From the NCBI GenBank assembly GCA_944332715.1, contig CALVKN010000068.1, forward strand, positions 11,572-75,571: a DNA stretch of 64,000 nucleotides, in the 5' to 3' direction. The notes below the pieces were generated by a model that worked only from the letters and a program-made list of their open reading frames with translations, searched no databases and was not told the origin of the DNA. This DNA is from an uncultured Bacilli bacterium (GTDB taxonomy: Bacteria; Bacillota_I; Bacilli_A; RF39; UBA660). Made by a program: the position numbers and the translations under genes. This document shows positions 1-64,000 of the stretch, piece by piece. How positions within the stretch are numbered: position 1 is the first letter of the stretch; each line of letters begins with the position of its first letter.

Positions 1-12
1 GAGCACGCCAAG

Positions 13-381
13 ATGTGGTTCAAGGCGCTGCACGGCGACAAGGTGCCCGGCACGGCGGAGAACCTGCTCGACGCGGCCCAGGGCGAGAACTACGAGTGGA
101 CCGACATGTACGCCCAGTTTGCCAAGGAGGCCGAGGAGGAAGGGTTTGCCAAGCTGGCGTTCCAGTTCCGTGCGGTGGCCGGCATCGAAAAGACGCACGA
201 GGAGCGCTATCGCAAGCTGCTCAAGAACGTCGAAGAGTACCGCGTGTTCGAGCGCGACGGCAAGACCTACTGGCAGTGCCGCAACTGCGGCTACATCTTC
301 GAGGGCCCCAAGGCGCCCGAGGTGTGCCCGGTCTGCGCGCATCCGAAGGCTTTCTTCGAGATCCGCTGCGAGAACTACTGA
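13..381 (+). CDS. rbr: Rubrerythrin, 5' partial: ferritin-like diiron domain followed by a C-terminal rubredoxin-like CxxC...CxxC domain
   Basis: C-terminal [10 protein letters not shown]...CPVCAHP rubredoxin-like motif after an EExxH-type ferritin-like region. The ORF runs to the window edge, so it is probably truncated at the 5' end. TGA stop at 379-381. Confidence 0.85.
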
Positions 382-432
382 GCGCGCTGCGTTCCATCCA
401 TACCTGTCACCGCCGGATGACGGCGGTGCGAA

Positions 433-460
433 AAACGGCCCCGTTTGGGGCCGTTTTTCG
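433..460 (+). terminator. Rho-independent terminator after rubrerythrin
   Basis: Hairpin ACGGCCCCGTTTGGGGCCGT followed by TTTTTCG. Confidence 0.7.
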
Positions 461-654
461 TCAAAATCCCCTATGTTGTGGTTGGCGCGGATGCCCGGCA
501 CAAATATACAAAAGTTTTCCCGGCCAAAATGCAACCAAACGTTTGGCAATCGCGTCTTTATAGTGTAGAATGTTGATACAATGGTTCTGCAAGCAACGAG
601 CCGCGTTCAGATCCTCCGGTTCCGGAGGGGGGCGGCATCAGTTCAAGGAGGGGC

Positions 655-3285
655 ATGAAGATGAAACGTAGGAGACTGTTGAGCCTGTTGCTGGCGCTCG
701 CCATGGTGCTGGCCGTGCTGCCCGTGGCCGGCGCAGCCGAGTCGGACGTGGAGTTCGCCAAGAACACCAGCGGCGCTGAAATTGCGGTGTACAAAACAGA
801 CAGCGCAATGCCCGAGAACAAGATCGGCACCGTGGCGGCCGACGCCGTCGTACCATATCTGGGTACCGAGGGCGAATATTACAAGATTACATATGAAACC
901 GAGGATAGCCAGGAAGGCTATGTGATGAGCAAAAACTTCACGCTGCTCGAGCCCACGCTCGTCGTGAAGGGCGATGGCACGGTCACCGAGGACGGCACCG
1001 AGCACACCGTGACGGCCACGGTCGAGAACGGCACGGGCTACAAGGTCGAATACAAGGTCGACGATGGCGAGTGGAGCGAGACGGCGCCGAGCCTCAAAGA
1101 GGTCGGCAAGCTGTCCATCCAGATCCGCGCGACCAAGGACGGCAAGACGACGCTCGAAAAGGCCGCCACGCTCGAGATCACCCCGAAGCCGGAACCCAAG
1201 CTCGTCGTGACCGGCGCCGGCACGTTCGAGTATGACGGCAAGGCGCATACCGTGACGGCCACCGTTAAAAACGGCGAGGGCTACAAGATCGAGTATTCCA
1301 CCGACGGCGGCCAGAAGTGGAGCGAGACTGCGCCGAGCCTGACCGAGGTTGGCATGCTGACCATCCAGATCCGTGCGACCAAGGCGGAGCAGCCGGAACT
1401 GAAGGAGACGGTGACGCTGGAGGTGACGGCGAAGGCCGAGCCGAAGCTCGTCGTGGAGGGCGCCGGTTCGTTTGAGCATGACGGCAAGGCCCATACCGTG
1501 ACGGCGAAGGTTGAGAACGGCGAGGGCTATACCGTCGAGTATTCGACCGACGGCGGCAAGACCTGGAGCACCACTGCGCCGAGCCTGACCGAGGTGGGCA
1601 AGCTGACCATCAAGATCCGTGCGATCAAGAGCGGGGCGGTCACGCTCACCACGGCGGACGTCACGCTGGAGGTGAAGGCTGCGGCCGAAAAGCCCACGAT
1701 GACCGTCACCGGCGGCAAGCGCGCGTATGACGGCAAGGCGTACACCGTGCTGGTCACGTTTGAAAACGCCAAGGCGGAGGACTTCGACATCGTCTATTCC
1801 ACCGACGGCGGCAAGACCTGGAGCGCCACGATCCCCGGCCAGAGGGAGATCGGCAAGCTGACCATCAAGGTCAAGGCGACGCTCAAGTCTGACAAGAGCG
1901 TCGTGCTCGAGGGCGAGGGCGTGGTCGAGATCATCGCGGGCACCACGACCAAGACCATCGGCACGATCGTGAACTGCCGCGTCAGCGTCAACGTGCGCAA
2001 GGGCGCGAGCAGCAGCACCACGAAGATCGGCGAGGCCAAGAAGGGCGCGCAGTACACCGTGCTGGCCGTCGAGGGCTCCTGGTATAAGGTGCAGTACACC
2101 TCCACCCAGGTGGGCTACATCCACAAGGACTACATCAGCGTCAAGACCGTGACGGAGACGGAGACGCCGGCCGCTTCGAACCAGAAGGTCACGATCGTGA
2201 ACTGCAACAACAGCGTCAACGTGCGCAGCGGCGCCGGCACGAGCTACAGCCTGATCGGCACCGCGCCGAAGAGCGCGCAGTATCGGCTCCTGTCCACGAT
2301 CAAGGTCGGTTCCGAAACGTGGTACAAGGTGCAGTATACGTCCGCCAAGGTGGGCTACATCCGCGGCGACTATATCCAGGTCTCCACCGGCACGCCCGAC
2401 ACGCCGTCTGCCGGCCAGACCGTGACGATCGTGAACTGCAACAACAGCGTCAACGTGCGCGAGGGCGCCGGCACGAACACCAAGAAGCTCGGCACCGCTC
2501 CGAAGGGCGCGACTTACAAGTACCTTGGCATGAGCAGCGATGGCAACTGGTATAAGATCCAGTATACCTCGAGCCAGGTCGCCTACATCCACAAGGATTA
2601 CATCAAGCTGAACGCCGGCTCGACGACGACGCCTGATACGCCGACCGGCAAGACCGCCACGATTGTCAACTGCAACGAGTGGGTCAACGTGCGCGAGGGC
2701 GCCGGTACGAACACCAAGAAGCTCGGCACCGCCCCGAAGGGTAAAACGTATACCTATCTCGGCAAGAGCGGCAACTGGATCCAGGTGCAGTACACTTCCA
2801 CGCAGAAGGGCTATATCTACGCGTCCTATGTGAAGGTGAGCGACAGTTCCTCGGGCGGCAGCACCGGCACCGATACGGCCGCGACCGGCTACGGCTACGT
2901 GGTCAACTGCAACAACAGCGTGAACGTGCGCAGCGGCGCCGGCACGAACAACGGCATCATCGGCACCGCGCCCAAGAGCTATGTCTATCAGATCCTGGGC
3001 AAGAACGGCAGCTGGTACAAGATCCAGTACAAGGCCGACACGGTGGGCTATATCCACGAGAGCTATTTCTCCAAGGCCACGAGCGACACGACCAAGAAGG
3101 CGACCGTCGCCAACTGTGACGAGTGGGTCAACGTCCGCAGCGCGGCGACCACGTCCTCCGCAAAGCTGGGCGAGGCCAAGCTGGGCGCGACGTACACCTA
3201 CCTCAAGACGATGAACAACTACGTCATGGTCATCTACAACGGCCGCGTCGGCTGCATCCACAAGAACTACGCGAAGATCAGCTGA
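655..3285 (+). CDS. Large secreted cell-surface protein: signal peptide, 4 Ig-like (Big-type) repeats of about 80 aa, then 6 bacterial SH3 (SH3b/SH3_3) cell-wall-binding repeats
   Basis: N-terminus MKMKRRRLLSLLLALAMVLAVLPVAGAAES is a signal peptide. Four repeats of the ...KLVVxGAGxFEYDGKAHTVTAxVxNGEGYxxEYSTDGG.xWSxTAPSLTEVGxLTIxIRA... unit. Six repeats of TIVNCNNSVNVRxGAGT..xxIGTAPKxxxYxxLG....WYKxQYTS..GYIxxxYI. SD AAGGAGG upstream; the alternative start ATG at 661 has better spacing. Confidence 0.85.
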   Translation: MKMKRRRLLSLLLALAMVLAVLPVAGAAESDVEFAKNTSGAEIAVYKTDSAMPENKIGTVAADAVVPYLGTEGEYYKITYETEDSQEGYVMSKNFTLLEPTLVVKGDGTVTEDGTEHTVTATVENGTGYKVEYKVDDGEWSETAPSLKEVGKLSIQIRATKDGKTTLEKAATLEITPKPEPKLVVTGAGTFEYDGKAHTVTATVKNGEGYKIEYSTDGGQKWSETAPSLTEVGMLTIQIRATKAEQPELKETVTLEVTAKAEPKLVVEGAGSFEHDGKAHTVTAKVENGEGYTVEYSTDGGKTWSTTAPSLTEVGKLTIKIRAIKSGAVTLTTADVTLEVKAAAEKPTMTVTGGKRAYDGKAYTVLVTFENAKAEDFDIVYSTDGGKTWSATIPGQREIGKLTIKVKATLKSDKSVVLEGEGVVEIIAGTTTKTIGTIVNCRVSVNVRKGASSSTTKIGEAKKGAQYTVLAVEGSWYKVQYTSTQVGYIHKDYISVKTVTETETPAASNQKVTIVNCNNSVNVRSGAGTSYSLIGTAPKSAQYRLLSTIKVGSETWYKVQYTSAKVGYIRGDYIQVSTGTPDTPSAGQTVTIVNCNNSVNVREGAGTNTKKLGTAPKGATYKYLGMSSDGNWYKIQYTSSQVAYIHKDYIKLNAGSTTTPDTPTGKTATIVNCNEWVNVREGAGTNTKKLGTAPKGKTYTYLGKSGNWIQVQYTSTQKGYIYASYVKVSDSSSGGSTGTDTAATGYGYVVNCNNSVNVRSGAGTNNGIIGTAPKSYVYQILGKNGSWYKIQYKADTVGYIHESYFSKATSDTTKKATVANCDEWVNVRSAATTSSAKLGEAKLGATYTYLKTMNNYVMVIYNGRVGCIHKNYAKIS

Positions 3286-3307
3286 CCGCGTTCCATCCAA
3301 ACGCAAC

Positions 3308-3345
3308 GGGAAGCGCCGCAACTTGCGGCGCTTCCTTTGCTTTTT
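3308..3345 (+). terminator. Rho-independent terminator after the surface-protein gene
   Basis: Hairpin GGGAAGCGCCGCAACTTGCGGCGCTTCC followed by TTTGCTTTTTG. Confidence 0.7.
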
Positions 3346-3391
3346 GACCCGTGAGGCTGGAGGACAGGCGGCAGGGAACCGGGGCGCGCGC

Positions 3392-4207
3392 CTACAGCGG
3401 CGCGGAGACGAACCCGTCCGCGGTCAGCACCGCGTATTCCGTAAACCCGACGTCGCGCGCCAGCGCGGCCGCCTCCTGCAGGCCGCAGGCCACGCCCGCG
3501 GCGCTGTGCGCGTCGGCCGAAAACGTGATGCGCCCGCCCCGCTCGCGCACGCGCTCCAGCAGGAAGCGGCGCGGGTACGGCGTCCTGCGGTAGCCGCGGG
3601 CGATGGCGCCGGTGTTCAGCTCCACGATGCAGCCCGCGTCCAGCACCGCGTCCAGCGCCTCGAGCGCATGCGCGCGATAGGCGGCGCTGTCCTCCAAAAA
3701 GGCCGCGCCGCTCTCGTCAAACTTCGTGATCAGGTCGAAGTGGCCGAGGATGTCCGGCCGGCAGCGCGCGGCGAACGCGGCCACGTCGGCATAGTAGCGC
3801 CGGGCGAGGCGCAGCGGGTCGCCGCCATAGGCCGCGCCGAGCTCGTGCAGCAGGCGCGCGCGGCTCTCGTCCACGGCAAACAGCCCCTCGCTGCCGGGCA
3901 GCAGGTGCACCGAGCCGATCCGGTAGTCGAGCGGCAGCGCGGCGTCATAGCCATAGCTGTCCAGCTCCAGCCCGACGAACAGCGCGAGCTGCCCGGCGAG
4001 CGTGCGCTGCAGCGCGCGCGCCTCCGCAAGGTAGCGCGCCGTCTCCTCCGGGGTCATCCAGCACGGTTCGCCCACGACCGGCACGGGCACATACCCGTGT
4101 TCCGAAAAGCCGAGCGAGGAAAGCCCCGCCCGGAGCGCCGCCTCCGCCATGGCCGCGAGCGTGTCCGCCCCGTCCACATAGCGCGAGTGGACGTGCAGCG
4201 TCTGCAC
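3392..4207 (-). CDS. hisK: Histidinol-phosphatase, PHP family (HisK)
   Basis: LHVHSRYVDGAD...FSEHGY...ITFSADAHS PHP-domain motifs. Last gene of the his operon. Start set at the GTG (4207) that best matches the HisK N-terminus. The track ORF extends further upstream into hisIE in another frame, which I treat as spurious. Confidence 0.75.
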   Translation of the reverse strand: MQTLHVHSRYVDGADTLAAMAEAALRAGLSSLGFSEHGYVPVPVVGEPCWMTPEETARYLAEARALQRTLAGQLALFVGLELDSYGYDAALPLDYRIGSVHLLPGSEGLFAVDESRARLLHELGAAYGGDPLRLARRYYADVAAFAARCRPDILGHFDLITKFDESGAAFLEDSAAYRAHALEALDAVLDAGCIVELNTGAIARGYRRTPYPRRFLLERVRERGGRITFSADAHSAAGVACGLQEAAALARDVGFTEYAVLTADGFVSAPL

Positions 4208-4257
4208 CGGCGCGGGGCGCGCGGCGTACCAGGGGGCGGCAGGGGCGTCCGCGCGGT

Positions 4258-4902
4258 TCACTGCATCGTCTCCTGCTTCACCTTGTGGTCGATCACGTGG
4301 CGGCTGGCCAGCTCCGCGCGGATGTCCTCCGGCGTGATGCCCATCTCCGCCATGAGCACGAGCACGTGGTACGCCAGGTCCGACACCTCGAAGATCGTCT
4401 CCTCGCGGCTGCCCTTCATCGCGCCGATCACGACCTCGGTGCACTCTTCGCCCACCTTTTTGAGGATCTTTTCCCGGCCCTTGTCGAACAGGTACGTCGT
4501 GTACGAGCCCGCCGGCCGCTCCGCCTTGCGGCTGAGGAGCAGGCGGTACAGCCCGTCGAGCGAGAACGGCGCCTCCGCCGCGTCGCCGTAGAGCAGCCGG
4601 AAGAAGCACGTGTCCGCGCCCGTGTGGCAGGCCGGCCCGTCCGGCAGCACCTCGACCACGAGCGCGTCGCCGTCGCAGTCGGCGCTGATGCGCACGACGT
4701 GCTGCACGTTGCCGCTCGTCTCGCCCTTGCGCCACAGCGTCTGCCGCGAGCGCGAGTAGAAGCACGTGCGCCTTTCCCGGAGCGTGATCTCGAGGCTCTC
4801 CCGGTTCATGTACGCGAGCGTGAGCACCTGCCGCGTGCGGAAATCCTGCACCACGGCCGGGATCAGGCCGTGCGCGTCAAACTTCAGTTCGTTCAGCTCC
4901 AT
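4258..4902 (-). CDS. hisIE: Bifunctional phosphoribosyl-AMP cyclohydrolase / phosphoribosyl-ATP pyrophosphatase
   Basis: N-terminal HisI region (LAYMNRESL...[20 protein letters not shown]) fused to a C-terminal HisE (MazG-like) region. Confidence 0.9.
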
Positions 4903-4918
4903 GGGTCCCCCTTTCCGC

Positions 4919-5695
4919 TCAGGCGCGCGGCGCGCCGGTCAGGCGCACCGGCACGCCCTGGGCGTGCAGATATGTCTTGAGTGTGTGGATGTCGATCTCG
5001 CGGTAGTGGAACACGGAGGCCGCGAGCCCCGCGTCCACGCCCGGCACGCGCGAAAACAGCGTCGCAAAATCCTCCATGCAGCCCGCGCCGCCCGACGCGA
5101 CGACCGGGATGCGCACCCGCGCGGTCACGGCCTCGAGCAGCGGCAGGTCGAAGCCCTGCTTCACGCCGTCGGTGTCGATGCTGTTGACGACCAGCTCGCC
5201 CGCGCCCTCGCCCTCGGCAAAGGCGGCCCAGTCGAGCGCGTCGAGCGCCGTGCGCTCGCGCCCGCCCTTGGCATAGACCGCGTAGCGGCCGCCCTCGCGC
5301 TTCACGTCCATCGAGAGCACGACGCACTGGCTGCCGTAGCGGCGCGCGGCTTCGCCGATGACCGACGGGTTGCGGATGGCGCCGGAGTTGACGCTCACCT
5401 TGTCCGCGCCGCACTGCAGCACGCGGCCAAAGTCGTCCACCGTGTTGATGCTGCCGCCGACCGTCAGCGGGATGAAGATCTCGCGCGCGACGCGCTCGAG
5501 CACGTCGGTGAACAGCGCGCGCCCCTCCGCGCTCGCGGTGATGTCGTAAAAGACCAGCTCGTCCGCGCCGCTCGCGTTGTAAAATCGTGCCAGCGCGACC
5601 GGGTCCTCCACGTCGGCAAGCCCCTGGAAGTTGCGGCCCTTGACCACGCGGCCGTCGCGCACGTCGAGGCAGGGGATGATGCGGCGGGTGATCAT
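4919..5695 (-). CDS. hisF: Imidazole glycerol phosphate synthase, cyclase subunit
   Basis: [16 protein letters not shown]...VNSIDTDG...ASGGAG HisF motifs. 4-nt ATGA overlap with the hisA stop. Confidence 0.92.
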
Positions 5696-6423
5696 GCGCG
5701 CGCCCCCTCTCCGGACAGCAGGCGCAGCGCGCGCGGCAGGTCGAGCCGCCCCTCGTACAGCGCGCGCCCGACGATCGCGCCGTGGACGCCCATGTCACAG
5801 AGCGCCTGCAGGTCCGCCTCGCTGGTCACGCCGCCGGAGGCGATGACCGACAGCCCCTCGATGCCGAGCAGCGCGCGGTAGGCGTCGAGGTTGGCGCCCC
5901 GCAGCGCGCCGTCGCGACCGATGTCGGTGTAGATCACGCACCGCACGCCGCGCGCCGCGAGCGACCGGCAAAAGTCCGGGCCGGCCAGTGCGCTCGTCTC
6001 CAGCCAGCCCTCGACGGCGACGCGGCCGCCGCGCACGTCCACGCCCACGGCGACCTGCGCGCCATAGCGCGCGAGCGCCGCGTCCAGCAGCGCCGGGTCC
6101 TTCACGGCCGCGGTGCCGAGGATCACGCGGTCCACGCCCGCGTCCAGGTAGGCTTCGATGCGCGCAAGGCTGCGGATGCCGCCGCCCACCTGCACAAACA
6201 GGCCGGGCAGCGCGGCGATGCGCCCGATGGTGGCAAAGTTGTCCGTGCGGCCGCTGCGCGCGCCGTCCAGGTCGACCACGTGCAGCTTTTTGGCCCCCTG
6301 CGCGGCCAGGTGTTCCGCCGCGTCGAACGCGTCGGGATAGTAGACCGTCTTTTGGGCATAGTCCCCGTGCAGCAGCCGCACGGCGCTGCCGGACAGGATG
6401 TCGATGGCGGGAAACAGCTCCAT
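5692..6423 (-). CDS. hisA: ProFAR isomerase (1-(5-phosphoribosyl)-5-[(5-phosphoribosylamino)methylideneamino]imidazole-4-carboxamide isomerase)
   Basis: MELFPAIDILSGSAVRLLHGDY...ASGGV HisA motifs. The ATG at 6423 was chosen over the longer track ORF. Confidence 0.9.
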   Translation of the reverse strand: MELFPAIDILSGSAVRLLHGDYAQKTVYYPDAFDAAEHLAAQGAKKLHVVDLDGARSGRTDNFATIGRIAALPGLFVQVGGGIRSLARIEAYLDAGVDRVILGTAAVKDPALLDAALARYGAQVAVGVDVRGGRVAVEGWLETSALAGPDFCRSLAARGVRCVIYTDIGRDGALRGANLDAYRALLGIEGLSVIASGGVTSEADLQALCDMGVHGAIVGRALYEGRLDLPRALRLLSGEGARA

Positions 6424-6484
6424 GGCAATACCTCTCGCCCCGCGGGGCGTCCTTCCTCTCGTGTGTGGCGGCGCGCCATGCGCT

Positions 6485-7117
6485 TCAGCGCGCGCCGGCG
6501 GCCTCTTCTGCAAACGCGCGGAGCATGGAAAGCCCCACGTCGCCGCTCTTTTCCGGGTGGAACTGCGCGCCGGCCACGCTGCCGCAGCGCACGAGCGCCG
6601 GCACGGTCACGCCGTATTCGGCCGTGGCCACGAGGCTGTCCGCGCAGCCGGTCGCATAATAGGAGTGGACAAAATACACCGCGTCGCCCTCGCGGCAGCC
6701 GGCGAGCAGCGGGTCGTCCGGGCGCACCAGGTGCAGCGCGTTCCAGCCGATGGCCGGCACCTTGAGGCCCGGCGGCAAATCGCGCTCGAGCGGCTCGACC
6801 GCGCCGGGGATGAGACACAGCCCCTCGTGTGTGCCGAACTCGCTGCTGCGTTCAAACAGCAGCTGCATGCCGAGGCAGATGCCGAACAGCGGCTTGCCGG
6901 CGCGCCCGAGCGCGCGCAGCGGCTCGAACAGCCCGGCGTCGCGCAGCTTCTGCGCCGCGTCGCCAAAGGCGCCCACGCCCGGCAGCAGGATGCCGCCGGC
7001 GTCTTCGAGCGCGCGCACGTCGCGCGTCACCGCCGCGTCATAGCCGAGGTGCACGAGCGACGCCCGCAGCGAAAACAGGTTGCCCACGCCATAGTCGACG
7101 ATCGCGAGGCCGCCCAA
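6485..7117 (-). CDS. hisH: Imidazole glycerol phosphate synthase, glutaminase subunit
   Basis: IAIVDYGVGNL...GICLGMQLL...HSY class-I glutamine amidotransferase motifs. The start is uncertain: TTG at 7117 sits right after the hisB stop and gives a conserved-looking N-terminus, or TTG at 7156 as in the track. Confidence 0.85.
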   Translation of the reverse strand: MGGLAIVDYGVGNLFSLRASLVHLGYDAAVTRDVRALEDAGGILLPGVGAFGDAAQKLRDAGLFEPLRALGRAGKPLFGICLGMQLLFERSSEFGTHEGLCLIPGAVEPLERDLPPGLKVPAIGWNALHLVRPDDPLLAGCREGDAVYFVHSYYATGCADSLVATAEYGVTVPALVRCGSVAGAQFHPEKSGDVGLSMLRAFAEEAAGAR

Positions 7118-7118
7118 C

Positions 7119-7706
7119 TCAGAGCACCCCCTTGGTCGACGGGATCTCCCCGGCAAACGCCGGGTCCGGCGCGACGGCCTGCCTGAGCGCCCGCCCGAGG
7201 CCCTTGAACGCCGCCTCGAGGATGTGGTGCGAGTTGCGCCCGGCCAGCTGCCGCACGTGCAGCGTGAGCCCCGCGGCGCGGGAAAGCGCGAGCAGGAATT
7301 CCTCGCCCAGCTCCGTGTCGAACGTGCCCACGCGCGGCGCGGGGCAGCTGAGGCCGCACGCGAGGTACGCCCGGCCGCTCACGTCCAGCGCGACCTCTAC
7401 GAGCGCCTCGTCCATCGGCAGCACCATGTGCCCATAGCGCCGAATGCCGCGGCAGTCGCCCAGCGCGGCGCGCAGCGCCTGCCCGAGCGTCAGCCCCACG
7501 TCCTCCACCGTGTGGTGCGCGTCCACGTCCAGATCGCCGCGGCACGCGACCGTGAGGCCGAAGCGCCCGTGGCGCGCAAAGAGCGTGAGCATGTGGTCGA
7601 AAAAGCCGCAGCCCGTGTCGATTTCGACCGGGTCGGCGCAGTCGAGCCGCAGCGTGAGCGCGATGTCCGTTTCGCTGGTCGTGCGCGTGAGCGTGGATTC
7701 TCTCAT
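7119..7706 (-). CDS. hisB: Imidazoleglycerol-phosphate dehydratase
   Basis: RTTSETDI...DAHHTVEDVGL...HHILEAAFKGLGRAL IGPD motifs. ATG at 7706; 4-nt ATGA overlap with the hisC stop. Confidence 0.92.
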   Translation of the reverse strand: MRESTLTRTTSETDIALTLRLDCADPVEIDTGCGFFDHMLTLFARHGRFGLTVACRGDLDVDAHHTVEDVGLTLGQALRAALGDCRGIRRYGHMVLPMDEALVEVALDVSGRAYLACGLSCPAPRVGTFDTELGEEFLLALSRAAGLTLHVRQLAGRNSHHILEAAFKGLGRALRQAVAPDPAFAGEIPSTKGVL

Positions 7707-8776
7707 ACCGTTCCCTCCCGTAAGATTGCCGCCGTCTCCGATAGCAGCGTGTCCATCTGTTCGTCCGTGCCGATCGTGATGCGCACAAAGTCGGCGATGC
7801 CGGGCTTGTCGAAGTGCCGCACCAGCACGCCGCGCGCCTTGAGCTGCGCGTACAGCGTCCCGCCCGCGATGGCCGGGTGCCGCGCGAACACGAAGTTCGC
7901 CAGCGACGGCAGCACCGAAAAGCCCAGCGCGGCGAGCGCCGCGGCGGTGCGCGCGCGCGTCTGCCGGATAGCGCCGGTGCAGGCGGCAAAATACGCCTCG
8001 TCCTCCATGGCCGCGAGCCCCGCCAGCTGCCCGGTGCGCGACACGTTGTAGGGGTTGAAGCTGAACTTCACCGTGTTCAGGTCTTGGATGAGCGCGGCGT
8101 CGCCGAGCGCCATGCCGAGCCGCATGCCGGCCAGGTTGCGCGACTTGGAGAAGGTCTGCACCACGAGCAGGTTGTCGTAGCGCCCAAGTAGCGGCACGGC
8201 GCTCTCCGCGCCGAAGTCCACGTACGCCTCGTCGATGACGACGACCCGGTCCGGGTTCTCCCGCACGATGGTTTCCACCTGCGCGCGCGAGAGCGCCATG
8301 CCGGTGGGCGCGTTCGGGTTGGCGAGCACGATCGTGCGGCCGAGGCGGAAATAGTCCTCCGGCGCGATGGAGAAGTCCGGCCGCAGCGGCACCTGCAGCG
8401 CGTCGGTGCGCGTGAGCGCCGCGTAGACCGGGTAAAACCCGTACGATACGGCCGGGAAGGCCACGCCGCACGACGGCGGGCAGAACGCCAGGAAGCAGAA
8501 CGCCAGCAGCTCATCCGAGCCGTTGCCGACGAGCACCTGCGCCTCCGTGAGGCCGTAGCGCCGCGCAATGGCGGCCGTGAGCGCGCCCGCGGCCGGGTCG
8601 GGATAGCGGTTGAGCAGCGCCGCGGCGTCCGCGTCCGCCACCGCCGCGACGACCTTTCTCGACGGCGGGAACGGGCTCTCGTTCGTGTTCAGCTTGACAT
8701 ACCGCCGGTTTTGCGGCTGCTCGCCCGGCGTATACGGGGCGAGCGCGGCCAGGCGCGGGTCCAGGAAACGGCTCAT
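7703..8776 (-). CDS. hisC: Histidinol-phosphate aminotransferase
   Basis: KLNTNESPFPP...TFSKSRNLAGMRLG class-II aminotransferase motifs. ATG at 8776. Confidence 0.92.
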   Translation of the reverse strand: MSRFLDPRLAALAPYTPGEQPQNRRYVKLNTNESPFPPSRKVVAAVADADAAALLNRYPDPAAGALTAAIARRYGLTEAQVLVGNGSDELLAFCFLAFCPPSCGVAFPAVSYGFYPVYAALTRTDALQVPLRPDFSIAPEDYFRLGRTIVLANPNAPTGMALSRAQVETIVRENPDRVVVIDEAYVDFGAESAVPLLGRYDNLLVVQTFSKSRNLAGMRLGMALGDAALIQDLNTVKFSFNPYNVSRTGQLAGLAAMEDEAYFAACTGAIRQTRARTAAALAALGFSVLPSLANFVFARHPAIAGGTLYAQLKARGVLVRHFDKPGIADFVRITIGTDEQMDTLLSETAAILREGTV

Positions 8777-8779
8777 CGT

Positions 8780-10060
8780 TCAATCCTCGTCAAAACGGAT
8801 GGTCACGCTGCGCGCATGCGCCTGCAGGCCCTCGGCCTCGGCAAAGGCGCGCACGTCGTCGCGCGCGCGCCGCAGCGCGTCCTCCGTGTAATACAGAAAC
8901 TGGGTCTTTTTTACAAAATCGTCCACCGACAGCGGCGACGAAAAGCGCGCCGAGCCGCCGGTCGGCAGCACGTGGTTGGGGCCGGCAAAATAGTCGCCGA
9001 GCGCCTCGGGCGTGTGGTGGCCGAGGAACACGCTGCCCGCGTTTTTCACGCGCGGCAGCAGCGCGAACGGGTCGCGCACCATGAGCTCCAGGTGCTCCGG
9101 CGCAATGCGGTTGGCCGCGTCGAGCGCCTCGTCCAGGTTGCGCGCGACGATCAGCTTGCCGCGCCCGTCGATCGACGCGCGGCAGATGTCGCGCCGGGGC
9201 AGCAGCGGCAGCTGCCGTTCGAGCTCGGCCTCGACCGCGTCGGCCAGCGCCGGACAGTCGGTCACGAGCACCGCGCTGGCCAGCCGGTCGTGCTCCGCCT
9301 GCGAGAGCAGGTCGGCCGCGGCGAGCGCGGGGTCGGCGCTGTCGTCCGCGAGCACGAGGATCTCCGAAGGGCCGGCGACCATGTCGATGCTCACCTGCCC
9401 GAACACGAGCTTCTTGGCCGTGGCCACGTACAGGTTGCCGGGGCCGGTGATCTTGTCCACGCGCGGCACCTGCTCCGTGCCGAACGCCATCGCGGCGACG
9501 GCCTGCGCGCCGCCGGCCTTGACGATGCGCGTCACGCCCGAGAGCCGCGCCGCGGCCAGGATCAGCGGGGAGACGCTGCCGTCGCGCCGCGGCGGCGTGG
9601 CGATCAGGATTTCCGACACGCCGGCGAGCCTGGCCGGGATGGCGTTCATGAGCACGCTCGACGGGTAGCTGGCCGTGCCGCCCGGCACATACAGCCCCAC
9701 GCGCGCGATGGGCGTGAACCGCTGGCCGAGCACCACGCCGTCCTCTTCGAGCAGCACGGTGTCCTGCCGAACCTGGCGGCGGTGGAACGCCTCGATGCGC
9801 GCCGCGGCGCGCTCCATCGTACCGAGCAGCGCCGGGCCCACCGCGTCCATCGCGGCGTCCAGCTCCCGCTCCGTGACCAGCAGCGGGTCGGGGCGCACGC
9901 CGTCGAAGCGCTCCGTATAGTCCAGCAGCGCGCGGTCGCCGCCGGTGCGCACCGCCTCCAGAATCTCTGCGACGGCCGCCTCCGCGCCGGTGAGCATGGC
10001 GGCCTCGCGGCTCAAAATCTCGTCCAGTCCGATGGATTGCAGGTCATAGCGGCGAATCAT
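8780..10060 (-). CDS. hisD: Histidinol dehydrogenase
   Basis: ...GPGNLYVATAKK...SQAEHD...HLEL...GDYFAGPNHVLPTGG HisD motifs. ATG at 10060; ATGA overlap with the hisG stop. Confidence 0.92.
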   Translation of the reverse strand: MIRRYDLQSIGLDEILSREAAMLTGAEAAVAEILEAVRTGGDRALLDYTERFDGVRPDPLLVTERELDAAMDAVGPALLGTMERAAARIEAFHRRQVRQDTVLLEEDGVVLGQRFTPIARVGLYVPGGTASYPSSVLMNAIPARLAGVSEILIATPPRRDGSVSPLILAAARLSGVTRIVKAGGAQAVAAMAFGTEQVPRVDKITGPGNLYVATAKKLVFGQVSIDMVAGPSEILVLADDSADPALAAADLLSQAEHDRLASAVLVTDCPALADAVEAELERQLPLLPRRDICRASIDGRGKLIVARNLDEALDAANRIAPEHLELMVRDPFALLPRVKNAGSVFLGHHTPEALGDYFAGPNHVLPTGGSARFSSPLSVDDFVKKTQFLYYTEDALRRARDDVRAFAEAEGLQAHARSVTIRFDED

Positions 10061-10680
10061 GCGCGGCACACCTCCGAAAGTTTTCCCGTCAGCGCCTTGA
10101 GCTCCGCCTCGTGGAAGCGGTAGCTGGCGCGCCCGGCGATCAGGCGCGCGCTGATGTCCATGATGCTCGACACGACCGACAGGTCGTTTTCCCGGAGCGT
10201 CGTGCCCGTCTCCACGATGTCCACGATCACGTCCGACAGGCCGAGCAGCGGCGCCAGCTCGATCGAGCCGTGCAGCTCGATGATCTCGATCTCGCGCCCC
10301 TCGCGCTGAAAGTGCGCGCGCGCGATGTTCGGGTATTTCGTCGCCACGCGCAGCGGGCCGACGCCCGGGTCCGAAAACCCGTTTTTGGCCGCGATGGCCA
10401 TGCGGCACCTGCCCACGCCGAGATCCAGCAGCTCGTAGACCTCCGCGCGCGACTCGAGGATGGTGTCCTTGCCGGCCACGCCGAGGTCGGCCGCGCCGCG
10501 CGCGACATACGTGACCACGTCCGTGGGCTTGACGAGAAAGTACCGCACGCCGGCGTCCGGGTTTTCAAACACGAGCTTGCGGCTGTCGTCCGCCACGCCG
10601 TCGCAGCAGTAGCCGACCTGCTCCAGCAGCCCGTAGACGCACCGGCCGAGCCGGCCCTTGGGCAGCGCGATGTTCAGCAT
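10057..10680 (-). CDS. hisG: ATP phosphoribosyltransferase, short form (needs HisZ)
   Basis: MLNIALPKGRL...ELHGSIELAPLLGLSDVIVDIVETGTTLREN HisG-short motifs, about 207 aa. Confidence 0.92.
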   Translation of the reverse strand: MLNIALPKGRLGRCVYGLLEQVGYCCDGVADDSRKLVFENPDAGVRYFLVKPTDVVTYVARGAADLGVAGKDTILESRAEVYELLDLGVGRCRMAIAAKNGFSDPGVGPLRVATKYPNIARAHFQREGREIEIIELHGSIELAPLLGLSDVIVDIVETGTTLRENDLSVVSSIMDISARLIAGRASYRFHEAELKALTGKLSEVCRA

Positions 10681-11777
10681 GAGGCCCCCTCCTTTCTAAG
10701 ATCGACCGTGCGGGCAAAGCGGCCCCCGGCCGGCGCCTCGGTCAGCGCCGTCACGCGCTCGCCCGCGGCGACGCGCGCCTCGACCGCCGCGCGCACGCGC
10801 TCGGGCGGCATGGCCGGGTCGTAGAGCAGCAGCGTGCCGCCGTCGTCCGCCGCCGGGGCGGGCAGGCAGCGCGCCAGCTCGCCGAGGTACAGCGCAAAGC
10901 CGATGGCGCGCATGGCGCCCTTGCCCATGCGCTCGAGCAGGTTGTCGTATTCGCCGCCGCGCAGCACCGGCACCGGCGCGCCCTGCACATAGCCGCGGAA
11001 CGCCACGCCGTTGTAATACGCCGTGTCGGACACGATGGAAAAGTCCAGCCGCACGCGGTCGCTGCACAGCGCGTCGCACAGCCGCTCGAGCGCGTCCGCC
11101 GCGCGGCGCATGCGGCCGCCCTGCGCCGCCCGGCGCGCCGCGGACAGCGCCTCCGGCACGGTGCCGGGCGCGGTGATGAGCGTGAGCAGCCGGTCCACGT
11201 CCGCGCTGCCGAGGCCCGCCCGCTCTGCGGTGGGCAGCAGGTCGTGCGCGTTCTTCTGCTTGACGCAGGCGAGGATCGCCTCGCGCGCGCCGTGCGGCAG
11301 CGACAGGCCGTCCAGCAGCGCGGAGAGCAGGTCGAGGTGCGACAGCTCGAGCGCGAAGTCCAGCCCCGTCTCCCGGAGGCTCTTTTCCGCGAGCGACACG
11401 ACCTCCGCCACGGCATATTCCGTCACGCAGCCGATGCACTCGAGCCCCATCTGCGACAGCTCGCGGAAGCCCCCCGCCTGCGCCGAGGCGCGGAACACGT
11501 TTTCGGCGTAGTACAGCCGCTGCAGCTGCGTGTTGTCGACCGGCACGCTGCGCACGATGGACAGCGTCACGTCCGGCTTGAGCGCCAGGAGCCGCCCGTC
11601 CAGGTCGGAAAAGACGGCGATCTCCGGCTGCTCGAGAAAATTGCGGTTTTCGATGTAAAACGCGTATTCCTCCATGTGCGTCATGGAGAAGGCGGCGTAG
11701 CCGTACTGCTCGTACAGGCGGCGCAGCGCGAGCGTCAGCGTTTCGAGCGGGCGCAGCGCGGGCAGGGCAGGCTGCAT
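10674..11777 (-). CDS. hisZ: ATP phosphoribosyltransferase regulatory subunit (HisRS paralog)
   Basis: Class-II aaRS-like HisZ. ATG at 11777 with AGGAGG at -8; first gene of the his operon. Confidence 0.85.
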   Translation of the reverse strand: MQPALPALRPLETLTLALRRLYEQYGYAAFSMTHMEEYAFYIENRNFLEQPEIAVFSDLDGRLLALKPDVTLSIVRSVPVDNTQLQRLYYAENVFRASAQAGGFRELSQMGLECIGCVTEYAVAEVVSLAEKSLRETGLDFALELSHLDLLSALLDGLSLPHGAREAILACVKQKNAHDLLPTAERAGLGSADVDRLLTLITAPGTVPEALSAARRAAQGGRMRRAADALERLCDALCSDRVRLDFSIVSDTAYYNGVAFRGYVQGAPVPVLRGGEYDNLLERMGKGAMRAIGFALYLGELARCLPAPAADDGGTLLLYDPAMPPERVRAAVEARVAAGERVTALTEAPAGGRFARTVDLRKEGASC

Positions 11778-11892
11778 GGCGGGTCCTCCTGTTCTGTGCG
11801 CCGGGCGTGCCCGGCGGGGATAGTTCAGCATAGCACGGCGGGCGGCGTTTGTCAATACGCTGCCGCGTTATCGCGCTAAAGCACGGAAGGGG

Positions 11893-11968
11893 GTGGCGGT
11901 TCAGCGGAAGTAGAGGTTTAGCGGAAAGCGGCGGTTCAGGGAAAGCGGTGGTTGCGGCGATGCGGGTC
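11893..11968. repeat. Four imperfect direct repeats of about 17-18 nt (GGTTCAGCGGAAG-like) in the his-operon leader, upstream of hisZ
   Basis: On the plus strand: GGCGGTTCAGCGGAAGTAGA / GGTTTAGCGGAAAGCGGC / GGTTCAGGGAAAGCGGT / GGTTGCGGCGATGCGGG, about 90-170 nt upstream of the hisZ start (which is on the minus strand). Confidence 0.5.
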
Positions 11969-12093
11969 GCCCGGAAGGGCAAGACGGGAAAAACCGCGCA
12001 TGCGGGCGCCGGGGGCCACGCGGCCAGCCGGCCGCGCAGGGGAGGCGTGCCGCCGGGGACAAGCCCGCCGCAGGCCGCGCAGGGGGAGCCGCT

Positions 12094-13296
12094 TTAGTGG
12101 TGGAACAGCCGGAGGCCGGTGAACGCCATGGCGATGCCGTGCCGGTCGCACGCGGCGATGACCTCCTCGTCCCGCACGGAGCCGCCCGGCTCGGCGATGT
12201 AGGACACGCCGCTTCGCGCCGCGCGCTCGATGTTGTCGGCAAACGGGAAGAACGCGTCGCTGCCGAGCGCCACGCCCGTTACCCCGCCGAGCCACGCGCG
12301 CCGCTCGTCCGCCGTCAGCGGTTCCGGGCGCGCGGAGAACAGCGCCTGCCATGCGCCGTCGGCGAGGACCGCTTCCGGCTCCGCGCCGAGATACTGGTCC
12401 ACCGCGTTGTCGCGCGCGGGGCGGCCAATGCCGGGCAAAAACGGGAGCTCCAGCACCTTCGGGTGCCGCCGCAGGTGCCACAGGTCGGCCTTGTCGCCGG
12501 CCAGGCGCGTGCAGTGGATGCGGGACTGCTGCCCGGCGCCCACGCCGATGGCCTGCCCGCCCGCGGCAAAGCACACGGAGTTCGACTGCGTGTAGCGCAG
12601 CGTGACGAGCGCCACGAGCAGGTCGCGCACGGCCGTCTCCGGCAGGTCGCGGCGGGCGGTCACGACGTTTTCGAGGCACGCGGGGTCGATCGGCTGCGCG
12701 CTGCGCGCCTGGGTGAACGTCACGCCGAACACCTCGCGCCGTTCGAGAGAAGGCGGCGCATAGTCCGGGTCGATCTCCAAAATGGTGTAGTTGCCGCCGC
12801 GCTTCTGGGTCAGCAGCGCGAGCGCCTCCGGCGTGTAGCCGGGGGCGATGATGCCGTCGGACACCTCGCGGCGCAAAAAGGCCGCCGTGCTCTCGTCGCA
12901 CACGTCGGACAGCGCGGCAAAGTCGCCAAAGCTGCTCATGCGGTCGGCCCCGCGCGCGCGGATGTAGGCGCAGGCGATGGGCGAAGGCGCGCCGATCCCC
13001 TCGGCGCGCAGCGCGCGCACGTCCGTCTCGTCGAGCGGCAGGCCGAGCGCCGCGCCGGCGGGGCTCACGTGCTTGAACGACGCGGCGGCCGGCAGGCCGC
13101 ACGCGCGCTTCAGCTCCCGCACGAGCTGCCAGGCGTTCAGCGCGTCGAGCAGGTTGATGTAGCCCGGCCGCCCGTTCCGCACGCGGAAGGGTAGCCCGCC
13201 GGGCGCGCTGACGCTCGCCGGGCGCTGATCCGGGTTGCAGCCGTATTTGAGGGGCAGTTCCTCGATGGGGGTCGGGTTGGCGGTTGGTTCCAGCAT
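12094..13296 (-). CDS. purH: Stand-alone AICAR transformylase (PurH C-terminal formyltransferase-domain homolog, no IMP cyclohydrolase domain)
   Basis: About 400 aa, consistent with the AICARFT domain only. It is adjacent to a PurO-like gene. ATG at 13296 with a GGAG Shine-Dalgarno. Confidence 0.75.
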
Positions 13297-13345
13297 GGGG
13301 AGTCCTTTCTCCCGCCCCGATGGGCGGGCTGCCGGGGGGCGGACG

Positions 13346-14068
13346 TCAGGATGCTGCGTCCGGCGCCTCCAGGCGGTTGATCACGTGTTCGGTACGGGCG
13401 CCGGTGGCCAGGTCGATGGCGCAGGCATAGACCGCCACGCGGTTGCGCGCGTCCAGCGCCCGATAGAGCGCCTCGGCCAGCTGGCGCGCCGTCTCCGGCA
13501 GCGCGACGGCGCGCGGCGCGCCCGCAAACGGCGGCAGCGGGTCGCCGTCGCCGGCATAGGTGTGCAGCAGCCGGCCCTCGCCCGGCGCCGGTGCAAAGGC
13601 GGGGAAATACGCCCGCTCGCACGCGCCGCCTGCCGTCCGGCGCAGAATGGCCAGCCGGCACGACACGGCGCCGCCTGCCGTGCGCAGCAGGCCGGCAATG
13701 CGCGGCGTGCAGTGCGGCGCATCCGGCTCGTATTCGCGCGTGTCGAGCGCCGCCTCCAGGCTGGCGCCGCGCGCGAGGCAGGCCGCCACGGTGTCGGTGT
13801 GGTCGCCGTTGGTGACGATCAGGCCGTCCGGCAGGTAGCGCACCGGCGCGTACAGGATCAGCGACGGGTCGGTGACCCGCGCCGGATCGACCGCCTGCGT
13901 GCGCACGCCGTCCGGCACCCGCACGAGGATGCGGTTGCGGCTGTTTTCGCTGCGGCCCATGAGGAAATAGGCGGCGAGTGCGGCTTTTCCGCTCTCACTG
14001 CGGCCGAGCAGCACGCCGCGTCCCGGGTAGGGGTTGGCGCCGAGGAGCGCTTTGAGGGATGGCAGCAT
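13346..14068 (-). CDS. purO: IMP cyclohydrolase, archaeal PurO-like type
   Basis: GRGVLLGRSESGKAALAAYFLMGRSENSRNRIL, TNGDHTDT and CTPRIAGLL resemble the PurO (PF07826) core as I remember it. AGGGAGGAA Shine-Dalgarno upstream of the second ATG (14068). Confidence 0.65.
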   Translation of the reverse strand: MLPSLKALLGANPYPGRGVLLGRSESGKAALAAYFLMGRSENSRNRILVRVPDGVRTQAVDPARVTDPSLILYAPVRYLPDGLIVTNGDHTDTVAACLARGASLEAALDTREYEPDAPHCTPRIAGLLRTAGGAVSCRLAILRRTAGGACERAYFPAFAPAPGEGRLLHTYAGDGDPLPPFAGAPRAVALPETARQLAEALYRALDARNRVAVYACAIDLATGARTEHVINRLEAPDAAS

Positions 14069-14145
14069 AGGTTCCTCCCTTAAAATCATATATAATCTTA
14101 TCTTATCTTATTGTAGTGTGCCGTCCGCCCCGTGTCAACGGCCAA

Positions 14146-14185
14146 AAAGACGGTCGCAGCGCCAGGGGCGCTGCGACCGTTGCCC
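14146..14185 (-). terminator. Rho-independent terminator after the lipoprotein gene (minus strand)
   Basis: Hairpin GGTCGCAGCGCCCCTGGCGCTGCGACC followed by GTCTTTTT, reading on the minus strand. Confidence 0.65.
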
Positions 14186-14237
14186 GGCACCGTCCGACGC
14201 CGCTGCGCTGCCGCTCCCGCCGGGAACGGCAGCGCTT

Positions 14238-14699
14238 TTACGGCGTCGCGTCCGCCTCCGGTTCGTCAAAGGTGATGTACAGGGTCAGGCAGCCGGGCAC
14301 ATAGCTGACGCTCAGCCATTTTTCCCCGTCCGACAACAGGTTGCCGATGGACACATAGTCCTGCCCCGCAATTTGCTCCGATACCTCTTCGATCACGGAA
14401 AAGCCGGCCTGTTGCAGGCGTGAGAGATAGTCGACGCAGTCCGCCTCGCTCAAGCCGGTCAGGCTGACGCTGCAGTTCCCGCGCGCCGTGTCGAGCATGG
14501 CCCAGTCGACCGTGCCCGGCGGGACGGGGAGGCCCTCCGTGTATGCGTTGGCCGGCCACATCCCTTCGTCCAGCATTTCGATGGTTTCGGGCGGCCGGCC
14601 GCCTGCGCTCTCTCCGGCGTCGGACGGCCCGTCCTGTTGAGAACACGCGCCGGAACAGAGCAGCAGCAGCACGGCGGATACACAAAGAAACTTTTTCAT
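14238..14699 (-). CDS. Putative lipoprotein, function unknown
   Basis: MKKFLCVSAVLLLLCSGAC signal peptide with a lipobox-like cysteine. GGAGG at -7. ATGA overlap with the upstream gene's stop. Confidence 0.7.
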   Translation of the reverse strand: MKKFLCVSAVLLLLCSGACSQQDGPSDAGESAGGRPPETIEMLDEGMWPANAYTEGLPVPPGTVDWAMLDTARGNCSVSLTGLSEADCVDYLSRLQQAGFSVIEEVSEQIAGQDYVSIGNLLSDGEKWLSVSYVPGCLTLYITFDEPEADATP

Positions 14700-15160
14700 A
14701 TGTTACCTCCTTTTTTGCGGATCGTGCGGAGGATCAAAACGACGGCGATGCAGGCGGCGAGCACGCCGGCCGCCAGCGCAATGTGCGGGACGTCAGGGCC
14801 AAAGGTCCCCACAACCTGCAGGTTCGTCATGGCGTCCGCCTGCCCGATGGCGCCTTCCGGCGCCCAGCCGGGCCGCGCGCCCGCATAGAGCGCGAAAGCC
14901 GCCGCCGCGACGGCGAGCGCGGAACCGCCTGCGACAAGCCCCCTGCGCCTGGCCCGCGCCGCGCGATCGACGCCGAACTGCTCCGCGATGCTTTCGGCAA
15001 ATTCCTGCGGCGTCCCCAGCCGCTCGATCACCTGCCGCTCCGTCTCCCCGTGCTCCAGCGCGGAGGCAAACGCCTCGTCCAGGTCGCGCGCGACTTTCCG
15101 CCTGACGCTTGGCGACCAGTTGAGTTCCCGTTTCACCTGCCTGATATATTGCCGTTTCAT
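14696..15160 (-). CDS. DUF1700-family membrane protein, the usual partner of PadR regulators
   Basis: N-terminus MKRQYIRQVKRELNWSPSVRRKVARDLDEAF, a C-terminal transmembrane segment, and ATGA overlap with the padR stop. The track ORF extends upstream; I treat that extension as spurious. Confidence 0.7.
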   Translation of the reverse strand: MKRQYIRQVKRELNWSPSVRRKVARDLDEAFASALEHGETERQVIERLGTPQEFAESIAEQFGVDRAARARRRGLVAGGSALAVAAAAFALYAGARPGWAPEGAIGQADAMTNLQVVGTFGPDVPHIALAAGVLAACIAVVLILRTIRKKGGNI

Positions 15161-15516
15161 GTTGCTTCCTCCGTTTGCCGGTAGCCGGCGATAAAACCGT
15201 TGACGCATTGCGCATAGCCCGACCAGAACCCGATCAGCTCGTCGAGCGTCTCCTTGCCCCTGTCGGTCAGCGAATAGTACTTTTTCGAGCCGCCGTTTGC
15301 CCTGGCCGGAGCCAGCCGGCACCGGACGAGGCCGGCCTCCTCCAGCCGGTACAGGATGGGGTAAATCGTCCCCTCCTTTGCAGATCCCCACACGGCCGCG
15401 CTGGCGTTCAATGCGGTGAGGATCTCATAGCCGTACGTTTCCCTGCACCCGATCAGGCACAGGAGCACCATTTCCAGGGAACCTTTTTTAAACTGCTGCA
15501 CATATCTGCTGTCCAT
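15157..15516 (-). CDS. PadR-family transcriptional regulator
   Basis: Winged-HTH PadR motifs (GYEILTAL...GTIYPILYRLEEAGLV...KKYYSLTDRG). ATG at 15516 with a GAGG Shine-Dalgarno. Confidence 0.85.
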   Translation of the reverse strand: MDSRYVQQFKKGSLEMVLLCLIGCRETYGYEILTALNASAAVWGSAKEGTIYPILYRLEEAGLVRCRLAPARANGGSKKYYSLTDRGKETLDELIGFWSGYAQCVNGFIAGYRQTEEAT

Positions 15517-15738
15517 GCGCGCCGCCTCAAACAAAATCTACTACTTAGCAATACTAAGTAGTAGCTTGATTATATCGACAATGGGGTGCGCTGTCAAGAG
15601 GCGGTTCGGCGCCTGCGGGGCGCGGACGGTGGGCAGGGCGCCCTGCAAGCGGGAGGGTTGCCGCATCGCGGCGGGCGCGCGCCTGCCTGCCCGTCCGCTT
15701 CCGGCGCCGGCGCCGCAAGGGGGGGGCGCGCCGGAGCG

Positions 15739-16920
15739 TCAGGCGCGCCGCGCGCTCGCGCGGTAATCACGGGGCGTTTTGCCCATGTAGCGCTTGAAGG
15801 TCTTGCAAAAGTAGTTGGCGTCCGGCATGCCGCAGTGCATGCCCACGGCCTGCACCTGCAGGTCGGTAGAGGCGAGCAGAAAGGCGGCGCGGTCCATGCG
15901 GCGGCGCGTCACAAAATCGGTGAGCGTCGAGCCGGTCTCACGCCGGAACAGCAGCGACAGGTGGCCGGGGCTGATGTTCAGCCGCTGCGCGAGCGCGTGC
16001 AGGCTGAGGTCGGCCGTGAGGTCGGCGTCCATGTGCAGGATGGCGTCGCGCACCGGGGCGGAGCGGTACGGCATGGCGCGCGCGTTCACGAGCGCGCAGT
16101 AGTCCTTCACCATGGCGAGGAACAGCTGCCGCGACTGGCCGGCGGACTGCAGCGCCTCGATGCGGAAGGCGTACTGGCGCGACAGCCCGTCGATATAGAG
16201 CGGATGCACGCCGCCGGCCTCCACCGCCTTGCGCAGCAGCGTGTTCATGATGATGGCATAGTTTTTGAAGTTGCGCACCGGGTCGGACGCGCGGCTCTCG
16301 ATTGCGGTCTGCCCGGCCATGGCGATGAGCCCGGTGGCCTCCTGCGTCCGGCCGAGCGAAACGGCCTGCAGCAGCCGCCGCTCATAGGCGTACCGCTCCT
16401 CAAGCAGCCGCGCTTCAAACGGTTCGGTGGACGGCACGTCGGCAGGTTCCACCAGGGTGGAGGCGGAGAAGTTCGTGTGCTGCACGGAAAAGGCTTCCAC
16501 CCCACCAAAGAGCGTTTCGCCAAGCGTGGCGAGCAGGGCCTCCATGACCCCGTCGTGCAGCAGCGCCAGGCTGCAGTAGTAGCGCCGCAGCGCGGGCAGC
16601 AGGCGTGGCGGCAGGTGCAGCCGGTCGAGCAGGGGGATGATCGCCTCGTCTGTCATCTCTTCATGCAGGTACGGGCCGATCAGCAGCGCCTCTCCCGTGT
16701 CCGGCAGGAGCGTACAGATGTAGCGGCAGGAGAAGTCGTCGTCCGCCAGATAGATGGCGTTTGGCTGCAACGTGGAAAATGGCGGGAACGGCGGCAGCCC
16801 GGCCTGCCGGCGCAGGCCCAGATCGACCTCGGGCGGCGCGTCCGGGGGGAAGCGCAGCACCTGTACGTTGAGCCGGTCGAGCAGCCGCCGCAGAAACAGC
16901 AGTTCGGGTTCGGGGAGCAT
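15739..16920 (-). CDS. AraC-family transcriptional regulator (C-terminal HTH_AraC), divergent from the transporter-GH2 gene
   Basis: C-terminal region ...LSLHALAQRLNISPGHLSLLFRRETGSTLTDFVTRRRMDRAAFLL...YFCKTFKRYMGKTPRDYR is a typical AraC HTH. ATG at 16920 with AAAGGAGG at -7. Confidence 0.85.
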   Translation of the reverse strand: MLPEPELLFLRRLLDRLNVQVLRFPPDAPPEVDLGLRRQAGLPPFPPFSTLQPNAIYLADDDFSCRYICTLLPDTGEALLIGPYLHEEMTDEAIIPLLDRLHLPPRLLPALRRYYCSLALLHDGVMEALLATLGETLFGGVEAFSVQHTNFSASTLVEPADVPSTEPFEARLLEERYAYERRLLQAVSLGRTQEATGLIAMAGQTAIESRASDPVRNFKNYAIIMNTLLRKAVEAGGVHPLYIDGLSRQYAFRIEALQSAGQSRQLFLAMVKDYCALVNARAMPYRSAPVRDAILHMDADLTADLSLHALAQRLNISPGHLSLLFRRETGSTLTDFVTRRRMDRAAFLLASTDLQVQAVGMHCGMPDANYFCKTFKRYMGKTPRDYRASARRA

Positions 16921-17214
16921 GGAGGAGCCTCCTTTCCTGGCGTTGCGCGCGGCCGGCGGGCGGGTCGCGCGGGGGAAAGACATGAAAATTTTACGAATAA
17001 TGGAGAGAATTTTACTATCTGCTCCGGGAATATGTTGATTATACTGTATTTGTACCAATTCCGAAACCCCTGATTTTTTCGCAAACAAAGGCCGCGGGCG
17101 GCACGCCGCCCGTCACACAGGCAGTATGGACGGATTTTGCCCGGCCGCCGCGCCGGATACATAGACGACGACCAAAAGGACAACAACATATATAAAAAGG
17201 AGGAGTTTCCCAAC

Positions 17215-20200
17215 ATGGAAGGCAAACCGACCGCCGCCCACCGCCCGTTCGGCATGCGGGACAACCTGGCGTATGCCGCGGGCGACTTTGGCTGCAACAT
17301 GAGCTTTGCGCTCAAGGGCACGCTGGTCATCTTCTGGACGCAGTACATGGGCATGGACTCGCTGCTCTACGCCGCGCTGCTGCTCATCGTGCAGGTCTGG
17401 GACGCGATCAACGACCCGCTCATCGGCGCGCTGATCGACGCCGACCGCCGCCGCTACAAGCTCGGCAAGTTCAAGGCGTACATCTTCGCCGGCTCCATCG
17501 GCCTGGTGGTCGCGGGCGCGCTGTGCTTCATCCCGTGGCCGAGCGCGCCGGACATCGCCAAGAACATCCTGTTCGTGGCCGGCTACATCATCTGGGACGC
17601 GTTTTACACCGTGGCCAACGTGCCCTACGGCTCGCTGCTGTCGCTGATCTCGTCCGACCCGGGCGACCGCGCGGCGCTGTCCACCTGGCGCAGCATCGGC
17701 TCGCTGCTGGGCAACATCGCCACGATGGTGCTCATCCCGCTGCTGATCTACGACGCGAACCAGAACATTGTCGGCACGCGCGTGTTCTTTGTGGCGCTGA
17801 TCATGGGCGTGATCGGCTTTGCCGCCTTCCAGTTCATGATCCGCAACACCGAGCAGCGCGTGGAGGCGGAGCCGCCCGCCAAGGCAGAGAAACAGAAGTT
17901 CAACGTGTTCAGGGCCATGGGCAACTTCGTCAAAAACCGCGCCGCCGTCGGCACGACGCTCGCGGCCATGGGCATGTTCATCGGCATGCAGGGCGCGACC
18001 GCGGCCGTGACGGTGCTGTTCCAGTCGTATTTTAAAAACGTGCAGCTCTCCGGCGTCGTGCAGATGTTCGCCATGCTGCCGATGATCGTCTTTGCGCCGT
18101 TCATCCGCCGGTTCTCGGTCAAATACGGCAAAAAGGAGATCTCGGCTGTCGGGTCGCTCTGCAGCGTGGCCGCCTGCGTGCTGCTGCTCGTGCTGCCCAT
18201 CACGCCGAACACCATGGGCATGGTGCTGTATGTGGCGTGCCTGCTGCTGTACAGCCTCGGCGTGGGCGTGTACAGCTGCGTGAGCTGGTCGCTCATGGCC
18301 GATGCGATCGACTACAACCAGTGGCGCTTCGGCATGCGCGAGGAGGGCACGGTGTACTCGCTCCACTCCTTCTTCCGCAAGCTGGCGCAGGGCCTCGGGC
18401 CGTCGCTCGTGCTCGTGATCATGGTTGCGCTCGGCTATGTGGAGGAGAACCAGGGCGCGCAGACGGCCGACGTGGCGCTGAACATGCGCTATCTGGTGGC
18501 CGGGCTGTACCTGTTCAGCGCGCTGATGCAGTTTGTGTCGCTGGCGTTTATCTACAACATCGATAAAAAGACGCTGGCGCGGATGAACGCGGAGCTGCTG
18601 GCGCGCAACGAAGGGGATGGCGGGGCCGCACAGGCGCCGGATCCGGGGTGTGCCTGTGCGCGCGACGTCCGCCCGCTGAACGACGGCTGGACGTTCACCA
18701 AGCCGGGGCAGCCGGCGCAGGCCGTCACGCTGCCGCACACGTGGAACGCCGAGGACGGGCAGGACGGCGGCAACGACTACTATCGCGGCACCTGCCGCTA
18801 CGAGCGGCGCATCGCGCGCAGCGAGCTGCCGGCCGGCGAGCGGGTGTACCTCGAATTGCAGGGGGCGAATTCCTCTGCGGACGTGACGCTCAACGGGACG
18901 CCGCTCATGCACCACGACGGCGGCTACTCCACGTGGCGCGTGGATTTGACCGACGCCCTCCGGGATGACAACGTGCTGACGGTGGACGTGGACAACGGCG
19001 CGAACGAGCGCGTCTACCCGCAGATGGCCGACTTCACGTTCTATGGCGGGCTGTACCGCGAGGTCCGGCTCATCGGCGTGCCGGCCTCGCACTTCGACCT
19101 GGATTACTGCGGCGGCCCCGGCATCGCCGTCACGCCCGCCCTGTCGGGGGACGACGCGGACGTGACCGTGCGCGTGTGGCTCACCGACGCGCGGGAGGGG
19201 CAGCAGCTTCGCTATACGCTGTCCGACGCCGCGGGCGAGGCCGTGGCCACGCAGACCGTGCCGGCCGGGCAGGACGAGGCCGTGCTGCACATTGCGGGCG
19301 TGCGCCGCTGGCACGGGCGCAAGGACCCGTACCTGTACACCGCCCGGGTGGAGCTGCTCGACGGGGAGGCCGTGCTCGACTGCGTCGGCGCCCGCTTCGG
19401 CTGCCGCACGTTTGCAATCGACCCGGACCGCGGCTTCCTGCTCAACGGGGAGGAATACCCGCTGCGCGGCGTTTCCCGCCACCAGGACTGGAAGGGCATT
19501 GGCAACGCGCTGCACGCAGAGCACCACCGCCGCGACGTCGACCTGATCTGCGAGCTGGGCGCGACGACCGTGCGCCTTGCCCACTACCAGCACAGCCAGA
19601 CGTTCTACGACCTGTGCGACGAGCGCGGGCTCGTCGTGTGGGCGGAGATCCCGTACATCTCGCGGCACATGCCCGGCGGGCGCGAAAACACGCTCTCGCA
19701 GATGCGCGAGCTGGTCGTGCAGAACTACAACCACCCGTCCATCGTCGTGTGGGGCCTGTCCAACGAGATCACGATGAACGGCGAGAACGACCCCGACCTG
19801 ATTGAGAACCACCGCCTGCTCAACGACCTGTGCCACGAGCTGGACGCGACGCGCAAGACGACCGTCGCCGTGGTGTCGATGTGCGACATCCACGCGCCGT
19901 ACCTGTCCATTCCGGACGTGGTGTCCTACAACCACTACTTCGGCTGGTACGGCGGCGACACGGACATGAACGGCCCGTGGTTCGACCACTTCCACAGCGA
20001 GCGGCCCGATTTGCCCATCGGCATCAGCGAGTACGGGTGCGAGGCGCTGGATTGGCACACCTCCGACCCGCAGCAGGGCGACTACACCGAGGAATACCAG
20101 GCGTATTACCACGAGGAGCTGATCCGGCAGATCCGCGAGCGCCCGTACCTCTGGGCGACGCACGTGTGGAACATGTTCGACTTTGGCGCCGACGCGCGCA

Positions 20201-20865
20201 ACGAGGGCGGCGAGAACGGGCAGAACCACAAGGGCCTGGTCACGTTCGACCGCGCGTACAAGAAGGACGCGTTCTATGCGTACAAGGCGTGGCTGAGCGA
20301 CGAGCCGTTCGTGCACCTGTGCGGCAAGCGGTATGTGGACCGCGTGGAGGACGTCACGCGCGTGACGGTGTATTCCAACCAGCCCGAGGTGGAGCTGCTC
20401 GTCAACGGCAAGCCGTTTGCCCGCCAGCAGGGCGACCTGTTCTTCTACTTTGACGTGCCAAACGCCGGCCGCACCCGGCTCACCGCCGTCGCGGGCGATT
20501 GCCGCGACGAGAGCCACATCCGCAAGGTCGCCAAGTTCAACGAGGCGTACCGCCTGCGCGAGACCGGCGCCGTGCTCAACTGGTTCGACGTCACCGCGCC
20601 GGAGGGCTACTTCTCCCTGAACGACAAGGTCGGCGCCATCCTCGCCGTGCCGGAGGGCAAGGCCCTGTTCGAGCAGCTCATGGCCAAAATGGGCGAGGGT
20701 AAAAAGGAGTTCGCCGGGTTCCAGCTTAACAAGAGCATGATGCGCATGATGGGCGGGTTTACCGTGCTGCGCCTCACCGGCATGCTCGGCATGGCCAACA
20801 TCCACCTGACCAAGGAGCAGCTGCTTTCGCTCAACGAGCAGCTCAACCGCATCCCCAAGCCGTAA
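17215..20865 (+). CDS. Single ORF fusing a GPH-family (glycoside-pentoside-hexuronide:cation symporter, MFS) transporter to a glycoside hydrolase family 2 enzyme (beta-galactosidase/beta-glucuronidase-like)
   Basis: Residues about 1-480 are a 12-TM GPH transporter (MelB/GusB-like: ...DNLAYAAGDFGCNMSFALKGTLVIFWTQYMG...). Residues about 490-1216 are GH2 (LNDGWTFTKP...TLPHTWNAEDG...NGANER...VRLAHYQHSQTFYDLCDERGLVVWAEIPYIS...WGLSNEI...EYGCEA). No stop between the two domains in this frame. AGGAGG upstream of the ATG at 17215. Confidence 0.8.
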   Translation: MEGKPTAAHRPFGMRDNLAYAAGDFGCNMSFALKGTLVIFWTQYMGMDSLLYAALLLIVQVWDAINDPLIGALIDADRRRYKLGKFKAYIFAGSIGLVVAGALCFIPWPSAPDIAKNILFVAGYIIWDAFYTVANVPYGSLLSLISSDPGDRAALSTWRSIGSLLGNIATMVLIPLLIYDANQNIVGTRVFFVALIMGVIGFAAFQFMIRNTEQRVEAEPPAKAEKQKFNVFRAMGNFVKNRAAVGTTLAAMGMFIGMQGATAAVTVLFQSYFKNVQLSGVVQMFAMLPMIVFAPFIRRFSVKYGKKEISAVGSLCSVAACVLLLVLPITPNTMGMVLYVACLLLYSLGVGVYSCVSWSLMADAIDYNQWRFGMREEGTVYSLHSFFRKLAQGLGPSLVLVIMVALGYVEENQGAQTADVALNMRYLVAGLYLFSALMQFVSLAFIYNIDKKTLARMNAELLARNEGDGGAAQAPDPGCACARDVRPLNDGWTFTKPGQPAQAVTLPHTWNAEDGQDGGNDYYRGTCRYERRIARSELPAGERVYLELQGANSSADVTLNGTPLMHHDGGYSTWRVDLTDALRDDNVLTVDVDNGANERVYPQMADFTFYGGLYREVRLIGVPASHFDLDYCGGPGIAVTPALSGDDADVTVRVWLTDAREGQQLRYTLSDAAGEAVATQTVPAGQDEAVLHIAGVRRWHGRKDPYLYTARVELLDGEAVLDCVGARFGCRTFAIDPDRGFLLNGEEYPLRGVSRHQDWKGIGNALHAEHHRRDVDLICELGATTVRLAHYQHSQTFYDLCDERGLVVWAEIPYISRHMPGGRENTLSQMRELVVQNYNHPSIVVWGLSNEITMNGENDPDLIENHRLLNDLCHELDATRKTTVAVVSMCDIHAPYLSIPDVVSYNHYFGWYGGDTDMNGPWFDHFHSERPDLPIGISEYGCEALDWHTSDPQQGDYTEEYQAYYHEELIRQIRERPYLWATHVWNMFDFGADARNEGGENGQNHKGLVTFDRAYKKDAFYAYKAWLSDEPFVHLCGKRYVDRVEDVTRVTVYSNQPEVELLVNGKPFARQQGDLFFYFDVPNAGRTRLTAVAGDCRDESHIRKVAKFNEAYRLRETGAVLNWFDVTAPEGYFSLNDKVGAILAVPEGKALFEQLMAKMGEGKKEFAGFQLNKSMMRMMGGFTVLRLTGMLGMANIHLTKEQLLSLNEQLNRIPKP

Positions 20866-20888
20866 CGGACGGGCGCGGCAGACAAAAC

Positions 20889-20930
20889 AAAACGCCCCCG
20901 GCATATGCCGGGGGCGTTGGCGTTGTTTGG
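20889..20930. terminator. Bidirectional Rho-independent terminator between the convergent GH2 gene and the cytidylate-kinase-like gene
   Basis: AACGCCCCCGGCATATGCCGGGGGCGTT hairpin flanked by A-rich and T-rich runs. Confidence 0.7.
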
Positions 20931-20999
20931 GGCCGGGCGGCGCCTTGGCCGCTTTTTGGGCGCACCGCCTCAAAAGGGCGACACAGGGGGCGCGGGCGC

Positions 21000-21629
21000 T
21001 TACGGGCGCGGCAGCGCGGCCGCGCGCACGAGCAGCTCCGCGCAGCCGTCCACGCCGAAGCGGCCGCAGTCCAGCATCAGGTCGTAGGCGTCGTAGCTGC
21101 CCCAGCGCTTGTCGGAAAAATACGAGTAGTAGCCGGCGCGCTGCCGGTCGATCTGGCGGATGCGGCTGCGGGCGGTGGCCTCGTCGATGCCGTAGTAGCG
21201 CACGCAGCGCTGCACGCGCGTCTCGAGGTCGGCGTGGATGAACGCGGTCACGAGCCCCGCTTGCCCGCGCAGCACATAGTCCGCGCAGCGGCCGATGATC
21301 ACGCAGTCCTCCGTCTGTGCCAGCTGGCGGATCACCGCGGACTGGGCGAGGAACAGCCGGTCGGTCAGGGGCGTTTGCACCATGCCGGCCGCCGTGCCGC
21401 GCGCGGCGCCGAGGCCGAGCGGCGCGTTGTAGAGCAGGCCGTTCGTGGGGCGCTCCTCCGCCTGGGCGGCGACCTCCGGGTCCAGCCCGGCGCGCTTTGC
21501 CGCCAGCGTGAGCAACTCGCTGTCGTAAAAGGAGAAGCCCAGCCTGGCCGCCGTCCGGCGGCCGATTTCGCGTCCGCCGCTGCCATACTGGCGGCCGATG
21601 GTGATGATGCGGTGCGGCTGTGATTCCAT
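21000..21629 (-). CDS. Cytidylate kinase-like family protein
   Basis: IITIGRQYGSGGREIG P-loop-like N-terminus typical of the cytidylate kinase-like (PF13189) family. AAAGGAGG before the ATG at 21629. Confidence 0.7.
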   Translation of the reverse strand: MESQPHRIITIGRQYGSGGREIGRRTAARLGFSFYDSELLTLAAKRAGLDPEVAAQAEERPTNGLLYNAPLGLGAARGTAAGMVQTPLTDRLFLAQSAVIRQLAQTEDCVIIGRCADYVLRGQAGLVTAFIHADLETRVQRCVRYYGIDEATARSRIRQIDRQRAGYYSYFSDKRWGSYDAYDLMLDCGRFGVDGCAELLVRAAALPRP

Positions 21630-21742
21630 GGGACAGACCTCCTTTGCCTGCATCGGTGGTGGGGGAATGGTTCCTCTTTGTCATTATACCGCCGTCCGGC
21701 AGCGGCAAACAAGCAAAACATTTTGCGGCCGCGCATCAGGCG

Positions 21743-23176
21743 TCAGGCCGCGTGCCGGGATGCGGCGGCCTGGGCCCGGGGCTGCTGCGCCGGCGTCGCG
21801 GCGGCCACGGCAAAGCGCTTCCACGCGCCGCAGCGCAGGCGCAGCGTGAACAGCACGCCGCGCAGGCACTCGTCCGCCGCCATGCCGATCCACAGGCCGA
21901 CGAGCCCCATGCCGTAGTGCACGCCCAGCAGATAGCCGAGCCCGACGGCGACCACCCACGTGGAGAACAGCGCGGCGCCGACCGGGAAGCGCACGTCGCC
22001 CACGGCGATCAGGCAGCGCACCATCGTGATGTTCACCGAGCGGCCGAGCTCGAGCACAAACTCGACGAGCAGCACCTGCCGCGCCAGCGCGATGACGGCG
22101 GCGTCCTGCGTAAACAGGCGGAAGATGGGCTCGACCAGCAGGAACACGGCCAGGTTCATGCTCTCCGACACTGCGATGGAGAGCAGTACCGAGCGGGCAA
22201 TGCGCCGCCCGGCCGTGTGCAGGTCGCCCCGCCCGGCCAGATAGCCGACGACGATCTGCGTCGCCTGCGCAATGGCCACGGAGTACAGGTAGATGGCGTT
22301 GGCCACCATGCAGCAGTAGATCTTGGTGTTGATCGCCACCGTGCCGAGGCGGTTGACGAACTTCATGATCATCAGCTGCGAAAACTGGTAGGAGAACGAC
22401 TCGAGCGCGCAGGGCAGGCTGATGCGCAGCGTCTGCTTGGCCGCCGTGGCCGGGAAGGGCCGCAGGAGCGACGGGCGCACGCGCGCGTCGGTGCGCCGCA
22501 CGAGCACATAGGCCGCGAGCGCAAGCCCCACGCACTTGCTGACGTTGCTCGAGATGGCGGCGCCCACGGCCCCGAGCCGCGGCAGGCCGAACAGCCCGTT
22601 GATGAGCAGCGCGTTGCCGCCGATGTTGAGCAGGTTCATGACCGCGGCGGTGAACAGCACCTGCTGCACGAGGCCGTGGCTGCGCAGCACGGCGCACAGC
22701 AGCATGTACAGCCCCTGCACGAACAGCCCGAGCGCGACGATGCGCGTGTAGCTCACCGTCTCCGCCATCAGCTCTTCCGGCACGCTGATGGCGCGGAACA
22801 TCGGTTCCGGCAGCAGGTACAGCGCGGCCGACACGAGCGCCGCGCTGACGAGCACGAGCAGCGCCGACACCGTCGTGACGGTGGAGACGTTGCGTTCGTC
22901 GCGCGCGCCGAGCGACTGCGCCACGAGCACCGTGGCGCCCATGCACAGCGTGCTGAGCACGAGGATGGCGATGTTGATGATCTGGTTCGCGTTGCCCACG
23001 GCGCCCACCGCCGTCTGGGAATAGCCGCTGAGCATGGCCTGGTCGGCGTTGCCCACCAGCAGCTGCAGCAGCAGCTCGAGAAAGATCGGCAGGGACATAA
23101 AAAAGACCCTGCGCGCGCTGTATTCGGTTTCTGCCGGCGCTGCGAGGCGCGGCGCCCGGCTCTGTCGCTTTTGCAT
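21743..23176 (-). CDS. MATE-family efflux transporter
   Basis: 12-TM protein with a MATE-like duplicated structure (LPIFLELLLQLLVGNADQAML ... second half FPVGAAL...). AAGGAG before the ATG near 23176. Confidence 0.8.
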   Translation of the reverse strand: MQKRQSRAPRLAAPAETEYSARRVFFMSLPIFLELLLQLLVGNADQAMLSGYSQTAVGAVGNANQIINIAILVLSTLCMGATVLVAQSLGARDERNVSTVTTVSALLVLVSAALVSAALYLLPEPMFRAISVPEELMAETVSYTRIVALGLFVQGLYMLLCAVLRSHGLVQQVLFTAAVMNLLNIGGNALLINGLFGLPRLGAVGAAISSNVSKCVGLALAAYVLVRRTDARVRPSLLRPFPATAAKQTLRISLPCALESFSYQFSQLMIMKFVNRLGTVAINTKIYCCMVANAIYLYSVAIAQATQIVVGYLAGRGDLHTAGRRIARSVLLSIAVSESMNLAVFLLVEPIFRLFTQDAAVIALARQVLLVEFVLELGRSVNITMVRCLIAVGDVRFPVGAALFSTWVVAVGLGYLLGVHYGMGLVGLWIGMAADECLRGVLFTLRLRCGAWKRFAVAAATPAQQPRAQAAASRHAA

Positions 23177-23385
23177 GGCAAAGCTCCTTTCCGGCCCCGG
23201 CGCCCGGCGGGCGGCGGGGGATTCTGTGCAGGGGGGCGGCGCGCTTGGCCGGCCCCCGCGTTTGCCGCGGACTATCATAGCACGGCGCGCGCAGAATGCA
23301 AGCGTATCCACAAAGAGTTTACAATTTGCCGCCGGCGCTTGACGGGACCGGGCGGCTGGCTTACACTGGAGGGGAAACGGAGGGG

Positions 23386-24312
23386 ATGCGGGTGGAAACG
23401 GCGCTCATCGTCGCCGAAAAAGTGCTGTTTATCGGGCTGCTGATGGCGGTCGGGTTCCTGTGCGGCAAGCTCGGGCTGATCGACCGGGAACTGAACCGCA
23501 AGGCGTCGGAGCTGCTGCTGCTCGTCGTCTCGCCGTGCCTCATCTTTTCCTCCTACCAGGTGGAATACGATGCCGCGCTGCTGGGCAACCTGCTGCTGGC
23601 GTTCGGGCTGTCGGCGGGGAGCTTTGCCGTGCAGCTGCTGTGCGCGCACCTGCTGCTGCCGCGCAGGCGGCCCGACGCGGCCGTGGAGCAGCTGAGCGTG
23701 GTGTATCCCAACTGCATGTTCCTCGGCATCCCGCTCATCGAGGCGCTGTACGGCGCGGAGGGCGTGCTGTACCTGACGGCGTACATCACCTGTTTCAACG
23801 TGCTGTTTTGGACGCACGGCGTGATCGTCATGGACGGGAAATGCGACGGGCGGCAGCTGCTCAAAAAGCTCTGCTCGCCGGCGCTGATCGCCATTGCGAT
23901 GGGTCTCGCGCTGTTCCTGCTGCGCGTGCGGCTGCCGGGCTGGATACTCGGCCCCGTGCGCTCCATCAGCGGCATGAACACGCCGCTGGCGATGCTGATC
24001 GCGGGCGCCACGATCTCGCAGACGCCGCTGCGCAGCTGCGTGCGGGAGGGGCGGCTGTACCGGGTGCTGGCGATCCGGATGCTGCTCGTGCCGGCGCTGC
24101 TGCTTGCGGCGTTCTGGGCGCTGCCGGTGCCGGTCATGCCGAAGATGGCGGTGTTCCTCGCCGCCTCCTGCCCGACGGCGTCCTATTGCACGATGTTTGC
24201 GCTGCGCTATGGGCACGACGGCGGCTATGCGGCCCGCATCTTTGCGCTTACGACGCTGTCGGCGGCGGTGTGCCTGCCGCTCATGGCGCTGGCCGCGGGG
24301 TTGCTGTTCTGA
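23386..24312 (+). CDS. AEC-family (auxin efflux carrier / malate permease-like) membrane transporter
   Basis: 10-TM permease with the AEC N- and C-terminal repeat architecture. GGAGGGG before the ATG at 23386. Confidence 0.75.
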   Translation: MRVETALIVAEKVLFIGLLMAVGFLCGKLGLIDRELNRKASELLLLVVSPCLIFSSYQVEYDAALLGNLLLAFGLSAGSFAVQLLCAHLLLPRRRPDAAVEQLSVVYPNCMFLGIPLIEALYGAEGVLYLTAYITCFNVLFWTHGVIVMDGKCDGRQLLKKLCSPALIAIAMGLALFLLRVRLPGWILGPVRSISGMNTPLAMLIAGATISQTPLRSCVREGRLYRVLAIRMLLVPALLLAAFWALPVPVMPKMAVFLAASCPTASYCTMFALRYGHDGGYAARIFALTTLSAAVCLPLMALAAGLLF

Positions 24313-24434
24313 CGATTGTTCGAATGTAGCGGTGTTGCGGCTTGCGGCTTGCCGCAGGGGCGCGCGCATGCTATAATAAACAAAATATCCTGGCAGTATT
24401 GTCTTTTTGACAGAACGGGGGGAAAAAGGCAGCC

Positions 24435-25853
24435 ATGGAAACGCGACAGAAACCCGGCTCCCACGGGCGGCGCAGGGTGGTGCTGTGGGCGGTGCTGATC
24501 GTCCTCGCCATCGCGCTCGTTGCCGCCGCCGTGCACCTGTACCGCGTGCTGCGCGCGCCGCGATCCATGTTCCAGGGGCCGGATCAGGCGGCGCTGGAGG
24601 CGTCGCCGGAGCAGGCGGGCACGGCCGGCCAGACGCCGGCCCCGGCCCCGACGCAGGCGCCGCTGCCGGAGGGCATGGTAAACTTTCTCGTGTTGGGCGT
24701 GGACGCGCTGTCCGACGGGTCGGGCAAGACGTACAGTGCGGACTGCCATACCGATACGATCCTCGTGGCGGCGGTGGACTTTGACCGGGACACGGTAGAC
24801 CTCATCTCCATCCCGCGCGACACGTTCCGCCGGGTGCCCGGCAGCACCGGGTATTATAAGATCAACGCGGCCGTCAACGTCGGCGGCGGGGCGGACGCGC
24901 CGGGCGGCGCCGGGTATTTGCGCACGTGCGAGACGGTGTCCGAAATGCTCGGCGGGATGCCGGTGGACTACTATGTGGCGCTGCATTTCGACTCCGTCAT
25001 CCAGCTCGTGGACGCGCTGGGCGGCATCGACTATGAGCTCGAGGGCTGGATCAACGAGGGCGGGCGCCACTATGACGCCGGCATGCAGCACCTGGACGGG
25101 CAGGGCGTGCTGGACTATCTGCGCGTGCGCAAGAGCTCGCGCACGAACATGGACACCGGCGACCAGGCGCGCGTGGAGCGGCAGAAGCGGATGCTCGTGG
25201 CCATCTATGAAAAGGTGCGCGAGCAGGACATGCTGCGCCTCATCCCGACGCTGCTGACCACGCTCGAGGGCGTGCACACCAACCTGAACCTGTCGCAGAT
25301 GCTGGCGCTCGCCAACTACGGCAGGAGCGCGGTGAGCGCCGACCAGATCCGCATGTATACGATGGGCGGCGCGTCGCGCCAGTCGGAGGACACGCCCTGG
25401 AATTTCGTGTTTACCGACCAGGAGGACCGCATTGCGCTCATCGAGACGGTCTACGGGGTGACGGCGGAGCCGGAGGCCTGCTGCTCCTATGCGCACCTGC
25501 TGTACCTCGAGCGGTACGGCTTTGAGAGCATTCGCACGCAGTCGATCGTGCGGGAGATGTGCGCCGCGGTCGACCCGGACGCGCTGGACGCGGAGCAGCG
25601 CGAGCTGTATGAAGCGGTGCTGGCCGGCCAGGAGACGCTGCAGCAGCGCATGGACGAGGCGGCGGCCTTCCTCGTGGAGACGCCGAAGCCCTCCGCGGAA
25701 CCGTGTGTGGCCGCCCGCACGGAGGCCCGCAGGCTGCAAAAGGCGGCGGACGCGTTTGCCAAGGCGTATGGCTATGAATTGCCGCACTGGTGGGTGCAGG
25801 ACGACTGGTGGAACGACACGTACATCAACGACGTGACGGTGGATTTCCGCTGA
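24435..25853 (+). CDS. LytR-CpsA-Psr (LCP) family cell-envelope phosphotransferase
   Basis: N-terminal TM segment, then an LCP core (NFLVLGVDA...DTILVAAVD...ISIPRDT...YKINAA). Confidence 0.85.
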   Translation: METRQKPGSHGRRRVVLWAVLIVLAIALVAAAVHLYRVLRAPRSMFQGPDQAALEASPEQAGTAGQTPAPAPTQAPLPEGMVNFLVLGVDALSDGSGKTYSADCHTDTILVAAVDFDRDTVDLISIPRDTFRRVPGSTGYYKINAAVNVGGGADAPGGAGYLRTCETVSEMLGGMPVDYYVALHFDSVIQLVDALGGIDYELEGWINEGGRHYDAGMQHLDGQGVLDYLRVRKSSRTNMDTGDQARVERQKRMLVAIYEKVREQDMLRLIPTLLTTLEGVHTNLNLSQMLALANYGRSAVSADQIRMYTMGGASRQSEDTPWNFVFTDQEDRIALIETVYGVTAEPEACCSYAHLLYLERYGFESIRTQSIVREMCAAVDPDALDAEQRELYEAVLAGQETLQQRMDEAAAFLVETPKPSAEPCVAARTEARRLQKAADAFAKAYGYELPHWWVQDDWWNDTYINDVTVDFR

Positions 25854-25960
25854 CGGCAGCTCCGCCGGCCGCCGGGCCTGCGCGCGCAAGGCGGCCGCGT
25901 CCTGAGGGAAAATGTATCGCGGACCGGATTTTTTGACATAAGTGAGTGAGGAGAACGCAT

Positions 25961-26875
25961 ATGCTGGATATTGCGATTATCGGCGGCGGGCCGGCCGGGC
26001 TCTCCGCGGGGCTGTACGCCATGCGCGGCGGCGCGGACGCCGCGCTCTACGAGGGCCTGTTTGTGGGGGGCCAGGCGACCAAGACGCACCGGATCGACAA
26101 CTATCCCGGGTTCCGGGAGGGCGTGGAGGGCTTTCAGCTCGGCGTGGAGCTGGAGCAGCACGCGGCGCGCTTCGGGCTTACGGTGACGTATGCCACCGTG
26201 GAGTCGGTCGACCTGGCGGGCGACGTCAAGAAGCTGGTCGTGGACGGCGAGACGGTCGAGGCGCGGACGGTGATCCTCGCCATGGGCGCCAAGCCGCGCC
26301 CGCTCGGGCTGCCGCGCGAGGCGGAGCTGACCGGCAAGGGCGTGTCGTACTGTGCCACGTGCGACGGCGCGTTTTTCAAGGGGAAGCAGGTGGCCGTGGT
26401 CGGCGGCGGCGACACCGCCGTTTCCGACGCGCTGTACCTGGCCCGGTTCGTGGAGCGGGTGTACGTCGTGCACCGGCGCGGCGAGCTGCGCGCGGCCAAA
26501 TCGCTCCAGCAGGCGGCGTTTGCCGAGGAGAAGGTCGAGTTCGTGTTCCACAGCGTCGCGGAGGCGTTCGTGGGCGAGGAGAAGGTCGAGGGGCTGACGG
26601 TCAAGGACGTCCGCACCGGCGCGCTGCGCACGCTGCCGGTCTCGGGCGTGTTCGCGGCGGTGGGCATCGTGCCGGAGTCCGGGCTCGTGCGCGGGCAGGT
26701 CGCCTGCACGGAGGACGGCCGCATCCGCACGAACGAGTTCATGGAGACGGACGTGCCGGGCGTGTACGCCGCGGGCGACATCCGCACGACGCCGCTTCGG
26801 CAGGTGATCACCGCCTGCGCGGACGGCGCGGTGGCCGCCACGCGCGCGCTGGAATATTGCAGCGAGCGGGGCTGA
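25961..26875 (+). CDS. trxB: Thioredoxin-disulfide reductase
   Basis: IIGGGPAGLSAGLYA FAD motif, CATC redox-active disulfide, GGGDTA NADPH motif. ATG at 25961 with a GAGGAG Shine-Dalgarno. Confidence 0.9.
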   Translation: MLDIAIIGGGPAGLSAGLYAMRGGADAALYEGLFVGGQATKTHRIDNYPGFREGVEGFQLGVELEQHAARFGLTVTYATVESVDLAGDVKKLVVDGETVEARTVILAMGAKPRPLGLPREAELTGKGVSYCATCDGAFFKGKQVAVVGGGDTAVSDALYLARFVERVYVVHRRGELRAAKSLQQAAFAEEKVEFVFHSVAEAFVGEEKVEGLTVKDVRTGALRTLPVSGVFAAVGIVPESGLVRGQVACTEDGRIRTNEFMETDVPGVYAAGDIRTTPLRQVITACADGAVAATRALEYCSERG

Positions 26876-26915
26876 GCGGCCCCGGATCAAGACGCATACA
26901 GGGGGAATTTGACAC

Positions 26916-28274
26916 ATGGCAAGACTTTTTGGAACCGACGGCGTGCGCGGCGTGGCCAACCGCGACCTGGACTGCACGCTCGCATTTAAAATTGGCGCGG
27001 TGGGCGCGTATGTGCTGGCAAACGAGGTGCATTCGCCCCGCATCCTGATCGGCATGGACACGCGCCTGTCCGGCCCCATGCTGGCGGCGGCGCTGACGGC
27101 GGGGATCTGCTCGGTCGGCGGCAACGCGCTCCACGTGGGCGTGATCCCAACGCCGGCGATGGCGTATCTCGTCCGGCTCTATGAGGCCGACGCGGCGGTG
27201 ATGATCTCCGCGTCGCACAACCCCATGGAGTACAACGGCATCAAGTGGTTCGACGGCAAGGGCTTCAAGCTGTCCGACGCGCTCGAGGACCGCATGGAGG
27301 CGCTCATCCGCTCCGGCGAGGCGCTGCCGCACCCGGAGGGGCGCGACGTGGGCACCGTGATCGACGTGCCGCGCGCCCGCCAGGACTACTGCGACTACCT
27401 GGTCGGCAAGTCGGCCGGCCGGTTTGAGGGCATGAAGGTCGTGCTCGACTGCGCCAACGGCGCCACGTCGGCCATCGGCCGCGAGGTGTTCGAGCGGCTG
27501 GGCGCGAACGTGATCGCCACGTTCTGCTGGCCGGACGGCATGAACATCAACGACGAGTGCGGCTCCACGCACCCGGAGCGGCTGCAGCAGCTCGTGGTGG
27601 CCAACGGCGCGGACATCGGCTTCGCGTTCGACGGCGACGCCGACCGGCTGATCTCGTGCGACGAGCACGGCAACATCGTCGACGGCGACCAGGCCATGGG
27701 CATCCTCGCGCTGGCCATGCAGAAGAAGGGCACGCTGAAAAACGACACGCTCGTGATCACCGTCATGTCCAACCTGGGCCTCAAAAAGCGCATGCAGCAG
27801 GCCGGCATCCGCGTGGCGGAGACGAAGGTGGGCGACCGGTATGTGCTCGAAACCATGCTCGAGCACGGCCACAGCATCGGCGGCGAGCAGTCCGGGCACA
27901 TCATCCTGCTCGACCACAACACGACCGGCGACGGCATGATGAGCGCCATCGCGCTGCTCAACGCCGTGGCGGAGAGCGGCAAACGCCTCTCGCAGCTGGC
28001 TGACGACATCCCGAAATACCCGCAGGTGCTCGTCAACGTGCTCGTGGACAACGGGAAAAAGGCCGAGGCCATGGCGGACGCGGCGCTGCTGCGCCGCAAG
28101 GAGGAGGTGGAGGCGGCGCTGGGCGACAACGGCCGCGTGCTCGTGCGCGCGTCCGGCACCGAGCCGCTCATCCGCATCATGCTCGAGGGGCAGCGGCAGG
28201 ACGAGATATTGGAGCTGGCGCTGTCGCTGGCGCACATCCTCGTGAACAACTACGACGGCAGGATCAAGTCCTGA
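26916..28274 (+). CDS. glmM: Phosphoglucosamine mutase
   Basis: MARLFGTDGVRG...SASHNP active-site serine loop...GEQSGH. Confidence 0.92.
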   Translation: MARLFGTDGVRGVANRDLDCTLAFKIGAVGAYVLANEVHSPRILIGMDTRLSGPMLAAALTAGICSVGGNALHVGVIPTPAMAYLVRLYEADAAVMISASHNPMEYNGIKWFDGKGFKLSDALEDRMEALIRSGEALPHPEGRDVGTVIDVPRARQDYCDYLVGKSAGRFEGMKVVLDCANGATSAIGREVFERLGANVIATFCWPDGMNINDECGSTHPERLQQLVVANGADIGFAFDGDADRLISCDEHGNIVDGDQAMGILALAMQKKGTLKNDTLVITVMSNLGLKKRMQQAGIRVAETKVGDRYVLETMLEHGHSIGGEQSGHIILLDHNTTGDGMMSAIALLNAVAESGKRLSQLADDIPKYPQVLVNVLVDNGKKAEAMADAALLRRKEEVEAALGDNGRVLVRASGTEPLIRIMLEGQRQDEILELALSLAHILVNNYDGRIKS

Positions 28275-28313
28275 CGCGGCGCCGGCTGGAAATTTGGGAG
28301 AGGGGCGCAACGC

Positions 28314-28949
28314 ATGCTGTTGTCCAAAGAGAAATACGACCGGGCGCTCGCGCTGCTGGCGGCGGCCTATCCGGACGTCAGGCCGGCGCTCGAATACTCG
28401 TCGCCGTTTGAGCTGCTGGTGTCGACCATGCTGGCGGCGCAGTGCACCGACAAGCGCGTGAACGAGTGCACGCGCGTGCTGTACGCGCGCTACCACACGC
28501 CGGAGCAGTTTGCCGCGCTCACGCAGGAGGAGCTCGAACCATATATCCGCAGCTGCGGGTTTTTCAACACGAAGGGGAAGAATATCCTCGCCATGTCGCG
28601 CATCCTCGTGGAGCGGTATGGCGGGGAGGTCCCGCGCGAGCGGGACGTGCTGACCACGCTGCCGGGCGTCGGCCGCAAGACGGCCAACGTCGTGGTGTCG
28701 AACGCGTTCGGCACGCCGGCCATCGCCGTGGACACGCACGTGTTCCGCGTGAGCAACCGCATCGGCCTGGCGGACGCGAAGAACGTCGAAAAGACCGAGG
28801 AGCAGCTCATGGCGCACATCCCCGAGAAGGACTGGTCGGACGCGCACCACTGGCTCATCTACCATGGCCGGCAGGTGTGCCACGCCAGAAAACCGGCCTG
28901 CGACGGCTGCTGCGTGGCGTGCGTGTGCGACACGATGCACCGCGGCTGA
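28314..28949 (+). CDS. nth: Endonuclease III
   Basis: HhH-GPD motif (LPGVGRKTANVV) and a C-terminal CxxxxxxCxxCxxxxxC 4Fe-4S cluster loop. Confidence 0.9.
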   Translation: MLLSKEKYDRALALLAAAYPDVRPALEYSSPFELLVSTMLAAQCTDKRVNECTRVLYARYHTPEQFAALTQEELEPYIRSCGFFNTKGKNILAMSRILVERYGGEVPRERDVLTTLPGVGRKTANVVVSNAFGTPAIAVDTHVFRVSNRIGLADAKNVEKTEEQLMAHIPEKDWSDAHHWLIYHGRQVCHARKPACDGCCVACVCDTMHRG

Positions 28950-28982
28950 CGGGACAGGCCGTTACGGAAAGGGACGTCTTAC

Positions 28983-30254
28983 ATGCAGTTCATTGACCAG
29001 ACGCGCATCGTCATCAAGGCCGGCAACGGCGGCGACGGGTGCGCGGCCTTTCACCGGGAAAAATATGTCGCGCGCGGCGGCCCGTCCGGCGGCGACGGCG
29101 GGCGTGGCGGCGACGTGATCTTCGTCGCGGACGCGCAGCGTACCACGCTCGTGGAGTTCCGCTTCCAGCGGCACTACCGCGCGGAAAACGGCGGCAACGG
29201 CCAGCCGGAGCTCAAGACCGGGCGCGACGGCGCGCCGGTGCGCGTGCGCGTGCCGGTAGGCACCGTCGTGCGCGACGTGGAGACCGGCGCGGTGCTGGCC
29301 GACATGAACGAGGACGGCAAGGAGCGGACGGTGCTGCGCGGCGGGCGCGGCGGCAAGGGCAACGCGCGCTTTGCCACCCCCACGCGGCAGGCGCCCCGCT
29401 TTGCGCAGAACGGCGTGCGCACCGAGGAGCGCGAGGTGGAGCTGGAGCTCAAGACCATTGCGGACGTCGGGCTGATCGGCCTGCCGTCCGTCGGCAAGTC
29501 CACGATCCTGTCGGTGCTCACCGCGGCGCGGCCGAAGATCGCCGCCTACCACTTCACGACGCTGACGCCCAACCTCGGCGTGGCCACCCGGCACGGGCGC
29601 TCGTTCGTGCTGGCGGACATCCCGGGGCTCATCGAGGGCGCGGCCGAGGGCGCGGGGCTCGGGCACGACTTTTTGCGCCACATCGAGCGCACGCGCATGC
29701 TCGTGCACGTGCTGGACGCCTCCGGCAGCGAGGGGCGCGACCCGCTCGACGACTATGAAAAGATCAACCTGGAGCTGACGAAGTTCAGCGAACGGCTGGC
29801 GGCGCTGCCGCAGGTCGTCGCGGCCAACAAGATGGACCTGCCGGACGCGGAGGCGCAGCTGGCGCGGCTCAAAGCGGCGCTCGAGCCGCGCGGGGTGCGC
29901 GTGTTCCCGGTGTCGGCCGCCACGGCGCAGGGCTTTGACGCGCTGCTCGATCACGTGGTGCAGGTGCTATCGGCGCTGCCGCCCGTGCTCGAATACCCGG
30001 AGCAGACGCTCGAGGTCGGCCCGCAGTATGAAAAGGGCTTCCACATCGAACGGGACGATACGGGCGCGTACGTGGTCAGCGGCGGCGACGTGGACCGCCT
30101 GCTGGACACGACCGACCCGAACGACGAGACGTCCATGCGCCGGTTCCAGCAATACCTGATCCGCACCGGCATCATCGCCGCGCTGCGGGAGATGGGCGTG
30201 CAGGAGGGCGACACCATCTGCATGGGCGAGTGGTCGTTCGACTTTGTGGATTGA
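28983..30254 (+). CDS. obg: GTPase Obg/CgtA
   Basis: N-terminal glycine-rich Obg fold (GGDGGRGGDV), GLPSVGKST P-loop, C-terminal TGS/OCT domain. Confidence 0.92.
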   Translation: MQFIDQTRIVIKAGNGGDGCAAFHREKYVARGGPSGGDGGRGGDVIFVADAQRTTLVEFRFQRHYRAENGGNGQPELKTGRDGAPVRVRVPVGTVVRDVETGAVLADMNEDGKERTVLRGGRGGKGNARFATPTRQAPRFAQNGVRTEEREVELELKTIADVGLIGLPSVGKSTILSVLTAARPKIAAYHFTTLTPNLGVATRHGRSFVLADIPGLIEGAAEGAGLGHDFLRHIERTRMLVHVLDASGSEGRDPLDDYEKINLELTKFSERLAALPQVVAANKMDLPDAEAQLARLKAALEPRGVRVFPVSAATAQGFDALLDHVVQVLSALPPVLEYPEQTLEVGPQYEKGFHIERDDTGAYVVSGGDVDRLLDTTDPNDETSMRRFQQYLIRTGIIAALREMGVQEGDTICMGEWSFDFVD

Positions 30255-30281
30255 CAGGACAGCGAGAGGAGGAGCAGGAGG

Positions 30282-30668
30282 ATGAACGAACCGAAATTTT
30301 ACCGCTGCGCGCATTGCGGCAATCTCGTGGGGCTGATCGAGGACCACGGCGTGCCCATGCTCTGCTGCGGCGAGCCGATGCAGCGGCTGGAGCCGAACAC
30401 GGCCGAAGCGTCGCACGACCGGCACCTGCCGTTTGTGGAGATCGGCGGCGACACGGTCACCGTGCAGGTGGGCATCGAGCCGCACGAGATGACGGAGGCG
30501 CACCACATCGCCTGGGCGTACCTGCTCACGGTCAAGGGCGGGCAGCGCAAACGCTTTACCCTCGGCGAGGACGAGGTGCCGGTGGCCGAGTTCAAGGTCA
30601 TCGACGACCTGCCGGTGGCGGCCTACGCCTACTGCAACCGCGACGGCCTGTGGAAGACCGGCATCTGA
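30282..30668 (+). CDS. dfx: Desulfoferrodoxin (superoxide reductase, 2Fe type)
   Basis: N-terminal desulforedoxin CxxC...CC site (YRCAHCGNLV...MLCCGEPM) plus a neelaredoxin-like C-terminal domain (HxxxW...C). Confidence 0.85.
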   Translation: MNEPKFYRCAHCGNLVGLIEDHGVPMLCCGEPMQRLEPNTAEASHDRHLPFVEIGGDTVTVQVGIEPHEMTEAHHIAWAYLLTVKGGQRKRFTLGEDEVPVAEFKVIDDLPVAAYAYCNRDGLWKTGI

Positions 30669-30687
30669 GCCGCGGGAGGGAGACGCC

Positions 30688-30960
30688 TTGAAGGGGAAAG
30701 AACGCGCGGCACTGCGCAAACAGGCAAACACGCTTGCGCCCATCTTCCAGATCGGCAAGGGCGACATTGGCGACGCGATGATCGAGGCGATCGACGCGGC
30801 GCTGCAAAAACGCGAGCTCATCAAGATCTCGGTGCTCGAGACGTCGGGCCTGACCGCGCGGGACGCGGCCGAGGTGCTGAGCGTCGCGACCGGCGCGGAC
30901 GTCGTCCAGTGCATCGGGCGGCGGTTCGTGCTGTACCGCGAGCGCACGGAAGAGGCGTGA
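30688..30960 (+). CDS. yhbY: YhbY-like CRM-domain RNA-binding (ribosome assembly) protein
   Basis: About 90 aa; LRKQANTLAPIFQIGKGDI...IKISVLE matches YhbY/CRS1. TTG start with a GGAGGGAG Shine-Dalgarno. Immediately downstream of obg. Confidence 0.8.
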   Translation: MKGKERAALRKQANTLAPIFQIGKGDIGDAMIEAIDAALQKRELIKISVLETSGLTARDAAEVLSVATGADVVQCIGRRFVLYRERTEEA

Positions 30961-31026
30961 CGCGGTCGCCCGCCCGGCGCGGCGGGCGGGGACGGTCCGC
31001 CCGCGAAGGCGGGGACGGAGAGAGAC

Positions 31027-31584
31027 ATGCAGATGACGATCCTTTGGCGCGCGCTGCCGGGCGTGCCCGAGCGGGAGGCGCGCGATGCGTTTGTCCGCCG
31101 TGCACTGGGGCAGGCGCGCTTTTTGCGCCTCGCGCGGGAGCCGGGCGGCAAGCCGTTTCTGCTGCCGGCGGCGGACGACCCGCGCCCGCCGCACCTGAGC
31201 CTGACGCACACGCGCGGACTGATCGCGTGCGCGCTTTTTGACGCGCCCGTGGGCGTGGACGCGGAGCCGGCGGACCGGCAGGTCGCGGCCGCGCTGGCGC
31301 GGCGCATCCTGTCGGAACCGGAGCGCGCGCGCTATGCGGCGCTGCCGGCGGCGGCGCGCGGCGCGTTCCTGCTCGGGCGCTGGGTGGCCAGGGAGGCGCA
31401 CGGCAAGCGCACGGGCGAGGGCATTGCGGGCGGCGGCGCACATCTCGTGGTGACGGACGACGGGCGCGTGCTGGACGCCGGCGGCGCGGTGCTCTCCCGC
31501 GTCAGGACGCTTTCGCTTGCCGGCTGCCTGGTCGCCGTCGCGGGGCCGGACGCCCCGTTTACGCTCTTGACGGAGCAGATCTGA
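31027..31584 (+). CDS. 4'-phosphopantetheinyl transferase, Sfp-type
   Basis: GKPFL motif, SLTHT (FxxSHS-like) motif, W..REA..K (WxxKEA) motif. Confidence 0.7.
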   Translation: MQMTILWRALPGVPEREARDAFVRRALGQARFLRLAREPGGKPFLLPAADDPRPPHLSLTHTRGLIACALFDAPVGVDAEPADRQVAAALARRILSEPERARYAALPAAARGAFLLGRWVAREAHGKRTGEGIAGGGAHLVVTDDGRVLDAGGAVLSRVRTLSLAGCLVAVAGPDAPFTLLTEQI

Positions 31585-31722
31585 CGCCCGGGCGCGTTGC
31601 CGGAGGCTTTTTTTGAAAACCTGACCCATATCTGAAACCAAATTCCCTCCCCCATAGTCTTCTATATGGAAGTGCCCATCCAAATCACATCGAACATGCG
31701 CAAAAAGGAGGAGACAACCGGT

Positions 31723-32781
31723 ATGAAACGCAACAAGTGGAAGCTGCTGTCCCTGGCGCTTGCGCTGGTGCTGCTGCTGTGTGGCTGCAGCGCCGCGTCG
31801 CAGAGGGACGAAACGAGCAACAGCTTTGACGTATCGTCGCCCGCCGCGCCGGCGGCGCCGGAGGGCAACATGATGACCAGTGAGGAGTCCGACGCGGTGC
31901 TCGACACCGGGGAAGCCGGCGGCCTGGCCGGCGACCCGCTCGCCTCGCGCAAGGTCATCCGCGACGCGACGCTGCGCATCCAGACGCTCGAGTACGACAA
32001 GTTCCTGCCCGCGCTCGAGCAGGCGGTGCTGGACGTGGGCGGCTACGTCTCGAGCCGCTATTCGAGCGGCAACAGCTACTATGGCAAGCACCTGCGCTCG
32101 GCCGAGCTCGAGGTGCGCGTACCGGCCGACCGGCTGGACGAGTTCCTGACCGGCGTGAGCGGCCTCGGCAACGTGGTCGACCGGCGCGAGAGCCTGCGCG
32201 ACGTGACCACGGCTTATGTGGACACGGAGGCGCACCTGAACGCGCTCCGCACCGAGCGGGACGCGCTGCTCGAGATCCTGGCTGCGGCGGACACGGTCGA
32301 GGACCTGATCACCGTGCAGAACCGGCTGAGCGACGTGCAGTACGAGATCGAGTCGTACGAGGCCGTGCTGCGCACCTATGACGACCAGATCGCGATGAGC
32401 ACCGTGACGATGTATATCGACGAGGTGGAGCGCGAGACGCCGGTCCAGGAGGAGACGTTCTGGCAGGAGGTGTCCCGCCGGTTCTCCGAGAGCCTGGGCG
32501 CCGTGGGCGAGGGCTTCCGCACGTTTGGCGCGTGGTTTTTCGGCAACCTGCCGTCGATCGTCGTGTGGGTCGTGATCCTGGGCGGGCTGACGGTGGGCAT
32601 CGTGGCCATCGTGCGCCACGGCGGCAAACGCCTGGCGCGGCAGGCTACGGCGCGGCAGGCCGAGACGGCCAGGCGCCTGCGCGAAACGCAGGCCGCGCAG
32701 GCGGCGGCGCGGAACGCGGCGCCGGCGGCGGAACAGCCGCGGGAGCCGGAACGGGCGCCGGAGGAAAAGCCGGAGGGCTGA
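31723..32781 (+). CDS. DUF4349-like lipoprotein with a C-terminal TM anchor
   Basis: MKRNKWKLLSLALALVLLLCGCSA lipoprotein signal, a coiled-coil/DUF4349-like middle, a C-terminal TM segment and a charged tail. AAAGGAGGAG Shine-Dalgarno. Confidence 0.65.
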   Translation: MKRNKWKLLSLALALVLLLCGCSAASQRDETSNSFDVSSPAAPAAPEGNMMTSEESDAVLDTGEAGGLAGDPLASRKVIRDATLRIQTLEYDKFLPALEQAVLDVGGYVSSRYSSGNSYYGKHLRSAELEVRVPADRLDEFLTGVSGLGNVVDRRESLRDVTTAYVDTEAHLNALRTERDALLEILAAADTVEDLITVQNRLSDVQYEIESYEAVLRTYDDQIAMSTVTMYIDEVERETPVQEETFWQEVSRRFSESLGAVGEGFRTFGAWFFGNLPSIVVWVVILGGLTVGIVAIVRHGGKRLARQATARQAETARRLRETQAAQAAARNAAPAAEQPREPERAPEEKPEG

Positions 32782-32804
32782 TCGCGCCGGCATGGGGACG
32801 CACA

Positions 32805-32840
32805 TCGGGGGCGCGCCGGCAGGGCGCGCCCCGTTTTTTG
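32805..32840 (+). terminator. Rho-independent terminator after the DUF4349 gene
   Basis: GGGGCGCGCCGGCAGGGCGCGCCCC hairpin followed by GTTTTTTG. Confidence 0.7.
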
Positions 32841-32842
32841 GC

Positions 32843-32871
32843 TTGACATATACCCATAGGGGGTATATAAT
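32843..32871 (+). promoter_or_regulatory. csoR-copA promoter (TTGACA, 17 nt spacer, TATAAT) with an embedded CsoR operator pseudo-palindrome ATACCCATAGGGGGTAT
   Basis: TTGACATATACCCATAGGGGGTATATAAT. The inverted repeat TACCC-N5-GGGTA between the -35 and -10 matches the GC-rich CsoR operator type known from Bacillus (from memory). Confidence 0.7.
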
Positions 32872-32935
32872 GGGCGCGACGGGTGGGGACACTGCCCATG
32901 TGGCCCGGCACGCCGGGCGGAACGGGAGGCGGAAG

Positions 32936-33235
32936 ATGGAACACAGGTGCTGCAGCGGGCGCACCAAGCAGCGTACGCCGGAGGAGCGCAAACAGCTCAT
33001 CCACCGGCTCAACCGCATCGAGGGGCAGATCCGCGGCATCCGTGGCATGGTGGAGCGGGACGCCTATTGCAACGACATCCTGATCCAGTCGGCGGCGGTC
33101 AGCGCGGCGGTCAGCGCGTTCAATCGCGCACTGCTCGAGGCGCATTTGCGCACGTGCGTGACGGAGGACATCCGCGCCGGACGGGAAGAGACGGTCGACG
33201 AGCTGCTCGCCACGCTGCAAAAACTGATGAAATAG
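32936..33235 (+). CDS. csoR: CsoR/RcnR-family copper-sensing transcriptional repressor
   Basis: About 99 aa; [17 protein letters not shown]...YCNDILIQ with the conserved Cys/His metal ligands. Directly upstream of copA. Confidence 0.85.
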
Positions 33236-33248
33236 GCGAGGGAGGACG

Positions 33249-35771
33249 ATGAAGCAATACACGGTGACCGGGATGAGCTGCGCGGCGTGCAGCGCCCGGG
33301 TGGAAAAGGCGGTGCGCGGCGTCCCGGGCGTGACGGACTGTTCCGTCAACCTGCTGACGGGCGCCATGGGCGTGGAAGGCGCGGCGGCGGACGCGGCGGT
33401 CGTCGCGGCGGTGGAGGCCGCCGGCTATGGCGCGCGCCCGAAGGAGGCGCCGGGCGCGCCTGCGCCCGCGGCGGCGGAGGATGCGCTGCGGGATCGCGAG
33501 ACGCCGGCGCTCGTGCGGCGGCTCGCCGCGTCGGTGGGCTTTCTGCTCGTGCTGATGTACGTTTCGATGGGGCATACCATGTGGGGCTGGCCGCTGCCGG
33601 CGTTCTTCCGGCAGAACCCGGTGGCGGTGGGCGTGCTGGAGCTGCTGCTCACCGCGGCGGTGATGGTCGTGAACCAGCGCTTTTTTACGAGCGGCTTCCG
33701 CAGCCTGTGGCACCGCGCGCCGAACATGGACACGCTCGTCGCGCTCGGCAGCATGGCGGCGTTCGGCTACAGCACGGTGGAGCTGTTTTCGATGACGGCG
33801 GCGGCGGCGCGCGGCGACCTGGCGGCGGCCATGCACGGGTTGCACGGGCTGTATTTTGAGTCTGCGGCCATGATCCTTGCGCTGATCACCGTCGGCAAGA
33901 TGCTCGAGGCCCGCTCCAAGGGCCGCACGACCGACGCGCTGCGCGGGCTGATGCGGCTCGCGCCGCGGACGGCGACGGTCGTGCGCGGCGGCGTGGAGCA
34001 GGCGGTGCCGGTCGAGCAGGTGCGCCCGGGCGACGTGTTTGTCGTGCGGCCGGGCGAGCAGATCCCGGTGGACGGCGTGGTGCGCGACGGGACGGGCGCG
34101 GTGGACGAGGCGGCGCTGACCGGCGAGAGCCTGCCGGTGGACAAGGCGGCGGGCGCGCCGGTGTACGCGGCGACGCTGAACCAGACGGGCTTTTTGCGCT
34201 GCGAGGCCACGCGCGTGGGCGAGGATACGACGCTCTCGCAGATCATCCGCATGGTCGGCGACGCCGCGGCGACCAAGGCGCCGATCGCCAAGGTGGCGGA
34301 CCGGGTGTCCGGCGTGTTCGTGCCGGCGGTGATCGCCGTCGCCGCGGTGACGGTCGCCGTGTGGCTGCTCGTCGGGCAGAGCGCGGGCTATGCGCTGGCG
34401 CGCGGCATCTCGGTGCTCGTGATCAGCTGCCCGTGCGCGCTCGGGCTGGCGACGCCCGTGGCGATCATGGTCGGCAGCGGCGTGGGCGCGCGCCAGGGCA
34501 TCCTGTTCAAGACCGCCGTCTCGCTCGAGGAGACGGGGCGCGCCCAGACGGTCGTGCTCGACAAGACCGGCACCATCACGCGCGGCGAGCCGGGCGTGAC
34601 GGACCTGCTGCCCGCGCCGGGCGTGGACGAGGACGAGCTGCTTCGCCTGGCGGCGGCGCTGGAGCGGCCGAGCGAACACCCGCTTGCCCGCGCCATATTG
34701 CGCGAGGCGGAGGCGCGCGGCCTGGCGGCCGCTTCGGTGACGGACTTTCAGGCGCTGCCGGGCAGCGGGCTGACGGCCGCGCTGGACGGGCACGCCCTGT
34801 TTGGCGGCAACGAGCGCTTTGCCCTCTCGCAGGCGGACGTGCCGGAGGCGCTGCGCGCGCAGGCGGCGGCGCTGGCCGAAACGGGGCGGACGCCGCTGTT
34901 CTTCGGCCGGGACGGGGCGCTGCTCGGCGTCGTGGCCGTGGCGGACACGATCAAGCCGGAGAGCGCGCAGGCGGTGCGGGAGCTGCAGGGCATGGGCGTG
35001 CGCGTCGTGATGCTCACCGGCGACAACGAGCGGACGGCGCGCGCCATCGGCCGCGAGGCGGGCGTGGACGAGGTGATCGCCGGCGTGCTGCCGGACGGCA
35101 AGGAGCGCGCCGTACGCGAGCTGCAGGCGCAGGGACGCGTGGCCATGGTGGGCGACGGCATCAACGACGCGCCGGCGCTCACGCGGGCGGACATCGGCGT
35201 GGCCATCGGCGCGGGGGCGGACGTGGCGATCGACGCGGCAGACGTGGTGCTCGTCAAAAGCCGCCTGACCGACGTGCCGGCGGCCATCCGGCTCGGCCGC
35301 GCCACACTCAAAAACATCTACGAGAACCTGTTTTGGGCGTTTCTGTACAACACCATCGGCATCCCGCTCGCGGCGGGCGTGTTCGTGCCGGTGCTCGGTT
35401 GGGAGCTGAACCCCATGTTCGGCGCGGCGGCGATGAGCCTGTCCAGCTTCTGCGTCGTGACCAACGCGCTGCGGCTGAACCTGTTCCGGCCGCACGACGC
35501 GCGGCGGGACGGGCATGGCCGGATCAAACGGAACCAGAAGAGAAAAGGAGAGGAACGGAACATGGAAAAGACGTTGCAGATCGAAGGCATGATGTGCGCC
35601 CACTGTGAGGCGCGCGTGAAGAAGGCGCTCGAGGCGGTGCCCGGCGTGACGCAGGCGACGGTCAGCCACGAGGCGGGCACGGCGGTCGTGACGCTCGGCG
35701 CGGCTGTGACGGACGAGGCGCTGCGCGCCGCCGTGGAGGCGCAGGACTACCATGTGACGTCGGTCGGCTGA
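33249..35771 (+). CDS. copA: Copper-translocating P-type ATPase with an N-terminal HMA domain and an additional in-frame C-terminal CopZ-like HMA domain
   Basis: N-terminal [15 protein letters not shown] domain. CPC motif ([11 protein letters not shown]), DKTGT phosphorylation site, GDGINDAP. After the last TM segment (..[10 protein letters not shown]) the frame continues without a stop into [29 protein letters not shown]... (69 aa, CopZ-like), preceded by an internal AAAGGAGAGG Shine-Dalgarno. Confidence 0.85.
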
Positions 35772-35786
35772 AACGGGCTGCCCGGC

Positions 35787-35831
35787 AAACGCAGACGAGG
35801 CTCCGCCGGTGGCGGAGCCTCGTCTGCGTTT
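35787..35831. terminator. Bidirectional terminator between convergent copA and the SDR gene
   Basis: Long perfect hairpin AAACGCAGACGAGGCTCCGCC GGTG GCGGAGCCTCGTCTGCGTTT. Confidence 0.75.
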
Positions 35832-35849
35832 GCGTTGCGGGAGCGCGTG

Positions 35850-36650
35850 TTACGCCTTTGCGTACAGCAGCCCGACGAGCCAGTTGAGCGTGCGTACGGG
35901 CAGCAGGCGCGCCAGCAGCAGGAAGAACTGGTATTGCAGCCCGCACGAGTACAGCGCCTTGGGGTGGCGCTTTTGCGCGATGGCCACGATGCGCCGGCCC
36001 AGCACGTCCACAGACATGCCGTTCTGCTCGTCGCGCTCCATGCCGGCGACCGAGCGGGCGAGCGCGGCATACACCTCGCCGCCCGCGGCGCTCTTCTGCC
36101 GCGCGGCGGTGAACCCGGTCTTCACGTCGCCCGGCAGCAGCGCGACGGCGTGCACGCCGAACGGGCGCAGCTCGTTTTGCAGCGCCATCGTGACCGAGGC
36201 GATGGCGGCCTTGGCGGCGGAATAAAACGCCTGGAACGGGATCGGGATCGACCCGGCCACGGAGCCGAGGTTCAATATCAGCCCGGCGCGGGCCTGCCGC
36301 ATGTGCGGCAGCGCGGCGCGGATGCAGTGCAGCGTGCCGAAGAAGTTGACGTCGAACTGGCTGCGCGCTTCCGCGTCGGTCGTGAATTCGATCGCGCCCG
36401 AAATGCCGAACCCGGCGCTGTTGACGAGGATGTCGAGCCGCCCCTCCCGCGCGAGCACGGTTTCCACCGCCGCGCGCGCCTGTGCTTCGTCCGCAATGTC
36501 GGCGGTCAGGTGGGTGTGGCGCGCCGCCGGGAACGGGTGCCGGCTCAGGCCGTAGACGGTGTAGCCGGCGTCGAGAAAGGCGTTGGCGGCGGCCAAACCG
36601 ATGCCGCTGGAGGCGCCGGTGACGAGCACGACGCCCTTACTTTCCGACAT
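35850..36650 (-). CDS. Short-chain dehydrogenase/reductase (classical SDR) with a hydrophobic C-terminal tail; 3-ketodihydrosphingosine-reductase-like architecture
   Basis: TGASSGIGLAAA, NSAG, YSAAK. C-terminal ...KALYSCGLQYQFFLLLARLLPVRTLNWLVGLLYAKA is a hydrophobic tail anchor. 14-nt overlap with the upstream alpha-oxoamine synthase gene. Confidence 0.75.
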   Translation of the reverse strand: MSESKGVVLVTGASSGIGLAAANAFLDAGYTVYGLSRHPFPAARHTHLTADIADEAQARAAVETVLAREGRLDILVNSAGFGISGAIEFTTDAEARSQFDVNFFGTLHCIRAALPHMRQARAGLILNLGSVAGSIPIPFQAFYSAAKAAIASVTMALQNELRPFGVHAVALLPGDVKTGFTAARQKSAAGGEVYAALARSVAGMERDEQNGMSVDVLGRRIVAIAQKRHPKALYSCGLQYQFFLLLARLLPVRTLNWLVGLLYAKA

Positions 36651-37818
36651 GCCGCTTCACCACCCTTTCGATGATGTCCAGCGCCTCGTCGAGCAGCGCC
36701 TCGGTGTGCGTGGCCATGTAGCTCGTGCGGAGCAGGCACTCCGACGGGTGCGTCGCCGGCGGCAACACGGGGTTGACGTACACGCCCTCGTCGTAGAGCT
36801 CCTTGGCGATGGTCAGCGTGGTGACCGCGTCGTGGGTGTAGATCGGGATGATCGGCGTCGTGCTCTCGCGGATGGCGATGCCGCGGCGCTTGAGCCCTTC
36901 GCGCATGTGCCGCGCGAGCGCAGCCAGCCGTTCCGGCAGCTCCGGCTGCTCGCGCAGGATGTGCAGCGCCTCGATGGCCGTGGCGCACGAGGCGGGCGGG
37001 ATCGACGCGCAGAAGATGTACGGCCGTGAGGCGTGGCGCACGTAGTCCACGACGTCCGCGCTTGCGGCCATGTAGCCGCCGATGGACGCGAGCGACTTGG
37101 AGAACGTGCCCATGACGACGTCGACCTGGTCCTCCAGACCGAAATACGACGCGGTGCCGCGCCCGCCCTTGCCGATGACGCCGAGCCCGTGCGCGTCGTC
37201 CACCATGACGCGCGCGCCGTATTGGCGCGCGAGGCGCACGATCTCCGGCAGGTTGCAGATGTCGCCGCCCATGGAGAACACGCCGTCGGTCACGATCAGG
37301 CAGCCGGCCTTGTCCGGCACCTGCTGCAGCCGGCGCTCGAGCTCGTCCATGTCGTTGTGGCGGTAGCGGAGCATCTTGGCGTAGGAGAGCTTGCAGCCGT
37401 CGTAGATGCTCGCGTGGTTTTCCTTGTCGCAGAGCACGTAGTCGCTCTTGCCGCACAGGGCGGAGAGGATGCCGAGGTTCGTCTGGAAGCCGGTGGAGAA
37501 CGTCATCACGGCTTCCCTGCCGAGAAAGTCCGCCAGCTCGCGCTCGAGCTGCGTGTGCAGGCTCAGCGTGCCGTTCAGGAAGCGGGAGCCGGAGCAGCCG
37601 GTCCCGTAGGTTTCGAGCGCGGCGACACCCGCGGCGATCACGCGCGGGTGCACGGTCAGGCCGAGATAGTTGTTGGAGCCGAGCATGATGCGGCGCTTGC
37701 CCTCCATCATGACTTCCGTATCCTGGCGGGATTCCAGCTCGTGAAAATACGGGTAGATGCCCAGGGCGCGCGCCTGTTCGGCGTATTCGTTTTTGCGCTT
37801 GTCAAAGATGTCGTGCAT
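36637..37818 (-). CDS. PLP-dependent alpha-oxoamine synthase family enzyme (Kbl/BioF/serine-palmitoyltransferase-like)
   Basis: LGSNNYLGL, DGVFSMGGD...MVDDAHGLG, and TFSKSLAS with the PLP lysine; about 393 aa. GGGAGGAG Shine-Dalgarno. Confidence 0.8.
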   Translation of the reverse strand: MHDIFDKRKNEYAEQARALGIYPYFHELESRQDTEVMMEGKRRIMLGSNNYLGLTVHPRVIAAGVAALETYGTGCSGSRFLNGTLSLHTQLERELADFLGREAVMTFSTGFQTNLGILSALCGKSDYVLCDKENHASIYDGCKLSYAKMLRYRHNDMDELERRLQQVPDKAGCLIVTDGVFSMGGDICNLPEIVRLARQYGARVMVDDAHGLGVIGKGGRGTASYFGLEDQVDVVMGTFSKSLASIGGYMAASADVVDYVRHASRPYIFCASIPPASCATAIEALHILREQPELPERLAALARHMREGLKRRGIAIRESTTPIIPIYTHDAVTTLTIAKELYDEGVYVNPVLPPATHPSECLLRTSYMATHTEALLDEALDIIERVVKRHVGK

Positions 37819-37881
37819 GGTTCTCCTCCCATCGGTTGCATGGCGCGGCGCGCGGGCCGCGCCGGTCGGTCGGCGGCGCGG

Positions 37882-38763
37882 TTACCGCTCTGGTTCCGGC
37901 ATCGCCTCATAGGCGCGGATGAGCGCCTGCGTCCCCAGCTGGCCGTCGCCGGCGGCCAGCAGCTGTTCGTACATGGCGGCGACGAGGTCGAGCACGGGGA
38001 GCGCGGCGCCGTGGCGCTCCGCCTCCTCGCGGGCGATGCGCAGGTCCTTGACCTGGTGCTTGATGAAGAAGCCGGGGTTCAGGTCGCCGCGCAGGATGCG
38101 CGGCACCATGTTGGAGAGCTGCCACGAGCCGGCGGCGCCGCCGCTGATGCACGAGAGCATGTTCTCCGGGTCGAGCCCGGCCTTCCTGGCATATTGGAGC
38201 GCTTCGCATGCGCCGGCGATCGCGCCGCAGATGGCGATCTGGTTGGCCATCTTCGTGTGCTGGCCGGTGCCGGCCGGGCCGGTGTGGTGGATGGCGCTGC
38301 CCATGCGCTCGAACAGCGGCATGGCCCGCTCGAACGCCTCGCGGTCGCCGCCGGCCATGATGGACAGCGTGGCGTTTTTCGCGCCCACGTCGCCGCCGGA
38401 GACCGGCGCGTCCAGGGCGGAGAGAGAGCGCGCGCGGGCCGCCTCGTAGATGCGCACGGCGAGCGACGGCGCGGTCGTCGCCATGTCGATCAGCAGCGTG
38501 CCGGGCCGCGCGTTTTCCACGATGCCGTCCGGGCCAAAGTAGACCTCCTCCACGTCGGGCGGGAAGCCCACGATCGTGATCACGGCGTCCGCCTCCGCCA
38601 CGCAGCCGGCAACGGCGTCGTGCCAGTGGGCGCCGCGCCCCACGAGCGGCAGCGCCTTTTCCCGCGTGCGGGTGTAGAGGTGCATGTCGTAGCCCGCGTC
38701 CAGCAGGTGCCCCGCCATGGCGCCGCCCATGACGCCGAGGCCGATAAATGCAATGTGCTGCAT
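37882..38763 (-). CDS. NAD(P)-dependent beta-hydroxyacid dehydrogenase (3-hydroxyisobutyrate dehydrogenase / 2-hydroxy-3-oxopropionate reductase family)
   Basis: IAFIGLGVMGGAMA Rossmann motif. HIBADH-like catalytic region (..GTGQHTKMANQI..). First gene of the 3-gene minus-strand operon. Confidence 0.75.
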   Translation of the reverse strand: MQHIAFIGLGVMGGAMAGHLLDAGYDMHLYTRTREKALPLVGRGAHWHDAVAGCVAEADAVITIVGFPPDVEEVYFGPDGIVENARPGTLLIDMATTAPSLAVRIYEAARARSLSALDAPVSGGDVGAKNATLSIMAGGDREAFERAMPLFERMGSAIHHTGPAGTGQHTKMANQIAICGAIAGACEALQYARKAGLDPENMLSCISGGAAGSWQLSNMVPRILRGDLNPGFFIKHQVKDLRIAREEAERHGAALPVLDLVAAMYEQLLAAGDGQLGTQALIRAYEAMPEPER

Positions 38764-38918
38764 AGGTGTCATTCTCCCGTCCGCGCAGATGCGCAAATGA
38801 TGAAAAAGTATATCATATGGCGAAAAGAATCGCAAACAAAAGCGGTCCCGCTCGTTGACATTTTTGCCGGTTGTGAGCATAATAAAATGAACTACTTTGG
38901 AAACGGACAGGGAGGCGG

Positions 38919-40583
<1,665 letters not shown>

Positions 40584-40652
40584 CGGAGGCCGCGTGCCCG
40601 CCCGCGCCGGGCGCGGGCGGCAGGCAGCGGACAGACGGAGAGGGAATGGATC

Positions 40653-42098
40653 ATGGAAAAGACGGTCAGAACCAGGTTTGCGCCGAGCCCCACGGGGTAC
40701 ATGCACCTCGGCAACCTGCGCAGCGCGCTGTACACCTATCTCTATGCGCGGCACAACGGCGGGCGCTTCATCCTGCGCATTGAGGACACCGACCGCGAGC
40801 GCTATGTGGAGGGGGCCACGGAGGTCATCTACCGCACGCTCAGGAGCATCGGCATGGACTGGGACGAGGGCCCGGATGTGGGCGGCGCGTTCGGCCCCTA
40901 TGTGCAGAGCGAGCGCAAGGAGATGTACCTGCCGTATGCCGAGCAGCTCGTGCGCGAGGGCAAGGCGTACTACTGCTTCTGCACGGTGGAGGAGCTGGAG
41001 GTGCGCCGCGCGGCGGCGGCCGCGCGCGGCGAGACGTTCAAATACGACAAGCACTGCCTGCACCTGTCCCAGGAGGAGGTGGCGCGGCGCCTGGCGGCGG
41101 GCGAGCCGTATGTGATCCGGCAGAACGTGCCGGAGAGCGGCGAGGCGTCGTTTGACGACGTGATCTACGGCCACATCGCCGTGGACTGCGCCGAGCTGGA
41201 CGACATGATCCTCATCAAGGCCGACGGCATGCCGACCTACAACTTTGCAAACGTCATCGACGACCACACGATGGGCATCACGCACGTCATGCGCGGCAAC
41301 GAGTACCTGGCCAGCACGCCCAAGTACAACCTGCTCTACGAGGCGTTCGGCTGGGAGAAGCCGGTCTACATCCACATGACGCCCATCATGCGCGACGCGA
41401 CGCACAAGCTCTCCAAGCGCGACGGCGACGCGTACTTTGAGGACTATCTCCAAAAGGGCTACCTCAAGGAGGCGATCGTCAACTATGTGGCGCTGCTCGG
41501 CTGGAACCCGGGCGACGAGCGCGAGTTTTTCACGCTCGACGAGCTGGTGGAGGCGTTTTCGATCCGCGGCATGAGCAAGTCGCCCGCCATTTTCGACGTG
41601 AACAAGCTCACCTGGATGAACGCGGAGTACATCCGGCGCCTGACGCCGGAGGCGTTCACGGCCCACGCGCTGCCGTATTACGAGCAGGCGGGCGTCGCCG
41701 GCATGGACGCGGGCATCCTGTGCCGCATTTTGCAGCCGCGCACGGCGGTGTTTTCGGAGATTCCCGGCATGGTGGATTTCCTCGCCGCGCTGCCGGCGTA
41801 CGACACGGCGCTGTTTACGAACAAGAAATCCAAGACCGACCCGGCCGTGGCGAAGGCGGTGCTGTCGCTCGTGCTGCCGGCACTCGCCGCGCTGCCGGCG
41901 TGGACGGAGGCGGCGCTGCACGAGACGCTGCTCGGGCTCGCCGAGCGGGAGGGGCTGAAGAACGGCACGCTGCTCTGGCCGGTGCGCGTTGCGCTGGCCG
42001 GCCGGCAGGTCACGCCCGGCGGAGCGATCGAGATCGCCGCGCTGCTTGGCCGGGAGGAATCGCTGCGGCGGCTCGAGGCGGGGCTTGCCCGCCTGTGA
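40653..42098 (+). CDS. gltX: Glutamate--tRNA ligase
   Basis: PSPTGYMHLGNLRSAL (HIGH motif), KLSKR (KMSKS-like), 481 aa. Confidence 0.92.
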   Translation: MEKTVRTRFAPSPTGYMHLGNLRSALYTYLYARHNGGRFILRIEDTDRERYVEGATEVIYRTLRSIGMDWDEGPDVGGAFGPYVQSERKEMYLPYAEQLVREGKAYYCFCTVEELEVRRAAAAARGETFKYDKHCLHLSQEEVARRLAAGEPYVIRQNVPESGEASFDDVIYGHIAVDCAELDDMILIKADGMPTYNFANVIDDHTMGITHVMRGNEYLASTPKYNLLYEAFGWEKPVYIHMTPIMRDATHKLSKRDGDAYFEDYLQKGYLKEAIVNYVALLGWNPGDEREFFTLDELVEAFSIRGMSKSPAIFDVNKLTWMNAEYIRRLTPEAFTAHALPYYEQAGVAGMDAGILCRILQPRTAVFSEIPGMVDFLAALPAYDTALFTNKKSKTDPAVAKAVLSLVLPALAALPAWTEAALHETLLGLAEREGLKNGTLLWPVRVALAGRQVTPGGAIEIAALLGREESLRRLEAGLARL

Positions 42099-42162
42099 CG
42101 CGCCGCGGGACACGGAAATGCGCCGGGGGCGCGCGGCAGACGGCCCCCAAAAGGAGAGGACC

Positions 42163-43254
42163 ATGAAATTAGGCGTCGTGGGATTGCCAAATGTCGGAAA
42201 GAGCACGCTGTTCAACGCCATCACGCAGGCGGGCGCGCAGGCGGCCAACTACCCGTTCTGCACGATCGAGCCGAACGTGGGCGTGGTGCCGGTGCCGGAC
42301 GCGCGGCTGGACCGCCTGGCGGAGCTGTACAGCCCGAAAAAGGTCACGCCGACCACGATCGAGTTTGTGGACATCGCGGGGCTGGTGCGCGGCGCGAGCC
42401 GCGGCGAGGGGCTGGGCAACAAGTTCCTCTCGCACATCCGCGAGGTGGACGCGGTGGTGCACGTGGTGCGCTGCTTTGAAGATGAAAACGTCGTGCATGT
42501 GGACGGCAGCGTCGACCCGGCGCGCGACATGGAGACGATCAACCTCGAGCTGGTGTTTGCAGACCTCGAGACGGTGGAGCGCCGCATCGACCGCACGAAG
42601 AAGATGATGAAGGGCGGCGACAAGCGCCTGCTGCACGAGCTAGAACTGCTGGAGGGCATCCACGCCACGCTCGAGGCCGGCCGGCCGGTGCGCACGATGG
42701 CGTTTGACGCGGAGGACGAGCCGTTTGTCCGCGGGCTGTTTTTGCTGACCACGAAGCCGGTCATCTATGTGGCCAACGTGGCGGAGTCCGCGCTCGGGGC
42801 CGCGCCGGACGCGCTGGTGCGGCAGGTGTACGACGCGGCGGCGGCGGAGCACGCCGAGGCGCTGACCATCTGCGCGCAGCTGGAGGAGGAGATCTCCGCG
42901 CTGGAGCCGGAGGAAAAGGCGGCGTTTCTCGAGGAGATGGGCGTGGCGGAGAGCGGGCTCGACCAGCTCGTGCGCGCGTGCTACCGGCTGCTGGGGCTCA
43001 TCAGCTTCCTGACCGCCGGCGCGGACGAGGTCCGCGCGTGGACGATCCGCCGCGGCTGGAAGGCGCCGCAGGCGGCCGGCGTGATCCACACCGACTTTGA
43101 GCGCGGGTTCATCCGCGCCGAAGTCGTGCCGTATGAGACGCTCGTGGCGCTCGGCTCCATGGCCGCGTGCCGCGAAAAGGGGCTCGTCCGCTCGGAGGGC
43201 AAGGACTACGTGATGCAGGATGGCGACGTGACGCTGTTCCGCTTCAACGTCTGA
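42163..43254 (+). CDS. ychF: Ribosome-binding ATPase YchF
   Basis: GLPNVGKSTLFNA P-loop, central coiled-coil, C-terminal TGS domain (DFERGFIRAEV). Confidence 0.92.
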   Translation: MKLGVVGLPNVGKSTLFNAITQAGAQAANYPFCTIEPNVGVVPVPDARLDRLAELYSPKKVTPTTIEFVDIAGLVRGASRGEGLGNKFLSHIREVDAVVHVVRCFEDENVVHVDGSVDPARDMETINLELVFADLETVERRIDRTKKMMKGGDKRLLHELELLEGIHATLEAGRPVRTMAFDAEDEPFVRGLFLLTTKPVIYVANVAESALGAAPDALVRQVYDAAAAEHAEALTICAQLEEEISALEPEEKAAFLEEMGVAESGLDQLVRACYRLLGLISFLTAGADEVRAWTIRRGWKAPQAAGVIHTDFERGFIRAEVVPYETLVALGSMAACREKGLVRSEGKDYVMQDGDVTLFRFNV

Positions 43255-43343
43255 CCGGGAACGCCCGGATGCCGGGCAGGCAGAGGCAACAAATTGCCCG
43301 CGCAGAGGCCGTGGCCGGTGCGCGGGCTTTCTTCATTTTGAAG

Positions 43344-43850
43344 TCAGAGATTCAGCAGCAGTGTGCCGAAATTCAGGTACGCGGCAAAGGTGAGCCACAG
43401 CAGGTAGGGTAGAAGCAGCAGCGCGGCCGTCCGGTTGCACCGCAGGCTGGCGAGCAGCAGCAGGAGCACCAGCACCCAGAGCAGCAGCAGGTCGACCAGC
43501 GCGGCGAGCAGCAGCCCGGCGGCAAAATACAGCAGCGGCCAGAGGAAGTTGAGCGCAAGCTGCACCGCGTACAGAAACAGCGCGTTGCGGCATGCGCCGT
43601 CCGCTTCGGAAAGCGGCAGCACCCTGCCGTCCGCCCCGCGCGGCAGCAGCAGATAGCTGGAAAGGCCCATGAGCAGGTAGAGGATCGTCCAGACGACCGG
43701 GAACACCCAGCCCGGGGGCGACAGCGGCGGCTGCCGCAGCGCGGCATAGGCGTCCGTCGAGTCGCGGGTCAGCAGCCCGGCGAGCGCGCCCACGGCGAGC
43801 GGGATGGCCAGGCAAAGCAGCAGCGGTTTCCATTGCACATGTCGTTTCAT
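43344..43850 (-). CDS. tspO: TspO/MBR-family (tryptophan-rich sensory protein) membrane protein
   Basis: 5-TM protein with Trp-rich motifs (PPGWVFPVVWTILYLLMG...NFLWPLLYF). ATG at 43850. Confidence 0.8.
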   Translation of the reverse strand: MKRHVQWKPLLLCLAIPLAVGALAGLLTRDSTDAYAALRQPPLSPPGWVFPVVWTILYLLMGLSSYLLLPRGADGRVLPLSEADGACRNALFLYAVQLALNFLWPLLYFAAGLLLAALVDLLLLWVLVLLLLLASLRCNRTAALLLLPYLLWLTFAAYLNFGTLLLNL

Positions 43851-44050
43851 GTCAAAAGTGTATGCTGGATCGCGGCCGGTTATGCGCCCGGCGGGCCTGC
43901 CGGGGGCAAGGAGAGCCCGCCCGCGCCCTGCCCGGGCGCGAGGGCGGCGCGCCGCCGGATTGCCCTGCGGCGCGGCGCGAATTTTACTTGACACGCGCGG
44001 AGAACTCCTCTATAATAGACTGGCACGCGGGGTTCCCGCGGCAGGTTTGT

Positions 44051-44127
44051 GGCGGCGTAACTCAGCTGGCTAGAGTAGTCGGTTCATACCCGGCCTGTCA
44101 TCCGTTCGAGTCGGATCGCCGCTACCA
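44051..44127 (+). tRNA. tRNA with anticodon CAT (Met, or Ile2 if lysidine-modified)
   Basis: Manual cloverleaf: acceptor GGCGGCG/CGCCGCT, D-arm ACTC/GAGT, anticodon stem GTCGG/CCGGC with loop TTCATAC (anticodon CAT), T-arm ATCCG-TTCGAGT-CGGAT, and a 3' ACCA tail. The 1-72 G-U pair argues against the initiator. Confidence 0.85.
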
Positions 44128-44156
44128 CATGGTAGTCGCCGTTTCTGGCGGCAGCA

Positions 44157-44185
44157 GAAAAAGCCCGTTTGAACGGGCTTTTTTG
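44157..44185 (+). terminator. Rho-independent terminator after the tRNA
   Basis: AAAAAGCCCGTTTGAACGGGCTTTTTT. Confidence 0.85.
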
Positions 44186-44267
44186 TTGCGCTCTCGTCTG
44201 CGTTCTCGTCTTTGCCGCGCTCTCGCCGCTCGTCCCGTGATTCCGTTTTGACCACCGCGCCCGCCGG

Positions 44268-45374
44268 TCAGCCGCCGCCCTTCGCCTGGCCGCCCGGAAA
44301 GCCGTCCTCCGGCGCGCCGGGGCGCAGCAGGCCGCCCAGCTGCTGCGCCAGCGCCGCCACGGCCTGCGCCGCGCCGGCGGCCTCGCGCCGCTGCTCGGGC
44401 GGCCAGGCGTCCAGCGGGGCACGCGCGCACTCCTCCAGCAGCTGGGCGAGCGCCGCGCGCAGCGTGCCGCAGCGCGCGCACAGACCCTGCGCCCCCACGC
44501 CCGGCTGCGCGCTGAGCGTCTGCTGCAGCGTGGCATACCGCAGCGCCATGTCCCGGTATCGCCGCCGCGCGGCGCTCAGCTGCCGCCCCTTTTCCCGCGC
44601 CTCCAGCGCGTGGCGCGCCGCCTCCTCCCGCGTACGCTCGGACAGCGACTGCAGCTCCAGCACCTGCCGGCGCAGCGCCGTGTCCGCCGTGCTGCCGAGC
44701 GCGCGGCGCAACTGCGCGTTGGACTCCTCGAGGCGGTGCAGCTTCTGCTCCATGCCGTCGATCTGGTCGGAAGCGGCGCTCTCCAGCGCCTCCAGCTGGG
44801 CGTTGCAGCGCTGCAGCCGCTGCACCTCTGCCCGCAGCTTCTGGTAGGCGGCGTTCACGGAGATCTGCCCCTCGTCCAGGCTGCGGATCAGCTCTGGCGG
44901 GGCGTGGCTCACGATGTACTTGGCCTGGCGGTACTTGTCCCGCCCGCCGATGCCGGCCTGCTGCGCCACGGCCTCTTCCACGCGGCCCACCGGCGCGCCC
45001 GCCGGCCGCTGCGCCCCCGGCAGGTTGGCCGCAGAGTTGCCCGCCGCCACCTGCCGGAGCGCCGCTTCCAGCCGCGCCGCCCAGCGCATGCGCTCGGAAA
45101 ACGTGAAGTCCTTGCGGTTTTCGTTCTCGCTGACCTCCAGCCGGAGCAGGTGCACCGCGTCCCGCACGGGCATGACGCGCACCTCGAGCTGCTTCCAGCC
45201 GAGCGACTTGCACGCGCGCAGCCGCCGTTCCCCTGCGATGAGCAGCAGCTCCGGCGTCACGAGCGGCGGCTGGATGAGCCCGTTTTCCGCGATGTCCGCC
45301 GCCAACTCCGCCACGTCGCCATAGTCCCTGCGGATCCGGTCCGCCAGCCGGATCCGGTCGATGTCCACCAGCAT
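44268..45374 (-). CDS. ParB/Srx-fold (ParB N-terminal nuclease-like domain) protein with a long C-terminal coiled-coil
   Basis: N-terminal MLVDIDRIRLADRIRRDYGDVAELAADIAENGLIQPPLVTPELLLIAGERRLRACKSLGWKQLEVRV with a GERR-like motif. Coiled-coil heptads follow (QLEALESAASDQIDGMEQKLHRLEESNAQLRRAL). Strong promoter TTGTCA-17-TATACT upstream on the minus strand. Confidence 0.7.
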   Translation of the reverse strand: MLVDIDRIRLADRIRRDYGDVAELAADIAENGLIQPPLVTPELLLIAGERRLRACKSLGWKQLEVRVMPVRDAVHLLRLEVSENENRKDFTFSERMRWAARLEAALRQVAAGNSAANLPGAQRPAGAPVGRVEEAVAQQAGIGGRDKYRQAKYIVSHAPPELIRSLDEGQISVNAAYQKLRAEVQRLQRCNAQLEALESAASDQIDGMEQKLHRLEESNAQLRRALGSTADTALRRQVLELQSLSERTREEAARHALEAREKGRQLSAARRRYRDMALRYATLQQTLSAQPGVGAQGLCARCGTLRAALAQLLEECARAPLDAWPPEQRREAAGAAQAVAALAQQLGGLLRPGAPEDGFPGGQAKGGG

Positions 45375-45569
45375 TTCGCGTCTGTCCCCTCTCTTATGGA
45401 TTTCAGAATGCAAACATTTGTTCGTATAAGGCAGTATAACATGGTATACTGCAAATGACAACCGGCCCGGCCGGTTTTTTCACGGGTTTTTTGCGCGGGT
45501 GCCGGCCCGCGCGCCAAGTGGCGGAAATCGGCCGGCCGGCATGGACACGAGCACGGAAAGGGGAGCAAC

Positions 45570-46748
45570 ATGGCACGACGGGAGAGGATACGCATCGGCG
45601 CGGTGGACGCCACGGCGCTGTATACGGAGCGGGAACGGGCGCTGGACGAGCGGCTGCGGCGAGCCGTGCGGAACCGGGTGCGGTACGAGCGGGCGCGGCG
45701 GGTGGTGCGCGCGTGCGCTGCCGGGCGGCGCGGGGAGCGGCAGGCGCTCGCGCAGCTGGAGCGCATCTATGGGTATGCGGTATTCCTGCTGCCGGAGGAG
45801 GACGAGCTTGCCGCCGCCATTGCCGCCTGCCGGGCGGAGGCCGCCGCGCAGCGGCGGGCGCTGCGCGCGGCGCTCCTGGCGCACGCCGGGCCGCGCAGCC
45901 TTGCGCCGGAGCGGGCGCGCGCAGGGGACGGCGCGTCGCTGCCCGCGTCGGCGCTGACGCGGCAGCTCGGGCTGCGGCCGGGCGCGCGCACCGGCGCGCT
46001 GCTCCTCGTGCGGGCGGCGCGGCCGGAGGCGCTTTTCAGCCTGGCGCGGCACGGGTTCACGGTGGGCGGGGCGCGCTATGTGGCGCTGGCCGCCGCGCCC
46101 GCGCCGGACGCGCTGCTGTTTCTGCGCGAGACGCTGTTCCGGCGGCATGAAAAGGCGCTGCTGGGCGGGCTGACCCGTGCGCGCATCCGTGCGCTGGCCG
46201 GCCGCCGGGCGGACCCGCGCGCACCGCTGCAGGCCTGCGCGGAGGCGACGGAACCGTGGGCGGCGTTCGACATCGGGCGCGCGATCGTGGTGGACGACGT
46301 GCCGCTGCCCGCGGGCGGCGCGGCGCCGTTCGGGCTCGTGCTGCCGCAGGTTTCGGGCGGGGCGGCGGTGCACGTGCGGCTGCCGTGGATCGAGGGGCGG
46401 CTGGAGCCGTTCCCGTTCGACGCGTTCCTCCGGGCGCGCGGCCAGGCCGGCCGCACGGTGCGCGACATCTACGGCAAGACGCACGACGTGCTCGCGGAGG
46501 GCGTACAGGTCATCTTTACGCGCAGCCAGTTCCGGCTCTGGCGGTGCTATGCGTGCTGGGCGGAATACCGCCTGTATTTTCGCGCGTACGGCTGCGAGGC
46601 GGAGCGCCGCGCCGCGCCGGCGGGCGCGTGCGCGGCGGGCGGGGCGGACGCGCGCGCCTTTTGCGAGCGGCTGTTTGGCGCCCGGCGTGCCCGGCGGCGG
46701 GCGGGACGGCCCGGCGCGGGCGGCGCGGCGCAAAGCGACGGGGAATGA
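45570..46748 (+). CDS. Hypothetical protein, no recognisable domain, first gene of the plus-strand NlpC/P60-holin cluster
   Basis: 392-codon ORF with AAAGGGGAG at -7 to -13, co-oriented and nearly contiguous with the downstream NlpC/P60 gene. Arg/Ala-rich, as expected at this GC content. Real coding status rests on the RBS and operon context only. Confidence 0.5.
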   Translation: MARRERIRIGAVDATALYTERERALDERLRRAVRNRVRYERARRVVRACAAGRRGERQALAQLERIYGYAVFLLPEEDELAAAIAACRAEAAAQRRALRAALLAHAGPRSLAPERARAGDGASLPASALTRQLGLRPGARTGALLLVRAARPEALFSLARHGFTVGGARYVALAAAPAPDALLFLRETLFRRHEKALLGGLTRARIRALAGRRADPRAPLQACAEATEPWAAFDIGRAIVVDDVPLPAGGAAPFGLVLPQVSGGAAVHVRLPWIEGRLEPFPFDAFLRARGQAGRTVRDIYGKTHDVLAEGVQVIFTRSQFRLWRCYACWAEYRLYFRAYGCEAERRAAPAGACAAGGADARAFCERLFGARRARRRAGRPGAGGAAQSDGE

Positions 46749-46775
46749 GGAGGAAAGGGGAATGAGGAGGAAACC

Positions 46776-47510
46776 ATGGTGGAATATACGAGATTGCTCA
46801 AACATTTGATGAAAGGCGACGACGTGCGGGCGGTCAAGGACCGGCTCGTGGCGCTCGGCTATCTGCATGCGGCGACGCACGACACGTTCGGGGACGACAC
46901 GCTGGAGGCGGTGCGGTCGTTCCAGCGCGCCGCGGGGCTCACGGTGGACGGCGTCGTGGGCCCGCTCACGTGGGCGGCGCTGTTTGCCGACGGCGCGCCG
47001 GAGCCGCCCGCGCCTGCCACGCCGTCGGATCTGGCGGAGCGGATGTGCGCGCTTGCCCAGCAGTACATCGGCCATCCGTATGTGTGGGCCGCGTCGGGGC
47101 AGGAGAACCCGACCGACGGCGACATCCGCGGCCTGGACAAGACGGAGGCGGACGCGGAGCGCTCCATCCGCTTTTGCGACGCGCTTCGGCGCGGAGGCGT
47201 GACGCAGATGCGCTGCTTCGACTGCTCGGGGTTCGTGTCGTTCCTGCTGCGCGAGGTGGGCGCGTGGGACGGGCGGCGCGACTGCGACGGGCTGTGGGGC
47301 TATTGCACGCCGCTGGCGCGGAGCGAGCTGATCGCGGGGGATTTCGTGCTGCGCGGGAGCGACGGCGACAAGACGCACATCGGCCTGTATGTGGGCGGCG
47401 GCTGGGTGGTGCACGCCAAGGGGCGCGACGACGGCGTGGTGAAGGAACCGGTGCAGCAGAGCGCGGGGTACTGGAAGTACTTTGGGCGTTGCCGCCTGCT
47501 GTACCCGTGA
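46776..47510 (+). CDS. Cell-wall hydrolase: N-terminal peptidoglycan-binding domain (PG_binding_1) plus C-terminal NlpC/P60 (C40) peptidase; endolysin-like
   Basis: VKDRLVALGYL...TLEAVRSFQRAAGLTVDGVVGPLTWAAL is a PG_binding_1 domain. CFDCSGFVSFLL ... H(IGLYVGGGWVVHA) is the Cys-His NlpC/P60 core. GGAGGAAACC Shine-Dalgarno. Confidence 0.8.
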   Translation: MVEYTRLLKHLMKGDDVRAVKDRLVALGYLHAATHDTFGDDTLEAVRSFQRAAGLTVDGVVGPLTWAALFADGAPEPPAPATPSDLAERMCALAQQYIGHPYVWAASGQENPTDGDIRGLDKTEADAERSIRFCDALRRGGVTQMRCFDCSGFVSFLLREVGAWDGRRDCDGLWGYCTPLARSELIAGDFVLRGSDGDKTHIGLYVGGGWVVHAKGRDDGVVKEPVQQSAGYWKYFGRCRLLYP

Positions 47511-47519
47511 GGTGGCGCG

Positions 47520-47837
47520 ATGGACGTGTGGGAGATCGTGCAGGCGGCGCTGCCGTCGCTGCTGGTGTCCGTCGCCATGGGGGTGTTCAGCCGCCGCCAG
47601 AGGAAGCGCGACGCGGCCACGCGGGAGCGGGAGGCGGCGCGGCTCGAGGCGGAGAACGTGCAGGTGTCGCTGCTCGTGGCGAGCGCCAAGCTGTCGTACG
47701 CGCTGGCCATGGCGGCCAAGCGCGGCGCGCCCAACGGCGAGGTGGAGGACGGCGTGGAGCAGTACCGGGAGGCGATGCGGGCGTTCAAGCGCCTGGAGCG
47801 CAAGCTCGTCGCCCGGAACAACTCCGAGGGGGCGTGA
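47520..47837 (+). CDS. Small single-TM protein of unknown function (N-terminal TM, charged coiled C-terminus)
   Basis: MDVWEIVQAALPSLLVSVAMGVFSRRQRKRD... one TM then an Arg/Glu-rich helix. GAGGTG Shine-Dalgarno. Tightly packed between the P60 gene and the holin. Confidence 0.55.
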   Translation: MDVWEIVQAALPSLLVSVAMGVFSRRQRKRDAATREREAARLEAENVQVSLLVASAKLSYALAMAAKRGAPNGEVEDGVEQYREAMRAFKRLERKLVARNNSEGA

Positions 47838-47941
47838 CGCGCCGCCAGGCACGGGGGCGCGCTTTGCGCCATATGATGAAAGTGGGCGGCGTGTGCGGCG
47901 CCGCCCGAAACCGACCAAGGAACGAAAGGAGAGAACACGAC

Positions 47942-48145
47942 ATGAAGGCCAATTTCATACTGTGGCTGAAAGCGGCGGCGGTGCGCGCGGTAAAGACGCT
48001 CGCACAGACGGCCGTGGCGACCATCGGCACGACGGCGATGCTGTCGGAGGTGGACTGGGTGCTGGTGGCGTCGGCCTCGGCGCTTGCGGGTATCCTGTCC
48101 ATCCTCACGAGCGTGGCCGGTCTGCCCGAAGTGAAGGAGGAATAG
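47942..48145 (+). CDS. Small phage-type holin (about 67 aa, 2 TM; Phage_holin_1 / phiLC3-like)
   Basis: MKANFILWLKAAAVRAVKTLAQTAVATIGTTAMLSEVDWVLVASASALAGILSILTSVAGLPEVKEE has the K..TxxQTxVAxIG pattern, two TM helices, and a charged C-terminal tail. AAAGGAGAG Shine-Dalgarno. Confidence 0.65.
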   Translation: MKANFILWLKAAAVRAVKTLAQTAVATIGTTAMLSEVDWVLVASASALAGILSILTSVAGLPEVKEE

Positions 48146-48149
48146 CGTA

Positions 48150-48220
48150 GGCCGACCGGCCTGGTCGGCTGTTTGACGGCGGGGATGCGCGTCCGGGGGA
48201 CGCGCATCCCCGCCTTTTTG
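48150..48220 (+). terminator. Tandem hairpin terminator after the holin
   Basis: GCCGACCGGCCTGGTCGGC followed by TGTTT, then GGGGATGCGCGTCCGGGGGACGCGCATCCCC followed by GCCTTTTTG. Confidence 0.75.
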
Positions 48221-48277
48221 CCGCGTGCACCGCTGTACATCCGCTTTTTGGCCGCGCCCGCCACGCCGGACGGCGTA

Positions 48278-48368
48278 AAATTGAACTTTTATCAACAAAT
48301 TGAACTTCCAAAAAGATATTGAACTTTTGTGGGTGGCGTGGTATAATGCTCAAACAGATTGAACTTTC
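48278..48368 (+). promoter_or_regulatory. AT-rich promoter region with four TTGAACTT direct repeats (19-nt spacing for the first three) flanking an extended -10 (TGGTATAAT), upstream of the HTH-aminotransferase gene
   Basis: AATTGAACTTTTATC...AATTGAACTTCCAAA...ATATTGAACTTTTGT...TGGTATAATGCTCAAACAGATTGAACTTTCGAGGAGG. The fourth copy lies between the -10 and the RBS. Confidence 0.6.
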
Positions 48369-48382
48369 GAGGAGGCAGGGCG

Positions 48383-49888
48383 ATGCCGCAGGAGACGTTT
48401 GCAGACCGGCTGAAGGTGGCAATGGCGCAGCGAGGCGTCAAGCAGGTGGACCTCATCCGCCTGGCGGCGGAGCGGGGCGTGAAGCTGGGCAAGAGCCACG
48501 TGAGCCAGTATGTCGGCGGCAAGACCGTGCCGCGTGCGGACGTGCTGCGCTTTCTTGCCGCGGCGCTGCAGGTGGACGAGGCGTGGCTGAAGGGGAGCGG
48601 GCCGGACGCGGCGCAGGGCGCCGGCACGGCCGGCGCAGACAGGACGGGAGACAGGACGCTTGGAGGAGAGAACATGCGCGAATTCAAAAAATCGTCAAAG
48701 CTGAACAACGTGTTGTACGACGTGCGCGGCCCGGTCGTGGACCAGGCGGCCAGGATGGAGGAGGACGGCACGCAGGTCCTGAAGCTGAACATCGGCAACC
48801 CGGCGCCGTTCGGGTTCCGCACGCCGGACGAGGTCATCTACGACATGCGCCGGCAGCTGACCGAGTGCGAGGGCTATTCCCCTGCCAAGGGGCTGTTCTC
48901 CGCGCGCAAGGCCATCATGCAGTATGCGCAGCTCAAGCAGATCCCGAACGTGACCATGGAAGACATCTATACCGGCAACGGCGTGAGCGAGCTCATCAAC
49001 CTCAGCATGTCGGCGCTGCTGGACGACCAGGACGAGATCCTGATCCCGTCGCCCGACTATCCGCTGTGGACGGCGAGCGCCACGCTGGCCGGCGGGCGGG
49101 TGGTGCACTACGTGTGCGACGAGCAGTCGGGCTGGTATCCCGACCTCGAGGACATCAAAAAAAAGGTAACGGATCGCACGAAGGCCATCGTCATCATCAA
49201 CCCGAACAACCCCACCGGCGCGCTGTACCCGAAGGCGGTGTTGCAGGGCATCGTGGACGTGGCGCGGCAGCATGGGCTGATCATCTTTTCGGACGAGATC
49301 TACGACCGGCTGGTCATGGACGGCGAGGAGCACGTCTCCATCGCGTCGCTGGCGCCGGACCTGTTCTGCGTCACGTTCAGCGGCCTGTCCAAGTCGCACA
49401 TGATCGCCGGCTTCCGCATCGGCTGGATGATCCTGAGCGGCAACAAAAAGCTGGCCAGGGACTACATCGAGGGGCTGCAAATGCTGTCCAACATGCGTTT
49501 GTGTTCCAACGTGCCGGCGCAGTCCATTGTGCAGACGGCGCTCGGCGGGCACCAGAGCACCCGCGCGTACCTCGTGCCGGGCGGGCGGCTGTATGAGCAG
49601 CGGGAGTACATCTACAATGCGCTGACCGACATCCCGGGCATCACGTGCGTCAAGCCGAAGGCCGCGTTTTACATGTTCCCGAAGATGGACGTGAAGAAAT
49701 TCCACATCGTGGACGACGAGCGGTTTGCGCTCGACCTGTTGCAGGATAAAAAGATCCTGCTGATCCACGGCGGCGGCTTCAACTGGAAGCAGCCGGACCA
49801 CTTCCGCGTGGTCTACCTGCCGCGCATCGAGGTGCTCAAAGAGGCGATGGAGAAGATCACGGACTTCTTCAGCTATTACCGGCAGTGA
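48383..49888 (+). CDS. XRE-family HTH domain fused in frame to a class-I PLP aminotransferase (AlaA/YfbQ-like alanine aminotransferase)
   Basis: N-terminal about 70 aa HTH_3 (FADRLKVAMAQRGVKQVDLIRLAAERGVKLGKSHVSQYVGGKTVPRADVLRFLAAAL). A Gly/Ala linker, then MREFKKSSKLNNVLYDVRGPVVDQAARMEEDGTQVLKLNIGNPAPFGF..., very close to E. coli AlaA; PLP lysine in SGLSKS. There is a Shine-Dalgarno before both the first ATG (48383) and the internal ATG (48674). Confidence 0.8.
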   Translation: MPQETFADRLKVAMAQRGVKQVDLIRLAAERGVKLGKSHVSQYVGGKTVPRADVLRFLAAALQVDEAWLKGSGPDAAQGAGTAGADRTGDRTLGGENMREFKKSSKLNNVLYDVRGPVVDQAARMEEDGTQVLKLNIGNPAPFGFRTPDEVIYDMRRQLTECEGYSPAKGLFSARKAIMQYAQLKQIPNVTMEDIYTGNGVSELINLSMSALLDDQDEILIPSPDYPLWTASATLAGGRVVHYVCDEQSGWYPDLEDIKKKVTDRTKAIVIINPNNPTGALYPKAVLQGIVDVARQHGLIIFSDEIYDRLVMDGEEHVSIASLAPDLFCVTFSGLSKSHMIAGFRIGWMILSGNKKLARDYIEGLQMLSNMRLCSNVPAQSIVQTALGGHQSTRAYLVPGGRLYEQREYIYNALTDIPGITCVKPKAAFYMFPKMDVKKFHIVDDERFALDLLQDKKILLIHGGGFNWKQPDHFRVVYLPRIEVLKEAMEKITDFFSYYRQ

Positions 49889-49921
49889 CGCGCCCGGCGC
49901 GGGCGCAGGGGAGGCGAGAGG

Positions 49922-50938
49922 ATGACGCAGGTCACGGTCATATCCGGGTTTTTGGGCGCGGGCAAGACCACGCTCGTGCGCAAGCTCGTGGCGGAGGCCT
50001 ACCGGGGCGAGCGCCTCGTGCTGCTGGAGAATGAATTCGGGCAGGCCGGCATCGACGGCGGCTTTTTACGGGATACGGGGCTGGCCATTTCGGAGCTGGA
50101 CGCGGGCTGCATCTGCTGCTCACTGTCCGGCGCGTTTACCGACGCGCTGCTCGAGGCACAGCGCACATACCGGCCGGACCGCATCCTCGTGGAGCCGTCC
50201 GGCGTGGGAAAACTTTCGGACATTTTGTCGGCCGTACATGCGCTCGAGGCGCGCGGCGAGCCGCTGCGCCTGACGGGGGCGGCGACGGTCGTGGACGCCA
50301 CGCGGTGCCAGACGTATCTCGACGAGTTTTCCACCTGGTACGACGACCAGATCGCGCATGCGGCGCTGCTCGTGTGCAGCCGCACGCAGGAGCTGCCGGA
50401 ACGCCGGCTGCTGGACGTGGTGCGCCGGTTGCGGCAGCTCAACGGCCGCGCGACGATCGTCACGACGCCGTGGGACGCGCTGGACGGGCGGCAGATCCGG
50501 CAGGCGCTCGAGGACCGGGCGGCGTTTGCGGACGCGCTCGCGCGTGAGCTGCTTGGCGGCGAAGCGCAGCCCGGCTGCGGCCACGGGCACGAACACGAAC
50601 ACGGGCACTGCCATGCGCATGAGCACTGCCACGAGCACGAACACGGGCACGCCCACCCGGCCGCGCCGTTTGAGAGCTGGAGCGCCGAAACGCCGCGGCA
50701 GTTCACGGAGCAGGCGCTGCGCGCCATCCTGGACGAGCTGGGCAGCGGGCGATACGGCGCGGTTTTGCGCGCCAAGGGCATCGTGCCGGCGGGGGTGGAC
50801 GCGTGGTGGCACTTCGACTATGTGCCGGGCGAGCCGGCGCTCCGCGCCGGGGGCGCGGAGGTGACGGGCCGCGTGTGCGTCATCGGCGTGGGGCTCGACC
50901 GGCACGGCATTGCCGCGCTGTTTGGCGAGCAGGCATAG
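49922..50938 (+). CDS. CobW/COG0523-family GTPase (putative metallochaperone) with a His-rich metal-binding stretch
   Basis: GFLGAGKTT P-loop, CxCC motif (GCICCS), His-rich GHGHEHEHGHCHAHEHCHEHEHGHAH, and a C-terminal CobW_C-like domain. Confidence 0.8.
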   Translation: MTQVTVISGFLGAGKTTLVRKLVAEAYRGERLVLLENEFGQAGIDGGFLRDTGLAISELDAGCICCSLSGAFTDALLEAQRTYRPDRILVEPSGVGKLSDILSAVHALEARGEPLRLTGAATVVDATRCQTYLDEFSTWYDDQIAHAALLVCSRTQELPERRLLDVVRRLRQLNGRATIVTTPWDALDGRQIRQALEDRAAFADALARELLGGEAQPGCGHGHEHEHGHCHAHEHCHEHEHGHAHPAAPFESWSAETPRQFTEQALRAILDELGSGRYGAVLRAKGIVPAGVDAWWHFDYVPGEPALRAGGAEVTGRVCVIGVGLDRHGIAALFGEQA

Positions 50939-51066
50939 CGGGCCGGGACGGCGCGGAGACGAGACAGAGACGACATACGGGAGAGGGGCTTTGGCCTCTC
51001 TCCCGTATGTTTTGTCTGTTTGTCTTGCAGGGCAGGCCGTGCCGGCCCGCGGTTGAAAACGGCGGC

Positions 51067-51270
<204 letters not shown>

Positions 51271-51483
51271 TTATACGCAATCCGCGCCGCAAAAGCAAGC
51301 GCAAGCGGGGGATTGCCGCCGGAAAATACGGCTTTGGGCGCCTTTCTCAAAGACGGCGGGCGCGCGGATGGCCGCGGCGGCGGGGCGGCCGCGCGTCTGC
51401 CCACGCCGCGCGCACGGCGCGCGGGGGCGGGGCGCTGTATAACGGCCCGGCGGGTTGTCCATACTCATGCCGAGGTGATGGAT

Positions 51484-52080
51484 ATGTTACAGACCCTTTC
51501 CGGACGCAAATTCCTTGTCCGGTGCGCCGTGTGCCTGGTGCTTTCCGGCGCGCTCGTCGGGATCGGCCTGCTGGTTGCCGGGGAAGCCGGCGCCGCCGCG
51601 GCGGATGCAGCCGACGTGATCGAGACGCGCGACGGCATTTTGCGGCTGCACGTGATCGCCAACAGCGATTCGGCGGAGGATCAGGCCGTGAAACTGCGCG
51701 TGCGCGATGCGATTCTCGCGTGCATGGAGCCGGGCGACACCATGGAGGAGGCGGAGGCGTTTGTGCGCACGCACGGCGCGGAGCTGCTCGCCGCAGCGGA
51801 GGACACGCTGCGCGAGGCGGGTTTTTCCTACTCGGCGCAGCTGATGCTGGGCACGTACCCGTTCCCCGACCGCACGTATGGCGGCACGCTGTATCCCGCC
51901 GGCGAGTATGAGGCGCTGCGCGTGGTGCTGGGCGACGGCGCGGGGCAGAACTGGTGGTGCGTGCTGTTCCCGCCGCTGTGCATCGTGACGGAAGACGTGG
52001 AGGCGCTGCCGGCGCCGGACGCGCTGACGTTTAAGAGCAGCCTGCTCGCGTGGCTGCGGGAGCTGGGGGTGATCGCATGA
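51484..52080 (+). CDS. spoIIR: Stage II sporulation protein R
   Basis: Signal/TM N-terminus, then the LRLHVIANSDSAEDQAVKLRVRDAIL SpoIIR core. Start at the second ATG (51484) on SD spacing; the alternative is 51478. Confidence 0.8.
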   Translation: MLQTLSGRKFLVRCAVCLVLSGALVGIGLLVAGEAGAAAADAADVIETRDGILRLHVIANSDSAEDQAVKLRVRDAILACMEPGDTMEEAEAFVRTHGAELLAAAEDTLREAGFSYSAQLMLGTYPFPDRTYGGTLYPAGEYEALRVVLGDGAGQNWWCVLFPPLCIVTEDVEALPAPDALTFKSSLLAWLRELGVIA

Positions 52081-52772
52081 GGATGAACCGGAAGCTGAAG
52101 CATTTTCTCGTGCTGGTGCTCGCGATGACGGTGCTGCTGTGCGCCGTGACGCCGGTGTCGCACGCCGAGTCGCTCCGGCGCGGCAGCCGCGGCGACCTGG
52201 TGACCACGCTGCAAAAGCGTCTCAAGACGTGGGGCTACTATACCGGAAATGTCGATGGCATCTTCGGCAGCCAGACCGAGCAGGCGGTCAAGTATTTCCA
52301 GCGCAAGAACGGGCTGGAGGTGGACGGCATCGTCGGCCCGGCCACGGCAAAAGCCGTCGGCATCTCCCTCACGGGCGGCTCGTCCGGCGGCAGCAGCAGC
52401 TCCTCCGGCACCGGCAGCTCGAGCAGCGACGTGTATCTGCTGGCGCGCTGCGTGTATGGCGAGGCGCGCGGCGAATCGTACAAGGGACAGGTGGCCGTGG
52501 CCGCGGTGGTGCTCAACCGTGTGAGGAGCAGCAGCTTTCCGAACACGATTTCGGGCGTGATCTATCAGCCGGGCGCGTTCTCCGTCGTGTCGGACGGGCA
52601 GATCAACCTGACGCCAAACGACACCGCGCTCAAGGCCGCGCGCGACGCGATGAACGGCTGGGACCCGACCGGCGGCTGTCTGTACTACTATAACCCCGCC
52701 AAGACGAGCAACAAGTGGATTTTGTCCCGGCCGATCATGATGCGCATCGGCAACCACGTATTCTGCAAGTGA
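52077..52772 (+). CDS. sleB: Spore cortex-lytic enzyme SleB-like: PG_binding_1 plus a Hydrolase_2 (SleB/CwlJ) domain
   Basis: Signal peptide. LQKRLKTWGYYTGNVDGIFGSQTEQAVKYFQRKNGLEVDGIVGP is a PG-binding domain. A Ser/Gly linker. ARCVYGEARGESYKGQVAVAAVVLNRV...GVIYQPGAFS is the Hydrolase_2 domain. ATGA overlap with the spoIIR stop. Confidence 0.85.
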   Translation: MRMNRKLKHFLVLVLAMTVLLCAVTPVSHAESLRRGSRGDLVTTLQKRLKTWGYYTGNVDGIFGSQTEQAVKYFQRKNGLEVDGIVGPATAKAVGISLTGGSSGGSSSSSGTGSSSSDVYLLARCVYGEARGESYKGQVAVAAVVLNRVRSSSFPNTISGVIYQPGAFSVVSDGQINLTPNDTALKAARDAMNGWDPTGGCLYYYNPAKTSNKWILSRPIMMRIGNHVFCK

Positions 52773-52817
52773 CGGCGCGGCATGTGCCCGCAGGACGGGC
52801 GGAAAGGAGTGAATTGG

Positions 52818-54239
52818 ATGGAAAACCAGGAGACCGGAACGCGGCGCGCCCGCATGGCGGGCCGGATTGCGGCCATTGCGGCGCCGGTGCTGCTCGCGGT
52901 GGCGCTGGTGGTCGCGTGCATCTGGGGCGCAGAGCAGAGCGCGCGGGCGGAGTCGCTCGAGCGCGGCATCCGGTCGGTGTACCGGCAGGCGTTTTTGGAG
53001 CTGAATGACAACGTGCACGACATGCAGGTGTCGCTCAAGAAGCTGATGGTCGTGTCCAGCCCGAAGCAGTATGTGCTGCTGCTGGACGACGTGTGGCGTC
53101 TCTCCGGCGCGGCGGCGGCCAACCTGGCGGCGCTGCCGGTGTCGCACACCGAGGTGGAACAGTTCAACCGCTTTGTGGTGCAGGCGGGCGACTATGCCCG
53201 CACGCTGTCCACGCAGATCCTGTCCGGCGCAGTGCTCGGGCAGGAGGACCGCGACCAGCTGGCCGCGGTGTATGAGGCGAGCGTGCAGACGGCGGCGGAG
53301 CTCGAGCGGCGGCTGCAGGAGGAGGACTTCCCGCTCACGGCTTTGACGGTGGACGGCTACTATGGCGACGGGACGGGCGCTACAGCCGGCAGCGACAGCA
53401 CGTCCGGCGAGGACGAGGGCGCCGCCGGCGGCGAGGGCGCGGCGGGCAGCGAGGACGAGGCGAGCATCGCCAACTATCCGACGCTGATCTATGACGGGCC
53501 GTTTTCCGAGAGCACGGAGAAGGCCGAGCCGCGCGGGCTGCCGGAAGAAGAGGTGGACGCGGACGCGGCGCTGCAGGCGGCGGCGGAGTATGTCGGCGGC
53601 AGCCTGCAGCTGGCCGGCGAGGCGGGCGGCACGATCCCGACCTATGAGATCATCGGCACCGACGCCGACGGGCGCAGCGTGGAGCTGGCCGTGACGAAAC
53701 AGGGCGGCAAGGTGCTCTGGATGATGGCGGAGGCGCAGGGCGGCGCGGAGGGCGTGCCCGAGGAGGCCGAGAGCGCGCGCATGCGCGACGCGGCCAAGGC
53801 GTATCTCAACGCGCGCGGGTACGACGGCATGGAGGCCACCTATGCGCAGTTTTATGCCGGCATTGCGGTGTACAACTTTGCTTCCGTGCAGGGCGGCGTG
53901 ATCCTGTATCCCGACCTGGTGAAGGTCTACGTGGAGCGGGCGAGCGGGAAGATCGTCGGCGTGGACGCATACAACTACCTGTTCAGCCACACCGAGCGCC
54001 AGCTGCCCGTGCCGGTCGTGACGGAGGAGGAGGCGCGCGAAAGCGTGAACGAAGCGCTCGAGATCGTCTCCGTGCGCCTGGCGCTGATCCCGCGCACGGC
54101 CGTGACCGAGGTGCTCTGCTATGAGTTCAAGGGCACGTATGGCGGCGCAAGCTTCATCGTGTACATCAATGCGGTGACCGGCAGCGAAGAGCAGATCTTT
54201 GAGATTGTCAACAGCGACGAGGGCCAGCTCGTGGTGTAG
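52818..54239 (+). CDS. ypeB: Germination protein YpeB (SleB partner, PepSY domains)
   Basis: N-terminal TM segment, a YpeB-like middle, and C-terminal tandem PepSY-like regions. Directly downstream of sleB. GGAAAGGAG Shine-Dalgarno. Confidence 0.8.
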   Translation: MENQETGTRRARMAGRIAAIAAPVLLAVALVVACIWGAEQSARAESLERGIRSVYRQAFLELNDNVHDMQVSLKKLMVVSSPKQYVLLLDDVWRLSGAAAANLAALPVSHTEVEQFNRFVVQAGDYARTLSTQILSGAVLGQEDRDQLAAVYEASVQTAAELERRLQEEDFPLTALTVDGYYGDGTGATAGSDSTSGEDEGAAGGEGAAGSEDEASIANYPTLIYDGPFSESTEKAEPRGLPEEEVDADAALQAAAEYVGGSLQLAGEAGGTIPTYEIIGTDADGRSVELAVTKQGGKVLWMMAEAQGGAEGVPEEAESARMRDAAKAYLNARGYDGMEATYAQFYAGIAVYNFASVQGGVILYPDLVKVYVERASGKIVGVDAYNYLFSHTERQLPVPVVTEEEARESVNEALEIVSVRLALIPRTAVTEVLCYEFKGTYGGASFIVYINAVTGSEEQIFEIVNSDEGQLVV

Positions 54240-54383
54240 CCCCGGCGCGGCGGATGGATTAGGGGCCCCGGCCTGTGGCGGGGCCCTTGGCACGCCGGCA
54301 ACCATGAAATTTCGATGAAGGTTTAAAAAAAGCCGGTCTGGCGGATTGAAAAGCGGCATGCGGCAATGGTATACTGGTGCAGT

Positions 54384-55421
54384 ATGAAGAAACAGGCATG
54401 GAAACGCATCCTGGTGGTGCTGCTGACGCTGGCGGTGCTCGTGGGATTTGTGGTGTTTGATAAAGACGTGGGCAACATCGCGGAGGTGCTGCAGTCCGTT
54501 TCGCCGCCCTGGCTGATCGGCGCGCTGCTGTGCGCCCTGTTGTACTTTTTGGGCGATACGCTCATGTATCAGATTGCCTGCCGCGACATGCAGATCCCGC
54601 AGCCGCTGCACGAGGCGCTCATCACCACCATGATCGGCTTTTTTTATAGCGCGCTGACGCCGCTCTCGTCGGGCGGACAACCCTTCCAGGTGCTGCAGAT
54701 GCGTGGCCGCGGCATCAACGTCGGCACGGCGACCTCCGTGCTGATGGTCAAGTTCATGGCCTGGCACATCGCACTCTCCTGTGTGGGATTGATGGGCGCG
54801 GTGTTCTGCGGCGGCACGCTGCTGCAGGAGAGCACGACGATGTTTGTGCTGTTCTGCATCGGCTTTTTACTGCACCTGTTCTGCGCCGGGACGGGGCTGC
54901 TGCTCATGGTGCGGCCGCAGCTGGTGTATCGCGCCGGGCGCGCGGTGGTGGGTTTCGTCGGGCGCGTGGCGTGCCGGCGCCGGCCTGACCGGCTCGAGCG
55001 GATGTACGCGGCTTGGGACCGGTTCATCGGCGAGTACAAGCAGGCCGTCGCATATTCGCTACAGCACCGGGCCGGCATGGTGCAGATCGTGCTCGTGGCG
55101 TTTGTCGAGGTCACGGCCTACCTGTCGGTCACGTACTGCGTGTACCGCGGCCTGGGCTTTTCCGAGGTCACCTACCCGACGATGACGCTGCTGCAGGGCA
55201 TGCTGTCCATCGGCGTGGCGTTTGTGCCGCTGCCGGGCGCGTCGATCGCCACGGAGGGCGGGTTCTATGCGCTGTTTACCACCTACTTTGGCGATTTCCG
55301 CCTGGCCGGCATGCTGGTGTGGCGGTTTCTGACGTATTATCTCGTCATTTTGCTGGGGCTCGTCGCCGTGCTCGTGGACGGCTTCCGTGCCGACCGGCGC
55401 GTGGGCGCCCGGGAGGGCTGA
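54384..55421 (+). CDS. Lysylphosphatidylglycerol-synthase-TM-domain-like (UPF0104/YbhN-type, flippase-like) integral membrane protein
   Basis: About 8 TM segments with the typical GD..MY and proline-rich loop pattern of LPG_synthase_TM family proteins. The start is uncertain (54366 or 54384). Candidate promoter TTGAAA-18-TGGTATACT ending a few nt before the ATG. Confidence 0.65.
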   Translation: MKKQAWKRILVVLLTLAVLVGFVVFDKDVGNIAEVLQSVSPPWLIGALLCALLYFLGDTLMYQIACRDMQIPQPLHEALITTMIGFFYSALTPLSSGGQPFQVLQMRGRGINVGTATSVLMVKFMAWHIALSCVGLMGAVFCGGTLLQESTTMFVLFCIGFLLHLFCAGTGLLLMVRPQLVYRAGRAVVGFVGRVACRRRPDRLERMYAAWDRFIGEYKQAVAYSLQHRAGMVQIVLVAFVEVTAYLSVTYCVYRGLGFSEVTYPTMTLLQGMLSIGVAFVPLPGASIATEGGFYALFTTYFGDFRLAGMLVWRFLTYYLVILLGLVAVLVDGFRADRRVGAREG

Positions 55422-55423
55422 AC

Positions 55424-56284
55424 ATGTATCTGGCGGATGGCTGGCAATCTTATACGCTGCTCGATGCGGGCGACGGGCAAAAGCTCGAGCGCTGGGGCGA
55501 CGTCACGCTGCTCCGGCCCGACCCGCAGGCGGTCTGGCCGATGGCGGCGCCGGACAGGACGGCGGTCGACGCGGTGTACCACCGCAGCGAGCGCGGCGGC
55601 GGGCACTGGGAGTTCCTGCGCAGCCTGCCGGACGCGGCCTGGCCCATCGCCTATCGCGACCTGCGCTTTCTCGTGCGGCCGACCGGGTTCAAGCACACCG
55701 GCCTGTTCCCGGAGCAGGCGGTCAACTGGGACTGGATGCGCGCGCGGGTGGAGGCAAAGCGCGCGCAGGACGGGGCGTGCCGCGTGCTGAACCTGTTTGC
55801 CTATACCGGCGGCGCGACCTGCGCCTGCCTCAAGAGCGGCGCGCAGGTGGTGCACGTGGACGCGGCCAAGGGCATGGTCGCCTGGGCGAAGGACAATGTC
55901 GCCGCCTGCGGCCTGGCCGACGCGCCCGTGCGCTACATCGTGGACGACTGCGTAAAGTTCGTGCAGCGGGAGCTGCGCCGCGGCAACCGCTACGACGGCA
56001 TCCTCATGGACCCGCCGAGCTATGGCCGCGGCCCGTCCGGCGAGCTGTGGAAGATCGAGGAGTCGCTCTATCCGCTCGTCGCCCAGTGCGCCGCGCTGCT
56101 GTCTGAAAGGCCGGCGTTCTTTCTCATCAATTCCTACACGACCGGGCTGGCGCCCACGGTCCTGTCCAACGTGCTGCGCGTGGCGCTGCCCGGCGGCCAT
56201 GCCGAGGCGGACGAGGTCGGCCTGCCCATCCGGCGCGGCGGGCTCGTGCTGCCGTGCGGCGCGACCGGCAGGTGGACGCCGTGA
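55424..56284 (+). CDS. Class I SAM-dependent methyltransferase (RlmI/RlmK-like rRNA methyltransferase-like)
   Basis: LNLFAYTGGATCACLKSGAQVVHVDAAKGMV (motif I) ... ILMDPPSYGRGPSGE (DPP[FY] motif IV). GGGAGGG Shine-Dalgarno. Confidence 0.8.
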   Translation: MYLADGWQSYTLLDAGDGQKLERWGDVTLLRPDPQAVWPMAAPDRTAVDAVYHRSERGGGHWEFLRSLPDAAWPIAYRDLRFLVRPTGFKHTGLFPEQAVNWDWMRARVEAKRAQDGACRVLNLFAYTGGATCACLKSGAQVVHVDAAKGMVAWAKDNVAACGLADAPVRYIVDDCVKFVQRELRRGNRYDGILMDPPSYGRGPSGELWKIEESLYPLVAQCAALLSERPAFFLINSYTTGLAPTVLSNVLRVALPGGHAEADEVGLPIRRGGLVLPCGATGRWTP

Positions 56285-57600
56285 GCGCGCCTTCCTCCGG
56301 CGGCGTCGTGCCGCCGTTTCGCATTCTCTATGAGGACAACCATCTGCTGGTGGTCGAAAAGCCGGTCAACGTGCCCGTACAGGCCGATGCGACCGGCGAC
56401 GACGACCTGCTCTCCCAGTGCCGCCGCTACATCAAGGCCGCCTACGATAAGCCGGGCGAGGCGTTCGTCGCGCTCGTGCACCGGCTGGACCGGCCCGTGG
56501 GCGGCGTCATGGTGTTTGCGCGCACGAGCAAGGCGGCCGCGCGGCTGACCGCGCAGTTCAAGGCGCACACCGCCGGCAAGCGGTACGCCGCCGTCGTGGA
56601 GGGCTGCCCGCCGCCCGAGGGCCGGCTCGTGGACTGGCTGTACAAGGACGAAAAGAGCTTTTCCTCCGCTGTCGTGCCCGAGGGGACCGCGGGCGCCAAG
56701 CGCGCCGAGCTGCGCTTTGACACGCTGGCTGCGCGCGACGGCCGCGCGCTGCTCGACGTGTCGCTCCGGACCGGCCGGCCGCACCAGATCCGCGTGCAAT
56801 TGGCCCATGCCGGCTTCCCGATCGAGGGCGACCAGCGCTACAATCCCGCCGCGCGCCCCGGCGCGCAGATCCGGCTCTGGGCATATGCGCTGACGCTGCG
56901 CCACCCCACGCAGGGCGAGGAGATGACCTTCTTTTCCCTGCCGCAGGGGGACGGCTTTTCCGCGTTCCCCGCGCAGCTCGCGTTGCTGCCGGCATTTGCC
57001 GTCTGCCGCGGCGTGTATGTGGACGACGAGCTGCTGGTGGTGGACAAACATGCCGGCGTGGAGGTCGAGACGGACCTCGCGGGCGCGCTCGAGAGCATTG
57101 TGGGCACGGTCTATCCCGTGCACCGGCTGGACGCCAATACCGAGGGGCTCGTCGCCTTTGCGCGCACCGAGCCGATGCGCGACCGGCTGCTCCAGGCGTT
57201 CCGCACGCACGAGGGCGTGGAAAAGACGTATCGGGCCGTGCTCGCCGCCGTGCCGGAACGGCGCGAAGGCACGCTCGAGCACTGGCTACTCAAGGATCCG
57301 GAGCGCGCGTTTGTGCGCGTCGTGCCGGCCGGCACGCCCGGCGCGCAGCAGGCGCGCCTGTCCTACCGGGTGTTGCAGGAGAAGGACGGCCTGGCGCTGG
57401 CCGAGATCTCCCTCTTTACCGGGCGCACGCACCAGATCCGCGTGCAGATGGCCGCCATCGGCTGTCCCGTGCTCGGCGACGACCGGTACGGCGACCGGGA
57501 GGCAAACCATCGCTTCCACGTCCGGCGGCAGCAGCTGCTCGCCGCCCGGCTCACGCTGTTTGGGCGGACGTTCGTCTCCGGCCGGCGCCTTTCGCTTTAG
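56281..57600 (+). CDS. Tandem double RluA-family pseudouridine synthase (two complete catalytic domains in one polypeptide)
   Basis: Domain 1: ILYEDNHLLVVEKPVNVPV...HRLDRPVGGVMVFARTSKAA...GRPHQIRVQLA. Domain 2: VYVDDELLVVDKHAGVEVE...HRLDANTEGLVAFARTEPM...GRTHQIRVQMA. Both keep the catalytic HRLD aspartate. Start set at the GTG (56281) that overlaps the upstream stop as GTGA; the track starts at 56254. Confidence 0.75.
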   Translation: MSAPSSGGVVPPFRILYEDNHLLVVEKPVNVPVQADATGDDDLLSQCRRYIKAAYDKPGEAFVALVHRLDRPVGGVMVFARTSKAAARLTAQFKAHTAGKRYAAVVEGCPPPEGRLVDWLYKDEKSFSSAVVPEGTAGAKRAELRFDTLAARDGRALLDVSLRTGRPHQIRVQLAHAGFPIEGDQRYNPAARPGAQIRLWAYALTLRHPTQGEEMTFFSLPQGDGFSAFPAQLALLPAFAVCRGVYVDDELLVVDKHAGVEVETDLAGALESIVGTVYPVHRLDANTEGLVAFARTEPMRDRLLQAFRTHEGVEKTYRAVLAAVPERREGTLEHWLLKDPERAFVRVVPAGTPGAQQARLSYRVLQEKDGLALAEISLFTGRTHQIRVQMAAIGCPVLGDDRYGDREANHRFHVRRQQLLAARLTLFGRTFVSGRRLSL

Positions 57601-57730
57601 CACGCCGCAGAGGGGCGAAGGACAACCGGGAGCGGGAGGCGGCCTCCGCCCGCGCCGCCCTTTGGGGCGCCCGTTGGTTTGGAAAAGGGGAGGCCAGGAT
57701 CGACCGGGTACAGGTGGAGGGGGAGGAGCG

Positions 57731-58204
57731 GTGCCGGCGTTGCGGGACATATCCATCGAAATCCGCCCGTACGGGCCGGAGGATTTTGCGGCCCTGTGCC
57801 GCGTGCACGACGCGGCGCGCAGGGTAGAGCTGGAACTGGCCGGCCTGTCGCCCGCGTTTGTGCCGCTGTGCCTTGCGGCTGAGCGGGAGGGGCTGTTCCG
57901 CTATCGGGTGTACGTGGCCGAATATGGCGGCGCCGTCGCGGGGTTTGTGGCGTTTTCGGCGGAGGAGCTGGCGTGGTTGTATGTGGACCCCGCGCTGGCG
58001 CGCCGGGGCATCGGGTCGCGTCTTGCGGCGTTTGCGCTGGGGCAGATGGAGGGCCGCGCGACGGTCGAGGTGCTGCTGGGCAACGCGCCGGCGCTGGCGC
58101 TGTATGCGCGGCTGGGGTTTGTGCCACTTGCGGTGCAGGCGGGCGTGATGCCCGGGAACGAGGCGTTTCCCGTCCAGGTGCACGTGCTTGGACGCGGGCG
58201 GTGA
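57731..58204 (+). CDS. GNAT-family N-acetyltransferase
   Basis: About 157 aa; ...LYVDPALARRGIGSRLAAFAL is the acetyl-CoA binding motif A (Q/RxxGxG/A). GTG or TTG start after a GGGAGGAG Shine-Dalgarno. Confidence 0.7.
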   Translation: MPALRDISIEIRPYGPEDFAALCRVHDAARRVELELAGLSPAFVPLCLAAEREGLFRYRVYVAEYGGAVAGFVAFSAEELAWLYVDPALARRGIGSRLAAFALGQMEGRATVEVLLGNAPALALYARLGFVPLAVQAGVMPGNEAFPVQVHVLGRGR

Positions 58205-58216
58205 GGAGGAAGGGCG

Positions 58217-58900
58217 ATGCAGGATCGGACGGCGCTGCTGATCGGGCAGGCGGGCGTCGAGCGCCTGGCCGCGTGCCGCGTGGCGGTGGTCGGGCTGGGC
58301 GGCGTGGGCGGCCATTGCGCGGAGGCGCTGGCGCGCGCCGGCGTGGGCGCGCTGCACCTGGTCGATGCGGACGCGGTGACGGAGAGCAACCTGAACCGCC
58401 AGCTCGTGGCCACGTTTGACACGATCGGCAGGAAAAAGACGGAAGCGATGGCCGAGCGCCTTGCGGCCGTGTCCCGCTGCCGGGTGACGGCGGCGGACGT
58501 GTTTGTGCTGCCGGACACGGTGGAGCAGGCGCTGCCGGGCGCGTTTGACTTTCTCGTGGACGCGATCGACACGCTGGCCGGCAAGCTCGCGCTCGTCGAT
58601 TTTTGCCGTGCCCGCGGCGTGCCCATGGTGTCGTGCATGGGCGCGGGCAACCGGTTGGACGCCTCCCGCTTTGCCGTGCGGGACGTGTTTGCCACGTCCG
58701 GCTGCCCGCTTGCGCGGCGGATGCGCGCGGCGCTGCGCAAGCGCGGCGTGCCGTCCCTGCCGGTCGTCTGTTCCGACGAGCCGCCGCATGCCGCGCCGGG
58801 GCAGGCGGCCATCGGCAGCCTCGCGCCGGTCACGGCCGCCGCGGGGTTGATCGCGGCGGATTACGCCATCCTGACCCTGTTGGGCGTGCGCGGCGCGTAG
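58217..58900 (+). CDS. tcdA: tRNA threonylcarbamoyladenosine dehydratase (TcdA/CsdL; ThiF/MoeB E1-like)
   Basis: VAVVGLGGVGGHCAEALARAGVG Rossmann/ATP motif...DAVTESNLNRQ. Confidence 0.8.
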   Translation: MQDRTALLIGQAGVERLAACRVAVVGLGGVGGHCAEALARAGVGALHLVDADAVTESNLNRQLVATFDTIGRKKTEAMAERLAAVSRCRVTAADVFVLPDTVEQALPGAFDFLVDAIDTLAGKLALVDFCRARGVPMVSCMGAGNRLDASRFAVRDVFATSGCPLARRMRAALRKRGVPSLPVVCSDEPPHAAPGQAAIGSLAPVTAAAGLIAADYAILTLLGVRGA

Positions 58901-59093
58901 TGCGCCGCTTTTTTTGCCGCCTCCGCAAAAAACTATTCCATAATTTTGATGGATCATGTATAATAGCTCGGTTAGGGCTCAACCTGTCGCCGGGGCGCAC
59001 GGCGTGCGCGGCGGAGGGGTTGCGCGCGGCGCGCGGCGCCGGCGAGATTTCGGGTCCGGGGGGACCCGAACAGAGAGAAGAGGGAACGAAGAG

Positions 59094-60917
59094 ATGGAAA
59101 TCAGAAATGTGGCGATCATCGCGCACGTGGACCACGGCAAGACCACGCTGGTCGATCAGCTGCTGCGCGGCGCGGGCGCGCTGCGCAGGAACGAGCTGGG
59201 CGGCGAGCGCGTGATGGACAGCAACGACCTCGAGCGGGAGCGCGGGATCACGATCCTGTCCAAAAACACGGCCGTGACGTATGGCGACGTGCGCATCAAC
59301 ATCGTAGACACGCCGGGCCACGCCGACTTTGGCGGCGAGGTGGAGCGCATTTTACAGATGGTGGACGGCGTGCTGCTGCTCGTGGACGCGTTCGAGGGCT
59401 GCATGCCGCAGACGCGCTTTGTGCTCCGGAAGGCGCTGGAGCTTGGCAAGGTGCCGGTCGTGGTCGTGAACAAGGTGGATCGCCCGGACGCGCGGCCGAT
59501 GGAGGTCGTGGACGAGACGCTCGAGTTGTTCATCGAGCTGGGCGCGACGGCCGAGCAGCTGGACTTCCCGGTGATCTATGCCTCCGCGCGCGACGGCAGC
59601 TCCGGCATGTCGCCGGATGCGCTCGAGCCGAACATGAACGCCGTGTTCGACACGATCCTGCAATATATCCCGGCGCCGCAGCAGGACTTTGACGCGCCGC
59701 TGCAGATCCTGTTCTCGGCCATTGAGTACGACGAGTACGTCGGCCGCATCGGCATCGGCCGGATCGAGCGGGGCGTGGCGCGCAGGCTGCAGCCCATCGT
59801 GCTCTGCGGCGGCGAGGGCGACCGGCGCATCGACGCGAAGATCACGCGGCTGTACCGGTTCGAGGGCCTGCGCCGCGTGGAGATTGAGGAGGCCGAGCCG
59901 GGCGAAATTGTCTGCGTCGCGGGCGTGGAGGGGCTGAACGTCGGGCAGACCGCGTGCGACCCTTCGTGCGTGGAGCCGATGCCGTTCGTCAAGATCGACG
60001 AGCCGACCGTCTCCATGCTGTTTATGGTCAACGACAGCCCGTTTGCCGGGCGCGAGGGCAAGTATGTCACCTCCCGCAACCTGCGCGACCGCCTGTTTAC
60101 GGAGGTCAAGACGAACGTGTCCATGCGCGTGGAGGAGACCGACAGCACCGATACGTTCCGCGTGAGCGGCCGCGGCGAGCTGCACCTGTCGATTTTGATC
60201 GAGCAGATGCGCCGCCAGGGGTATGAGTTTGCCGTGTCGCGCCCGAAGGTCATCCTGCACAGGGACGACCAGGGCCGCACGACCGAGCCGATCGAGGAGC
60301 TGACCATCGACGTGCCGCAGGAGTATTCGGGCGTCGTCATCGAAAAGCTGGGCCAGCGCAAGGGCGTGATGGTGGACATGCAGCCGCAGGGCGAGGCCAG
60401 CGTGCGCCTGCGCTACCTGATCCCGGCCCGCGGGCTGATGGGGTATCGCTCCGAGCTGCTGACCGACACGCGCGGCAACGGCGTCATGAACCACCTGTTC
60501 CACGGCTATGAGCCGTACAAGGGGGAGATCGAGGAGCGCAAGACGGGCAGCCTGGTCGCGCACGAGACGGGCGAAACGACCAGCTACGGCCTGTTCAACA
60601 CGCAGGATCGCGGGCGGCTGTTCGTCGGGCCGGGCGTGCCGGTGTACGAGGGGGAGATCGTGGGCGAGTGCGCCAAGGCGGAGGATATCGTGGTCAACGT
60701 GTGCAAGAAAAAGCACGTCACCAACATGCGCGCCGCGGGCAGCGACGAGGCGCTGCGCCTCACGCCGGCGACGGTCTTTTCGCTCGAACAGTGCCTGGAG
60801 TTCATCGCGGACGACGAGCTCGTCGAGGTCACGCCCAAGAGCATCCGCATGCGCAAGCGCTACCTGACCAAGGAGCAGCGCGTCAAGATGCTCAACCGCT
60901 CAAAGAGCGTGGAGTGA
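59094..60917 (+). CDS. typA: Translational GTPase TypA/BipA
   Basis: MEIRNVAIIAHVDHGKTTLVD...DTPGHADFGGEV...NKVDR, about 607 aa with C-terminal BipA domains. Confidence 0.92.
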   Translation: MEIRNVAIIAHVDHGKTTLVDQLLRGAGALRRNELGGERVMDSNDLERERGITILSKNTAVTYGDVRINIVDTPGHADFGGEVERILQMVDGVLLLVDAFEGCMPQTRFVLRKALELGKVPVVVVNKVDRPDARPMEVVDETLELFIELGATAEQLDFPVIYASARDGSSGMSPDALEPNMNAVFDTILQYIPAPQQDFDAPLQILFSAIEYDEYVGRIGIGRIERGVARRLQPIVLCGGEGDRRIDAKITRLYRFEGLRRVEIEEAEPGEIVCVAGVEGLNVGQTACDPSCVEPMPFVKIDEPTVSMLFMVNDSPFAGREGKYVTSRNLRDRLFTEVKTNVSMRVEETDSTDTFRVSGRGELHLSILIEQMRRQGYEFAVSRPKVILHRDDQGRTTEPIEELTIDVPQEYSGVVIEKLGQRKGVMVDMQPQGEASVRLRYLIPARGLMGYRSELLTDTRGNGVMNHLFHGYEPYKGEIEERKTGSLVAHETGETTSYGLFNTQDRGRLFVGPGVPVYEGEIVGECAKAEDIVVNVCKKKHVTNMRAAGSDEALRLTPATVFSLEQCLEFIADDELVEVTPKSIRMRKRYLTKEQRVKMLNRSKSVE

Positions 60918-60951
60918 GACGCGGCAAGCGGCCGATTCGAAGGGAAACAGT

Positions 60952-60996
60952 AACCGGGCGCGCCGCCCCCATTTGGGGAGCGGCGCGCCCGGTTTG
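60952..60996. terminator. Bidirectional terminator between convergent typA and the DUF11 gene
   Basis: AACCGGGCGCGCCGCCCCC ATTTG GGGAGCGGCGCGCCCGGTTT. Confidence 0.7.
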
Positions 60997-61076
60997 TCTG
61001 CCGGCGGGGGCAGGGGGCGGCGCCGGCCATGCGGTTTGCGGCGTGAGCCATGCCGCCGGAAACGGTAGCCTGGCGG

Positions 61077-61925
61077 TCAGACGGTGCCGCTCACGACGAG
61101 CGTGCTGCGGCCGGGGCGGATGGTCCAGCTGCCGTCGTCGGCCTGCTCGGCGGTGGCGGCGGGCACGGTGAGCTGGCCCGGCACGGTCGAAAACGCGCCG
61201 GTGTCCGCGTCGTAGGCGTAGTGCGCGGGCGCACTCCAGGGCGCGCCGTCAAACGTGACGGACAGGTCGGCGAGGATCGGGTCAAACACGTCGGACAGCA
61301 CGGCGGCCTCCGTCGCCTCCGCCGCCGTGTTGCCGGCGTTCTGGATCACAAAGGTGTAGGTCACGCGCGAATTTGCCGTGACGGACGTGGGGCTGAGCGA
61401 TTTGACGACCGAGAGGATGGGCCTCTCCGCCGCTTCGACCGTCTCCGTGGCGGTAGGCACGGACGACAGGCCCGCGCCCGTGACCGAGACGGTGTTGGTG
61501 ATCGACCCGCCGGCGGCGGGCGGCGCATACTGGTTGACCCGCGCCCGATAGACCAGCACGGCGCTGCCGCCGGCCGGCACTGCAAGGCCGGAAAAGACGA
61601 GCGGCGGGCCGGCCGTCGCCGCCGGCACGGGCTGCGGCAGGCCGTCTGCAAACAGGCGGGCGGAATCCGGCACATAGGAAAGCGGCGCGGGCGCCCCGCC
61701 CGCGGCCGGCGCGCCGAGATCGTCCGTCACCGTCAGGCCGGAGAGCGGCGTGCCGCCCGTGTTGACGAGGCCGATGGCATAGGTCACGTCGCCGCCCGGC
61801 AGATAGCTGTCGCCCGCGGCCGCCACGGAGACGGCGAGGACGCTTCTGAGCTCGCCGGTCACCGGGTTGGAGCTGGCGACCAGCCCGCGGTATGTGAGCG
61901 TCGCCACATTGGTAAACGTTGGCAT
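61077..61925 (-). CDS. DUF11 (conserved repeat domain) protein, no signal peptide
   Basis: Two to three Ig-like DUF11-type repeats (..TYTFVIQNAGNTAA.., ..VTYAIGLVNTGGTPLSGLTV.., ..ITNTVSVTGAG..). Rich in Thr, Val, Gly and Ala. Confidence 0.6.
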   Translation of the reverse strand: MPTFTNVATLTYRGLVASSNPVTGELRSVLAVSVAAAGDSYLPGGDVTYAIGLVNTGGTPLSGLTVTDDLGAPAAGGAPAPLSYVPDSARLFADGLPQPVPAATAGPPLVFSGLAVPAGGSAVLVYRARVNQYAPPAAGGSITNTVSVTGAGLSSVPTATETVEAAERPILSVVKSLSPTSVTANSRVTYTFVIQNAGNTAAEATEAAVLSDVFDPILADLSVTFDGAPWSAPAHYAYDADTGAFSTVPGQLTVPAATAEQADDGSWTIRPGRSTLVVSGTV

Positions 61926-62142
61926 GCGGTTCCCTCCCGAGAAAAAAAGAGTGTTTCACCCACATACTATGCCGGCGGCGCGGAATGTGCCACGGCGCGC
62001 GGCGGACGGGACGGAAGCGGTCGGGGCTGATCGGGACGTGTTGCTGCGTCGGTGCAGGGAAAAGCCGCCCCCACCCGGCGCGAAAGGCGACGGGCGGGGA
62101 CGGCCTTGGCTTGTACGACGTATGGGCGCCGGGGTGCGCTGT

Positions 62143-62493
62143 TTATGCGTAGAGGATCAGCGCGATGAGCTCAAGCGGCTCGTCGCCGGTGTTCACCATG
62201 GCATGCCCGGTGCCGGAGGGCGTGAACGTGGTGTCGCCGGCGGACACGGGCACGATGGTGCCGTTGTCGTTGAACTCGCCGGTGCCGCTGTAGATGTAGT
62301 AGATCTCGGAATCGCCGTTGTGCGTGTGGAAGCCGATGCCGCAGCCGGGCAGCAGCGTGGTGTGCGCGAACACGCGCCCCTTGCCGTTGAGCTCCGCGTC
62401 CGAATTGACCAGATGCCGCACGGTGATGAACCCGTCGGCGCCAAACTTGTGCTCCGCGACCTCCACATTCCGATCGTTTGCCTTGCGTACCAT
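62143..62493 (-). CDS. Cupin-domain protein (about 116 aa)
   Basis: GxGFHTHNGDSEIYYIYSGTGEF...GHAMVNTG matches cupin motifs 1 and 2. ATG at 62493 with a GAGGAAGG Shine-Dalgarno. The long track ORF upstream in the same frame is treated as spurious. Confidence 0.7.
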   Translation of the reverse strand: MVRKANDRNVEVAEHKFGADGFITVRHLVNSDAELNGKGRVFAHTTLLPGCGIGFHTHNGDSEIYYIYSGTGEFNDNGTIVPVSAGDTTFTPSGTGHAMVNTGDEPLELIALILYA

Positions 62494-62693
62494 GTATGCG
62501 TTCCTTCCTCTGATGATTGGCTTGCCGCGCACGCCGATGTCTTGCGGGCGCGAATACGAATAAAAGAAAACGATTGCAAGGAAAATATAATACAAACCGG
62601 GAAAACTTGTCAAGCGCCGCGGCCATCCGGCCGCGGCGCGCGGATCGGCTGACGGGCCAAACGGCGGGCGCGCGGCGCAAGCGCCCGCGGCGC

Positions 62694-63920
62694 TCACCGC
62701 GCGGCGCGCAGGCGCTGGGCCAGATAGCCTTTGAGCTGGGCAAAGGCCTCTGAAAGCCCGTCGCGGACCGGCGCGCTGCCCTGGGCCATCGTGCCGCGGC
62801 CGCCGCCCTTGCCGCCGAGCGCGGCGTTGACCGCCTGGCACAGCTCGCCCATGTCGAGCCCCACGCCGTCGCTGCACAGCAGCACGTATTGCACGCGCGA
62901 CTCGTCCACGGCGAGCAGGAACACGAGCGTGGGCGCGTTGCAGAGCGCCTGCTGGGCGAGCGGACGGAGCGCCTTGGCCTCCACGCCGTCCACCTGCGCG
63001 GCGACGAGCAGCGCCCTGCCGGCGCGTTCCGCGCCGGCGCGCAGCTCCTGGGCGAGATAGGCGGAGACCCTGGCGCCGAGCGCGCGCTCTGCCCTGCGGG
63101 CGGCGCTCAGCTCGTCCGTCTGCTTCTGCACGGCCGCCTCCACGTTTTCGCGGCCCGTGGAAAACCGCCGGGCGAGGCGGTCCACCGCGTCGTGCATGGC
63201 GCGCGCGTGCCTGAGCGCGCGCAGGCCGCACAGGAACGTGAGGCGCACGCCGCCCTTCCAGGCCACGGCGTCGGTGAGGAACAGCATGCCGATCTCCCCG
63301 GTGCGCGCGCAGTGCGGCGCGCAGCAGGTGCAGCAGTCCGCCCCCTCGATGGTCACGACGCGGATCGGCGCGGTCAGCCCCTCCGCGTGCTTGCGCAGCG
63401 ACAGGCCCTCGAGCGCCGCTTCGGACGCATAGCTTGCGGCGGTCACGGCGAGGTCGCGCGCGGCCAGCTCGTTTGCGGCCTGCTCCAGCTCCTGCAACTG
63501 TGCGGCGTCGAGCGGCCGGTCGAGGTCGATCGTGCCGTAGGCCTCGGACAGGTGGAAGCCCACGTTCACCGCGCCAAAGCGTTGAAACGCGCACCAGGAG
63601 AGCAGGTGTTCGCCGGTGTGCTGCTGCATGTGGTCGAAGCGGCGCGCCCAGTCGATCTCCGCCTCCACGTCCGTGCCTGCCGGCACGGGCCGGTCGGCAT
63701 GGTGGAGAAGCGCGCCGTCCGTCTCGTCGCAGCCGGTGACCGTGACGGCGCCGCCGGGAAAGCGGAGCGTGCCGGCGTCGCACGGCTGCCCGCCGGCGTT
63801 GGGGAAAAAGACCGTCTGGTCGAGCGTGAGGTCGTAGCCCGCCTGCGCCGGCGTGCAGGAGAGCACGCGCGCGCGGCAGCGGGTCAGGTGGCTGTCTTCG
63901 AGATACAGGCGTCGGGTCAT
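62694..63920 (-). CDS. alaX: Alanyl-tRNA editing protein, AlaX-L type (AlaRS editing-domain homolog)
   Basis: HTGEHLL zinc motif...CCAPHC (CxxxH) editing-site motif, C-terminal DHHA1-like region. Start at the ATG (about 63920) with a GGAAAGGGG Shine-Dalgarno. Confidence 0.75.
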   Translation of the reverse strand: MTRRLYLEDSHLTRCRARVLSCTPAQAGYDLTLDQTVFFPNAGGQPCDAGTLRFPGGAVTVTGCDETDGALLHHADRPVPAGTDVEAEIDWARRFDHMQQHTGEHLLSWCAFQRFGAVNVGFHLSEAYGTIDLDRPLDAAQLQELEQAANELAARDLAVTAASYASEAALEGLSLRKHAEGLTAPIRVVTIEGADCCTCCAPHCARTGEIGMLFLTDAVAWKGGVRLTFLCGLRALRHARAMHDAVDRLARRFSTGRENVEAAVQKQTDELSAARRAERALGARVSAYLAQELRAGAERAGRALLVAAQVDGVEAKALRPLAQQALCNAPTLVFLLAVDESRVQYVLLCSDGVGLDMGELCQAVNAALGGKGGGRGTMAQGSAPVRDGLSEAFAQLKGYLAQRLRAAR

Positions 63921-64000
63921 GGGGGTCCCCTTTCCGGTCGTGGGCGCGGCTTTTGGCGAACCGCGCGTTCCGTTTTTGTAGATTGGCACCTCATTATAGC

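What the first reader, a model, noticed from the sequence alone, without database searches (positions are those of the whole stretch)
48278..49888. XRE-type HTH fused to a near-canonical alanine aminotransferase, preceded by four TTGAACTT iterons; the enzyme part keeps its own RBS
The ORF begins with a complete lambda-repressor-like HTH_3 domain, a Gly/Ala linker, and then a protein closely resembling E. coli AlaA (MREFKKSSKLNNVLYDVRGPV...KLNIGNPAPFGF), which normally stands alone. Upstream, an unusually AT-rich patch carries four TTGAACTT direct repeats. Three are spaced 19 nt apart upstream of an extended -10 (TGGTATAAT) and one lies between the -10 and the RBS, an arrangement suited to autoregulation by the N-terminal HTH. 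A second Shine-Dalgarno (GGAGGAGAGAAC) precedes the internal ATG at 48674, so an HTH-less enzyme could also be made. A metabolic enzyme that carries its own DNA-binding domain is reminiscent of MocR/GabR, which are GntR-aminotransferase fusions but lack catalysis, and of PutA. It is unusual for an active-looking AlaT with an XRE domain.
Basis: partly seen in the sequence, partly recalled or inferred. Interest (0 to 1): 0.55.

Follow-up and report, generated by a model that had tools for sequence, protein, structure and literature searches.

The report
Self-regulating alanine aminotransferase with built-in repressor domain
This gene encodes an apparently active alanine aminotransferase that carries a phage-repressor-type DNA-binding domain, sits behind a promoter covered by that domain's predicted binding sites, and keeps a conserved internal ribosome-binding site, so it probably controls its own synthesis and is made in two forms; the design is common in gut bacteria, and I found no study of it.

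Summary
ORF 48383-49888 (501 aa) has three parts: an XRE/CI-type HTH (residues 1-72), a disordered linker, and an ungapped match to the whole of E. coli AlaA (E 1e-169) with the catalytic residues named in the AlaA structure paper invariant. Four exact ATTGAACTT copies lie at 48280, 48299, 48318 and 48358. Copy 3 supplies the -35 of the only promoter-like site, and copy 4 lies between the -10 and the RBS.

The fusion is not a rarity. At least 565 genome hits were found (mostly Lachnospiraceae, also Oscillospiraceae, Coriobacteriales and Bifidobacterium), and all 80 loci kept carry it.

The motif is a strong phylogenetic footprint:
- ATTGAACT occurs upstream in 74 of 81 loci.
- Copy spacing peaks at about 20, 30, 42 and 52 bp.
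- A copy serves as the -35 in 64 of 81 loci.
- No such clusters occur elsewhere in 639 kb.

The closest solved structure to the HTH is the phage TP901-1 CI N-terminal domain, whose operator half-site contains TGAACT.

The internal Shine-Dalgarno is conserved at nucleotide level. GGAGG/AGGAG precedes 78% of Met98 equivalents, against 2% of other internal Met codons.

Best reading: a dimeric enzyme-repressor that represses its own promoter and is co-produced with an HTH-less isoform. DNA binding, the effector and the two isoforms are inferred, not shown. I found no literature on it. It is a new variant of the trigger-enzyme / MocR theme.

The parts
48280..48288 (+). Operator copy 1 (ATTGAACTT), about 40 bp upstream of the -35 copy
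   Evidence: Exact copy. Orthologous loci often have a copy 40 bp upstream of the -35 copy (position -63 relative to the -10).
48299..48307 (+). Operator copy 2 (ATTGAACTT), 19 bp upstream of copy 3
   Evidence: Exact copy. Position -43/-42 relative to the -10 is a recurrent site in the 81 loci. The 19-21 bp spacing is the commonest.
48318..48326 (+). Operator copy 3 (ATTGAACTT). Its TTGAAC (48319-48324) is the -35 hexamer.
   Evidence: Promoter scan. A motif copy serves as the -35 in 64 of 81 loci.
48339..48347 (+). Extended -10 (TGgTATAAT)
   Evidence: Only promoter-like site in 47900-50100. A TG-extended -10 occurs in 56 of the 64 loci with this architecture.
48358..48366 (+). Operator copy 4 (ATTGAACTT), between the -10 and the RBS, at the start of the transcript
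   Evidence: Exact copy. Copies 18-20 nt after the start of the -10 recur in the orthologous loci.
48370..48375 (+). Shine-Dalgarno (AGGAGG) of the full-length form
   Evidence: Sequence. An SD-like 4-mer lies before the first start in 74 of 81 loci.
48383..48598 (+). XRE / CI-type helix-turn-helix domain (residues 1-72)
   Evidence: E 5e-10 to TP901-1 CI N-terminal domain structures 5A7L, 3ZHM, 6TRI and 3ZHI. HTH_31/HTH_3 hits are sub-threshold. AF2 gives five helices with pLDDT 77-91. Codon-position identity is 0.73/0.84/0.41.
48599..48673 (+). Disordered Gly/Ala-rich linker (residues 73-97). It contains the internal Shine-Dalgarno GGAGG at 48662-48666.
   Evidence: pLDDT about 26. Linker length and sequence vary among orthologues. 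GGAGG codon bias and SD enrichment.
48674..49888 (+). AlaA-type alanine (glutamate-pyruvate) aminotransferase domain, residues 98-501, starting at the internal ATG (Met98 = AlaA Met1) and ending at the stop codon
   Evidence: Ungapped alignment to 4CVQ, E 1e-169. Aminotran_1_2 E 5e-54. Y112, R115, Y165, Y307, K337 and Y430 correspond to AlaA Y15, R18, Y68, Y210, K240 and Y333, and all are invariant (PMC4094517).

Best explanation
The gene encodes a bifunctional enzyme-repressor.

The C-terminal 404 residues are a catalytically competent AlaA-type alanine aminotransferase. By homology it forms the symmetric homodimer typical of this fold.

The N-terminal 72 residues are a TP901-1-CI-like HTH on a flexible linker. 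An isolated domain of this type binds DNA weakly, and dimerisation gives tight cooperative binding. Here the enzyme dimer replaces the phage repressor's oligomerisation domain.

The two tethered HTHs would bind ATTGAACTT sites whose spacings recur at about one-helical-turn intervals. In this window one site is the -35 hexamer, two lie 19 and 38 bp upstream of it, and one covers the first transcribed bases. Occupancy would therefore block RNA polymerase and give negative autoregulation of the enzyme.

The same mRNA carries a conserved second Shine-Dalgarno and ATG exactly at the AlaA start. An HTH-less enzyme is therefore probably made as well. It could act as plain enzyme, and by forming mixed dimers it could lower the DNA-binding valency.

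The linker attaches to the AlaA N-terminal arm. That arm forms part of the dimer interface, and its plug orders when substrate binds. Substrate or cofactor occupancy could therefore modulate DNA binding.

Shown from sequence: the domain composition, the conservation of the fusion, the operator footprint and its promoter geometry, and the internal SD.

Inferred: DNA binding by this HTH, repression rather than activation, use of both starts, and any effector control.
For: Fusion is real and selected.
- The best 120 protein homologues are all about 500 aa with 99-100% query coverage in all but one.
- There are 565 genome hits. All 80 kept loci encode the HTH fusion, with matches starting at query residue 1-6.
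- The frame is open in 81 of 81 loci despite varying linker length.
- HTH third codon positions vary most, at 0.41 identity against 0.73 and 0.84.

Enzyme is intact.
- Ungapped match to AlaA 4CVQ, E 1e-169.
- The catalytic and plug residues named in PMC4094517 are invariant in alignment A1.

Operator.
- ATTGAACT and TTGAACTT occur in 74 and 72 of 81 upstream regions. The commonest 8-mer in a control region occurs in 6.
- In the 200 nt upstream of the start, 243 copies are on the + strand and 25 on the - strand.
- Spacing peaks at 19-21, 29-32, 41-43 and 52 bp.
- A copy is the -35 in 64 of 81 loci, with further copies at conserved positions upstream and just after the -10.
- 80 of 81 loci have at least 2 copies within 350 nt. 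The only other cluster in 639 kb is the distal promoter of the same gene.

Link between HTH and motif.
- The best PDB match is the TP901-1 CI N-terminal domain, with a closely similar stretch (KLGKSHVSQYV against KLSKSTLSQYV).
- The TP901-1 OL operator is AGTTCATGAAACGTGAACT, so it shares TGAACT.
- Monomeric CI N-terminal domain binds weakly and the dimer binds cooperatively.

Internal start.
- GGAGG encodes the linker Gly-Gly in 46 of 48 loci, against 101 of 402 other Gly-Gly pairs.
- A strong SD precedes 78% of Met98 equivalents, against 2% of 782 other internal Met codons.
- Met98 aligns with AlaA Met1.
Against: - No experimental data exist for any member, and I found no paper on it.
- The motif contains a near-consensus -35 (TTGAAC), so part of its conservation could reflect promoter function. 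That does not explain the copies downstream of the -10 or those 20 and 40 bp upstream.
- Most copies are direct repeats, whereas TP901-1 CI binds an inverted repeat. The arrangement relies on the long flexible linker.
- A long disordered linker is a poor conduit for allostery, so effector control is the weakest step.
- Some distant fusions (P0178, P0208) lack the internal Met, so the short isoform is not universal.
- The AF2 model of the whole protein was poor (pLDDT 54) and says nothing about domain contacts.
- The regulon could not be surveyed. The metagenome scan was swamped by an unrelated repeat.
Confidence: 0.7

Rival explanations
1. The protein is a MocR-like regulator. The aminotransferase domain would be a non-catalytic or weakly catalytic sensor and dimerisation module, and the protein would mainly control transcription (of itself and possibly other genes) in response to alanine, pyruvate or PLP.
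For: The architecture (DNA-binding domain, linker, fold-type-I aminotransferase dimer) and the direct-repeat operators resemble GabR/MocR (my own knowledge of that family). Operator arrays at the promoter.
Against: - The aminotransferase domain aligns to E. coli AlaA end to end without a gap (E 1e-169), and all named catalytic and plug residues are invariant.
- It is more conserved than the HTH.
- A conserved internal SD/ATG at the exact AlaA start suggests an HTH-less product is wanted, which fits an enzyme rather than a pure regulator.
- The HTH is XRE/CI-type, not a GntR winged helix.
Confidence: 0.1
2. Only the internal start is used. The upstream in-frame HTH segment would be an untranslated leader or a decaying remnant, and the repeats would be promoter elements or sites for another regulator.
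For: Strong conserved SD and ATG at Met98. One database member of a 90%-identity cluster is annotated as 404 aa from the internal start (P0290). For this sequence the Pfam HTH scores are below the gathering cut-offs.
Against: - The HTH shows purifying selection with a coding signature and no stop codon in any of 81 loci, despite varying linker length.
- An SD-like 4-mer lies before the first start in 74 of 81 loci.
- HTH residues are invariant across genera.
- The motif travels with the HTH across phyla.
Confidence: 0.04
3. The HTH-enzyme activates rather than represses, or controls a wider regulon (alanine or pyruvate metabolism, transport), with self-control only one part.
For: - Copies 20 and 40 bp upstream of the -35 could act as activator sites.
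- Genome-wide site distribution could not be examined.
- One array of five AAATTGAACTT copies precedes an unrelated 234-aa ORF in a metagenome contig (L123).
Against: - One copy replaces the -35 and another sits at the transcript start, next to a strong TG-extended -10. This is the geometry of repression.
- No other motif cluster was found in 639 kb around 81 loci or in the 64-kb window.
Confidence: 0.12
4. The gene or its operator is phage-derived cargo belonging to the adjacent lysis cassette, and the HTH is a prophage repressor accidentally fused in this genome.
For: - A holin and an endolysin lie immediately upstream at 46776-48145.
- The HTH resembles a phage CI.
Against: - A strong terminator (48178-48214) separates the cassette from the gene.
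- None of the window's neighbours tested is syntenic with the gene in the 80 related loci (three weak hits only, in other positions), yet all 80 keep the fusion and 79 of them at least two motif copies within 350 nt.
- In this species the cassette is a fixed five-gene island between chromosomal genes, not a prophage.
Confidence: 0.02

Closest known systems
MocR / GabR family (GntR-type winged HTH fused to a fold-type-I aminotransferase domain)
   Same: - N-terminal DNA-binding domain, flexible linker, then a PLP-fold aminotransferase domain that dimerises.
- Binding sites are direct repeats at the regulator's own promoter region.
- Autoregulation.
(The GabR features are from my own knowledge of the family.)
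   Different: - The DNA-binding domain is an XRE/CI-type HTH, not a GntR winged helix.
- The aminotransferase domain aligns ungapped to the whole of E. coli AlaA (E 1e-169) with its catalytic residues intact. MocR domains are sensors with little or no transaminase activity.
- There is a conserved internal start for a form without the DNA-binding domain.
Trigger enzymes with a fused DNA-binding domain (PutA, BirA, NadR)
   Same: An active metabolic enzyme carries its own DNA-binding domain and represses its own gene or operon, so enzyme level and metabolic state are coupled (my own knowledge; the concept is from Commichau and Stulke 2008).
   Different: - The enzyme (alanine aminotransferase) and the HTH class are different, and there is no sequence relationship.
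- The effector logic is unknown here.
- As far as I recall, a second translation start giving an enzyme-only isoform is not a feature of those systems.
CI repressor of lactococcal phage TP901-1 (N-terminal domain)
   Same: - Closest solved relative of the HTH, E 5e-10, with a closely similar stretch KS..SQYV.
- Its half-site AGTTCA(Y)G shares TGAACT with the repeat here.
- The DNA-binding domain is joined by a flexible linker to an oligomerisation module, and dimerisation is needed for tight binding.
   Different: - In CI the oligomerisation module is a helical C-terminal domain giving hexamers. Here it is an enzyme dimer.
- CI operators are inverted repeats. Here they are mostly direct repeats about 20 bp apart.
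- This is a chromosomal housekeeping gene, not a lysogeny switch.
E. coli AlaA (glutamate-pyruvate aminotransferase, PDB 4CVQ)
   Same: Residues 98-501 align without gaps to all 404 residues compared, including Met1, the N-terminal plug (Tyr15, Arg18), Tyr68, Tyr210, Lys240 and Tyr333.
   Different: AlaA has no DNA-binding domain. E. coli alaA is controlled in trans (by Lrp, from my own knowledge), and B. subtilis alaT by the separate regulator AlaR.

Membership tests
AlaA-type alanine aminotransferase (class I, fold type I) | Full-length similarity to a characterised AlaA | tested here: met
   Ungapped alignment of residues 98-501 to 4CVQ, E 1e-169. Aminotran_1_2 E 5e-54. The best NCBIfam model is alanine aminotransferase PRK08363, but at 363 bits it is below its 534-bit cut-off.
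AlaA-type alanine aminotransferase (class I, fold type I) | Schiff-base lysine and the active-site Tyr/Arg residues, including the N-terminal plug | tested here: met
   K337, Y307, Y165, Y430, Y112 and R115 correspond to AlaA K240, Y210, Y68, Y333, Y15 and R18. All are invariant in 32 fusion proteins. Residue roles are from PMC4094517.
AlaA-type alanine aminotransferase (class I, fold type I) | Alanine-pyruvate transaminase activity | not testable with these tools
   Needs an enzyme assay or complementation.
XRE / lambda-repressor-like HTH (CI N-terminal domain type) | Sequence match to the HTH_3 / HTH_31 profiles | tested here: inconclusive
   HTH_31 scores 23.7 bits (cut-off 27) and HTH_3 18.6 bits (cut-off 23) for this sequence. 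Many orthologues carry a precomputed PF01381 hit.
XRE / lambda-repressor-like HTH (CI N-terminal domain type) | Homology to a solved member, and a five-helix fold | tested here: met
   E 5e-10 to the TP901-1 CI N-terminal domain, four PDB entries. The AF2 model has five helices in residues 6-70 with pLDDT 77-91.
XRE / lambda-repressor-like HTH (CI N-terminal domain type) | Sequence-specific DNA binding | not testable with these tools
   Only indirect support: the conserved ATTGAACTT footprint and the TGAACT shared with the TP901-1 operator.
MocR / GabR regulators | GntR-type winged-helix N-terminal domain | tested here: not met
   No GntR hit. The domain is XRE/CI-type.
MocR / GabR regulators | Aminotransferase-like domain used as an effector sensor with degenerate catalysis | tested here: not met
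   The domain is near-canonical AlaA with all named catalytic residues invariant. This is judged from sequence only.
Trigger enzymes with a DNA-binding domain (functional class, not a homology family) | An active enzyme and a DNA-binding domain in one polypeptide | tested here: met
   One open frame in 81 of 81 loci, with both parts under purifying selection.
Trigger enzymes with a DNA-binding domain (functional class, not a homology family) | The DNA-binding domain controls expression in response to the enzyme's metabolic state | not testable with these tools
   The operator geometry suggests autorepression. Effector dependence is unknown.

The most novel reading that the evidence does not exclude
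One mRNA yields two subunits, a long one (HTH plus enzyme) and a short one (enzyme only). Only long-long dimers carry two HTHs and bind the about-20-bp-spaced sites tightly. The ratio of the two translation starts, together with substrate-dependent ordering of the N-terminal arm to which the linker is attached, would then set repression. This would be a valency-based feedback in which a central nitrogen-metabolism enzyme reads out both its own abundance and its substrate occupancy. It would also be a case in which a phage CI-type DNA-binding module was captured, with a metabolic enzyme replacing the repressor's oligomerisation domain.
Probability: 0.2. Interest if true: 0.7.

Novelty: new variant of a known kind. 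Interest (0 to 1): 0.55.

Why it matters
Alanine aminotransferase links pyruvate, glutamate and alanine pools. Those pools feed peptidoglycan and nitrogen balance.

In E. coli and B. subtilis the enzyme is controlled by separate regulators. In many abundant gut Lachnospiraceae and Oscillospiraceae, and in some Actinobacteria, the enzyme appears to carry its regulator. It also has a simple, recognisable operator (ATTGAACTT arrays across the promoter).

That makes three things available:
- A compact, experimentally tractable example of enzyme-encoded gene control.
- A predicted operator and promoter pair usable for genetics in poorly tractable gut anaerobes.
- A natural test of how a weakly binding HTH gains affinity from an unrelated dimeric scaffold.

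It also has a practical consequence for annotation. These proteins are named simply as aminotransferases, and at least one database member is called from the internal start, so the regulatory domain goes unnoticed.

Tried and rejected
- **Literature.** Five searches for the fusion returned nothing relevant: a remembered CDD name ('bifunctional HTH-domain containing protein'), 'PRK13355', HTH_3 with Aminotran_1_2, XRE with aminotransferase, and alanine aminotransferase with helix-turn-helix and Lachnospiraceae. A motif search gave only primer coincidences.
- **Regulon scan.** I scanned the metagenome collection with ATTGAACTTN{10,12}ATTGAACTT. Only 4 of 120 stretches lie before the fusion gene. 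Most of the others I inspected are an unrelated tandem 'CATTGAACTTTGAAC' repeat, so nothing can be said about other targets.
- **Whole-protein AF2.** The model from a 32-sequence alignment was poor (pLDDT 54). It is useful only for the HTH and the linker, so I ran no fold search.
- **Stand-alone HTH relatives.** In the search of the HTH against 1.84 billion representatives, most top hits were short. Most of the short ones I inspected are truncated or frameshifted fragments of the same fusion, and none is clearly a stand-alone protein.
- **Covariation idea.** Six Blautia-like loci seemed to lack the motif and have SQYL instead of SQYV. I dropped this, because five of the six carry motif copies at a promoter 100-300 nt upstream (an inverted pair in three), and the sixth has its cluster still further upstream.
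- **Rfam.** Scans of the window and of those loci gave no RNA family.
- **Prophage-cargo idea.** Rejected.
- **Motif inside the coding region.** The AGTTCAA enrichment at about +1300 appears to come from the conserved Lys-Phe-Asn codons of the enzyme there, not from an operator.
Full report
**1. What is in the sequence**

The ORF runs from ATG 48383 to the stop at 49886-49888 and encodes 501 aa. AGGAGG at 48370-48375 lies 7 nt before the start.

Four exact copies of ATTGAACTT lie at 48280, 48299, 48318 and 48358 on the + strand. They are the only exact copies in the 64-kb window. At one mismatch the window has 8 hits against 2.3 expected, and no shuffle out of 100 reaches 8.

The promoter scan finds a single sigma-70-like site between 47900 and 50100. 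It is TTGAAC at 48319, a 17-nt spacer, and TATAAT ending at 48347, preceded by TG. Repeat 3 therefore is the -35 hexamer. Repeats 1 and 2 lie 38 and 19 bp upstream of it. Repeat 4 lies between the -10 and the RBS, at the first transcribed bases. A strong terminator at 48178-48214 closes the upstream holin gene.

The internal ATG at 48674 is Met98, in frame. GGAGG at 48662-48666 lies 7 nt before it.

**2. The protein**

Residues 98-501 align without a gap to all of E. coli AlaA (PDB 4CVQ), E 1e-169, and Met98 falls on AlaA Met1. The AlaA structure paper (PMC4094517) gives the following:
- Lys240 is the Schiff-base lysine.
- Tyr210, Tyr68 (from the partner subunit) and Tyr333 are active-site residues.
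- An N-terminal arm has a 'plug' (Tyr15, Ile17, Arg18) that enters the active site and orders when substrate is bound.
- The first ten residues form part of the dimer interface of a symmetric homodimer.

The equivalents here are K337, Y307, Y165, Y430, Y112 and R115. All are invariant in an alignment of 32 fusion proteins. By sequence, the enzyme part looks fully active.

Residues 1-72 give only sub-threshold Pfam HTH_31/HTH_3 scores. They match the N-terminal DNA-binding domain of the CI repressor of lactococcal phage TP901-1 at E 5e-10, in four PDB entries. A stretch of the HTH is closely similar in the two proteins (KLGKSHVSQYV here, KLSKSTLSQYV in CI).

An AF2 model gives five confident helices for residues 6-70 and a disordered linker with pLDDT about 26. 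The rest of the model is poor because the alignment is shallow.

**3. The fusion is widespread and under selection**

- The best 120 protein homologues are all about 500 aa, 99-100% query coverage in all but one, and are 68-86% identical. Many carry PF01381 plus PF00155.
- A scan of one genome per species found 565 relatives. All 80 kept loci encode the HTH fusion, with matches starting at query residue 1-6. They are mainly Lachnospiraceae (Blautia, Mediterraneibacter, Eisenbergiella). They also include Oscillospiraceae, a Coriobacteriales MAG and the isolate Bifidobacterium pullorum DSM 20433.
- The frame stays open from the HTH start to the enzyme's stop in all 81 loci, although the linker varies in length and sequence.
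- Within the HTH, mean pairwise identity is 0.73, 0.84 and 0.41 at codon positions 1, 2 and 3. That is a coding signature.
- The window's neighbours tested are not syntenic with the gene in the 80 loci, so the gene with its promoter is a self-contained unit.
- Database names are generic ('aminotransferase class I/II-fold PLP-dependent enzyme', 'alanine-synthesizing transaminase'). One cluster member is annotated from the internal start as 404 aa.

**4. The repeats are a phylogenetic footprint with promoter-linked geometry**

- An unbiased 8-mer count in the 150 nt upstream of the 81 genes puts ATTGAACT in 74 loci and TTGAACTT in 72. The commonest 8-mer of a control region occurs in 6.
- TTGAACT is concentrated in the 200 nt upstream of the start, with 243 copies on the + strand and 25 on the - strand. 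It is almost absent elsewhere.
- With TTGAACT on the + strand within 220 nt, the usual number is 3-4 copies per locus.
- Successive copies are spaced 19-21, 29-32, 41-43 or 52 bp apart. The peaks are about one helical turn (roughly 10-11 bp) apart.
- In 64 of 81 loci a copy supplies the -35 hexamer 16-18 nt before a 5-of-6 or better TATAAT. TG precedes the -10 in 56 of these. Further copies recur 20 and 40 bp upstream of the -35 copy and 18-20 nt after the start of the -10.
- Within 350 nt upstream, 80 of 81 loci have at least two copies on either strand. In 639 kb of held DNA the only other cluster is the distal promoter of the same gene in one locus.
- The motif persists in high-GC Bifidobacterium and Coriobacteriales upstream regions, where nothing else is shared.
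- A Blautia-like subgroup of six loci at first seemed to lack the motif. Five of them carry copies at a promoter 100-300 nt upstream, in three as an inverted pair (TTGAAT-N6-GTTCAA), and the sixth has its cluster still further upstream.

**5. Why the HTH is the likely binder**

The TP901-1 OL operator is AGTTCATGAAACGTGAACT (PMC4941734), and the OR half-site is AGTTCACG (PMC7250872). The half-site therefore contains TGAACT, the core of the repeat found here.

The same paper shows that the monomeric CI N-terminal domain binds weakly. A dimer joined through a flexible linker binds cooperatively, and the tethered domains sample a large conformational space.

By analogy, the AlaA-type homodimer would supply the dimerisation that the phage repressor gets from its C-terminal domain. 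Both linkers start at the dimer interface, which should suit sites about two helical turns apart in either orientation.

This step is inference. No binding experiment exists.

**6. The internal start**

In an otherwise unconserved linker, a Gly-Gly lies four residues before the Met98 equivalent. It is encoded GGAGG in 46 of 48 loci that have it, whereas only 101 of 402 other Gly-Gly pairs in the same genes use GGAGG. Fisher's test gives p about 1e-22, but the loci are not phylogenetically independent.

In this high-GC window the other Gly-Gly pairs I read in the enzyme part (the two GG pairs and the GGG run at residues 388-389, 400-401 and 463-465) use GGC or GGG, while the linker pair is GGA GGA.

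A strong SD (GGAGG or AGGAG) lies 4-20 nt before 78% of Met98 equivalents, against 2% of 782 other internal Met codons.

The nucleotide sequence, and not only the protein, is therefore under selection. This is what is expected if ribosomes also start at Met98 and make a plain AlaA. Some distant fusions lack this Met (P0178, P0208), so the short form is common but not universal.

**7. Mechanism proposed**

Full-length dimers bind the operator array. They occlude the -35 and the transcription start and repress their own gene. This gives homeostatic control of enzyme level.

The enzyme-only isoform adds catalytic capacity. By forming mixed dimers it may dilute the two-HTH species.

The linker is attached to the N-terminal arm, whose plug orders on substrate binding. 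Substrate or cofactor occupancy could therefore alter the reach or freedom of the HTHs. This is the most speculative step.

The alternatives are weighed in the rivals section: a MocR-like non-catalytic regulator, an untranslated leader, an activator or wider regulon, and phage cargo. Each meets specific contrary evidence.

**8. Comparison with known systems, and novelty**

In function it resembles trigger enzymes with a DNA-binding domain (PutA, BirA, NadR). In architecture it resembles MocR/GabR.

It is not a MocR member. The DNA-binding domain is XRE/CI-type and the aminotransferase domain is a bona fide AlaA.

I recall a CDD model named 'bifunctional HTH-domain containing protein/aminotransferase' (PRK13355). 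That is from memory and could not be confirmed here. If correct, the domain fusion itself has been catalogued.

No paper in the searchable library describes the fusion, its operator or the internal start.

I rate it a new variant of a known kind, of moderate interest. The prediction is clear and cheap to test, and it concerns abundant gut bacteria. The principle, an enzyme that represses its own gene, is established.

Noticed in passing
window 44268-48145: A ParB_N-like gene (- strand), an unknown 392-aa ORF, an NlpC/P60 + PG_binding_1 endolysin, a 105-aa ORF and an r1t-type holin form a five-gene phage-like cassette. In the six contigs of this species that reach far enough upstream, the whole cassette sits between TspO/YchF and the aminotransferase gene; the other two contigs are cut short on that side. 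It is therefore a fixed island rather than a prophage. It lies close to the sporulation genes SpoIIR, SleB and YpeB.
   Followed up: partly
window 49922-50938: A CobW/G3E-family GTPase with a His-rich stretch (HGHEHEHGHCHAHEHCHEHEHGHAH) starts 33 nt after the aminotransferase stop. No terminator was detected between them, so the two genes may be co-transcribed. The pairing is not conserved in other genera.
   Followed up: partly
L028, L041, L046, L051, L059, L060 (about 100-620 nt upstream of the fusion gene): In a Blautia wexlerae-like subgroup the motif-bearing promoter lies well upstream of the start codon, leaving a long leader. L028, L041 and L051 have an inverted pair TTGAAT-N6-GTTCAA overlapping the -35 and spacer about 250-300 nt upstream, and L046 has its cluster about 550-620 nt upstream. 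L046 and L059 share a leader element AATCAAGTAGCGAAGCnGATGATTTTAT. There is no Rfam match.
   Followed up: partly
P0131 (640 aa) and P0224 (850 aa): These proteins consist of 7 and 9 tandem copies of a CI-like HTH related to the one studied here. This is an unusual multi-HTH architecture.
   Followed up: no
L082, L085, L094, L128, L135, L192, L200 and others: An unrelated intergenic tandem repeat built of TTTGAAC/CATTGAAC units, with up to 18 copies, recurs in metagenome contigs of about 42-59% GC. It often ends in ...ATTGAACTTTATGATTAG. Its nature is unknown.
   Followed up: no
L123, about position 719 (- strand): Five AAATTGAACTT copies resembling the operator array precede a 234-aa ORF (MKKVFVILDVETITSARLVFD...) unrelated to the aminotransferase. 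It could be another target or a phage operator.
   Followed up: no
about +1300 nt inside the fusion gene in 29 of the 81 loci: AGTTCAA, the reverse complement of the motif core, recurs here. It appears to arise from the conserved Lys-Phe-Asn codons at this position, so it looks like a coding coincidence rather than an operator.
   Followed up: partly
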